A program made the position numbers and the translations under genes. The notes under the pieces are model-generated. The model was not told the origin of the DNA. It made no database searches and worked only from the letters and a program-made list of their open reading frames with translations. DNA of 32,000 bases from an archaeon (GTDB lineage: Archaea > Iainarchaeota > Iainarchaeia > Iainarchaeales > CSSED10-239): the NCBI GenBank assembly GCA_041657425.1, contig JBBABY010000007.1, positions 34,328 to 66,327 on the forward strand. Direction: 5' to 3'. Positions within the stretch are counted from its first letter, which is position 1, and each line of letters starts with the position of its first letter. Shown in pieces: positions 1 to 32,000 of this stretch.

Positions 1-435
1 ATTACAGAACAATTCGGTGCAGTTTTTATTATAGGAATTGGTGCAAATCTTTTGAACGGTAAACCACACGATATTAGGGCAACAGACTATGATGATTGGT
101 CAACTTTGGAGAAAGGTAAATCTGGACTTAATGGAGACATTCTTGTTTGGGATAAAGTTAGTGATAAATCACTGGAATTATCATCTATGGGAATAAGAGT
201 TGATAAAGATTCTTTGTTATTTCAACTAAAAGAAAAAGAAGAAACACACAAATTAAAATTGGATTATCATAAAAAGATAATCTCAAGTAAAATCCCACTT
301 TCAATTGGTGGAGGAATTGGACAATCGAGGCTTTGTATGTTTCTTTTAGAGAAAGCACATATTGGAGAAGTACAATCTAGTGTTTGGCCAAAAACCGAAA
401 TAAAAAAATTAAAAAATAAATATTATATTTTATAA
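1..435 (+). CDS. asnA: Aspartate--ammonia ligase (asparagine synthetase A), C-terminal part; 5' end lies outside the window
   Basis: Frame 1 is open from base 1 ([20 protein letters not shown]) into listed ORF 52..435. Translation carries the AsnA C-terminal blocks [29 protein letters not shown] and [23 protein letters not shown], matching E. coli-type AsnA from memory. Confidence 0.85.
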
Positions 436-501
436 TTGAGTTTCATTTTTAAAGTTATTGATTTACAATATAATTATAAAATAAAAATAAGGTGATTATA
501 A

Positions 502-957
502 ATGGCATTAATAAAACCAACAGTAAAAAGACTAGCAAAAAGAATAATTACAGAAAAACGATTTCAAACAGGTGTGAAATATTTAGAAAATAATAAAGGA
601 ACAGTAATTCCTGCAAATAAAAAACCACTTGTTCAAAAAACAATAACTGAATTACAAAGAAAATATGGAATTCTTGAGAAAAAAGCAAATATTTTAAAAA
701 CAAAAATAAATAAATTAGATCTAGATAAAGACATAATTAGTGAAATTAATGAAAGTAGAAAAGCGGATGTTTTGCTTATTAAAAAAAGAATTAAAAGGCA
801 TATGTTTGAAAGTGTAAAGGACAGATTAGAAGAAGGGTTTTCTCCTGCAGAAATACTTGCTGCAGGGTATAGCCCACAAGAACTTGCACTTGGTTATTTT
901 AGATATGAACAAGCAAATAAAGCAAATGTGAAAAAACCAAACTATAAGAATTTATGA
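502..957 (+). CDS. Hypothetical lysine-rich protein (151 aa)
   Basis: Long ORF in a coding-dense region. GGTGA RBS-like motif sits about 7 nt upstream of the ATG. Stop overlaps the next start (ATGA at 954..957). No recognisable family. Confidence 0.5.
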   Translation: MALIKPTVKRLAKRIITEKRFQTGVKYLENNKGTVIPANKKPLVQKTITELQRKYGILEKKANILKTKINKLDLDKDIISEINESRKADVLLIKKRIKRHMFESVKDRLEEGFSPAEILAAGYSPQELALGYFRYEQANKANVKKPNYKNL

Positions 958-1277
958 ACAAAGCAATCTGTTATGCAAACTTGACTTTATGTCACAAAAA
1001 ACACCCCTTACAGTTTACTGTTGGTATTGGTTTTCAAGGAAAACTAATTAATGGTAGAGTTAAAGGGGTGGACCTAAATAAAGAAAGAGAATCACTTGAG
1101 AAATTTAATCAAACAATAAGAGATGAGGAACTTTTTGTTTTAATTAAAGATTATAAAGGAATGGAATCTCTTGCTCAATTTTATTTTAAAGAATTTAAAA
1201 ATAAAAAAATAGATTTTGTAGTAATTAAAGAAAATAACACTGAAGAAGTATTGATTGAAAGAAAAGAATTAAAGTAA
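954..1277 (+). CDS. Hypothetical protein (107 aa)
   Basis: ORF translationally coupled to the upstream ORF by a 4-bp ATGA overlap. No recognisable motifs. Confidence 0.45.
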   Translation: MNKAICYANLTLCHKKHPLQFTVGIGFQGKLINGRVKGVDLNKERESLEKFNQTIRDEELFVLIKDYKGMESLAQFYFKEFKNKKIDFVVIKENNTEEVLIERKELK

Positions 1278-1288
1278 CTTTTTATTTA

Positions 1289-2272
1289 TTACTTTATGTC
1301 TATTGGAAATAAATTATACTTGAACTCTTTGTGATAATTGATGGTTTCATAATTTTTAATTATATCTGAGAACTTACTTCTAATATCATTTAAAAATTTC
1401 ATATATCTCTCTTCATCTTCAATGTATACATCTATCTCAATATCGTCTCCGCCAATTAAGTGTGTAGCGGACCATATATTTTCTTGATATTGACAATAAC
1501 CAAGAAGATCATTATATCTCTTAAGATTGAAATCTTTGTAATTCATATGTAGTTTAAAATAATTATAGCCTATCTTGTTAATATCAATTCCAATATTGTA
1601 AGCTAAGATAATCTTTTTCCTCTCAAAATCTTTTATTCTTGAAAGAACTGTAGTTTCTGAAAGATTGACTTCTTTGGCAATATCGATAATCCTTGCTCTT
1701 GAGTTCTTAGCAAGTATTGACAGTATTTTAAAATCTGTTTTATCTAGTTTAATGTTTTGATCTTCAAAATTTTTCTTATAGTAATTATAAACTGGTATTT
1801 CAGTTAGATATTTAGGCAAAATAAAAGCTTTAGGATAAATATAGTACCAATCAGTTATTGTTGTTGATTTATTTTCTATGTGTTCTCCAAACTTAATATA
1901 AAATTGTCCCCAAAAGGTAGTAAATTCATAAATATCTCTACACCAAAAAATGAAATTAATATCCCACCTCCCAATAATTGTCACTCCCCAACCAACTTGC
2001 GAAGTTTTTTTAAGATAATTAATTATCTCTTCTTCTTTAGTTTTATCTAGGTTACATAATCTTAAGAAAGTTCTAAAAGCAATAACTCCAAGTCTTGAGT
2101 AATCAATAATACAGGTGAAATTTGTAATTATTCCTTCTTGTACTAATTTAGTTATTCTATAATTTACTACTTCTTTACTTAAGTTTACTTTCTTAGCTAT
2201 AATTGAATAGCTTTGTCTTGAGTTTAAGTCTAATTCTAGTAATATCTTTTTGTCTTTCAAATCTATATCCAT
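1289..2272 (-). CDS. Lrp/AsnC-family transcriptional regulator with two tandem full-length HTH plus ligand-domain modules
   Basis: Two copies of the Lrp/AsnC N-terminal HTH pattern: DLKDKKILLELDLNSRQSYSIIAKKVNLSKEVVNYRITKLVQEGII and LDKTDFKILSILAKNSRARIIDIAKEVNLSETTVLSRIKDFERKKII. Each is followed by about 90 aa of alpha/beta sequence. At 327 aa it is about twice the usual Lrp length. Confidence 0.75.
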   Translation of the reverse strand: MDIDLKDKKILLELDLNSRQSYSIIAKKVNLSKEVVNYRITKLVQEGIITNFTCIIDYSRLGVIAFRTFLRLCNLDKTKEEEIINYLKKTSQVGWGVTIIGRWDINFIFWCRDIYEFTTFWGQFYIKFGEHIENKSTTITDWYYIYPKAFILPKYLTEIPVYNYYKKNFEDQNIKLDKTDFKILSILAKNSRARIIDIAKEVNLSETTVLSRIKDFERKKIILAYNIGIDINKIGYNYFKLHMNYKDFNLKRYNDLLGYCQYQENIWSATHLIGGDDIEIDVYIEDEERYMKFLNDIRSKFSDIIKNYETINYHKEFKYNLFPIDIK

Positions 2273-2406
2273 ATTTTATCATATGATTAAAAGTATTTAA
2301 AAATATAGTGTTTTGATAAAAATTAATAAAATTACTTTTATTAATACTAAAAAATATAAGTTACTTATTAATGAAATAACTTAATTAAATGAAAAGGAGC
2401 GATTTT

Positions 2407-3528
2407 ATGAAAACTAAAAATAAATTGTTAGTTGTTTTAATGGCTTTAGTTGTTGTAGTTTTAATTGGATTTTTAATAACAATTAATTCAGGAACAACTG
2501 GTTTATTTTCTTTAAATAAAAAAGAATACATAGAAGTTGGTTATATTTCTGCACTTTCTGGAGATGCGGGAATTTGGGGTCAATCTTTAAAGAAAGGTTT
2601 TGATTTTGCTGTAGAGGAAATTAATTCAAAAGGAGGAATTAATGGAAAATTAATAAAACCAGTTTTTGAAGACGATATGTGTGATCCTAAAACTGGAATA
2701 AATGCTTATACAAAAATTATAGAAGCAGATAATGTAAAAATAATTACAGGAACAGTTTGTTCATCAGTTGCTTTGTCAGTTGCTCCTATTACTCAAGAGA
2801 ATAGGGTGCTTTACTTAGCATCAGGAGCAACCCACCCAGACGTTACTAAACAAGGAGATTTAATATTTAGAGTGTGGGTTTCAGATGCTTATGAAGCAAG
2901 AGCAGTAACTGAGTATGCAATTAATAACTTAGGAGTAAACAGTTTTGGAATAATATATATGAACGACACTCCTTCAGGAGTTTCTGTTAAAGATACAATT
3001 GAAAAAGTAGTTGCCGAGAATAACAAAACAATAACAATAGAAGAAGGATTTTTGTCAGACACTAAAGACTTCAAAAGTATTGCAACAAAAGTAATTGCCA
3101 ACAATCCAGAAGCAATATACATTATGAGCACGCCAGAGAATATGCCATTAATAATAAATGAATTAAAAACATTGAACTACAATGGAAAAATATTTGTTTA
3201 TGGCCCATCAATATTGTCTGAAGGAACATTAGCAAAAATAAATGATAAGACAAACATCTATTACCCTTTGCCAATAACAAAACAAGAAACCGATTTTTGG
3301 AGCAATTATAAACAAAAGACCGGAACAGAGGCAGATATTATTGTTGCCGGTGGTTATGATTCAATGATCTTAATAGCAGACGGATTAAAAGAATGTGGAG
3401 AAGATAATGATTGTATAAGAAACTATTGGTTATCATTAGAAGACTATAAAACAACAAGAGGAGACGTTTCTTTTGATAAAGAAAGAGAAATAACTGGAGT
3501 GGAATATGAAATAAAAGAACTTAATTAA
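2407..3528 (+). CDS. Periplasmic-binding-protein type I solute-binding protein (LivK / branched-chain amino acid-binding-like), membrane-anchored
   Basis: N-terminal hydrophobic anchor LLVVLMALVVVVLIGFLI. Block GYISALSGDAGIWGQSLKKGFDFAVEEINSKGGINGK...EDDMCDP is typical of the Leu/Ile/Val-binding family. ATG 2407 is preferred over listed 2389 because GGAG at 2396..2399 lies 7 nt upstream. Confidence 0.8.
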   Translation: MKTKNKLLVVLMALVVVVLIGFLITINSGTTGLFSLNKKEYIEVGYISALSGDAGIWGQSLKKGFDFAVEEINSKGGINGKLIKPVFEDDMCDPKTGINAYTKIIEADNVKIITGTVCSSVALSVAPITQENRVLYLASGATHPDVTKQGDLIFRVWVSDAYEARAVTEYAINNLGVNSFGIIYMNDTPSGVSVKDTIEKVVAENNKTITIEEGFLSDTKDFKSIATKVIANNPEAIYIMSTPENMPLIINELKTLNYNGKIFVYGPSILSEGTLAKINDKTNIYYPLPITKQETDFWSNYKQKTGTEADIIVAGGYDSMILIADGLKECGEDNDCIRNYWLSLEDYKTTRGDVSFDKEREITGVEYEIKELN

Positions 3529-3539
3529 AAGTTATTTAT

Positions 3540-4985
3540 TTACTCATAATGCCAAGTAGTTCCTGTTGTTGAATCACTTAAGATAACTCCTTTCTTTTCA
3601 AGTGTGAGTCGAACATTATCTGCTTCTTCCCATTTCTTTAATTTTCTAAATTCATTTCTTTTGTTTATTTGTTCTTCAATTTCTGGCTTTTGAATTTTTT
3701 GTTTTCCTTTTGGAACAGTTTCTTCAAAATTAAAGATTTTAAAAACAAGATTTACTTTTTGTAAAAAATCAAGTATTACGTTTGCTTCTTCTTTTGATAA
3801 TTGATTAAGATCCATTAATCTATTTGTTTCTTTAACTAAAAACCAAATATTAGCCCATGCAGAAGGTGTGTTAAGGTCATCATTCATTGCATTTTTAAAA
3901 TTCTCAATTGTATTATCAATTATTTCTTTTCCGTAATGTGTATCTTTTTCAATTGCAACTTGTTGTAGTCTTTTAATATATTTATTTAATCTATCAATTG
4001 CAATTTCAGAATCCTCAATTGCTTTTTCTGTATAGTTTTGTGGTTTTCTATAATGTCCAGTACTGAAAAGATATCTTAAAGATTCTGCAGAATGATTTTT
4101 CAAAAAATTTTCAATAGTAATGAAATTTCCAAGAGATTTTCCCATTTTTTTTCCATCTACCATTAATAAGGCAGTATGTACCCAGTAATTAACAACATCT
4201 TTGCCAAAGTATCCATAATTTTGAGCAATTTCATTTTGATGATGTGGGAAAAGATGTTCAATTCCTCCGCCGTGCATATCAAATTTTTCTCCTAGATATT
4301 TTGTACCCATAACAGAACACTCTAAATGCCAACCTGGATATCCTTCTCCCCAAGGAGATGGCCATTTAAGTATGTGCTCTGGTTTTGCTTTAATCCATAA
4401 TGCGAAGTCTCCTGAGTTCTTTTTTTGTGGATCATTCTCAAATCTTGTATTCTTTTCAAGTTCTTCAATATTTCTATTTGCAAATTTTCCATAATCTTTA
4501 AATTTAGAAATATCATAATAAACATTTCCATTTACTTCGTATGCAAAACCATTTGCTAAAAGTTTTTTTATCCACTCTTGCATTTCTGGAATGTGTGCAG
4601 AAGCTGTTGGTTCTAGATTTGGTCTTGAAAGTTTGAGGTCATCAAAATACTTCCACATTCTGTGACTATATTTGTAAACTAATTCCATTGGGTGCATTTT
4701 TCTTTCAGTTGCTCTTTTCTCAATCTTATCTTCTCCAGAATCAGTTAGTCCATCATCAGTTAAATGACCAACATCAGTTATATTTCTAACATAAAGTATA
4801 TCAGAGTCTAAAAAATATTTAAAATAATTAATTAATATATCATAATAAATATATGAAAAAGCATGACCTAGATGTACGTCATCATAAATAGTTACTCCAC
4901 AAACATAAATCTTCAAATGGTTTGGAGTTATTGATTTAAAAGATTCTTTCTTTTTAGTTGCAGTGTTATAAATTTTAATACTCAT
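3540..4985 (-). CDS. cysS: Cysteine--tRNA ligase
   Basis: Class I aaRS HIGH-type motif (HLGHAFSY), KMSKS-type motif (KMGKSLGN), WPSPWGEGYPGWHLEC block and 481 aa length. Confidence 0.95.
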   Translation of the reverse strand: MSIKIYNTATKKKESFKSITPNHLKIYVCGVTIYDDVHLGHAFSYIYYDILINYFKYFLDSDILYVRNITDVGHLTDDGLTDSGEDKIEKRATERKMHPMELVYKYSHRMWKYFDDLKLSRPNLEPTASAHIPEMQEWIKKLLANGFAYEVNGNVYYDISKFKDYGKFANRNIEELEKNTRFENDPQKKNSGDFALWIKAKPEHILKWPSPWGEGYPGWHLECSVMGTKYLGEKFDMHGGGIEHLFPHHQNEIAQNYGYFGKDVVNYWVHTALLMVDGKKMGKSLGNFITIENFLKNHSAESLRYLFSTGHYRKPQNYTEKAIEDSEIAIDRLNKYIKRLQQVAIEKDTHYGKEIIDNTIENFKNAMNDDLNTPSAWANIWFLVKETNRLMDLNQLSKEEANVILDFLQKVNLVFKIFNFEETVPKGKQKIQKPEIEEQINKRNEFRKLKKWEEADNVRLTLEKKGVILSDSTTGTTWHYE

Positions 4986-5056
4986 AGATAATTCACATAT
5001 TAATATAGAAATTAGATAATATAGTTATTAAAAATATATCTTAATTATATATATTT

Positions 5057-6067
5057 ATGGTAAAGAATAAAATTTGTCTTGGAATTGAAAGTACAGCTCA
5101 CACGTTTGGTGTAGGGATAATTGATTCCAAGGGAAAGATTTTAGCTAATTGTAAAAAACAATATGTAGTTACAGATAAAGCAGAAGGACTTAAACCTTTT
5201 GATGTTTCAATACATCACTATAATTGTGCAGTTGATGTTGTTAAAGAAGCTTTAGTTGTTGCAAAATTAAAGATGAAGGATATAGATGTTATTTCTTTCT
5301 CAAAAGGTCCTGGACTTTCGCCATGTCTTGCAGTTTCGGCAACTGTTGCTAGATGCTTGTCTGATAAATACAATAAACCAATAATTGGAGTTAATCATTG
5401 CGTGAGTCACATAGAAATTGGAAAAACAATCCTTAAGTGTAAAGACCCATTAGTGATTTACACTTCTGGAGCAAACACACAAATTATTGCTAAAGATAAA
5501 GGATACTATAAAATACTTGGAGAAACACTTGACATTGGGATTGGAAATTTATTTGATTCATTTGCAAGAGATATTGGTTATGGTTTTCCAGGCGGGCCAG
5601 TTTTGGATAAAGCATATATGGAAAACAAAAATAGACGCTATATTGAACTTCCATATTCTGTTAAAGGAATGGACTTAGCATTTTCTGGTCTTCAAACTGC
5701 AGCAAAAAGAAAGATTGCTACAGAAAAAAAAGAAGATCTTATTTATTCATTTATGCATACGGCTTATGCAATGCTTCTTGAGGTAACAGACAGAGCATTA
5801 TCGTACACCAAGAAAAAAGAAGTAATTGTTATTGGCGGAGTTGCTGCAAGTAGGGCCTTAGGAGAAATGCTTGAAAAATTATGTAAGCAAAATAAAGTAA
5901 AATTGTACATTCCTCCTGCAATTGTTTGTCTTGACAATGGTTTATTGATTGCAGATCTTGGTATTAAGCATTATATTCACACATATAAAGGCAAAGGCGG
6001 AATGAAACTAGAAGAAACAATAATCAACCCCAAGTTTAGAACAGATCAAGTGAAAATAGATTGGTGA
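5057..6067 (+). CDS. kae1: tRNA N6-adenosine threonylcarbamoyltransferase Kae1 (stand-alone, not fused to Bud32)
   Basis: GIESTAHTFGVGII N-terminus, metal-binding NHCVSHIE motif, GGVAAS block. 336 aa ending at TGA. Confidence 0.93.
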   Translation: MVKNKICLGIESTAHTFGVGIIDSKGKILANCKKQYVVTDKAEGLKPFDVSIHHYNCAVDVVKEALVVAKLKMKDIDVISFSKGPGLSPCLAVSATVARCLSDKYNKPIIGVNHCVSHIEIGKTILKCKDPLVIYTSGANTQIIAKDKGYYKILGETLDIGIGNLFDSFARDIGYGFPGGPVLDKAYMENKNRRYIELPYSVKGMDLAFSGLQTAAKRKIATEKKEDLIYSFMHTAYAMLLEVTDRALSYTKKKEVIVIGGVAASRALGEMLEKLCKQNKVKLYIPPAIVCLDNGLLIADLGIKHYIHTYKGKGGMKLEETIINPKFRTDQVKIDW

Positions 6068-6074
6068 AAATGAA

Positions 6075-7103
6075 ATGGAATCAGAGGATTTAATATTTGA
6101 TTTAATATATGATGCTCTTAAAACAAAAGATAGAAGGAAAAAGATATTATTTAAAGATAGAGAACATAATATATCAGAATACGAATTAGAATCTATTAAA
6201 AAATATTTACTAACAATTTCACCAAATTATTCTAAAAAATTTTATTCTATCGTTAAGGAATTTAATGCAAATCAATTGGCTGTATTATTAGAGACAATAA
6301 GAAGTTTTAGAAAACAAGAAAGGCCCGCAAATCAATTGATTAGGGAGATAAAAGATATACACAAGGGAATATTTCCAAGGCATATAAGTTATAAAACAGA
6401 ATATACTTCTGGTTGTTTAGAAACATATTCTGGTTTTATTAGAGCACTAAATTCAGGAACATTGTATACTGCAAAAGTTAAGATAAATGGAGAATTAAAA
6501 AGAGTTTTTATAAAAACACCAATTGGGCACGTATATAAAAATAGCTCTAATAACCAAGGATTTTTATCATTTGCAATAGATCCAGAAACAATGAATGTTT
6601 ATTCTTATAGATTTAACGAAAAAGGGAAAATACATAATGGTTCTTTAGAAGAAGTTTATAATTTTAAAGAATATGAAACACAAATGGTCGAACAATATTC
6701 TGATGAATCAAAGACGAATTTTAAACAAAATTATCTGGATTTCAGAAAAGAACTTCTTGATAGAATTGATGCAGTTTATGGAATTGAAAGGGTAGTAGAT
6801 ACCTTTTTAAGAATGGGTGGAAAGGTTGATCCCGAAAAATATTCTAATCCAGAATTTAGAGAAGAAATGATAAATTATCTTGAAGAAAAGTTTGGAACTG
6901 ATAAACTTCTTAATTGGGTTTCAAAAATTAAAGATTCAAAAAAGGCAGCAGAAGTAAAACTTGAGATTTTAAAAATTCTTTCTATGAAATTTAGACCAGA
7001 ATTTAGGAAAGCATATAACTCTGAAAATAAAATTGCTGCAAAAGAATATATCAATAGTTTTTCTAAAAGAAAGATTATTATTAAACCAAGAAAACCTCTA
7101 TAA
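6075..7103 (+). CDS. Hypothetical protein (342 aa)
   Basis: Long ORF starting 8 nt after the kae1 stop. No kinase or other recognisable motifs. Confidence 0.5.
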   Translation: MESEDLIFDLIYDALKTKDRRKKILFKDREHNISEYELESIKKYLLTISPNYSKKFYSIVKEFNANQLAVLLETIRSFRKQERPANQLIREIKDIHKGIFPRHISYKTEYTSGCLETYSGFIRALNSGTLYTAKVKINGELKRVFIKTPIGHVYKNSSNNQGFLSFAIDPETMNVYSYRFNEKGKIHNGSLEEVYNFKEYETQMVEQYSDESKTNFKQNYLDFRKELLDRIDAVYGIERVVDTFLRMGGKVDPEKYSNPEFREEMINYLEEKFGTDKLLNWVSKIKDSKKAAEVKLEILKILSMKFRPEFRKAYNSENKIAAKEYINSFSKRKIIIKPRKPL

Positions 7104-7189
7104 AGAAATCTCTTTTTAAACTTATTTGTCTTATTTTTATTAGAGATAAATATATTTTAAAGAATATTAAAAATGAGGAGTGAAAAAGA

Positions 7190-7540
7190 ATGAAAGCAAA
7201 ATTTCATATGGTGAAAAAAGTAGTAGATATGGAAAATCCAAAAAAGAATTCTAAAGAAGAAAAAGATATAGTTGTTTCAATTGATGAACAGTTTGAATTA
7301 GAGGGTGGAATTTATGTATTTAAATTACTTGCAGCTAGATCAAATGGCGCACAAGTAGAATATGATAGACATTTTCTTGTAAAGGAAGAACACAAAGGTT
7401 ACGAGTTTAATACATTGTTTTATATGGGCGAACCAAAACAAATAACATCAATGTGGGGAAAGAACCAAATCACCTACACAATGACATATCAAGGAACAGT
7501 TTTAGACGGTTCTCCAGAAAGTACAGAAAGATTCGAATAG
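7190..7540 (+). CDS. Hypothetical protein (116 aa)
   Basis: ORF preceded by GAGGAGTGA RBS-like sequence. No family recognised. Confidence 0.45.
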   Translation: MKAKFHMVKKVVDMENPKKNSKEEKDIVVSIDEQFELEGGIYVFKLLAARSNGAQVEYDRHFLVKEEHKGYEFNTLFYMGEPKQITSMWGKNQITYTMTYQGTVLDGSPESTERFE

Positions 7541-7594
7541 AAGAGTAAAAACAATTTTACTCTTTTCTCTAGTTTTAATAATAAAGGAAAAAAA

Positions 7595-7942
7595 ATGTAT
7601 AAACAAGTTATTATTTTTAGAAACGATTTAAAACTTGGTAAAGGAAAGATTGCTGGTCAAGTAGGCCATGCAGCAGTTGAATCTTATATTCTAACTTCTA
7701 AGAAAGACCCTAATGCCACAGAATATTGGTTAAGAGAAGGTCAAAAGAAAGTTGTTCTAAAGATTGATTCCAAAAAAGAACTACTTGAATTATATCAATC
7801 TATAAAAAATAAATTTCCTTGTGTGTTAATCAAAGACGCAGCATTAACTCAATTACCAGAACCAGACATCACTTGTCTTGGGATTGGCCCAATTAAGGAA
7901 ACAGAAATTGATCAATTTACAAGAAAATATAAGCTTTTGTAA
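7595..7942 (+). CDS. pth2: Peptidyl-tRNA hydrolase, archaeal/eukaryotic Pth2 type
   Basis: MYKQVIIFRNDLKLGKGKIAGQVGHAAV N-terminus and ITCLGIGP block are typical of Pth2. 115 aa. Confidence 0.9.
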   Translation: MYKQVIIFRNDLKLGKGKIAGQVGHAAVESYILTSKKDPNATEYWLREGQKKVVLKIDSKKELLELYQSIKNKFPCVLIKDAALTQLPEPDITCLGIGPIKETEIDQFTRKYKLL

Positions 7943-8075
7943 ATCTTCTATAGTTGTTAACTATTTCTTCAGAATTACAAAAAATTCAATAGGTAGTTTA
8001 TTATTGTTTAAAATCCTTTATTGTATATATAGATTCCAAAAAGAAAAGAATATAAATACTTATTCATATATATTA

Positions 8076-8091
8076 TTTACTAAATAGTAAA
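8076..8091. promoter_or_regulatory. Perfect 7-bp inverted repeat (TTTACTA-AA-TAGTAAA), candidate operator between a TATA-like box and the putative toxin-antitoxin operon
   Basis: Read directly. TATAAATA at 8051..8058 lies about 20 nt upstream and the first start codon (8095/8104) lies just downstream. Confidence 0.3.
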
Positions 8092-8103
8092 TAAGTGATA
8101 CAT

Positions 8104-8424
8104 ATGAATAAAGAAAAAACAAAGAAAATAATAAAAGAGAAAGTAACAAAAACAATTAAAGAGAAATACTCTCCAACATTAAATACAATCTTGATGGTAG
8201 AGAAAACATTACAGGAAATGCCAGATAGTGTGATTAAGATTTCAGAATTAAAAAGGTTATTACCAAAGCAAGTAAACCATAATACTCTAAAAAATATATT
8301 AGAATATTTACAAGAAAGCAATAAGATATTTATTGGAGTAAAAGGAATTGTTTGGATACACAACGATAGTCCTAAATTAAGAAAAGCAATACTAGATGCT
8401 GAAAGAGATGGGCGAATACTATGA
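8104..8424 (+). CDS. Small winged-helix-like protein, putative antitoxin/regulator
   Basis: ORF (GTG 8095 or ATG 8104) overlaps the downstream RelE-like ORF by ATGA. Segment ISELKRLLPKQVNHNTLKNILEYLQESNKIFIGVKGIVWI looks like a wHTH. Assignment is by context. Confidence 0.4.
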   Translation: MNKEKTKKIIKEKVTKTIKEKYSPTLNTILMVEKTLQEMPDSVIKISELKRLLPKQVNHNTLKNILEYLQESNKIFIGVKGIVWIHNDSPKLRKAILDAERDGRIL

Positions 8425-8774
8425 CAAAACAAGTAAAAATTCGTTATTCAGAAGAAGTAAAAATTGCATTAAATTATTTAATAAAAACAAAAGAAAAAAA
8501 TAAAGTTAATAAATCAATATACAATTCCTTTCTTAAAAAAATAGAATTGATTAAGGAAAATCCGGTGTGTGGAGACCACATCCCTAAGACCCAAATACCT
8601 AAAGAGTACATAACTAATTATGACATAAATAATCTATTTAGATTAGAGCTTGCAAATTATTGGAGGTGCCTATATTCTTTGACTGATAAAAAAGAAAACA
8701 AAATAGAAATTATTGCATTTGTAATTGACTTCTTAGATCACAATAAGTACAATAAGAAATTTAAATACAAATAA
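8421..8774 (+). CDS. RelE/ParE-superfamily-like toxin
   Basis: Pattern IKENPVCGDHIP....LFRLELANYWRCLYSL..KENKIEIIAFVIDFLDHNKY follows the RelE/ParE consensus (..nP..g..l....lyklrvgdyRliYei....i.il.i.hRk.vY). 117 aa, second gene of an overlapping pair. Confidence 0.5.
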   Translation: MTKQVKIRYSEEVKIALNYLIKTKEKNKVNKSIYNSFLKKIELIKENPVCGDHIPKTQIPKEYITNYDINNLFRLELANYWRCLYSLTDKKENKIEIIAFVIDFLDHNKYNKKFKYK

Positions 8775-8814
8775 CACTAATTCTTGGACACTTTGTGAGC
8801 CAACTTGCCGAAGG

Positions 8815-8830
8815 ATATATATATATATAT
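8815..8830. repeat. (AT)8 dinucleotide microsatellite
   Basis: Read directly: ggATATATATATATATATcgg in the intergenic region upstream of the 8882 gene. Confidence 0.9.
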
Positions 8831-8881
8831 CGGTTTTCTGTTTATTTATAAATTAATAATTAAAAATGGAGATGAGCTTAG

Positions 8882-9316
8882 ATGGTTAAAGAGAATATAA
8901 AATTTAAGGTAATATCTACTGTAATTAAAAGATTAGAAGAAAGAAAAGCAGAAGACATTTTAAGAGTTAGAAGAGCTGAAGAAAGAGCTGAAGAAAACGC
9001 AAGAGTTAGAAAAGCAGAAAACATTTCAAAAGCCAGAAGAGCTGAAGAAAACGCAAGAGCCAGAAAAGCAGAAGACATTTCAAAAGCCAGAAGAGCTGAA
9101 GAAAAAGCAAGAGTAAGAAAAGCTGAAGACATTTTAAGAGACAGAAGAGCTGAAGAAAAAGCAAGAGTAAGAAAAGCTGAAGAAATAATAAGACAAGAAA
9201 AAGCAAGACTAATAAAAAAACAAGAAGAATTAGACAGACAAAAATACGAATTTCAAGCAAGACAAAGACGAGAAGAACAGAGAAAAAAGATTATTAATAG
9301 AAGATTATATAAATAA
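8882..9316 (+). CDS. Highly charged Arg/Glu/Lys/Ala repeat protein (predicted long single alpha-helix or coiled coil)
   Basis: 144 aa built from 18-aa units RRAEE(N/K)AR(V/A)RKAE(D/N)I(S/L)(K/R)(A/D). GGAG at 8868..8871 precedes the ATG. Confidence 0.6.
   Translation: MVKENIKFKVISTVIKRLEERKAEDILRVRRAEERAEENARVRKAENISKARRAEENARARKAEDISKARRAEEKARVRKAEDILRDRRAEEKARVRKAEEIIRQEKARLIKKQEELDRQKYEFQARQRREEQRKKIINRRLYK
8969..9196 (+). repeat. In-frame 54-nt tandem repeat, about 4 units (first unit 66 nt with an internal 12-nt duplication), degenerate half-units on both flanks
   Basis: Units begin with agaagagctgaag at 8969, 9035, 9089 and 9143, an exact 54-nt period for the last three. Units 3 and 4 are identical over their first 40 nt. 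Confidence 0.9.
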
Positions 9317-9320
9317 AAAC

Positions 9321-9477
9321 TATTTATTTATCATTCTTCTTTCTTTTAATTCATTTAGTGCTTTAAGAGCAGATTCGTAAAGGCATCTATTTCTTATTTT
9401 CTAAAAATAACATTTAAATATCTGTCGCTTTATCATTTTAGTATAAATAATTAAACAATTTTAAATGGAGATGATTA
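9321..9477 (+). repeat. Junction module copy A (157 bp): 3' remnant of the 47-aa minus-strand ORF fused to a TATA-like/GGAG leader
   Basis: 152/157 identical, without gaps, to 10321..10477. Contains TTTAAATA (9412..9419), TATAAATA (9442..9449) and AAATGGAGATGA ending just before ATG 9478. Confidence 0.9.
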
Positions 9478-10248
9478 ATGATGGCAGGAGCACCAAAACC
9501 AAAAATAGGCATGGCTAAAACACAAATACCTAAAACAGGATCTAAATCAAAAGAAATAGTTGATCGTGTTAAAAAAGGGGCGGTTACAGGAGGTTTAATT
9601 ATTGCAACATTATTAGCTAGTAATACTCTAAAGCGAGTTATTGTTAATGATGAGATTGATAAAAAATTAGGATCCAAAATATTTCAATATGCCTCTGAAT
9701 ATAAAGCTAAAGGAGATCCTATTTTATTTAGTAAGAATGAAATAGATAAAGCGGTAGAAATATTAAATCAAAGAGCAAAACCAAACGTAATATTTTTCTT
9801 TGATGGATCTAATATAGATAGAATAATCTTGCCAAAATATGTAATAACAACTAGGAAAGCCTTAGGAATATTACCGCAAAAATCCCAAGAAAGAATTCAA
9901 TTAATATTAAAAAAAATAATTTTTGAAAATCTTCATTCTAAAACACAAGATTCTACACAAACTATGGTGGATTATTTAAAAATTTTACAAACTGCAGATT
10001 ATAATAAATTAGAAAGAAAACTTGGTAAAGAAAATGCATTATATTTACAAAAAGCTATAAAAGAAGAAATTTCTAAACTTTCAACAGATAAACAACTGTA
10101 CTTAAAAAATATATGTAAAGATTCAACCGCTACCGGAAATAAAATGATGGTTTTTTCTTTTTTAACTTCGGTGTTTTTGGGGATTTTGTTTAAGCACGCC
10201 GCAAAAGATGGAAGTGGTGGTCATGGTGCTGTTGGAGTGTTTGATTAA
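9478..10248 (+). CDS. Hypothetical membrane protein (256 aa)
   Basis: ORF with GGAG 7 nt upstream. Hydrophobic segments GAVTGGLIIATLLASNTL near the N-terminus and MMVFSFLTSVFLGILF near the C-terminus. No family recognised. Confidence 0.55.
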   Translation: MMAGAPKPKIGMAKTQIPKTGSKSKEIVDRVKKGAVTGGLIIATLLASNTLKRVIVNDEIDKKLGSKIFQYASEYKAKGDPILFSKNEIDKAVEILNQRAKPNVIFFFDGSNIDRIILPKYVITTRKALGILPQKSQERIQLILKKIIFENLHSKTQDSTQTMVDYLKILQTADYNKLERKLGKENALYLQKAIKEEISKLSTDKQLYLKNICKDSTATGNKMMVFSFLTSVFLGILFKHAAKDGSGGHGAVGVFD

Positions 10249-10320
10249 TGAATTTATAAGATTTAAAAATCTACATTTAGAAGAAGGTTAATAATTAGAA
10301 ATGTATTAAAGTAAATAATT

Positions 10321-10477
10321 TATTTATTTATCATTCTTCTTTCTTTTAATTCATTTAGTGCTTTAAGAGCAGATTCATATAGGCATCTATTTCTTATTTT
10401 CTAAAAATTATATTTAAATATCTGTCGTTTTATCATTTTAGTATAAATAATTAAACAATTTTAAATGGAGATGATTA
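10321..10477 (+). repeat. Junction module copy B (157 bp)
   Basis: Same register as copy A, offset exactly 1000 bp, 5 substitutions and no indels. Confidence 0.9.
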
Positions 10478-10761
10478 TGGCAATCGCGGAAAAAAGTTTG
10501 GCTGATAAAATAAAGTTTTTAGAAAAAGCCGGAGCTGGGTGGGAAGACATATTATGTGGAACCACAACTGTAGGCGAATATGAGAAAGCTAAAGAAATTA
10601 TCCTTAAAGATCCAATTATAAATAAGATTTTAAGAGAACATATAAAAGATTACAAAAAGATGACTGTGGCACAGATTGCAGGAAAATTAAGAGAATTAAA
10701 ATTAAATAACAGACCAGCAAGAAGAATTCAAAAGCCTGTAATTAGAAGTAGAGCAAAATAA
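10477..10761 (+). CDS. Hypothetical protein (94 aa from ATG 10477; listed ORF starts at 10465)
   Basis: ATG 10477 sits at the same distance from the shared GGAG (10467..10470) as ATG 9478 does in copy A. No family recognised. Confidence 0.5.
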   Translation: MAIAEKSLADKIKFLEKAGAGWEDILCGTTTVGEYEKAKEIILKDPIINKILREHIKDYKKMTVAQIAGKLRELKLNNRPARRIQKPVIRSRAK

Positions 10762-10766
10762 GTGAA

Positions 10767-10910
10767 TTATTTATTTATCATTCTTCTTTCTTTTAATTCG
10801 TTTAGTGCTTTAAGAGCTGCTTCATATAGGCATCTATTTCTTAAACTTTTTTCTTTTTTTGCTTCTCTGTCAAGAGAGTTTATTATGTCTTCAAGTTCTA
10901 AGTATGCCAT
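10767..10910 (-). CDS. Small ORF, 47 aa (MAYLELEDIINSLDREAKKEKSLRNRCLYEAALKALNELKERRMINK), below the ORF-track cutoff
   Basis: Hand translation of the minus strand gives ATG at 10910, TAA at 10769..10767 and 48 codons. It lies downstream of and co-oriented with hjc. Its 3' half is the sequence repeated in modules A and B. Confidence 0.35.
   Translation of the reverse strand: MAYLELEDIINSLDREAKKEKSLRNRCLYEAALKALNELKERRMINK
10768..10843 (+). repeat. Junction module copy C (76 bp), the ancestral-looking copy lying inside the intact 47-aa ORF
   Basis: 73/76 identical to the first 76 bp of copy B. Similarity ends where copies A and B switch to the promoter/leader part. Confidence 0.85.
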
Positions 10911-10977
10911 ATTTCTTCACGATTAAAAATATATTTTATTAATATATATTTATGAGAGAAAGAGTATTTAAAGACAA

Positions 10978-11379
10978 CTATTTACTTTCAAATTCAGCTA
11001 TGAACTTATCAAAATGAGTGCCTTTTTCTTTAATTTCTTCTCGTTTTATGGAGTAGGCTTTCTTTGTTTTGTTAAGCTTATCAATACCAATAAAGAACCA
11101 TTGGCCTTTTGTTAGCCTCCAAGCAACAAGTGCCTTTAGGCCACTAAGTTTTTCCCAAAGTTGAAGTTCCTCTACTTGTTCTTGCCTAATGTTTAAATAT
11201 TCCCCCTTTTTTGTCTTGCATTCAATAGCTATCGCTTTACCTGCTTTAAAAGCTAAGACATCAGGCGTAGGAAGCTGAGAAGAGCCAGACCCTGCCACTC
11301 TAGACACTGCAAAACCCTTGTTAAATAGGTCAAATAATAGTTCTCTTTCAGCGTTTGAGCCTTTTTGCTTGTTTTTCAT
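10978..11379 (-). CDS. hjc: Holliday junction resolvase Hjc
   Basis: KGSNAERELLFDLFNKGFAVSRVAGSG...PDVLAF....IAIECK carries the archaeal Hjc nuclease motif (E..D..ExK). 133 aa. Confidence 0.88.
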   Translation of the reverse strand: MKNKQKGSNAERELLFDLFNKGFAVSRVAGSGSSQLPTPDVLAFKAGKAIAIECKTKKGEYLNIRQEQVEELQLWEKLSGLKALVAWRLTKGQWFFIGIDKLNKTKKAYSIKREEIKEKGTHFDKFIAEFESK

Positions 11380-11571
11380 AGTAATTTTCCATAATTAAAA
11401 GATTATTATTAAATAAAAAATAAGGGTTTTATTTATATACTTTTTCATATATTAATATATTATAGTAATATAAACAAACAATAAATTTATATTTATATTC
11501 AAAAATTAAAAGATTAGAAAATTAGAATTAAAAGAAGATTTAACTTTTATAAGGAATTTGAGATAAACAAG

Positions 11572-11793
11572 ATGTTTACAAAGAGCCAAATAGTAAATTT
11601 ACAAGTTATTTGTAATACAGATAAACAAGAACTACAAAAGATTGATGATAATACTTATAAACTAAAAATAAGAAGCCAAGCGTTAAAAGGCAAGGCAAAC
11701 AAGGAAATCTTTGAGTTTTTCAAAGAGAAAGGATATAACATAGAGATAGTAAAAGGCGAAAAATCAAATAAAAAATTGATAAAAATCCTTTAA
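11572..11793 (+). CDS. DUF167 / YggU-like small protein
   Basis: KLKIRSQALKGKANKEIFEFFKEKGYNIEIVKGEKSNKKLIKI follows the DUF167 pattern (..dGkAN.eli.fla......v.ivsG.tsr.K.v.i). Confidence 0.7.
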   Translation: MFTKSQIVNLQVICNTDKQELQKIDDNTYKLKIRSQALKGKANKEIFEFFKEKGYNIEIVKGEKSNKKLIKIL

Positions 11794-11885
11794 ATTTATG
11801 TCCTTTTAAAAGTTAAAAGTCTTCTATTTTTCTAGTGTCTAGTCTATTTTTGAATGTTACAAAAACAGAAAGGAGACATTTTAAA

Positions 11886-12236
11886 ATGGGAAAAACATAT
11901 ATAGAAACAATCAAGTACATGATTGTTGCTGATTTTGAAGTTAATGGTTTAGTTGAAAGACCAGATATAATTGGAGCCATTTTTGGACAATCAGAAGGTC
12001 TTTTAGGAGCAAACTTAGACATTAAAGAATTACAACAAAATGGAAAGATTGGAAGAATAGAAATAGAATATACACAGAATCAAAATAAAGTTAGAGGAAT
12101 ATTAAAGCTACCATGTAGTGTTTCTATGGTTGAAACAGCAATCATTGGTGCTTCAATTGAAACTATTGAAAAAGTTGGTCCTTGTGATGCTTATTTTAAA
12201 ATTAAACAAATTGAAGACACAAGAGGACTTAAGTGA
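11886..12236 (+). CDS. dnaG: Archaeal DnaG primase, N-terminal domain fragment terminated by an in-frame TGA
   Basis: MGKTYIETIKYMIVADFEVNGLVERPDIIGAIFGQSEGLLG...GRIEIE...VETAIIGASIETIEKVGPCDAYFKI matches the conserved archaeal DnaG N-terminus. ATG 11886 is preferred because GGAG at 11872..11875 precedes it. The frame continues into the next ORF. Confidence 0.85.
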   Translation: MGKTYIETIKYMIVADFEVNGLVERPDIIGAIFGQSEGLLGANLDIKELQQNGKIGRIEIEYTQNQNKVRGILKLPCSVSMVETAIIGASIETIEKVGPCDAYFKIKQIEDTRGLK

Positions 12237-12278
12237 CAACAAATTAAAGAAAGAGCAATTGAGTTACTTGGAAGATTA

Positions 12279-13925
12279 ATGCAAGAAGAAATTCCAGACA
12301 CTAAGGAGTTAATGGAAGAAATAATGGATACTTTTAAAACAAAAGACATTATTTCATTTGGTCCAGATAAATTAGCAGCAGGTCCAACAGTTGAATCAAG
12401 TAAAGAATTAATTGTTGTGGAAGGAAGAGCAGATGTTTTAACTCTTTTAAGATATGGTTTTACAAATGCAATCGCAACAGGTGGAGCAAGAATACCAAAA
12501 TCTTTAGAAGAGATATCAAGACTTAAGTCAGTAACCATTTTCTTAGATGGAGACCATGGTGCAGATATTCAACAACAACAATTGTTAAAGTCAATTAAAG
12601 TTGAATACATTGCAAGAGCTCCAGATGGAAAAGAAGTTGAAGAATTAACACAGAAGGAAATTAATCAGGCTTTAAGAAGAAGAATAAAAGCAAGTTATGT
12701 AACCAGTGGTAATGGTACAAACAATAATGGACATATATCAACTAACCATCAAAGTACAACAGAACCTTTTGAAAACAAACAACAACCACAATTCAATCAA
12801 TTAACAAAGCAACCAGGAATTGTTAAAGCCACAAAGTTTTCAACAACAAATGATCATAAAGTTGCTCCAAGAACTTTTGAACCAAGAGGATTTGAAAACA
12901 ATTCCAGATCTTTTGATAGTAAGCCGTCATTTGAGAATAGGCAACCTTTTGAAAATAGATCTCAAAATAAATTTTCTCAAAATTCAGGAAGTTACAGACA
13001 ATCACAAGAACATAGTCCTGTAGCTGACGTGTTTAGTCAATTACTTTCCGAAATTCCAAATATCGAAAGAGTTGATATGAGTAGAGAAGATAGAGGCGGT
13101 TCAAGAGATCGCGGATCTAGAGACCATGGTTCAAGGGATAACCAAAGAAGAAATGGAGGAAATGATTTTTCAAGATCTCAAGGAAATAATCGTTTTGAAA
13201 ATAATACAAGACCATTACAAGAAAAAACCAATTTCAACAGACCAGAAAAGTCAATTGTAGATATGGTAAGAGAAGAAACTGAAAGTTTCCATTCTAAATT
13301 AAATTTACCAATGGATAATTTCAAACCACAAGAAACAATTGTTCCACAGATAAGAGCAGAAAACTTACAAGTAAAATTAGATGTCCCACACACAAGAGGA
13401 ATGGAAGTTCCAAACAAAGTAATGGACACTTCAAAAATACAACCTGCTGAGCAAATACAAGAAACAAGAGTAATTTCAAAAACTACAATAAGTAAATCAG
13501 ATTCTTCTGTAAAGCAAGACATTGTAAAAAAGATAACTGAGATTATTGAGAAGAAACAAATTGAAGAAAAGCCAATAATCAAAGAGGAACCAAAGAAGAA
13601 AGTAATTGCTCCTCTTTCAAAAATTACTGATGAAATCAAAACAAATCTTGGTAAGATTGTAGATGATATTAAGGATAAGAAAGAAGCAAGACTCTTAAAT
13701 GAAAAATTCAGAAGGATAAGTAGCTGTAGTGCTGCTGATCTTGAGCACAAGCTAAGAGACTTTACTTCTGATAAGTTATTTGCTATAGCAGTAGATCAAG
13801 ATATGAATGATACAATTAAAGACTTGGCAAAAGAAAAAGGTGCAAAGATAATAGTTGTAAGAAATTCAAATGGAGTAAAAGATAGTCAAATACATGTTCT
13901 TACATATCAAGAAATAAATAAATAA
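12279..13925 (+). CDS. dnaG: Archaeal DnaG primase, TOPRIM and C-terminal domains with a long low-complexity insert (same frame as the upstream fragment)
   Basis: TOPRIM blocks LIVVEGRADVLTLLRYGFTNAIATGG and IFLDGDHGAD, then YIARAPDGKEVEELT. C-terminal block AIAVDQDMNDTIKDLAKEKGAKIIVV. The frame is open back to the TGA at 12234..12236. Confidence 0.85.
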   Translation: MQEEIPDTKELMEEIMDTFKTKDIISFGPDKLAAGPTVESSKELIVVEGRADVLTLLRYGFTNAIATGGARIPKSLEEISRLKSVTIFLDGDHGADIQQQQLLKSIKVEYIARAPDGKEVEELTQKEINQALRRRIKASYVTSGNGTNNNGHISTNHQSTTEPFENKQQPQFNQLTKQPGIVKATKFSTTNDHKVAPRTFEPRGFENNSRSFDSKPSFENRQPFENRSQNKFSQNSGSYRQSQEHSPVADVFSQLLSEIPNIERVDMSREDRGGSRDRGSRDHGSRDNQRRNGGNDFSRSQGNNRFENNTRPLQEKTNFNRPEKSIVDMVREETESFHSKLNLPMDNFKPQETIVPQIRAENLQVKLDVPHTRGMEVPNKVMDTSKIQPAEQIQETRVISKTTISKSDSSVKQDIVKKITEIIEKKQIEEKPIIKEEPKKKVIAPLSKITDEIKTNLGKIVDDIKDKKEARLLNEKFRRISSCSAADLEHKLRDFTSDKLFAIAVDQDMNDTIKDLAKEKGAKIIVVRNSNGVKDSQIHVLTYQEINK

Positions 13926-13942
13926 AAAAATAAAAGAGAAAT

Positions 13943-14329
13943 TTATCTCTTTTTCTTTTTTACAATTTTCTTATTCTCAATAACTTTAGGAACTGGTTTT
14001 GTTTCTACATGTCTATGATAGAAAGCAGTACCAACTATTAGAATTGTGATTGCTAGTAGTGTTTTCATTAATGAATTTAAATATATCATTAGATACTGGC
14101 TTGTTGATAAATCTAATTGATTTTCTCTAATTTTAAAACCAAGTCCTGTTGATGCATTTTCTTTACATAATGCAAGTGTTGCGTCTGTATCTGAAATATC
14201 AATACAAGTTCTATACTCTGTAATGTAGTCCACTCTATTGAAAAGATCAACAAGTGAAAACACAAGTAGCAATATAGACAGAGTTATAATAAACGCGCCA
14301 ATTGTTTTAGTTGTATTTAATTTATTCAT
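13943..14329 (-). CDS. Hypothetical membrane protein (128 aa, two hydrophobic segments)
   Basis: N-terminal TM IGAFIITLSILLLVFSLV and C-terminal TM LLAITILIVGTAFY, with a basic tail KKIVKKKKR. Confidence 0.5.
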   Translation of the reverse strand: MNKLNTTKTIGAFIITLSILLLVFSLVDLFNRVDYITEYRTCIDISDTDATLALCKENASTGLGFKIRENQLDLSTSQYLMIYLNSLMKTLLAITILIVGTAFYHRHVETKPVPKVIENKKIVKKKKR

Positions 14330-14430
14330 AATTTCCCCCTTTTAATTAAATATAATAATATTATTATGGTGTTATGTATTTAAATATTTTTTTGTTTTAG
14401 TATTATATATAGTTTCTAGTTTTTTAGAAA

Positions 14431-14503
14431 GGATCTGTGGTCTAGCGGTTATGATACCACCTTTACAAGGTGGGGGTCGGCGGTCCGATTCCGTCCAGAT
14501 CCA
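14431..14503 (+). tRNA. tRNA-Val (anticodon TAC at 14464..14466)
   Basis: Hand-folded cloverleaf: acceptor GGATCTG/CAGATCC, anticodon arm CCACC-TTTACAA-GGTGG, T arm GGCGG-TCCGATT-CCGTC, discriminator A. 73 nt, no encoded CCA. The T-loop has C where U55 is expected. Confidence 0.8.
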
Positions 14504-14565
14504 TTTTTATTTAACATTTGGTTTCGTATCAGTGAAGTGTAGTCAGTACCATATAAATTCTGGCT

Positions 14566-14591
14566 GGGCGCGATCTGACCGCAACCGGCTC
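14566..14591 (+). repeat. GC-rich 26-nt hairpin motif, intergenic copy (gggcgcgatctgaccgcaaccggctc)
   Basis: Ungapped 20/26 and 19/26 identity to the two copies inside ftsY. Ends 2 nt before tRNA-Leu position 1. Confidence 0.6.
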
Positions 14592-14593
14592 AT

Positions 14594-14675
14594 GCAGGAA
14601 TTCCCGAGTGGCCAAAGGGGCACGGCTAAGAACCGTGTGCTTAGTGCTTCGCAGGTTCGAATCCTGTTTCCTGCA
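14594..14675 (+). tRNA. tRNA-Leu (class II, long variable arm); anticodon reads AAG at 14628..14630
   Basis: Hand fold: acceptor GCAGGAA/TTCCTGC, D arm CCC-GAGTGGCCAAA-GGG, anticodon arm CACGG-CTAAGAA-CCGTG, 13-nt variable region, T arm GCAGG-TTCGAAT-CCTGT, discriminator A. 82 nt. Confidence 0.75.
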
Positions 14676-14701
14676 TATTTTATTATTTAAATGGCTATTT
14701 T

Positions 14702-15424
14702 ATGAATAAAATTTATTCAGTCTATACTACAATGAATCTTTCTCGAATAAAGAAATATTCTAGGGCCAAATTTGGAGAATTAGATATTAACTTTTATTTT
14801 GCAGAAAAAATAAGTAAACTAATTTATAAGAACGTACTTTCTAAAAAAAAGAAATGCGTAATTTATTTTACAAAAAGAGAACCTAGAATTTCAATATATA
14901 CTAATAATTCTGAAATTCTCGCAAAAATGGTTTCTAAAATTTTAAAGTTACCATGTATTATTGGTAAATATAAAAGAAGATATAATAAGAAACATTTTTA
15001 TGATAATCAAATAAAAAGAAAAAGTATTGCTACAACTAGAATTAATGCAGAAATTAAAGAGAAATATAAGAATTATACTGTAATTATGGTTGATGATTCA
15101 ATACTTACAGGAACAGTTTTTAAAGCATCATTAAACGCACTTAAGTCTACGACTAAAGACGTGTATTTATTTACCATCGCGAATTTAAAAGATTGTAAAT
15201 TTTCAGAAAAAGAAGTTAATAACTTTTATTATTCTTTGAAAGGTATAGATTATTTAATTTTTCTTCTTAATCTGAAAAAACCAATTATTTCTGGACAATT
15301 GTTGAGAACAATTGATGATTTGAATAATACAGAAGTAAAAAGATTATTAAAAAATATTCCCGTTACAGAATCCAGTTTACTTAAAAAAGCATTTAAACAC
15401 TATATTGGAAGAAAATTAAATTAA
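14702..15424 (+). CDS. Phosphoribosyltransferase-fold protein (ComF/PRTase-like)
   Basis: Canonical PRPP-binding loop YTVIMVDDSILTGTVF in the middle of a 240-aa ORF. The flanks are unrecognisable. Confidence 0.6.
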   Translation: MNKIYSVYTTMNLSRIKKYSRAKFGELDINFYFAEKISKLIYKNVLSKKKKCVIYFTKREPRISIYTNNSEILAKMVSKILKLPCIIGKYKRRYNKKHFYDNQIKRKSIATTRINAEIKEKYKNYTVIMVDDSILTGTVFKASLNALKSTTKDVYLFTIANLKDCKFSEKEVNNFYYSLKGIDYLIFLLNLKKPIISGQLLRTIDDLNNTEVKRLLKNIPVTESSLLKKAFKHYIGRKLN

Positions 15425-16066
15425 TTATTTCTTTTTCTTTTTATAGATTATATATGAGTAAATAAAGGTTATCAAAAGAACCGCAATGATTGCAATAAAG
15501 AAAATGATTGTAAAGTATTGAAGATAAAATACTGCAGTTAGAGTAACTATTCCAAGAATAATAAATAACCAGCCCCCAAGTTTGTGTGTCTTTTCCCAAA
15601 CTTCTTGATTAAGTAATGTCCAAGGTGTTCTTATCCCAAAGAATGGATTTCTTTGTTTTATACCTCTAAGGATAATTCCAAGAGCAATAAATAATGCAGC
15701 AGTTGCAGGGATAATAAAATAACTCATATTAAATTTTATCCCAACATTGTAAATTAAAGAAAGAATAGAAACATAGAATAAAAATACCATTGTCATGATG
15801 ATTGTCATATTTAGTTGATTCTTCATATCTTTGTTATCAAAGTATTCAGTTCTTGAAAACATTGCAAAAACCGCAAGTAAAATAATAAAGAAAATTGGTA
15901 AGATTGTTACTCCCCAAAACTTAGAAGAAAATCCATCAGCCACACCTTGGGCGTTCCAGTGTGTTGCAATTATTTCAGGCATTGCAGGATAAAGACTGAT
16001 TGCAAGTATAGAATATATTACTAAAAGCACCATAATTAATATTTCAACTTTATTTATTTTAAACAT
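15425..16066 (-). CDS. SdpI/YhfL-family (DUF1648 plus SdpI) integral membrane protein
   Basis: Multi-pass hydrophobic protein with HWNAQGVADGF (DUF1648-like) and NPFFGIRTPWTLLNQEVWEKTHKLGGW (SdpI-like) motifs. Confidence 0.65.
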   Translation of the reverse strand: MFKINKVEILIMVLLVIYSILAISLYPAMPEIIATHWNAQGVADGFSSKFWGVTILPIFFIILLAVFAMFSRTEYFDNKDMKNQLNMTIIMTMVFLFYVSILSLIYNVGIKFNMSYFIIPATAALFIALGIILRGIKQRNPFFGIRTPWTLLNQEVWEKTHKLGGWLFIILGIVTLTAVFYLQYFTIIFFIAIIAVLLITFIYSYIIYKKKKK

Positions 16067-16142
16067 ATTTAGATTAAATATAATTAGTATTATAAAATGT
16101 TGTTTCTTTTATTTTATCTATAACTATAGAAAGTAATTATAT

Positions 16143-17390
16143 ATGAAAAAATTATTATTAATTGTATTATTATTAAGTTTATTATTAACTACGCTTTATG
16201 CAGAAGAAAATGATAATGCGTTAGGTTTTTCAGCAATGAAAACAAAGTATATATCTGTAGATATAAATATTGAACTACCAATCTATTTTTCTGGGTACAC
16301 TAGTAATGATGAATTCACATATAGAACTGCAGTATTTTATGATTCAATAGCACAGCAAGCAGATTTTGAAGCTTATTATTTGGATAATAATCAAAATAAA
16401 GTTTTTGCTGAAATAGTTTCGGAAAATGGAAACAAATATGCAGTATTTAAGATTAAACCTATAACTAGAGAGGAATATATTTTCTATGTGTCTGGGACTA
16501 TAATTTCTGAAAATAAAATTGTATTAACAAATAGTACAGGAAATTTAAATGATGTTCCTGAAGACACAAAAGAATATATTAAAGCAACAAGATTCATACA
16601 ATCTGATTCTAGTGAAATAAGAACTGTTTCTAATTTTATAAAAGAAAGTGAAGATCCTTTAGAGAATTTAGTGGCAATTACTAATTGGGTGCATAGTTAT
16701 GTTACTTATGATTTTGATTATGTTGAAGTTGTAAATGATTCAAAAAAAGTTTTAGCAGATAGAAAAGGAGTTTGTGATGAATTCGCGATATTAGAAGCAG
16801 CAATCTTAAGAGCCCAAGGCTATCCAGTAAAATATGTTGTAGGTTATGCAAATACTAGTCAAGAATGGGGGCCACACGCGTGGTTAGAGGTTTATGTACC
16901 AGGACAAGAATGGATACCTGTTGATCCAACATATAATGAAGTTGGATTTGTAGATTCCAGTCATATTGTTTTAGAAAAACTAAAAGATCCTGTAGAATCA
17001 AAAGACAGTGTTTCTTCAACAAATAAAGTGAGTGTAGTATTTGGAGAAAAAATTCAGGATTTTAAACACAATCAAACAAAAAATTTTGAAGAATATGGAT
17101 ATGGAAATGTAATTAATATGGATGTGATTGCTTCAAAAGACGCATTAATGGAAAGTCCATATATTGTTAAATTAAAATTACAAAATACCACCTCTAATCC
17201 TGTTGTAATATTAGTGGTTAGTCAATTAGCTGAAGATTTTGTTCAATTGTTTCCAGAATCTAGAAAAACTACGTATTACATTAAACCATTTGACAGTAAA
17301 GTTGTAGACTATTATTTCTTACTTCCAAAATTGGATAATTCTTATATTTATGGATTTGCATTTTCTTCTCAGTTTAATGGTGTTGAATAA
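16143..17390 (+). CDS. Secreted transglutaminase-like (papain-fold) domain protein
   Basis: Signal peptide MKKLLLIVLLLSLLLTTLYA. Transglutaminase core RKGVCDEFAILEAAILRAQGYPVKYVVGY....GPHAWLEVYVPGQEWIPVDPT with the Cys-His-Asp arrangement. Confidence 0.8.
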   Translation: MKKLLLIVLLLSLLLTTLYAEENDNALGFSAMKTKYISVDINIELPIYFSGYTSNDEFTYRTAVFYDSIAQQADFEAYYLDNNQNKVFAEIVSENGNKYAVFKIKPITREEYIFYVSGTIISENKIVLTNSTGNLNDVPEDTKEYIKATRFIQSDSSEIRTVSNFIKESEDPLENLVAITNWVHSYVTYDFDYVEVVNDSKKVLADRKGVCDEFAILEAAILRAQGYPVKYVVGYANTSQEWGPHAWLEVYVPGQEWIPVDPTYNEVGFVDSSHIVLEKLKDPVESKDSVSSTNKVSVVFGEKIQDFKHNQTKNFEEYGYGNVINMDVIASKDALMESPYIVKLKLQNTTSNPVVILVVSQLAEDFVQLFPESRKTTYYIKPFDSKVVDYYFLLPKLDNSYIYGFAFSSQFNGVE

Positions 17391-17453
17391 ACAGTTAATA
17401 TTTTTAATAATAAAGGAGTATATCAAGAATTATTTTTTTCTTATAATCCGTTA

Positions 17454-17912
17454 GTGTATTATAAAAATAATTTGTTTTATTTTGAAGAAGAGTTTTTCAA
17501 TTATACAAAAACAGATAAGCATATAGATTTCGAATTGGATTATAATGGAACAAAATATTCTGATAGCCGAACTATTCCTAAGGGGGCTGGTATAACATAT
17601 ACTAGATCATTTACACAGTTAGAAAATATAAATTTTAATTACTCTATTTTAGGAGACTATAATGGTGCTAAAGCAATAGAAGTACTTTCAACAATAGAAC
17701 CAGTAAAAGTTATAACTGAAAATAAAGAGCCAAGAACGGTAATTGAAGATTCAGAAAAAGATATTAATGAACTATTTAAAAGAATTGATAGCCAAAAGAT
17801 AGATGAAAAACCAAAGATAAATTATACAATTGTTGTTTTTATTTCTTTATTTATGATGTTTATTCTTTATTTGGTGATTTCTAAAAGCATAAGAACAGCA
17901 GGACTACAATAA
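17454..17912 (+). CDS. Probable C-terminal continuation of the transglutaminase-like protein, carrying a C-terminal TM anchor
   Basis: Same frame as 16143..17390, separated from it by only one TAA. No ATG until near its end; the listed start is GTG. Ends with hydrophobic anchor YTIVVFISLFMMFILYLVI plus a basic tail. Confidence 0.5.
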   Translation: MYYKNNLFYFEEEFFNYTKTDKHIDFELDYNGTKYSDSRTIPKGAGITYTRSFTQLENINFNYSILGDYNGAKAIEVLSTIEPVKVITENKEPRTVIEDSEKDINELFKRIDSQKIDEKPKINYTIVVFISLFMMFILYLVISKSIRTAGLQ

Positions 17913-17956
17913 AAAACAATAGTTTATAAACATTTTTTATATTTATTATATAATAT

Positions 17957-18028
17957 ACGCCCGTAGTATAGTGGTTAGTATGGGAGCTTGCCAAGCTTTC
18001 GGCTCGGGTTCGAATCCCGGCGGGCGTA
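17957..18028 (+). tRNA. tRNA-Gly (anticodon GCC at 17990..17992)
   Basis: Hand fold: acceptor ACGCCCG/CGGGCGT, D arm GTAT-AGTGGTTA-GTAT, anticodon arm GGAGC-TTGCCAA-GCTTT, T arm TCGGG-TTCGAAT-CCCGG, discriminator A. 72 nt with an A1:U72 first pair. Confidence 0.85.
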
Positions 18029-18043
18029 CTTATTTGGGAAAAT

Positions 18044-18358
18044 ATGAATAATAAAGACGATTACAAGAAAAGGATTTCTTTTTTAATTGATTTTGCTATT
18101 TCTGAATATAATTTAAAAACAGGAAATCCACACCTTAAAGAATATGTAGAACTTGCTTTTGATATTGCAAAGAAAATTAATTACAGATTTCCAAAAGAAT
18201 TACATCTTAAAGTTTGTAAATATTGTTTTACAATAAGAACTACAAAAAATACAAAATATAGAACACAAGTAATAATCAAAGATCATAAAAAATCAAAATA
18301 TATGAAAATACATTGCCTAGAATGTAATAAAATAAAAAAACTAAAAACTAAATTGTAA
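18044..18358 (+). CDS. rnp4: RNase P protein component 4 (Rpp21/Rpr2 family)
   Basis: KRISFLIDFA...LKEYVELAFDIAKK followed by the zinc ribbon CKYC....(26 aa)....CLEC, as in archaeal Rpp21. It lies immediately downstream of a tRNA gene. Confidence 0.82.
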   Translation: MNNKDDYKKRISFLIDFAISEYNLKTGNPHLKEYVELAFDIAKKINYRFPKELHLKVCKYCFTIRTTKNTKYRTQVIIKDHKKSKYMKIHCLECNKIKKLKTKL

Positions 18359-18373
18359 TCTAGAGGCGAGAAC

Positions 18374-19117
18374 ATGAAAATTTCTAAATCCCAAATTAGA
18401 ATTCCACGAGCTAAATTTTCTAAGTTGAAATCTAAAACTAAATTAAGTTCTGAAGAACAAATAAGAAAAGCAATTTCCGAAATTCCACACCCTCCTGAAT
18501 TTGTTACTGATCCAGAACGAATAAAAAAAATTAAGATGGTGTTTATAACTGCAAATTTAAAAATGTCTAAATTAAAAGACATCACAGATCCAATAAAGGA
18601 AAAAATAGCAAGAACCAATATTTTTTCTCAATTTGAAAAACAATTAGAAAAAGTGGATTTTGTAATTTCTTATCAGAAAATTAAAAATTCAAAAATTCCG
18701 GCATCTGGATTATTTTTAAATATGCTTGTGAAAGACTACTATTATTTTGTTAATAAAGATTTTAGAACTGAAGAAACAATGTCTAAGTTGATAAGTGCAG
18801 TTAATAGAAAAATGTCTTTTAATAAATACACTGCCGATCAATTAAGAGAATATATAGAAAGATATTACTATGAATCAATGTATTTTATTCAAGGAAAAAT
18901 AATACATGATAGTTTTAAAACTCTGGAAAAAAGAGTGACAGACATTCCCAAAGAAATAAGGGTAGTTGTTACTGAATATTTAATGGACAGATATATCAAT
19001 AATTATAAACCTCAAATAATTGAGCACAATAATTCCCAGAAAGTGCGTAGTGATATAATTCCAAATGCAAATGCAAATCTGTCTATAAGAATATCTTTTT
19101 TAGAAGACTTGCTTTAA
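18374..19117 (+). CDS. Hypothetical protein (247 aa)
   Basis: Long ORF with GAGGCGAG RBS-like sequence upstream. No family recognised. Confidence 0.5.
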   Translation: MKISKSQIRIPRAKFSKLKSKTKLSSEEQIRKAISEIPHPPEFVTDPERIKKIKMVFITANLKMSKLKDITDPIKEKIARTNIFSQFEKQLEKVDFVISYQKIKNSKIPASGLFLNMLVKDYYYFVNKDFRTEETMSKLISAVNRKMSFNKYTADQLREYIERYYYESMYFIQGKIIHDSFKTLEKRVTDIPKEIRVVVTEYLMDRYINNYKPQIIEHNNSQKVRSDIIPNANANLSIRISFLEDLL

Positions 19118-19287
19118 AACAATACATATTTAAATAAAACTAGTCTATAAATATATTATAATACTTGTTTTTAGACAAAGCATAAGGTTTTGTCAAAAAC
19201 TCAGCAGAAATGCGAAAATGTTTTCTATAGATACCAAAAGGGTGGTAGAAACAAAGTAAAAAAAGAAAAACACTAGAGGTGAATATA

Positions 19288-19842
19288 TTGGCTAATGTAA
19301 AGGACGTCCCTGCTCAGATAATGATTACAGAAATAGCAAAGGACTTAAAAACAAACAAAAAAGTTAAGATGCCTGAGTTTGCACAATTTGTAAAAACAGG
19401 ATGTAGTAGAGAAAGAGCACCACAGGATGCTGATTGGTGGTTTATGAGAATGGCTTCTATTTTAAGAAAAGTTGCTATTAATGATAAAACAACTGTTAAT
19501 TCTTTAAGAACATACTACGGTGGAAGAAAGAATAGAGGAGTTAAACCAGAAGAGTTTAGAAAAGCTGGTGGAAAGATAATTAGAGTATGTTTACAAGATT
19601 TAGAGAAATTACAATTAGTTTCAAAATCAGATGAAAAGAAAGGAAGAATAATAACTCCTGCTGGTCAAAAATATTTAGATAAGATGGCTACAGAGATATT
19701 AAAGGACTTTGATAAATATAAGATAATTAAAAAAGAAAGAGAAATTGTAATTAAAGATACTAAAGAAAAATCAACTTTTGATAATACTGCAAAAACAAAA
19801 GGAAAGAAAGATCAAAAGAAAAAGCAGGAAGAGGTTGAATAA
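19288..19842 (+). CDS. rps19e: Ribosomal protein eS19 with lysine-rich C-terminal tail
   Basis: VKDVPAQ..ITEIAKDLK...MPEFAQFVKTGCSRERAPQDADWWFMRMASILRKV...YGGRKNRGVKP matches eS19. TTG 19288 is favoured over listed GTG 19279 because GAGGTG at 19276..19281 overlaps the GTG. Confidence 0.9.
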   Translation: MANVKDVPAQIMITEIAKDLKTNKKVKMPEFAQFVKTGCSRERAPQDADWWFMRMASILRKVAINDKTTVNSLRTYYGGRKNRGVKPEEFRKAGGKIIRVCLQDLEKLQLVSKSDEKKGRIITPAGQKYLDKMATEILKDFDKYKIIKKEREIVIKDTKEKSTFDNTAKTKGKKDQKKKQEEVE

Positions 19843-19844
19843 AT

Positions 19845-20156
19845 ATGGCAAGAAATAAAACCAGAGAGAAGAAAGAATTCTTAATTGCTCAAAGATCTAA
19901 AGTTGGTCCAGGTTATTTAAACACTCCTGTTTGGATTATCCAAAAAGCAGGAAAAAGAATTTGGAATAGAAGACAAAAAAGAAACTGGAAACAAACAGAG
20001 TTTGGAGCAGAATTTACAAAATTACAATTAAAGAAAAAAGATGCTGTAAAGAAAACTGCAAGAATTAGTGGAAAGAAAGAAAAGACTTCAAGAAGAAGAG
20101 TAAGAAGTACAAGAAACACAACAATTGTAAGAAATCCAATAAAGAAGAAAAAATAA
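19845..20156 (+). CDS. rpl39e: Ribosomal protein eL39 with about 50-aa basic C-terminal extension
   Basis: MARNKTREKK....PVWIIQKAGKRIW.RRQKRNWKQTEF matches the roughly 51-aa eL39 core. The ORF then continues for 50 more K/R-rich residues. Confidence 0.85.
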   Translation: MARNKTREKKEFLIAQRSKVGPGYLNTPVWIIQKAGKRIWNRRQKRNWKQTEFGAEFTKLQLKKKDAVKKTARISGKKEKTSRRRVRSTRNTTIVRNPIKKKK

Positions 20157-20173
20157 TTAGGATGTGATTAATA

Positions 20174-20626
20174 ATGCCAAGTGAAAGTTATATTATACCT
20201 TTAAAAAAGGTATATGACAATAAACCAAGAACTAGAAGAGCTAATCATGCAATTACTGAAATCTTTAATTTCATGAGAAAGCATACCAGAATGGAACCAA
20301 AGGATGTTATTATTTCAAAAGAAGTAAATGAAGTAATTTGGAAGAATAGCATCCAGAACCCTCCAAGAAAAGTTGCAGTAAGCATTAAGATTGATTCTGG
20401 AAAGTGCTATGTTTTCTTAAAAGATTCAAAAGAATTTAAAGAATTTGGAAAAGCTCCAGTTGAAAAGGAAAAGAAACCAAAGTTAACAAAAGAAGGGGTA
20501 ACTAAAGCTGTTAAAGATGCAGTTTCTGGTAATACAGAAAAAGCAAAGAAACCTAAAGCAAGTACACAAAAGAAAATGTCTGCAAAAACCGAAAAAAGAA
20601 TGGCAGCACAACAACAATCTGAATAA
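20174..20626 (+). CDS. rpl31e: Ribosomal protein eL31 with lysine-rich C-terminal extension
   Basis: YIIPLKKVY...RTRRANHAITEIFNFMRKHT......ISKEVNEVIWKNSIQNPPRKVAVSI matches the eL31 core. It lies in the conserved position after eL39. Confidence 0.85.
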   Translation: MPSESYIIPLKKVYDNKPRTRRANHAITEIFNFMRKHTRMEPKDVIISKEVNEVIWKNSIQNPPRKVAVSIKIDSGKCYVFLKDSKEFKEFGKAPVEKEKKPKLTKEGVTKAVKDAVSGNTEKAKKPKASTQKKMSAKTEKRMAAQQQSE

Positions 20627-20639
20627 GGGGTAAATAAAA

Positions 20640-21314
20640 ATGAGATTAGATAGAGCAACGATATACAATTCAGCTTTTCTTAATATCTATGCATATTGTA
20701 CAGAGAAAGTCTGTCTAATTCCTCATAGTGTTTTTCCTAAAGAAGAAAGAAAGATTGAAGATATCTTAAATGTTAAAGTAATTAAAGCAGCAGTGAATCG
20801 TTCATCTCTTTTAGGGGTTTATTTTGCAGGAGTTGGCGAAAAGTTAGTTATTGAAAAAAATAGCATACATGCTGATGAAATGGAAATCTTAGAAAAAGAA
20901 GGTTTAAAGATAAAAACTATTTCAGATGATAACAATGCATTTGGTAATCTTCTTGCAATCAATTCAAATTATGGGGTGGCAAGTCCTTTACTTGCAGTTG
21001 AAACAATTGCAGAGATGAAGAAGTTCTTTGGAGTTGAAGTTGAACAAAAGCATTTCGCTGGTCTTGACTTACCAGGAAGTTCAATATTTGTTAATGATTC
21101 TTTATTTTTAATTAACCCAATGGTTGATTTAAGAGAATTTAATTATTTTAAAAAGAAGTTTGGTGTTCCTGGTAAAGCAATAACAACAAATTACGGAGAT
21201 GTGTTTGTGGGAAATGACGTTATTGGAAACAAGAACGGAATGCTTGTTGGAGAAACAACCAGTAATATTGAAATGACAAAAATAGATGAATTAGTTTTAG
21301 ATATTAAAGAGTGA
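20640..21314 (+). CDS. eif6: Translation initiation factor 6 (aIF6)
   Basis: 224 aa with pentein-like repeats (SLLGVYFAG, NAFGNLLAINSNYGVASP, VFVGNDVIGNKNGMLVGETT). Conserved position after eL31. Confidence 0.88.
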   Translation: MRLDRATIYNSAFLNIYAYCTEKVCLIPHSVFPKEERKIEDILNVKVIKAAVNRSSLLGVYFAGVGEKLVIEKNSIHADEMEILEKEGLKIKTISDDNNAFGNLLAINSNYGVASPLLAVETIAEMKKFFGVEVEQKHFAGLDLPGSSIFVNDSLFLINPMVDLREFNYFKKKFGVPGKAITTNYGDVFVGNDVIGNKNGMLVGETTSNIEMTKIDELVLDIKE

Positions 21315-21320
21315 TAAATT

Positions 21321-21836
21321 ATGGCAAAAACAATTTCTAAACCGAAAATAAGCGCAGTAAATGGAGAAAATCAAGCAAAGGTTACAAAGACAATTAAGCT
21401 TGATAAAAATCAAACTGTAAAGTTATATCAAAATAAAGAAAAAGAATTACAAGGAATTACTCAAAGAGTAGAGCAAGTAGATAGTATTCTTTTAGAAATG
21501 AGTAAAGCAGAAATTGCATTAAAAGAATTAAAGAAACTTAAAGGATCAGAAAAATTACTTGTTAATGTTGGTGCAGGAGTTTTAATTGAATGTGAAGTTA
21601 CAAATAAATCTGCAATTAAAGTAATGCTTCCTGGTAACATCATGAACGAAAGAAGTGTTGAAGAAGTTATTGATGATATTGATAAGAGAAAAAAAGAATT
21701 AGAAGAGGCAAAGCAGAAATTAGTTACATCTTATAACCAAACAGCACAAATGCTTGATCAAATCTCAAGAGTATTTAAGGAAATGCAAATTAGAGATTCA
21801 CAAAAACAACAAGCAGCTTCAACAGCAATTGATTAA
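21321..21836 (+). CDS. pfdA: Prefoldin alpha subunit
   Basis: Coiled coil, then beta-hairpin core (LLVNVGAGVLIECEV...KVMLPGNIMNERSVEE), then coiled coil. Conserved position between aIF6 and ftsY. Confidence 0.7.
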   Translation: MAKTISKPKISAVNGENQAKVTKTIKLDKNQTVKLYQNKEKELQGITQRVEQVDSILLEMSKAEIALKELKKLKGSEKLLVNVGAGVLIECEVTNKSAIKVMLPGNIMNERSVEEVIDDIDKRKKELEEAKQKLVTSYNQTAQMLDQISRVFKEMQIRDSQKQQAASTAID

Positions 21837-21872
21837 TTTCTTTATTTTCTTTTTTAAGAAGGTGTTTTAAAG

Positions 21873-23456
21873 TTGTTTGACTTATTAAAAAATAAATTTA
21901 AGAGTTTTACAGATAAATTATTTGGTAAAGCACAAGAAACCATTGCGCGCGAGCCTAGCGAAACAGGCTCTGTTGAAGAAGAAGTAAAAGAAGAGCAATT
22001 AACACAAACTATTTCTGAACAGGCTCAAGTACAAGAACCAACAACTCAAGACTTAATTGTAGAACCACAGCCAGAACTTGTTGTTGAAGAGGTTGCTCAA
22101 GAACCAGCAATTGTAGAAATTTCAAAATCTGTAGTTGTGGAAAAACCAAAAGAGAAAGAGGCAATTAAACCAGTTGAAGTCAAAGTACCTAAATTAGAGC
22201 CAATTAAATTTACAGAAGAAAAGAAAGAAATAGAAATTCATAAAATTGAAATTGAAGAAGAACCAAAGCTAGTAATTGCAGAAGTTCCAAAAGTAAAGAA
22301 AGAGAAAGACACACTAATTGTTGGACAAACTGAAGAAGTAAAATCAGTTGTGCGCGAGCTCAGCGAAACGGGCTCACCAAAGGAAAAGCATTCTATTTTT
22401 GATATTTTTAAACCAAAACCAAAACCAGTAGTTATTGAACCAGAAAAACCAAAGGTAGAAGCAATTAAAGTACAGCCAAAACCAATTATTCAAGAAGAAT
22501 TAAAACCAGTAGTGGTTGAAGTTCCAAAAGAAGAATTGGAAGATTTAACTATTAAAAAATCAACTGAAATAAAAAAATCTTTAGTTACTTCCATAAAAAG
22601 CATATTCTCAAGTAAAGTAAAACTTTCTGAAAAAGAAATTTCTGAATTCCTTGAAGAATTTGAATTGTCTTTATTAGAAGCAGATGTTTCAATAGTTTCT
22701 GCAGAAAACATATGTAAAGATTTAAAAGAAAAATTAATACAAAGTTCTTTTTCTAAAGAAAATCCATTAGAAGATATTAAAGAACATATAAGAGAATCAC
22801 TTAAGACACAATTAGATATTGATTGTGATATTAATAATTATATAAATAAAACAAAAAAAGAAAATCAACCTTTTGTTATAATGTTTATTGGTCCAAATGG
22901 TGCAGGAAAAACTACAACTATTTCTAAGTTTGCTTATCATTACAAGCAAAAAGGAAAAGCAGTAGTTCTTGCTTCAGGGGATACCTTTAGAGCAGGAAGT
23001 ATTGATCAACTAGAGAAACATGCTGATACGATTGGAGTAAAACTAGTTAAGCAAGCATATGGTTCAGATCCAGCAGCAGTTGCTTTTGATGCAGTAACGT
23101 CAGCTAAGTCCTCTAAAGCAGACTACGTCTTTATTGACACAGCAGGAAGACAAGAAAATAATATTAATCTAATGCAAGAGCTAAAGAAAATCAAAAGAGT
23201 TGTTAGTCCAAATCTTACAATTTACATTGGAGAAGCACAAGCAGGTCAAGCAATAGTGGACCAAGTAAGTGGTTTTGAAAAAGAGATTGGAGTTGACGGA
23301 GTAATTCTAACAAAGCTTGACACTGATCCAAAAGGCGGAGTTGCAATTTCAATTCTAAATGAATTAAAAAAACCAATCTTTTATGTTGGAACTGGTCAAA
23401 CCTACAATGACTTAGAAGAATTCTCTCCTGAGTTCATAATTAAGAGAATTATTTAA
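21873..23456 (+). CDS. ftsY: Signal recognition particle receptor FtsY with about 230-aa Pro/Glu/Val/Lys-rich N-terminal domain
   Basis: NG domain motifs GPNGAGKTTTISKFA, DTFRAGSIDQL, DTAGRQ, TKLDTDPKGG. TTG start with AAGGTG RBS 8 nt upstream. Confidence 0.92.
   Translation: MFDLLKNKFKSFTDKLFGKAQETIAREPSETGSVEEEVKEEQLTQTISEQAQVQEPTTQDLIVEPQPELVVEEVAQEPAIVEISKSVVVEKPKEKEAIKPVEVKVPKLEPIKFTEEKKEIEIHKIEIEEEPKLVIAEVPKVKKEKDTLIVGQTEEVKSVVRELSETGSPKEKHSIFDIFKPKPKPVVIEPEKPKVEAIKVQPKPIIQEELKPVVVEVPKEELEDLTIKKSTEIKKSLVTSIKSIFSSKVKLSEKEISEFLEEFELSLLEADVSIVSAENICKDLKEKLIQSSFSKENPLEDIKEHIRESLKTQLDIDCDINNYINKTKKENQPFVIMFIGPNGAGKTTTISKFAYHYKQKGKAVVLASGDTFRAGSIDQLEKHADTIGVKLVKQAYGSDPAAVAFDAVTSAKSSKADYVFIDTAGRQENNINLMQELKKIKRVVSPNLTIYIGEAQAGQAIVDQVSGFEKEIGVDGVILTKLDTDPKGGVAISILNELKKPIFYVGTGQTYNDLEEFSPEFIIKRII
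21945..21970 (+). repeat. GC-rich 26-nt hairpin motif, ftsY copy 1 (gcgcgcGAGCCTagcgaaacAGGCTC)
   Basis: Perfect 6-bp stem with an 8-nt loop. Encodes AREPSETGS using codons (gcg, cgc, ggc) otherwise rare here. Confidence 0.7.
22350..22375 (+). repeat. GC-rich 26-nt hairpin motif, ftsY copy 2 (gtgcgcGAGCTCagcgaaacGGGCTC)
   Basis: Lies 405 nt (135 codons) after copy 1 in the same frame. Loop is identical. Stem is kept by a T:A to C:G double change plus one G:U pair. Encodes VRELSETGS. Confidence 0.7.
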
Positions 23457-23997
23457 TTCTATATTTCTCAGTGCCAATGTTATAAAAATTATTTCCAAAA
23501 GAATCAATAATTACAATTGCAGGAAAATCTTTAACTTCTAATTTTCTGATTGCTTCTGTTCCAAGTTCCGGATAAGCAATAATTTCTTGTTTGATAATTG
23601 TTTTTGCAATTAGTGCTCCTGCCCCTCCTGTTGCTCCAAAATATATTGCTTTATTTTTTATTATTGATTCAATAACAGTATTATCTCTTTGTCCTTTTCC
23701 AATCATTCCTGAAAGTCCAAGTTCTAATAGTTTTGGAGTATAGGCATCCATTCTAACACTTGTTGTTGGTCCTGCTGGGCCAATTACATTTCCTGGTTTT
23801 TCAGGACATGGTCCTACATAATAAATAATTTGGTTTTTTATATCAAATGGAAGAGGTTTTCCTTCAGAGATTGTTTCAATTAGTTTCTTGTGTGCTGCAT
23901 CTCTTGCAGTATAGATTGTTCCAGTAATAAAAACTTCATCTCCTGCTTTTAATTTAGTTGTTATTTCTTTTGTTAATGGTGTATTTATTGTTATCAT
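23449..23997 (-). CDS. Class I (Fe-S) fumarate hydratase / L(+)-tartrate dehydratase, beta subunit
   Basis: GTIYTARDAAHKK, GPAGPTTSVRMDAYTP and GMIGKGQR blocks typical of the C-terminal/beta domain of Fe-S hydro-lyases. Adjacent to the alpha subunit. Confidence 0.85.
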   Translation of the reverse strand: MITINTPLTKEITTKLKAGDEVFITGTIYTARDAAHKKLIETISEGKPLPFDIKNQIIYYVGPCPEKPGNVIGPAGPTTSVRMDAYTPKLLELGLSGMIGKGQRDNTVIESIIKNKAIYFGATGGAGALIAKTIIKQEIIAYPELGTEAIRKLEVKDFPAIVIIDSFGNNFYNIGTEKYRIK

Positions 23998-24003
23998 AGT
24001 TTA

Positions 24004-24843
24004 TCACAAAATGATTTCTGCATGTCTAGTTGCATGGCAATTAATATTAACAGCAACAGGAAGTCCAGCGATGTGTGTTGGAAATGTTTCAATATTAACT
24101 TTAAGTGCAGTAATTCTTCCCCCAAGTCCCATTGGTCCAATTCCAAGTTTGTTTATTTTCTCAAGTAATTCTTTTTCTAAAGTTTCTATGTGCTTTTCAG
24201 GATTATAAGTATTAATTGATCTTACTGCTGCAAACTTGGCAAGAATTGAAGCTTTCTCCATTGTTCCACCAATGCCGACTCCAACAACAATTGGAGGGCA
24301 AGGATTTGATCCTGCAGTATCGATAGTTTCAATTACAAAGTCTGTAATTCCAGTAACCCCGTCAGATGGTTTTAACATTTTAATTTTACTCATATTCTCA
24401 CTACCAAAACCTTTTGGAGCAACAATGATTTTAATGTTCTCTCCAGGGACAATATTATAATGGATTATTGCAGGAGTATTATCATTGGTATTTTCTCTTG
24501 TTATTGGATCTTTAACAACTGAGTTTCTAAAATATCCGTCTTTGTAGCTTTCTCTTATTCCTTGGTTGATTGCGTCTTCTAGATTTCCAGAAATATGCAC
24601 ATCTTGTCCAATATCAATGAACACAACAATCATTCCAGTATCTTGGCATATTGCAATATTTTCTGTTTCTGCGATTTTATAATTTGCAATTATTTGGTTT
24701 AATGTATTTTTTCCTATTGGAGAAATTTCTATTTCCTGTGCATTTTCTAATGCTTGTTTAACATCATTTCCAAGTTTACAATTAGCAGCTAAGCACAATC
24801 CTTTAATTGCTTTTGTTATTTCAATGGAATTTATTTCTCTCAT
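24004..24843 (-). CDS. Class I (Fe-S) fumarate hydratase / L(+)-tartrate dehydratase, alpha subunit
   Basis: AICQDTGMIVVFIDIG signature, GVGIGGT and NINCHATRH blocks. 279 aa. Confidence 0.85.
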   Translation of the reverse strand: MREINSIEITKAIKGLCLAANCKLGNDVKQALENAQEIEISPIGKNTLNQIIANYKIAETENIAICQDTGMIVVFIDIGQDVHISGNLEDAINQGIRESYKDGYFRNSVVKDPITRENTNDNTPAIIHYNIVPGENIKIIVAPKGFGSENMSKIKMLKPSDGVTGITDFVIETIDTAGSNPCPPIVVGVGIGGTMEKASILAKFAAVRSINTYNPEKHIETLEKELLEKINKLGIGPMGLGGRITALKVNIETFPTHIAGLPVAVNINCHATRHAEIIL

Positions 24844-24897
24844 AATAATATTAGTAATAACAATTATTTAAAATCTATTTGTTTATAATTTCTATAT

Positions 24898-25647
24898 ATG
24901 AATCCGAAATATAATGAAGTCGTAGTATTAGTTCATCCATTATATGATTTATTAAAAAGTGATTTTGCAAAAAGAGCATTAAAATTTAAATTAAATAAAT
25001 CTTTGCCTAAAGAATATTCAATAGAGTATTTAATTTTACATAATGAGGCAAAAGCATTTAATTACCAGTTAAAGCACACACTTCAAGCTTATGGCGAAGA
25101 AATAAAGAAATATGTAAATAAACCAAAAACACTTGTTGTAATGTATCCGCCACATCCTAGTAATTTAGAAACTTATTTTAAAGAACAAGATAGTGGAGAT
25201 ACAAGAGAAGATTTAGCAAGAAGAAAAAAGCAATTTGAAGCATTAGCAGGAAAATTTGTAAATTTCAGTAAAACTCAATTAAAGGAAAGATTTGTAATTG
25301 ATAATATTTCTAAGGCATCTGATATCCCTAGATTCCCTGATACATTAGTATCAAATTTAGACAAAAATATTTCTTTAAAGCTTTTTGGGGAATATGGGGA
25401 TTATTGCGTAATCAGGTGGAAAACAAATTTAGCTGCAGATTTAGAAAAGAAAGGATTTAATGTAAAATCAGAGATTATTTCTGAAAAAACACTATATAGA
25501 GAAGAATCAGTATTAAGAAGAAAAGGAAAATTAGATTTAAGAGTTCTACCATTATCACATGGGAGACTTTCAACAAGAACCTATAGACAAGATAAAAGAG
25601 AAAAAGGCAAATTGCCTCTAAAGCCCAAAAAGTGGGTTGCTAAATAA
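24898..25647 (+). CDS. Hypothetical protein, possible degenerate paralog of the PRTase-like protein at 27757..28647
   Basis: By-eye similarity of ERFVIDNISKASDIPRFPDTL to KLFFVFDSISAGTTLKRITETL, and of LVVMYPPHPSNLETYFKEQ to LHIYLPFTGMEPVGYFYKGYLEQ. The PRPP loop is not conserved. Confidence 0.5.
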   Translation: MNPKYNEVVVLVHPLYDLLKSDFAKRALKFKLNKSLPKEYSIEYLILHNEAKAFNYQLKHTLQAYGEEIKKYVNKPKTLVVMYPPHPSNLETYFKEQDSGDTREDLARRKKQFEALAGKFVNFSKTQLKERFVIDNISKASDIPRFPDTLVSNLDKNISLKLFGEYGDYCVIRWKTNLAADLEKKGFNVKSEIISEKTLYREESVLRRKGKLDLRVLPLSHGRLSTRTYRQDKREKGKLPLKPKKWVAK

Positions 25648-25705
25648 GTCTAAGGTTTTAAAGCTTTACTCTTCAATAATATTCTTATAAAGTAAGTGAG
25701 AAATT

Positions 25706-25924
25706 ATGAATAAAAAATTATTAGTACTAGGGATTATATTTTCTATATTTATTTTAGGACTATTTATGTCAAATATAAATTTAGATAAAAATTCAAATGT
25801 TAGTTCTACGAAATATTTAAATTCTGTTATCGAACAACCAATACTTGAATTAGGTTGTGGTAGATGTTCAACTACTTTTATCAAAACCTCAAGTGGAGGA
25901 ATGATTGCAGTAATGCTTAAATAA
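25706..25924 (+). CDS. Small protein with N-terminal signal/anchor (72 aa)
   Basis: MNKKLLVLGIIFSIFILGLFM hydrophobic N-terminus. Chosen over the fully overlapping minus-strand ORF 25666..25884, which has no such feature. Confidence 0.35.
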   Translation: MNKKLLVLGIIFSIFILGLFMSNINLDKNSNVSSTKYLNSVIEQPILELGCGRCSTTFIKTSSGGMIAVMLK

Positions 25925-26003
25925 TTTTATTTCTGTAATTTGATTTTAATTAAAAACAAAGCAATAAATATATATTGTTCTTCTGTTAGTATGGAGATTT
26001 AGG

Positions 26004-27692
26004 ATGTCAAGACAAAAGAAATCTATATTAAAAGAAAAAAAAGCAATTGCTCCAATTATCGCAGTAGTCTTGCTTGTTGTAATTGCAGTAATCCTTGTGA
26101 CAATAATTCTTTCATTTGGTAAAGGATTTGCAATAAAGTCATTAGATAAAGCAGGAGATATAAAAGATTTTTCTAAATCAGATGCTGGAAACTTTATTTA
26201 TCCTAAAACTTTTAGTGATGGAGTTCTTCAAATAAATTATAATCCTGTGGGAGCTATAGGTCCTGTAGTAATTACACATTATACCATACTTGGTTCAGAT
26301 TTGTCGCCAGTTGAATTAACAACTCCAATAACATTAACTGCAGGTCAAAATATTATTAATCTAGAAAGTTTATATGGTTTTAATTCAATAAGTCCAGAAG
26401 TAGATATACAATTGATTACTTCAGATAATACCTATATAGATATAGGTGGCCAAATAGATAATGATCTGGTTTGTACTCCTGGAGGGACAGGAACACTAGT
26501 TGATCCAATAATTATTTGTGATGCAAGTGATTTAAACAATATAAGAAACGATTTAGATGCAAATTATGTTTTAGGAAAAGATATTGATCTTTATTCATTT
26601 TCAAGAATAGATGTTAATGGATGGTTACCAATAAATTCATTTACCGGGTCGTTTAATGGGAATGATTATGTAGTAAGCAATTTATATATTAATAGACCAG
26701 GAACTGATTATGTAGGATTATTTGGAAGTATTAATGGGTATTTAAGCTATGATGATGAGATTTGTAATTGTTCTATAACTACTGGCGCAACAATACAAAA
26801 TTTAGGTTTAGAAAATGTAGATGTTATAGGGGGAGAATTTGTTGGGGGTTTTGCAGGATCTGTTGCTTATTTAATTATAGATAATATTTATGTTACTGGA
26901 GAAGTATCTGGAGTAAATAATGTTGGTGGATTTTCCGGATATATCTCTTTTTCACAGATTTCTAATAGTTATTCAACTAGCAATATATCTGGCATTGGAG
27001 GGGGATTTGCAGGAATAATTTATGGAAAGAGTACAGCTATGAATAACGATGATTCTAACATTACTAATTGTTATGCTACAGGAAATGTTGATAGTGGTGG
27101 AGGTTTTGCTAATTTTTTGTTAGGTGGGACAATCACAGATAGTTATGCAACAGGTTCAGTTGCAAGTGGAGATTATGTTGGTGGTTTTATAGGAAATATA
27201 ATGGAATTGTCAGGAGAAACTGGTTATACTGTTATAATTACTAATTGTTATGCAACAGGAAATGTAATTGGTGGAGAGGGCGTTGGTGGTTTTGCAGGAT
27301 TTATAGATGGGACAATATCTAATTGCTATGCAACAGGGAATGCAACAGCAACAGGAGATTATGTTGGAGGATTTACAGGAGTATTTGTTCATATGGATAA
27401 TGGAGCAGAAGATACATTGTCAAACGTTTATTCTGTAGGTGCAATTTCAGGAAGCGGGGATAATGTAGGTGGTTTAATTGGATATAGTGGTGGAGGCGTT
27501 TCAAATTCTTTTTATGATACAACAATTTCTGGTCAATCAGATAATGACGGAAGAGGTGTTCCAAAAATAACAGCATTAATGAAAAATGAAGATACGTTTA
27601 CAGGTTGGACATTCCCTGGAACTTGGAGTATAACAGAAGGAACAACATATCCTTATCTTACAAGTAATGTTCAGTCACCATTGCCACAGTGA
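26004..27692 (+). CDS. Archaeal type IV pilin-like (class III signal peptide) surface protein with GLUG-motif beta-helix repeats, putative adhesin
   Basis: N-terminus KEKKAIAPIIAVVLLVVIAVILV matches the archaeal Pilin_N pattern (basic residues, small residue, then SP(V/I)IAxxLL hydrophobic helix). The C-terminal 300 aa hold at least 7 repeats of (I/L)(T/S)N(C/S)YATG(N/S)V....(V/G)GGF(A/T/I)G, the GLUG motif. Confidence 0.75.
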   Translation: MSRQKKSILKEKKAIAPIIAVVLLVVIAVILVTIILSFGKGFAIKSLDKAGDIKDFSKSDAGNFIYPKTFSDGVLQINYNPVGAIGPVVITHYTILGSDLSPVELTTPITLTAGQNIINLESLYGFNSISPEVDIQLITSDNTYIDIGGQIDNDLVCTPGGTGTLVDPIIICDASDLNNIRNDLDANYVLGKDIDLYSFSRIDVNGWLPINSFTGSFNGNDYVVSNLYINRPGTDYVGLFGSINGYLSYDDEICNCSITTGATIQNLGLENVDVIGGEFVGGFAGSVAYLIIDNIYVTGEVSGVNNVGGFSGYISFSQISNSYSTSNISGIGGGFAGIIYGKSTAMNNDDSNITNCYATGNVDSGGGFANFLLGGTITDSYATGSVASGDYVGGFIGNIMELSGETGYTVIITNCYATGNVIGGEGVGGFAGFIDGTISNCYATGNATATGDYVGGFTGVFVHMDNGAEDTLSNVYSVGAISGSGDNVGGLIGYSGGGVSNSFYDTTISGQSDNDGRGVPKITALMKNEDTFTGWTFPGTWSITEGTTYPYLTSNVQSPLPQ

Positions 27693-27756
27693 TTTTCTTT
27701 TTCTTTTCCTTAATATTTATATTCTATTTGTTTCTTTAATTTACATAGTGATAAAC

Positions 27757-28647
27757 ATGCCATTAAAGAGTTTAAACTATTCTCAAAAGCTAACAAAGAG
27801 AGTTCCAAGAAACTTGGATAGAATGAAAGAGCCAAATCTTGATAAAATTGCGATATTAGATAAAGAAGGGCAATATCGTAGGAAATTCCGAGAAATGTTA
27901 AAACTTGACTTAAGAGTATTGCGATCTCTAAATGGCGAAGTTAATTCTGTATATGCAATGGTTCAATTTAATTTTATGGTTTCAAAATTATCAAAACACA
28001 CAGATGGTCGGGACTTACATATTTATTTACCTTTTACAGGGATGGAACCTGTTGGTTATTTCTATAAAGGTTATCTTGAACAACATTATCCAAAAGCAAG
28101 AGTTACATTTTTAGTAACTCCACAAATGAACACCATGGTACGTTCTTTTTCTAAAGAATCTGAAGAACATTTAAGAAATCATCTTAAAAGATCACTTAAT
28201 GTTAATGACAAATTATTTTTTGTTTTTGATAGTATAAGTGCAGGAACAACTTTAAAAAGAATAACTGAGACATTAGGCAAAATAGTTTCAAACCCAAAAG
28301 TCATGGCAATCGGTATGAGAGAATTGGGACACGGGGATCTTTTTTCACCAAAAAATTTTAAGAAAGAGGAATCCGGAAAGGAAGTGCGCCCATTTTCAAG
28401 TTTAGATTTATCTGATAGAGGAAATGAATTTGGTGAAAAGTTTGGAAAAAATAAATTTACTCCCAGAGAACTCGAGAAAATAAGAAAGATTACTCAACAG
28501 TTTTTCTATTATCATGGAAGTAAGTTACAAATAGATTATAAAGATAGAAATATAGTTGGATTTTTAAAAAAATTAAAATCTGAAAAAACAGTTGAAGAAA
28601 TTGAGCCTTATGCACACGAAGATTTTAGAAAAACAACTATACAATAG
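27757..28647 (+). CDS. PRTase-fold-like protein with partly degenerate PRPP loop
   Basis: KLFFVFDSISAGTTLKRI resembles the PRPP-binding loop (VDDxxxTGxT) with the second Asp lost. ATG 27757 is chosen. The listed start 27667 adds 30 hydrophobic residues overlapping the upstream gene end. Confidence 0.5.
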   Translation: MPLKSLNYSQKLTKRVPRNLDRMKEPNLDKIAILDKEGQYRRKFREMLKLDLRVLRSLNGEVNSVYAMVQFNFMVSKLSKHTDGRDLHIYLPFTGMEPVGYFYKGYLEQHYPKARVTFLVTPQMNTMVRSFSKESEEHLRNHLKRSLNVNDKLFFVFDSISAGTTLKRITETLGKIVSNPKVMAIGMRELGHGDLFSPKNFKKEESGKEVRPFSSLDLSDRGNEFGEKFGKNKFTPRELEKIRKITQQFFYYHGSKLQIDYKDRNIVGFLKKLKSEKTVEEIEPYAHEDFRKTTIQ

Positions 28648-28722
28648 TAAAAAGGCAGAAAATACCATTTATATTTATTTCTAATTTAAGATATATATAC
28701 TAAAATATATATTTGATTAATT

Positions 28723-30150
28723 ATGGGTTTTGGAGACAAACTAAGAGATGCACTTGATAAAATCAAGAATTCAATGCATGTCGATAAGGACTTGATTAAG
28801 GAAGTCATTAAGGAGATTCAAAGAGCTTTAATCTCTTCAGATGTAAATATACAACTAGTTCTAAACATTTCAAAAGAAATTGAAGAAAAAGCTTTTGAGG
28901 AAATACCAAGTGGGATAACAAGAAAAGAACATATCGTTAGATTATGTTACGAAACTCTTCTCAAGTACATGGGAGGAGAAGTTAAAACTCCACTTCCAGA
29001 AAACCCAGAAACAATTTTATTATGCGGTTTGTTTGGTTCAGGAAAAACAACAACTGCAGCAAAGCTTGCTAAGTTCTATAAGAAAAGAGGATTAAAGGTT
29101 GGTTTAATCTGTGCAGATACTTTTAGACCTGCAGCTTATGAGCAATTAAAACAATTAAGTGAAATGGTAGGCGTTGCTTTCTATGGTAACCCTAAAGAAA
29201 AATCAGCTTTCAAAGTCACAAAAGAAGGACTTGATGTCCATAAGAAAAACGGATGTAATTTAATAATTGTGGATTCAGCAGGAAGAAGTGCTCTTGACGA
29301 TGAGTTAGTTACAGAGATTAAAGAAATTGATCAGGTGTTTAAACCAAAGTTTTCTTTCCTTGTGATTTCTGCTGATATTGGTCAAGCAGTTAAAGATCAA
29401 GCTACTGCTTTTAATAATGCCATAGGAGTTAATGGAGTAATAATAACAAAGCTTGATGGTTCAGCAAAAGGTGGAGGCGCATTAACTGCTTGTTATATCA
29501 CTAAGTCTCCAGTGTACTTTATAGGAACTGGAGAAAAAGCTGATGATTTTGAAATATTTGATTCTAATAGATATCTTTCAAGAGTATTAGGTTTTGGAGA
29601 TCTTGAAAGTTTAATGGAAAAGATAAGTGAGATTTCTCAAGAAGAAGAAATGGAAAAGATGAAGGATTTAAATCCTGAAGACATCTTGAAAGGAAATGTA
29701 ACGTTTGGTTTATTCAAACAACAATTAGAGTTTTCAAAGAAACTTGGACCATTAACAAAGGTTATGGGTTTTTTAGGCGTAGGAAATAAACTATCTGCTG
29801 AACAGCAAAACTTAGGAGAAAAGAAACTAGGTAAATACAGAGCAATTCTTTCATCTCTAACAAAAGAAGAATTGAAAAATGGTCCAGATTTTTTAACAAG
29901 ATCAAGAATGGACAGAATTGCAAAAGGTTCTGGAACAAAATTAGAAGACGTTAAAGAACTTTGTTCACACATAAAGAAAATGAAAAAAATGTTTAAAGGA
30001 ATGGACACTAAGAAGATGGAAGGAATGGCTAAGCAACTTCAAGGACAAAATGGAGAGACGGATCCAGAAAAGATGGATCTTTCAAAGATAAACATGAATC
30101 AATTTGCAAACATGAAAGGGATGAAAAAACAGAAGTTAAAAATTAGATAA
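28723..30150 (+). CDS. srp54: Signal recognition particle protein SRP54
   Basis: GLFGSGKTTTAAKLA, DTFRPAAYEQL, DSAGR, TKLDGSAKGGGAL and a Met-rich M domain at the C-terminus. Confidence 0.95.
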   Translation: MGFGDKLRDALDKIKNSMHVDKDLIKEVIKEIQRALISSDVNIQLVLNISKEIEEKAFEEIPSGITRKEHIVRLCYETLLKYMGGEVKTPLPENPETILLCGLFGSGKTTTAAKLAKFYKKRGLKVGLICADTFRPAAYEQLKQLSEMVGVAFYGNPKEKSAFKVTKEGLDVHKKNGCNLIIVDSAGRSALDDELVTEIKEIDQVFKPKFSFLVISADIGQAVKDQATAFNNAIGVNGVIITKLDGSAKGGGALTACYITKSPVYFIGTGEKADDFEIFDSNRYLSRVLGFGDLESLMEKISEISQEEEMEKMKDLNPEDILKGNVTFGLFKQQLEFSKKLGPLTKVMGFLGVGNKLSAEQQNLGEKKLGKYRAILSSLTKEELKNGPDFLTRSRMDRIAKGSGTKLEDVKELCSHIKKMKKMFKGMDTKKMEGMAKQLQGQNGETDPEKMDLSKINMNQFANMKGMKKQKLKIR

Positions 30151-30161
30151 ATTAGAGAACT

Positions 30162-31337
30162 ATGTTAAAAACAAGTAGAAAAACTTCCATTAAGCCAAAA
30201 ACATTAGATCATCAATTTGTAGACACCGATATTTCTAAAATCTGTGAACTTGACGAGAAATCTCATTATAAATTAGGTGGTGTGTCCTTTGTTTTAGATT
30301 TAAAAGAAAAAGGTTTTTCAAATAAAGACATTAACGATGTAGCTAATTTCTTAGAAAAACATTTCTTATTTTCTTTTGGTAAGACTAATTATCCAGAGTA
30401 CATTAGAGATTTGCTTATTGGAACAAATGGAAAAAAAAGGTTTGAAACTTTAAATCAACTTCTGGATTTAGAATCAAGGCGAATAGATTTTAATAATTTA
30501 AATAATTTAAAATTATTTTTACAAATAAATTTTAAAGACACTACTAAAAGAAATAGGATTCCGAGTTTCAATTTTGAAAAATTAGATATCATAAGAAAAA
30601 TCGGGGTTGAGAAATATTTAAAAAATCAAAGACTTGCTTTTTTTGAACAAAGAAATAAAGACAGTATTACTAAAAACAAAGATACTCACTATATAAAAGG
30701 TATATTCTATATTGGGCCTTCTAATTCAATGTTGATATATAAAGATAATTTTGTATATAGGTATATGAATAAAGAGAAATATGGGTTTTGGAAAGAATTA
30801 ATTAATAAAAGAGTTCCTGTTGAAGAAATTGTAGAATTGGCAGAATCAGATAATTGGGTAAAACTGAAATTTAACTCTTTAGTTTTAACAAAAAATAAAA
30901 CCCGTAAAAAACAAATTAATCCGTCAGAATATGTTGTTGTGAAATCAAAAGCCTCAGGGCAAACAATAGATAAGTTGGCAGATAAAAATATACTATATTG
31001 GTTACCTACAGATATACAATTAAATCTTGCAAGACAAATGGCAGAAGCAGTAGTTAAATTATGGGATGCGGGATATTGCCATTGCCATTTACATGCAAAT
31101 AATTTTGTAGTAGATTTACAATCAGGGCATCCTGAAGTTAAAATTATTGATTTTGATTTGATTGAAAAAAGAACTCCAAAAGGCTTACATAACGATGAGG
31201 CCGAGGTAATTGGTATTTTTTTACACAACAGATCAACTGATTTTCTAAGAATTTTTAATCTCCCGGAATCTGCAAAAGAAAAGTTAATACAATATTTGGA
31301 AAAAAAGGCAAGTGTTTATAAAACTAATAGGAATTAA
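30162..31337 (+). CDS. Protein-kinase-fold-like protein (Bud32/RIO/Kdo-kinase-like C-lobe) with substituted catalytic motifs
   Basis: LARQMAEAVVKLWDAGYCHCHLHANNFVVD....KIIDFDL aligns position by position with the Bud32-type catalytic loop G(I/V)VHGDLTxxN....IDFGL. It has His for the catalytic Asp and DFD for DFG. Confidence 0.5.
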   Translation: MLKTSRKTSIKPKTLDHQFVDTDISKICELDEKSHYKLGGVSFVLDLKEKGFSNKDINDVANFLEKHFLFSFGKTNYPEYIRDLLIGTNGKKRFETLNQLLDLESRRIDFNNLNNLKLFLQINFKDTTKRNRIPSFNFEKLDIIRKIGVEKYLKNQRLAFFEQRNKDSITKNKDTHYIKGIFYIGPSNSMLIYKDNFVYRYMNKEKYGFWKELINKRVPVEEIVELAESDNWVKLKFNSLVLTKNKTRKKQINPSEYVVVKSKASGQTIDKLADKNILYWLPTDIQLNLARQMAEAVVKLWDAGYCHCHLHANNFVVDLQSGHPEVKIIDFDLIEKRTPKGLHNDEAEVIGIFLHNRSTDFLRIFNLPESAKEKLIQYLEKKASVYKTNRN

Positions 31338-31360
31338 TAATAGTATAATTAAAATGTGAA

Positions 31361-31981
31361 ATGAAAATGATATTTGGATTTGATATAATATTTATTGTAA
31401 GAGTTTTATTGTTATTAGTTGCAGTTGGTTTAGCTGCTTACTTTGATTATAAAACTGGTTATATTTATGATTGGATAAGTTTGCCGTTGATTGGACTTGG
31501 TTTAATTTTAAACATTTTTACTTATTATTATATAGATGTTCTTGAAATTTGTTTAATTGCATTAACGATTTATATTGTAGGGTATATCGCTTATTATTTC
31601 GGAAAGATAGGTGGAGGAGATATCAAGTTGTTTATTGGAATACATATGGTCTTGCCTTACTTTTATAATCAAGTATTTATCCTATGGGTAATTATTGCTG
31701 CATCTTTGTTATCAGTGTTATTTGTTTCAATTTCATACATTATAAAACTATACAGTAAGATAAAACTAACAAATAAATTCTTAAAAGAAAAAACTTGGAA
31801 GATTATAAAATCTTTAGGACTATTTATTTTATTTACTGCTTTTTTAATTTTTTCAGTAGTCTATGGCGGTCTTCCTGCTTACGTTTATTTAACACTTCCA
31901 CCAATGTTTTTCGGTAGTGTAGTTATGATATTTGAAGAGGAAGTAAAAAAATATATTTATTTAAGAAAGAAACCAATATAA
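31361..31981 (+). CDS. A24-family prepilin/preflagellin peptidase (PibD/FlaK/EppA-like)
   Basis: Polytopic membrane protein with first Asp motif AAYFDYKTGYI.DW and second Asp motif GGGDIKLF. Confidence 0.75.
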   Translation: MKMIFGFDIIFIVRVLLLLVAVGLAAYFDYKTGYIYDWISLPLIGLGLILNIFTYYYIDVLEICLIALTIYIVGYIAYYFGKIGGGDIKLFIGIHMVLPYFYNQVFILWVIIAASLLSVLFVSISYIIKLYSKIKLTNKFLKEKTWKIIKSLGLFILFTAFLIFSVVYGGLPAYVYLTLPPMFFGSVVMIFEEEVKKYIYLRKKPI

Positions 31982-32000
31982 ATTAGAAGAAGGAGATGTT

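What the first reader, a model, noticed from the sequence alone, without database searches (positions are those of the whole stretch)
8840..10920. Mini cassette array: three single-gene units sharing a promoter/RBS leader and a repeated junction module derived from a small gene's 3' end
Seen directly. The three plus-strand genes at 8882, 9478 and 10477 are each preceded by the same leader, AAATGGAGATGA, downstream of a TATAAAT-like box. Each is followed within 4-72 nt by a copy of one sequence starting TATTTATTTATCATTCTTCTTTCTTTTAATTC. Copies A (9321..9477) and B (10321..10477) are 157 bp, 152/157 identical with no indels, and exactly 1000 bp apart. Copy C (10768..10843) shares only the first 76 bp and lies inside an intact 47-aa minus-strand ORF. 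In A and B the same 76 bp is a start-less, stop-interrupted remnant of that ORF fused to the promoter/leader. The three cargo genes are unrelated to each other: a charged-repeat protein, a two-TM protein and a 94-aa protein. Direct repeats of a gene's 3' end flanking inserted DNA are the classic footprint of site-specific integration (att duplication). Promoter plus gene plus repeat units also recall integron-like cassettes. No integrase or transposase is present in the window, and the units are only 0.45-1.0 kb.
Basis: partly seen in the sequence, partly recalled or inferred. Interest (0 to 1): 0.7.

Follow-up and report, generated by a model that had tools for sequence, protein, structure and literature searches.

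The report
Stacked gene cassettes at archaeal hotspot
In a tiny symbiotic-type (DPANN) archaeon, three unrelated small genes, each with promoter-like and terminator-like sequence, sit one after another at one fixed point inside the end of a small conserved gene. Each insertion left a 76-base copy of that gene's end, the footprint of site-specific integration, but no integrase gene was found in any stretch examined.

Summary
R76+P81 (157 nt) occurs at 9321 and 10321 (152/157 identical). The first 76 nt (R76) recur at 10768 inside an intact 47-aa gene, ORF47.

About 25 related loci show the interval between ORF47 and the PTH2 gene is a hypervariable slot. It can be empty. It can hold a gene2-like gene, a gene3-like gene, toxin-antitoxin genes, a GNAT gene or an AAA_14/DUF4143 ATPase.

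Partial copies of the ORF47 3' end occur in four contexts. These are the window, L013, the L021 group, and L036, where the cassette sits at another chromosomal locus. All four end within about 10 nt of the same point, ORF47 codons 21-23. Each runs to about the ORF47 stop codon.

This matches an att identity block. The best reading is Campbell-type insertion of small promoter-bearing cassettes, stacked by accretion, with an unidentified enzyme acting in trans.

It is not an integron: R76 forms no attC-like hairpin and no IntI is present. Tandem duplication followed by cargo replacement remains a serious rival.

Verdict: new variant of a known kind, moderate interest.

The parts
7595..7942 (+). 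PTH2 (peptidyl-tRNA hydrolase). This is the conserved left border of the variable slot.
   Evidence: Pfam PF01981, E 9e-35. Present next to the slot in nearly all relatives.
8095..8774 (+). The p109/p117 gene pair. It is accessory cargo of the slot, found only in some relatives (L005/L011, L032).
   Evidence: tblastn synteny. No significant family match.
8775..8881 (+). Resident leader block ('lead1'). It contains CACTAATTCTTGGAC, the hairpin CCGAAGGATATATATATATATATCGG followed by a T run, a TATA-like box about 36 nt before the ATG, and the GGAGATGA RBS-like leader. It precedes gene1.
   Evidence: 91-93% identical to the leader upstream of gene2-like genes in L002/L004/L005 and L032. Promoter and RBS roles are inferred from position.
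8882..9316 (+). Cargo gene 1, a 144-aa charged coiled-coil-like protein with an 18-aa tandem repeat.
   Evidence: ORF. 54-nt repeat, 3.7 copies at 93%. No homolog found.
9321..9396 (+). R76 copy A: a remnant of the last 25 codons plus stop of ORF47, in antisense orientation. On the plus strand it is T-rich, so terminator-like for gene1.
   Evidence: nhmmer ORF47 profile positions 68-139, E 9e-11.
9397..9477 (+). P81 copy A: a TATA-like box (GTATAAATAA) about 36 nt before the ATG, plus the GGAGATGATTA leader. It is a divergent homolog of the gene2-family leader.
   Evidence: 78/81 identical to copy B. About 75% identical to relatives' leaders.
9478..10248 (+). Cargo gene 2, 256 aa with hydrophobic N- and C-terminal segments. 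It is a very divergent member (21-48% identity) of a clade-restricted family normally found in this slot.
   Evidence: Alignments A3/A4. Only 18 clusters among 5.8e9 proteins.
10249..10320 (+). Spacer holding a remnant of the 3' end of a gene3-like gene.
   Evidence: Local alignment to the L009 gene3-like tail, 25/31 matches, shuffle p about 0.004.
10321..10396 (+). R76 copy B.
   Evidence: nhmmer E 3e-10.
10397..10476 (+). P81 copy B, the promoter/leader in front of gene3.
10477..10761 (+). Cargo gene 3, 94 aa. A relative (L009) carries an 82%-identical homolog as the only gene in the slot.
   Evidence: Only 2 hits among 5.8e9 proteins. L009 context.
10767..10910 (-). ORF47, a conserved clade-specific 47-aa gene downstream of Hjc. 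Its last 76 nt (10768-10843) are R76 copy C. The inferred insertion point is at about 10843/10844, codons 22-23.
   Evidence: Conserved in all syntenic Hjc-PTH2 loci examined; L036, at a different locus, carries only the R segment. Pairwise differences by codon position 363/202/845. One distant representative in 1.84e9 clusters.
10978..11379 (-). Hjc Holliday-junction resolvase. This is the conserved right-hand neighbour, upstream of ORF47 on the same strand.
   Evidence: Pfam PF01870, E 9e-23. Synteny.

Best explanation
The interval between the convergent genes PTH2 and ORF47 is an insertion hotspot in this Iainarchaeum-like DPANN lineage.

**Proposed mechanism (inferred)**
- Small DNA units insert by a Campbell-type, circle-into-chromosome recombination at one fixed point inside ORF47. 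That point is codons 21-23, the sequence ...TTTCTTA^AAC... on the plus strand.
- Each unit consists of a promoter/RBS leader, one or a few genes, and a copy of the last ~76 nt of ORF47 (R).
- The incoming unit supplies a new 3' end, so ORF47 stays intact.
- The previous 3' end is left behind as a dead direct repeat.
- Repeating this process stacks cassettes, as in tandem accretion. In the window the order would be gene1 oldest, then gene2, then gene3 newest and next to the live ORF47.

**Expression logic (inferred)**
- On the cargo strand, R is a T-rich stretch that should terminate the preceding gene.
- P81 then restarts transcription, so each unit looks like a self-contained expression cassette.

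**Shown versus inferred**
- Shown: the anatomy, the empty and variably filled sites, the recurrent boundary, and the movement of R with a cassette to another locus.
- Inferred: the circular intermediate, the order of insertion, the promoter and terminator activity, and the enzyme.
- The enzyme must act in trans, because no recombinase was found in the window or in the cassettes examined.
For: 1. **Empty sites.** In L006, L007, L016 and L017, ORF47 and PTH2 are adjacent.

2. **Unrelated cargo at the same site in different lineages**:
   - a gene2-like gene (L003, L012, L032);
   - gene2-like plus an AAA_14/DUF4143 ATPase (L002, L004, L010);
   - gene3-like alone (L009);
   - a GNAT gene (L008);
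   - ParD/RelE-like genes (L014);
   - HicB plus an ATPase (L018).

3. **Independent duplication in L013.** Here Hjc is only 62% identical to the window's. A 77-nt direct repeat (97% identity) of the last 25 ORF47 codons flanks a unique 1848-nt insert holding a 141-aa gene and an ATPase. The dead copy abuts PTH2 exactly as ORF47 does in empty sites.

4. **R travels with the cassette (L036).** The module ATPase, leader, gene2-like, R is 80% identical in nucleotides to that of L002/L004/L010. It sits between a thermosome gene and an SSB/IleRS region. It carries only ORF47 profile positions 71-142 (E 1e-5) and no other part of ORF47. An exact 11-mer, TTCTTTTTCTT, lies at both ends (3509 and 5776), against 0.28 expected per 10 kb on both strands.

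5. **Coinciding boundaries.** The inner boundary of R falls within about 10 nt in four junctions with unrelated partner sequence: the window, L036 and L021 within about 3 nt of each other, and L013 at +8. By simulation, four random breakpoints in 144 nt fall within 10 nt with p about 0.002.

6. **Outer boundary.** It lies at the ORF47 stop codon (+0 to 2 nt) in the window, L013 and L036. That is expected if only the coding end must be restored.

7. **ORF47 is a real gene under purifying selection**.

8. **Ladder pattern.** The five variable R sites in the window run from A (ancestral-like) through B to C, as expected for serial insertion next to the live copy.

9. **Known precedent.** Tandem islands separated by direct repeats of a gene's 3' end are described for Dehalococcoides ssrA islands and for streptococcal CIME/IME accretion (PMC3146451; PMC5704250).
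Against: - No integrase, transposase or other recombinase domain was found in any window ORF or in the cargo proteins scanned: the L013 insert, the L004 ATPase and the L005 gene2-like protein. The L036 module itself was not scanned.
- R has no conserved inverted-repeat core and no hairpin.
- Most relatives with cargo show no leftover R copy. In L002/L004/L010 the ATPase module abuts PTH2 without a remnant.
- The P81 leader and the start of gene2 are homologous to the resident leader and gene2 family. The cassette 'backbone' therefore looks endogenous rather than foreign.
- In the L021 group the duplicated cassettes are paralogs (74-94% identity), which looks like ordinary segmental duplication.
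- No copy of the cassette genes or of ORF47 was found in viral contigs.
- The boundaries of the decayed copies in L021 and L036 are uncertain by a few nucleotides. The second half of the L021 remnant is not significant on its own (p = 0.32).
Confidence: 0.5

Rival explanations
1. Endogenous segmental tandem duplication followed by cargo replacement.

The unit leader, gene, R was duplicated and then triplicated in place. The first step would be illegitimate recombination or replication slippage at the A/T-rich tract next to ORF47 codons 18-22. Unequal crossing-over would then add copies. The gene bodies were later swapped by homologous recombination with divergent alleles circulating in the population, using the conserved leader and R as flanks. 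No dedicated mobile element or recombinase is involved.
For: - The L021-L030 group (at least 24 contigs from many samples) carries a whole-cassette tandem duplication with paralogous gene2-like genes at 74-94% nucleotide identity.
- The same leader type precedes gene2-like, gene3-like and gene1 in different genomes. Single-cassette 'alleles' exist (L032 for gene2', L009 for gene3'), as expected for allelic replacement between conserved flanks.
- The spacer after gene2 keeps a gene3-like tail. This shows replacement inside a pre-existing unit.
- P81 A and B share one and the same R|P81 junction.
- The breakpoint lies beside a homopolymer-rich tract, GCAAAAAAAGAAAAAAG.
Against: - It cannot easily produce L013. 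There, 1848 nt of unique DNA lie between two 77-nt repeats, with the dead copy at the empty-site position.
- It cannot easily produce L036, where R has moved with its cassette to another locus bounded by an 11-nt repeat.
- The flanks are 97% identical while the cargo shows no similarity at all and differs in length.
- Four junctions with unrelated partners cluster within about 10 nt.
Confidence: 0.25
2. Campbell insertion by general homologous recombination, with no site-specific enzyme.

After one ancestral accident created an R duplicate, recombination between repeats releases circles that carry R. These circles re-enter the same or related genomes by RadA-dependent crossover anywhere within the 76-nt homology. 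R would then be portable homology rather than a recombinase site.
For: - It gives the same final anatomy as the best explanation.
- No recombinase gene and no recognisable core or inverted-repeat site is present in R.
- The three R copies in the window share lineage-specific residues (…RRMINK) not seen in relatives. That fits an intragenomic or intrapopulation origin.
Against: - The junction partners differ in the window, L013, L021 and L036, while the boundary is almost the same. That requires several independent 'accidents' at one spot.
- The L036 insertion at a non-homologous locus shares only an 11-nt repeat, which is too short for efficient homologous recombination (the length requirement is general knowledge, not tested here).
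Confidence: 0.15
3. Assembly artefact or strain chimera. Strains carrying different single cassettes were wrongly joined in tandem by the assembler.
For: The window comes from a short-read metagenome assembly (k141 contig). Short Logan contigs break at the repeats.
Against: - An independently deposited MAG contig has the identical array, while differing at 7 SNPs elsewhere.
- The two R|P81 junctions are distinguishable (5 differences), and each is linked to different unique flanks.
- A chimera of single-cassette strains would give a bubble in the assembly graph, not R|P81 junction sequences.
Confidence: 0.02

Closest known systems
Tandem genomic islands at the 3' end of ssrA in Dehalococcoides (ssrA-GIs). 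More generally, accretion of integrative elements and cis-mobilizable elements (CIMEs) at the 3' end of a target gene (PMC3146451; PMC5704250).
   Same: - Variable cargo sits immediately downstream of one conserved gene.
- Each unit is bounded by a direct repeat of that gene's 3' end.
- The target gene stays intact.
- Units stack in tandem, and some lack any integrase.
- The cargo differs between strains.
   Different: - The target here is a 47-aa protein-coding gene, not a tRNA or tmRNA.
- The repeat is 76-77 nt, versus 20 bp in Dehalococcoides.
- The units are only 0.45-2 kb, with one or two genes and a promoter-like leader of their own.
- No element with an integration module was found in any of the ~25 loci examined.
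- The host is a DPANN archaeon.
Integron gene cassettes and CALINs, including those reported in Archaea (PMC9668308).
   Same: - Single-gene units of about 0.5-1 kb lie in a head-to-tail array.
- Each unit ends in a repeated recombination-site-like module.
- The cargo is mostly ORFans or toxin-antitoxin-type genes.
- No integrase is nearby, as in CALINs.
   Different: - R76 is not an attC. It has no imperfect inverted repeat or hairpin (z about 0), and it derives from a coding sequence.
- There is no IntI and no attI.
- The cassettes carry promoter-like sequence of their own rather than relying on Pc.
Xer-dependent modules (IMEX elements; pdif modules of Acinetobacter plasmids). Comparison from memory.
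   Same: Small integrase-less modules, often toxin-antitoxin genes or single genes. They are bounded by repeated sites and mobilised by a host-encoded recombinase acting in trans.
   Different: No dif-like 11-6-11 imperfect palindrome is present in R. Here the repeat is a gene's 3' end.
Replacement or additive flexible genomic islands, maintained by homologous recombination in conserved flanks. General concept, from memory.
   Same: A hypervariable slot lies between conserved housekeeping genes. Alternative alleles (gene2', gene3') sit between the same leader and the same downstream gene in different strains.
   Different: Flank-mediated replacement alone does not create direct repeats of the downstream gene's end. 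It also does not carry that end to another locus.

Membership tests
Integron / CALIN | attC sites: imperfect inverted repeats that fold into a hairpin as single strands. | tested here: not met
   DNA folds of R76 and R76+P81 on both strands give z-scores of -0.04 to +0.6. No 10-nt arms with at least 8 matches in the window copy.
Integron / CALIN | IntI tyrosine recombinase with an adjacent attI. This can be absent in CALINs. | tested here: not met
   No recombinase domain in any window ORF. The rest of the genome was not available.
Integron / CALIN | Cassettes usually lack promoters and are expressed from a common Pc. | tested here: not met
   Each unit has its own TATA-like box about 35 nt upstream of the ATG, plus a GGAGATGA leader. 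Promoter activity itself is inferred.
Integrative element / genomic island at a gene 3' end (att duplication, tandem accretion, CIME-like) | Direct repeats identical to the 3' end of the target gene flank the insert, and the target gene remains intact. | tested here: met
   Window: three R76 copies, with ORF47 intact. L013: 77-nt repeat at 97% identity.
Integrative element / genomic island at a gene 3' end (att duplication, tandem accretion, CIME-like) | Relatives have unoccupied sites, and unrelated cargo occupies the same site. | tested here: met
   L006/L007/L016/L017 are empty. Other relatives carry GNAT, toxin-antitoxin, ATPase, gene2-like or gene3-like cargo.
Integrative element / genomic island at a gene 3' end (att duplication, tandem accretion, CIME-like) | The same crossover position recurs in independent insertions. 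The identity block runs from that position to the end of the gene. | tested here: met
   Four junction types fall within about 10 nt (simulation p about 0.002). The outer end lies at the stop codon. Boundaries of the decayed copies are uncertain by a few nucleotides.
Integrative element / genomic island at a gene 3' end (att duplication, tandem accretion, CIME-like) | An integrase is encoded by at least some elements using the site. | tested here: not met
   None in the window, or in the L013, L004 and L018 cargo proteins scanned. Whole genomes could not be searched.
Integrative element / genomic island at a gene 3' end (att duplication, tandem accretion, CIME-like) | Excision as a circle and re-integration. 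| not testable with these tools
   This needs raw reads or experiments. Indirect hint: the L036 cassette plus R at another locus, bounded by an 11-nt repeat.
Plain tandem segmental duplication | The repeated units contain paralogous sequence throughout. | tested here: not met
   Window cargo is unrelated. This feature is met in the L021 group, however.
Xer/dif-type modules | A dif-like imperfect palindrome of about 28 bp at the module borders. | tested here: not met
   No such palindrome in the window R. The palindrome in the L013 R is not conserved.
MITE / transposon | Terminal inverted repeats and a short target-site duplication. | tested here: not met
   No inverted repeats at the unit ends. 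The direct repeat is 76 nt and derives from a gene.

The most novel reading that the evidence does not exclude
DPANN archaea of this clade possess a cassette-capture system that works like an integron but is built differently. Single-gene units with promoter-like sequence are inserted, stacked and moved between loci. The recombination site is a fixed point in a tiny lineage-specific protein-coding gene, and the gene's 3' end is carried as a portable 'repair arm'. The enzyme is either a host recombinase acting in trans or an unrecognised one. One candidate to examine is the AAA_14/DUF4143 (PD-(D/E)XK-like) ATPase that recurs in the slot.
Probability: 0.25. Interest if true: 0.75.

Novelty: new variant of a known kind. 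Interest (0 to 1): 0.55.

Why it matters
- **Gap in knowledge.** To my knowledge, little is known about how DPANN archaea, with their very small genomes, gain and exchange genes. I found no description of a comparable hotspot in the papers searched.
- **What this locus offers.** It is a concrete, recurrent insertion point with a defined boundary sequence. Natural empty, single, double and triple states exist across public metagenomes.
- **What becomes testable.** Read-level and biochemical searches for the responsible recombinase become possible. So do searches for circular micro-cassettes.
- **About the cargo.** The cargo consists of clade-restricted ORFans. One is a fast-evolving family with hydrophobic N- and C-terminal segments, possibly membrane-associated. 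Others are toxin-antitoxin genes and ATPases. This is the kind of content expected for host-interaction or defence functions.
- **If it is only duplication.** If the mechanism is plain duplication plus allelic exchange, the locus is still a clean example of a flexible micro-island. It would not then be a new mechanism.

Tried and rejected
1. **A decayed R copy upstream of the first leader.** By eye, the conserved block CACTAATTCTTGGAC... upstream of lead1 looked like an old R copy. Local-alignment shuffles gave p = 0.35-0.87, and the nhmmer ORF47 profile found nothing there. Rejected.

2. **TAG read-through in the remnants.** An in-frame ATG lies 11 codons upstream of the TAG in remnants A and B. 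Read-through would give a 37-aa protein. Nothing supports recoding. The only other in-frame stop noticed, TGA in DnaG, is AGA in the sister assembly.

3. **attC, dif or hairpin structure in R.** None found.

4. **A known RNA family in 8700-11000.** None at E <= 1.

5. **Homology of the gene1 tail to the gene3 tail.** Not significant, p = 0.12-0.18.

6. **Viral or extrachromosomal carriers.** ORF47, gene3, the gene2 family and the L013 ATPase gave no hits in viral contigs.

7. **Function of the cargo.**
   - Pfam, NCBIfam and PHROGs gave nothing for genes 1-3, ORF47 and p117. p109 gave only a marginal Pfam hit to Mis14 (26.6 bits against a cut-off of 24.9).
   - The AlphaFold model of gene2 was too poor to search with (pLDDT 43).
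   - The gene1 homolog search returned nothing.

8. **Retrieval of the 66-kb JGI contig carrying P0001.** Failed.

9. **Significance of the second half of the L021 R remnant taken alone.** p = 0.32. Its boundary rests on the multiple alignment only.


Full report
**1. Observation**

A (9321-9477) and B (10321-10477) are 157 nt, 152/157 identical, without indels and 1000 bp apart.
- C (10768-10843) shares only the first 76 nt, at 71/76 identity to A and 73/76 to B. I call this shared part R76, and the following 81 nt of A and B I call P81.
- The 32-mer at the start of R76 occurs three times in 32 kb, against none in shuffles. The leader AAATGGAGATGA occurs only in front of the three genes.
- C lies in an intact minus-strand 47-aa ORF (10767-10910, ORF47). 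In A and B the same frame is closed by TAG and has no start.
- The three cargo proteins are unrelated to each other.
- The array is not an assembly artefact.
  - NCBI MAG contig JBAYND010000011.1 (L034) is 99.93% identical over 9.9 kb. Its seven SNPs lie elsewhere, and the array is identical.
  - A Logan contig from SRR18595299 holds exactly the gene2 unit and breaks within the repeats.

**2. Organism and context**

- The window is part of ENA contig ERZ27247350:k141_1120282. G+C is about 28%.
- Neighbours are archaeal housekeeping genes. They include PTH2, Hjc, DnaG, TsaD, CysRS, ribosomal proteins S19e and L31e, eIF6, SRP54 and FtsY.
- The closest genomes are uncultured archaeal MAGs, one of them titled Candidatus Iainarchaeum. 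The organism is therefore a DPANN-type archaeon.
- No integrase, transposase or other recombinase domain was found in any window ORF.

**3. ORF47**

- ORF47 is a real gene specific to this clade.
- It sits downstream of Hjc in every syntenic relative examined, at 59-87% amino-acid identity.
- Pairwise differences by codon position are 363/202/845, which is the pattern of purifying selection.
- An exhaustive HMMER search of 1.84 billion cluster representatives found only one other representative.

**4. A hypervariable slot**

I obtained about 25 syntenic loci. The interval between the convergent stops of PTH2 and ORF47 varies as follows.

| State of the slot | Loci |
|---|---|
| Empty; a few to about 30 nt between the stops | L006, L007, L016, L017 |
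| GNAT gene | L008 |
| ParD/RelE-like pair | L014 |
| 146-aa ORFan | L015 |
| HicB plus AAA_14/DUF4143 ATPase | L018 |
| Member of the gene2 family alone | L003, L012, L031 |
| Gene2-like plus ATPase | L002, L004, L010 |
| Gene2-like plus the p109/p117 pair | L005, L011, L032 |
| Gene3 homolog alone (82% identity) behind the same leader type | L009 |

- The gene2 family comprises only 18 clusters among 5.8 billion proteins. All members whose contigs were examined lie in this archaeal clade. Gene3 has two hits and gene1 has none.
- L032 is a close relative, with a nearly identical p117 and a lead1 about 93% identical. It has the simple state p109, p117, lead1, gene2' (48% identical to the window's gene2), ORF47.
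- The window's three-cassette state is therefore derived.
- The leader in front of gene1 is the resident one, 91-93% identical to relatives. P81 is a divergent homolog of that leader, about 75% identical. Its homology continues into the start of gene2.

**5. Copies of the ORF47 end elsewhere**

An nhmmer profile of ORF47 finds partial extra copies only in the contexts below.

- **L013.** A 77-nt direct repeat at 97% identity covers the last 25 codons plus the stop. It flanks a unique 1848-nt insert holding a 141-aa gene and an AAA_14/DUF4143 ATPase. The dead copy sits 13 nt from the PTH2 stop, in the position ORF47 occupies at empty sites.
- **L021-L030** (at least 24 contigs from many samples). 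The structure is PTH2, cassette one, about 165 nt of unrelated sequence, cassette two, live ORF47.
  - Each cassette is a leader block, a gene2-like gene (251 aa, then 240 aa) and a tail.
  - Cassette one ends in a decayed R copy carrying an 18-nt deletion.
  - The two cassettes are 74-94% identical.
- **L036.** The module ATPase, leader block, gene2-like, R is 80% identical in nucleotides to that of L002/L004/L010.
  - It lies in a different chromosomal neighbourhood, between a thermosome gene and an SSB-like OB protein plus a class-I tRNA synthetase.
  - Only ORF47 profile positions 71-142 are present (E 1e-5).
  - An exact 11-mer, TTCTTTTTCTT, lies at both ends (3509-3519 and 5776-5786). 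The expectation is 0.28 per 10 kb on both strands.

**6. The boundaries coincide**

- I aligned all copies in cargo orientation. The intact gene reads ...GGCATTTATTTCTTAAACTCTTTTC....
- The copies leave this sequence at the following points:
  - after TTTCTTA in the window;
  - after TTTTCTT in L036;
  - after TTTTA in L021;
  - after TTCTTAAACTTTT in L013.
- Each junction continues into a different partner sequence.
- Three junctions lie within about 3 nt of each other, and the fourth is 8 nt further on.
- By simulation, four random breakpoints in a 144-nt gene fall within 10 nt with p about 0.002.
- The outer end of the block lies at the ORF47 stop codon (+0 to 2 nt) in the window, L013 and L036.
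[quoted passage not shown] That statement rests on established knowledge. The Dehalococcoides ssrA islands are a documented example of tandem islands separated by such repeats (PMC3146451). The CIME/IME accretion model is summarised in PMC5704250.

**7. Most likely mechanism**

- Units of the form leader, gene(s), R insert at the fixed point in ORF47 by a Campbell-type event.
- The incoming R becomes the new functional end of ORF47, and the old end is stranded as a dead copy.
- Repetition gives the array.
- The five variable positions of R in the window form a ladder. A is ancestral-like, B shares one derived state with C, and C has further changes. This fits gene1 as the oldest cassette and gene3 as the newest, though the evidence is weak.
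- On the cargo strand, R begins with a long T-rich run. P81 carries a TATA-like box about 35 nt upstream of the ATG and a GGAGATGA leader.
  - Similar G(G/A)(T/A)GAT motifs and TATA-like boxes at similar distances precede other genes of the window.
  - Each unit therefore looks like a self-contained archaeal expression cassette. This is inference; there are no transcript data.
- The enzyme is unknown and must act in trans.

**8. What does not fit, and the rivals**

- No recombinase was found, and R has no hairpin or conserved palindrome.
- Most occupied relatives keep no dead R copy.
- The leader is endogenous, and the L021 group looks like an ordinary segmental duplication.
- The spacer after gene2 retains the tail of a gene3-like gene (p about 0.004). 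Cargo has therefore also been replaced inside an existing unit.
- **Rival 1 (confidence 0.25):** in-place duplication at a fragile A/T tract, followed by allelic replacement through the conserved flanks. It explains the window and L021, but not L013 or L036.
- **Rival 2 (confidence 0.15):** the same Campbell geometry driven by general homologous recombination. It explains the lack of a recombinase. It does not explain the recurrent boundary with different partners, or the 11-nt junction repeat in L036.
- **Rival 3 (confidence 0.02):** assembly artefact. This is excluded for practical purposes.

**9. Comparison with known systems**

- The array works like tandem accretion of integrative or cis-mobilizable elements at the 3' end of a gene.
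- It superficially resembles integron cassette arrays, which have been reported in Archaea, mostly as CALINs (PMC9668308).
- It fails the defining integron tests, as it has no attC structure, no IntI, and promoter-like sequence of its own.
- It also fails the dif-module and MITE tests.
- It meets the structural tests for att duplication, but not the test of an element-encoded integrase.

**10. Verdict**

- I rate it a new variant of a known kind. It consists of very small, integrase-less cassettes with promoter-like leaders. They target a tiny protein-coding gene in a DPANN archaeon.
- Interest is moderate (0.55). The anatomy is clear and recurrent, and the insertion point is defined.
- The mechanism is inferred, and the cargo functions are unknown.

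Noticed in passing
window 12234-12236: There is an in-frame TGA inside the DnaG primase gene (11886-13925). The near-identical sister assembly L034 has AGA at this position, and relatives have Arg. It is most likely a strain-level nonsense SNP or a sequencing error rather than recoding.
   Followed up: partly
window 8983-9183: Gene1 contains a 54-nt (18-aa, RRAEEKARVRKAEDI...) tandem repeat, 3.7 copies at 93% identity. This suggests recent internal expansion. No homolog of the protein was found anywhere.
   Followed up: partly
window 8095-8774 (also L005, L011, L032): The overlapping gene pair p109/p117 is present only in some relatives. It is inserted between the PTH2 stop and the conserved leader block. 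The layout resembles a toxin-antitoxin pair, but no family match supports that.
   Followed up: partly
L002, L004, L010, L013, L018, L036: An AAA_14 + DUF4143 ATPase recurs as cargo of this slot in four different arrangements, and once at another locus together with the gene2-like cassette. One paper in the search results, on the PD-(D/E)XK superfamily, mentions DUF4143; I did not read it. The protein's role, if any, in mobility is unknown.
   Followed up: partly
window 8775-8830 and the leaders of L002-L005, L012, L021, L032, L036: A conserved block of about 105 nt always begins 0-4 nt after the stop codon of whichever gene lies upstream. It contains CACTAATTCTTGGAC and a hairpin (CCGAAGG, an (AT)n run, then CGG) followed by a T run. 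It may mark a second insertion boundary or a terminator. It matches no Rfam family.
   Followed up: partly
window 6075-7103: The 342-aa ORFan between TsaD and p116 is only 44-75% identical among relatives whose neighbouring genes are 88-94% identical. It is another fast-evolving gene near the hotspot.
   Followed up: no
L014 1-900: In this relative, the region upstream of ORF47 holds two 89-aa genes with a toxin-antitoxin-like layout. No Hjc match was found on this 1.9-kb contig. The ORF47 neighbourhood is therefore also variable on its 5' side in some lineages.
   Followed up: no
window 26004-27692 and 31361-31981: A protein with a weak archaeal type IV pilin N-terminal match and a GLUG motif lies near a type IV prepilin peptidase (Peptidase_A24). 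Together they suggest a possible surface-appendage locus.
   Followed up: no

Follow-up and report, generated by a model that had tools for sequence, protein, structure and literature searches.

Two GC-rich hairpins in an archaeal ftsY gene as probable copies of a short, dispersed palindromic repeat family

The ftsY locus and its GC-rich hairpins

The window (the whole stretch of archaeal DNA that was analysed, 32,000 nucleotides long) carries ftsY, the gene coding for the SRP receptor, at positions 21873–23456 of the + strand. It is a 527-aa ORF with a TTG start, identified from the Pfam domains SRP54_N and SRP54 on an identical protein and from the alignment of its orthologues. Judged by eye, residues 1–19 look like an amphipathic N-terminal helix. 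They are followed by the A-domain (residues ~20–225; E 22%, V 14%, K 14%, P 10%), which hosts two copies of a GC-rich hairpin unit, and then by the NG domain.

Copy 1 (21939–21971, + strand) is composed of a 5′ flank or tag ACCATT (21939–21944), GCGCGC (21945–21950), a 5′ arm GAGCCT (21951–21956), the loop AGCGAAAC (21957–21964), a 3′ arm AGGCTC (21965–21970) and a T. The sequence from 21945 to 21970 is GCGCGCGAGCCTAGCGAAACAGGCTC, and the in-frame reading is (ET)I-AREPSETGS. This copy was delimited by its layout, by a covariance-model match (21935–21972, 57 bits) and by orthologous filled and empty sites. Copy 2 (22344–22376, + strand), delimited by its layout and a match at 22340–22377 (47.7 bits), has the flank TCAGTT (22344–22349), GTGCGC (22350–22355) and the arms GAGCTC (22356–22361) and GGGCTC (22370–22375) around the same loop (22362–22369); the sequence from 22350 to 22375 is GTGCGCGAGCTCAGCGAAACGGGCTC, read as (S)V-VRELSETGS. 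The longer peptide stretches across the copies are ...ETIAREPSETGSVEEE... and ...SVVRELSETGSPKEK.... Both units are 26 nt long and have 69% GC, against 28% for the genome.

The preliminary description of this DNA had already pointed out the two units, and its measurements hold. With two flanking bases (TT) counted in, the copies share 24/28 positions; their spacing is 405 nt (135 codons) and both are in frame in the ftsY ORF, which yields the peptides AREPSETGS and VRELSETGS. Each folds into a 6-bp stem with the shared 8-nt loop (minimum-free-energy fold of about −10 kcal/mol), the innermost pair, T:A in the first copy, being C:G in the second, and its neighbour changing from C:G to U:G. Compared with shuffled sequences, the hairpin z-scores are ordinary (−1.0 and −0.5), so that fold energy alone is no evidence and was not used as such. 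The codons were also said to be rare, which is indeed the case: among the 7,514 codons of the window outside ftsY, AGA makes up 83% of Arg codons and CGC 1.1%, while the other GC-rich codons are found at 3.1% of Ala (GCG), 3.5% of Ser (AGC), 6.8% of Gly (GGC) and 1.1% of Leu (CTC). Given the peptides, the probability of the codon choices is ~1e-8 for one ftsY unit and ~1e-10 for the other. A 24-nt pattern, searched with at most 3 mismatches, was found at the two ftsY sites and nowhere else (0.00 expected from shuffles), and all four occurrences of the pentamer GCGCG in the 32-kb window fall within the two ftsY copies and a unit next to a tRNA-Leu gene. The covariance model matches these three sites and nothing else in the window; as all three are among the 44 sequences used to build it, the matches are obtained by construction, and it is the absence of others that is informative.

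Anatomy, variants and distribution of the unit

The unit consists of an unpaired 5′ part, (ACCAT)T-GCGCGC, a 6-bp stem which may carry one bulged C, the conserved 8-nt loop and, usually, a trailing T. The conserved ACCATT before GCGCGC extends it in the 5′ direction beyond the unit first described. This flank carries 0.85–1.5 bits per position over 29 independent copies, and the 3′ flank is uninformative. A 5′-truncation series, as a signature of retroposition, was considered and dropped, since the variable 5′ extent is equally well explained by C-to-T decay of ACCATT. In the alignment of 44 distinct copies, 95.1% of the stem cells are paired, and in four of the seven stem pairs tested both partners change (19 cells). 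Covariation scores 0.274, compared with 0.117 for shuffled alignments, none of 500 shuffles reaching the former value, and the pairing is lost when the 3′ partner is slid. Wobbles are unequally distributed (15 G·T against 3 A·C), the pairing being better on the strand as written here.

Amongst the FtsY orthologues of related Iainarchaeota MAGs, the presence of the unit is patchy, and most are without it. In the top 25 FtsY homologues (58–77% identity) the SETGS peptide occurs at no fewer than three different A-domain positions (at least 3), and it is absent from homologues at ~50% identity and below. The position of copy 1 (site 1) is filled at the loci L102, L006, L003 and L103 and empty at L104, L005 and L105. 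At the position of copy 2, L105 carries the unit (with the loop AGCAAAAC), L103 has a decayed form of it, and the site is empty in L006, L102 and L104. L104 is without the unit at all three ftsY sites and at tRNA-Leu. The orthologue DNA reads (CC)ATTGCGCGCGAGCC-N-AGCGAAAC-N-GGCTCT; the rare codons are shared, and the innermost pair is T:A, C:G or G:C. In the rest of ftsY, just 53–80% of the columns with identical amino acids have the same codon. At one ftsY site, an extra C in L005, L010 and L080 shifts the upstream frame and gives LRASPSETGS. The preliminary description had named, as the outcome that would speak against it, the lack of any further copies together with AT-rich synonymous codons in the orthologues. 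This is not what was found: the motif is patchy in the manner of an insertion, and its GC-rich codons are kept. Most genomes of the clade have 1–3 copies in the ftsY A-domain, which is denser in them than the surrounding ~15 kb, most of which is constrained coding sequence. The gene was considered as a hot spot, the A-domains (~5.6 kb in all) holding ~10 copies and the flanks (~118 kb) 4, but the excess is not compelling once shared ancestry (3–4 events) and the limited share of unconstrained DNA are taken into account.

A scan of 185,579 species genomes returned 68 matches, 12 of which are in loci of low-GC archaeal MAGs. An extended TGCGC prefix is common to all 12; the matches in GC-rich bacteria were taken as chance, since they are without it. 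One MAG (DAOOUC01) has 6 copies on 5 contigs, and a metagenome scan provided 27 further loci. Overall, 46 distinct instances were obtained, with a core of 26–27 nt (33–38 nt with the flank), and the archaea that carry the family form a narrow DPANN clade, AT-rich and Iainarchaeota/Diapherotrites-like. An assembly artefact is unlikely for the copies outside ftsY, which turn up again in ENA, NCBI, JGI and Logan assemblies made independently. Scans of IMG/VR for a viral origin, with the core and with a module called modT, gave no match, and no replication-strand bias is detectable, the GC skew around the copies tracking gene orientation. In L095, the 50-nt sister-variant unit found beside tRNA-Leu in the window (described below) is tandemly repeated; a CRISPR array was rejected here because the "spacers" are near-identical.

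Besides ftsY, intragenic copies are found in the C-terminal tail of rpl31e (L105, reading AREPSVTGS), in another frame of a HerA-like ORF (L033, AREPERNRL) and antisense in a nucleotidyltransferase-like gene (L035, EPVSLSSRA and SRFRSGSRA), and many others are intergenic, at gene ends. Together with the LRASPSETGS of L005, there are at least five different peptide readings of the unit DNA, in addition to the non-coding copies. Conservation applies to the DNA sequence and its hairpin, and not to the peptide. The constraint at the level of nucleotides or structure that had been proposed from the two ftsY copies is upheld by the rare GC-rich codons kept in the orthologues, the covarying stem and the shifted-frame ftsY site, and further by the copies beyond ftsY, which occupy other frames, either strand and non-coding DNA.

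tRNA genes are a frequent neighbour, 12 of the 46 instances lying 0–2 nt from a tRNA gene end, and in every tRNA-adjoining copy the hairpin end faces the tRNA boundary. In the window, tRNA-Leu(AAG) (14593–14676, + strand; ARAGORN and Rfam tRNA) is abutted at its 5′ end by a sister variant of the unit (14538–14592, + strand), which fills the spacer before it and gives a covariance-model match at 14556–14593 (40.4 bits). It comprises AGTCAGTACCATATAAAT-TCTGGCT, the tag GGGCGC (14566–14571), the arms GATCTG (14572–14577) and CGGCTC (14586–14591) and the loop ACCGCAAC (14578–14585), and ends 1 nt before the tRNA. The sequence at 14566–14591 had been put forward as a third copy of the ftsY motif. 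It is a real member of the family, but not the same unit: its tag, its loop and one stem mismatch make it a paralogous variant. The tRNA-Val/tRNA-Leu spacer measures 23 nt in L104, where the unit is absent, and 88–145 nt with the unit in L005/L010, L102 and L003; the arms of these orthologous leader units change in compensatory fashion between species. Some copies are part of long forms, in which a TATA-like region is followed by ~40 nt with a second hairpin and then by the core, ending 1 nt before tRNA-Gly. The second hairpin covaries as well (CGCAG/CTGCG, CGTGG/CCACG, CGTGC/GCACG, GCGG/CCGC), its ATAA loop being constant.

Gain of copies and origin of the family

Three alleles of the nucleotidyltransferase-like gene, an accessory gene unrelated to ftsY, are 93–94% identical and differ in their units. 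The L107 allele is empty at two sites, A and B, L106 has one complete unit at site A, and L035 has a second unit nested in the site-A unit as well as one at site B, the net changes being +21, +30 and +24 nt. More distant homologues have none of these units. Empty, filled and nested-filled alleles indicate recent gains, and units have been gained at new places, namely tolerant low-complexity coding DNA (on either strand), intergenic spacers, other copies and tRNA gene ends. No consistent target-site duplications flank the copies. The ftsY copy of L102 is flanked by the 6-nt GGTAAA and that of L006 by a 30-nt duplication, but other copies show none, so that this is not a feature of the family. 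The two best-resolved insertions show small replacements of flanking bases, without a clean cut-and-paste signature. Some copies at orthologous positions of different species (ftsY site 1, the L008/L082 spacer, the tRNA-Leu leader with its in-situ compensatory changes in the arms) are nearly unchanged next to diverged flanks. This resembles purifying selection and could be due to a host function or to homogenisation by gene conversion.

We consider it probable (about 0.7) that the ftsY hairpins are copies of a short (~26–38 nt), GC-rich and probably mobile palindromic repeat family, REP-like or GC-cluster-like, which is tolerated and translated in a disordered linker. A small palindromic element in a tolerant low-complexity domain had been mentioned as an alternative in the preliminary description, and it is now the better-supported mechanism; filled and empty sites occur among close relatives. 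The hairpin would be recognised on single-stranded nucleic acid by the spreading machinery, for which one candidate is an enzyme of HUH/Y1 type (compare REP/RAYT and IS200/IS605) and another is recombination or gene conversion, as proposed for mitochondrial GC clusters. In ftsY, the units would occupy the acidic, disordered A-domain that separates the N-terminal helix from the NG GTPase, and as far as the ORF indicates they would simply be translated as (A/V)RE(P/L)SETGS, the peptide being a by-product. Their constant frame in ftsY is probably due to the 5′ sequence GAA-ACC-ATT being preferred or transferred along with the unit; this sequence would be in phase with the Glu codons of GAA-rich coding DNA. 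All coding copies examined are open, and the length changes are multiples of 3, including +48 at ftsY site 1.

One rival reading is that of a peptide repeat, in which FtsY requires a short linear motif (A)RE(P/L)SETGS that was duplicated within the A-domain, the GC-rich codons being left over from a recent duplication. SETGS is indeed read in one frame and orientation in all ftsY copies, and the rpl31e tail has a similar peptide. This is nevertheless scarcely credible, as the motif is absent from most orthologues, the unit DNA is read in several other frames, antisense and in non-coding DNA, and synonymous positions either stay fixed from species to species or change together with the base they pair with; the five or more readings and the fixed or covarying synonymous sites contradict it. 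A double-stranded DNA site for a host protein (a regulator, nucleoid protein, recombinase or restriction/modification enzyme), duplicated by ordinary recombination, would be in line with the conserved non-palindromic part (ACCATTGCGCGC) beside the dyad, a layout common in protein-binding sites, with the presence of sequences that are rare in the genome (GCGCGC, and GAGCTC in some copies), and with the placement of units at the ends of genes and in the tRNA-Val/tRNA-Leu spacer. However, the arms covary while their sequence varies freely (GAGCC, CAACC, TAACC), which fits a folded single strand and not sequence-specific duplex recognition, and the asymmetry between G·T and A·C, the nesting of unit in unit and the tandem 50-nt arrays also make such a site highly improbable.

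A further reading is a modular RNA element beneficial to the host through processing, stability or protein binding. Its home would be a small RNA gene (the long forms) or the leader of a tRNA, from which it would have been co-opted into mRNAs such as those of ftsY and rpl31e. The architecture of the long forms, the constant orientation towards the tRNA boundary, the compensatory arm changes in the tRNA-Leu leaders, the G·T wobbles indicating one folding strand and the GC-rich sequence kept in a 28% GC genome all speak for it. On the other hand, the copies antisense to host genes and operons (two in L035, and those of L008/L082, L027 and L090) keep wobbles which amount to mismatches in the host mRNA, many close relatives do without copies (L104 at its three ftsY sites and tRNA-Leu unit), the unit is decaying in L103, the recent gains are in an unrelated accessory gene, and Rfam gives no matching family even with E raised to 5; this reading is therefore judged unlikely, though less so for the copies in tRNA leaders. 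Bolder, and more doubtful still, is the proposal of a new class of tRNA-linked structured RNA module, whose long forms would be small RNAs with a 3′ end made by RNase P cleavage at tRNA +1 or at an antisense "mirror" tRNA, and whose 3′ domain would spread in an RNA- or single-strand-mediated way without a dedicated transposase, acting in the ftsY and rpl31e mRNAs as a processing, stability or protein-binding signal, or even being bypassed by the ribosome.

For a mobile palindromic repeat, landing in frame in a floppy part of a protein makes ftsY an example of selfish DNA remodelling a compact genome and not the seat of a special signal; nothing links the element specifically to FtsY function, and the odd GC island in an essential gene is explained without an FtsY-specific signal. 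The inserts add 9–20 residues to the protein and vary between close relatives, which matters for annotation and alignment. The element can be used as a strain-level marker, and it is a likely source of recombination, which between the two direct copies in ftsY could remove 135 codons without loss of frame.

Comparison with known systems

The repeat family has no match in Rfam or in the literature searched. Rfam 15 gave tRNAs and nothing else, both for the window and 9 loci, searched at the gathering score, and for 6 repeat-rich loci, searched with E up to 5. Comparison by eye revealed no fit to hammerhead (CUGAUGA...GAAAC), K-turn/K-loop, T-arm, BHB splice motifs, SRP RNA, RNase P RNA, integron attC (RYYYAAC/GTTRRRY) or CRISPR repeats. 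A resemblance to 16S rRNA helix 45 and the anti-SD tail was noted post hoc, in loci which hold no 16S gene for comparison. No transposase, integrase or RAYT-like gene was found in the window, the ftsY loci or the eight ORFs searched in L093, a 14-kb repeat-rich island. Pfam likewise gave no transposase for these eight ORFs (which match YgjP-like, AAA_14/DUF4143, ORF6N, UvrC and Fic), two host ORFs (L033, L035) and 10 ORFs of the window. A MITE was rejected, the sole inverted repeat being the 6-bp stem, with no consistent flanking direct repeats and no parent IS seen.

Palindrome-associated elements derived from IS200/IS605 are moved by HUH/Y1 transposition of single-stranded hairpins; they are longer than the unit described here and carry hairpins at both ends. 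The strand-specific hairpin, the one-sided short conserved sequence (a possible target), the lack of target-site duplication and the orientation-specific ends are common to both, whereas no TnpA was detected in the DNA searched here and the resolved insertions carry small flank replacements. REPs form GTAG- and CGTC-tagged superfamilies, some of which are moved by RAYT tyrosine transposases; they have an unpaired tag, and some are intragenic (PMC3733652). Like them, the unit is a small (20–40 bp) multicopy imperfect palindrome with a conserved unpaired motif at one end, present in single and clustered copies, some intragenic and many plausibly transcribed, without obvious target-site duplication. 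It differs in its tag, (ACCAT)TGCGCGC or the variant GGGCGC, in its DPANN archaeal host, the abstract of PMC3733652 naming bacterial groups only, and in that no RAYT was found in the window, ftsY loci and eight L093 ORFs, many copies are intragenic and predicted to be translated, and some are flush with tRNA genes. Of the REP characters, the small dispersed multicopy palindrome is present and the unpaired GTAG/CGTC end motif is not. REPs are mostly extragenic and downstream of ORFs; here the picture is mixed, with many intergenic copies at gene ends and others within genes. Rickettsia palindromic elements (RPEs) are also palindromes inserted in frame in many unrelated genes of a reduced genome (PMC10969869), translated as extra peptide segments where tolerated, but they are bacterial and ~100–150 bp long, compared with 26–38 nt and one short hairpin here. 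The byp inserts of Magnusiomyces, as cited in PMC8811140, interrupt the frame or carry stops and are skipped by the ribosome; the coding copies examined do not fit this class, being free of frame interruptions and stops.

A parallel in behaviour is offered by the mobile GC-rich palindromic clusters of AT-rich fungal mitochondrial genomes, for which in-frame insertions in var1, merger and shuffling are described (PMC8811140, PMC4478555). As with yeast GC42 and the var1 insertions, GC-rich hairpins of ~30–45 nt in an AT-rich compact genome are sporadically present or absent, lengthen proteins by in-frame insertion, and merge, nest and form tandem arrays, with the hairpin constrained and no dedicated transposase known. 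The flanking of tRNA genes is a further likeness, GC-rich palindromes reportedly having been seen by Yin et al. in 1981, as cited in both papers, to flank Neurospora mitochondrial tRNA genes. The sequences are unrelated, the host is an archaeal chromosome and not an organelle, and a one-sided conserved ACCATT flank stands in place of the terminal AG/TAG repeats, so that the behavioural characters of GC clusters (GC-rich hairpin, presence/absence, in-frame inserts, arrays) were all found, without their terminal repeats. The resemblance is an analogy of behaviour, not of homology or descent, and it suggests that reduced AT-rich genomes may converge on one kind of parasite.

The ftsY units in the window and in its relatives

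The ftsY gene (21873-23456, a 527-aa ORF with a TTG start) is located, in a window of about 28% GC, after rps19e, rpl31e, eIF6 and prefoldin and before class-I fumarase and SRP54. The protein is also found on contig JBAYND010000032 (MAG GCA_041678985.1) and on one ENA contig, and its nearest named relatives are Diapherotrites/Iainarchaeum MAG proteins. The two 26-nt hairpin units assigned to this gene in the preliminary description lie exactly where it put them, at 21945-21970 and 22350-22375. As it had stated, they are in frame at a spacing of 405 nt, are identical at 24 of 28 positions when two flanking bases are counted, and each fold into a hairpin whose 6-bp stem carries the loop AGCGAAAC; as innermost pair copy 1 has T:A and copy 2 has C:G, and next to it C:G is replaced by U:G. 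Their GC content is 69%. The fold energy (about -10 kcal/mol) is unexceptional compared with shuffles; the codon usage is exceptional: of all Arg codons of the window, 1.1% are CGC, and, given the peptide, the codons chosen have probabilities of about 1e-8 and 1e-10 for the two copies. Allowing at most 3 mismatches, a 24-nt pattern matches these two sites and no others (0.00 expected), and all four GCGCG pentamers of the window fall inside them and the unit adjoining tRNA-Leu. Recombination between the copies would remove exactly 135 codons, in frame. The 12-mer GAAGAAGTAAAA, found just 3' of copy 1 (21978-21989) and just 5' of copy 2 (22332-22343), may be a chance pair in Glu/Lys-rich coding DNA.

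The SETGS peptide is often missing from the 25 closest homologues of FtsY and varies in position where present (after FGK at site 1, before KEKHSIF at site 2, before EDLTVKK at site 3), and it does not occur in homologues at about 50% identity or lower. The orthologue DNA carries (CC)ATTGCGCGCGAGCC-N-AGCGAAAC-N-GGCTCT with identical rare codons, the innermost stem pair being T:A, C:G or G:C. In L005, L010 and L080 (L-numbers denote loci from related archaeal MAGs and metagenomes), the 5' arm has one C more, which puts the upstream part in a different frame and gives LRASPSETGS. In the rest of the gene, the codon too is shared in only 53-80% of the columns where the amino acid is identical, so the seven rare codons kept in every copy require either constraint or recent copying. 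Alignment of the orthologues resolves the motif as an insertion that is present or absent, and filled and empty sites can be matched base by base: the empty site reads GGAAA(G/A)|GCCAAAGAA in L104 and L005, and L102 has 48 additional bases there, including a unit. Decaying copies are found at sites 2 and 3 of L103. At site 1, L003 (10063-10155) and L103 (3243-3330) contain a long version with a 60-nt two-hairpin insert between the arms, translated as MTIEGSQGTKKSQSDLF, the whole reading AREP-MTIEGSQGTKKSQSDLFSA-SETGS; this insert recurs in non-coding composites and arrays of L095. The conserved object in the ftsY units is the nucleotide unit and not the peptide. The GC-rich hairpins are real, and the shared DNA unit with its rare codons, the patchy sites and the one shifted frame bear out their interpretation at the nucleotide level.

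SRP54 lies at 28723-30150, about 5 kb 3' of ftsY on the same strand, and no copy of the hairpin element was found in it; the distance is shorter in L003 and L005, with one small ORF in between. The region 3' of both genes in L102 (15554-18247) contains a bAvd-like gene (weak match), two Lcl_C-domain genes and a stray SRP_SPB fragment, and may be a diversity-generating retroelement, which, if true, would place a reverse transcriptase in the lineage.

Stem covariation and distribution of the unit

Covariation was tested on an alignment of 44 distinct units, over the 6-bp stem and one loop pair. Paired cells amount to 95.1%, and four of the seven pairs show changes on both sides (GAGCC/GGCTC, CAACC/GGTTG, TAACC/GGTTA; innermost G:C, U:A, C:G). 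The covariation score of 0.274, against 0.117 ± 0.014 for shuffles, was reached by none of 500, and sliding the 3' partner destroys pairing; there was no support for the loop pair G26-C32 in these units. The 15 G·T wobbles against 3 A·C indicate that the folding strand is the one written here. Copies antisense to host genes retain G·T wobbles, so that the host mRNA is unlikely to be the relevant molecule for those copies. A covariance model built from the 44 units (the three window sites included) matched no sites in the window other than the three already known, and nothing beyond known copies in the ftsY loci of seven relatives (92 kb).

When one genome from each of 185,579 species was scanned with a degenerate pattern, 68 matches were obtained, 12 of which are in low-GC archaeal MAG loci and all carry an extra 5' TGCGC; the remainder are in GC-rich bacteria, without this prefix and at the frequency expected by chance. 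Six copies are spread over five contigs of a single MAG, DAOOUC01, and another 27 loci came from a more stringent scan of metagenome contigs. Further genome copies therefore exist, with 46 distinct instances collected in total, and no Rfam family matched the unit in the window and related loci. The copies in ftsY are always sense; others are found in the C-terminal tail of rpl31e (L105), in the low-complexity N terminus of a HerA-like ORF, in another reading (L033), twice in antisense in a nucleotidyltransferase-like gene (L035), and in composites upstream of the accessory genes DUF1016, KilA-N and ORF6N (recognised by eye, Pfam confirming ORF6N only). Copies also occupy short intergenic spacers, where the stop codon of a convergent gene often overlaps the 3' edge of the unit. 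At L008:7388-7412, L027:3239-3262 and L037:79-102, such stops (TAG or TGA) overlap its last bases (GGCTC), and the 3' end of the gene appears to be set by the insert or to have been replaced by it.

Insertions, tRNA genes and accessory modules

The clearest case for mobility is the nucleotidyltransferase-like gene, of which the L107, L106 and L035 alleles are 93-94% identical in DNA. Sites A and B are both empty in L107 (site A reading ...GAAATGATT| at the junction), L106 has one complete unit at site A (ATTGGGCGC-GAGCTG-ACCGAAAC-CGGCTC-T), and L035 has a second unit nested in the first at site A and another at site B. The net length changes along this series are +21, +30 and +24 nt, with a few flanking bases replaced at each insertion and the frame staying open; the L035 protein has 274 aa versus about 249 aa in homologues. 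Because more distant homologues are empty, the units in L106 and L035 are gains. The 5' flank ACCATT is kept across 29 independent copies, at 0.85-1.5 bits per position and with an invariant T at -1, and the 3' flank holds little information. ACCATT may belong to the unit or may be a target that it prefers; in either case the frame of GAA-ACC-ATT|GCG-CGC-GAG agrees with that of Glu codons, from which one shared frame of sense copies in acidic low-complexity coding DNA would follow. No transposase was seen in the loci examined, which are parts of genomes.

Twelve instances lie 0-2 nt from the end of a tRNA gene, all with the hairpin end towards it, either 5' of the gene and on its strand (tRNA-Gly TCC/CCC, tRNA-Leu AAG, tRNA-Ser) or at its 3' end in convergent orientation (tRNA-Leu TAA, Glu, Ala, Thr). 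The "third copy" reported beside the tRNA-Leu of the window is real, but it is a sister variant with a GGGCGC tag and a ACCGCAAC loop; the 23-nt tRNA-Val/tRNA-Leu spacer of L104 lacks it, and in L095 it forms 50-nt tandem arrays. The tRNA-Leu leader of the window (14538-14592) corresponds to a single 50-nt unit of this type. Composite GC-rich module arrays lie on both sides of a gene in L095 that is DUF1016/YhcG-like by eye (355-615 and 1815-2166); at least five of their 50-nt units, AGTAGAACCATACAAGAT + CTGGCTGGGCGCGAGCTCACCGCAACGGGCTC, stand in tandem. Long forms adjoining tRNAs (L061:7030-7104, L086:180-255, L060:2870-2947; on the minus strand, L091:212-290 and L079:4321-4400) carry an additional hairpin, whose stem covaries under an unchanging ATAA loop. 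In these forms a TATA-like box is followed by about 40 nt with this hairpin and then by the core unit, which stops 1 nt short of tRNA-Gly or directly adjoins a convergent tRNA at its 3' end. The long forms are candidates for small RNAs processed by RNase P. The 60-nt inserts, composites and long forms indicate that the family merges, nests and shuffles.

A second conserved module, CACTGGACAnCTACCCYCCCGAAAA, is located 5-90 nt upstream of accessory-gene start codons (L020/L093:4049-4068 and 5096-5115, L057:4312-4331, L078:6088-6107, L081:144-163, L088:496-515, L035:321-340), at times fused to the hairpin unit. The genes behind it are KilA-N-, Bro-N-, DUF1016- and PD-(D/E)XK-like by eye, and ORF6N by Pfam. 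It is a candidate promoter, 5'-UTR element or cassette boundary, and had no match in viral contigs.

Interpretation and comparison with known elements

Taken together, we consider it likely (probability about 0.7) that the ftsY motifs are a small, probably mobile GC-rich hairpin repeat, which would have landed in the disordered A-domain of ftsY and would be translated as part of FtsY. That the unit instead serves the host as a functional RNA is in agreement with the conservation of some orthologous copies and with the exactness with which units abut tRNA ends, and seems to us rather improbable. Literature searches on Iainarchaeota and DPANN archaea turned up no description of such elements. 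The mobile-repeat reading has parallels elsewhere. REPs resemble the unit in its unpaired conserved end and in being short, imperfect, multicopy palindromes, some of them intragenic, but the tag of the unit is neither GTAG nor CGTC and its host is archaeal (PMC3733652). Rickettsia RPEs are a precedent for palindromic insertions in frame in reduced genomes (PMC10969869). The behaviour of the unit matches that of the GC clusters of AT-rich fungal mitochondria, with their in-frame insertions in var1, sporadic distribution, merger and shuffling; the two sources also refer to Neurospora tRNA genes flanked by GC-rich palindromes and ribosomal bypass of GC clusters in one yeast (PMC4478555, PMC8811140).
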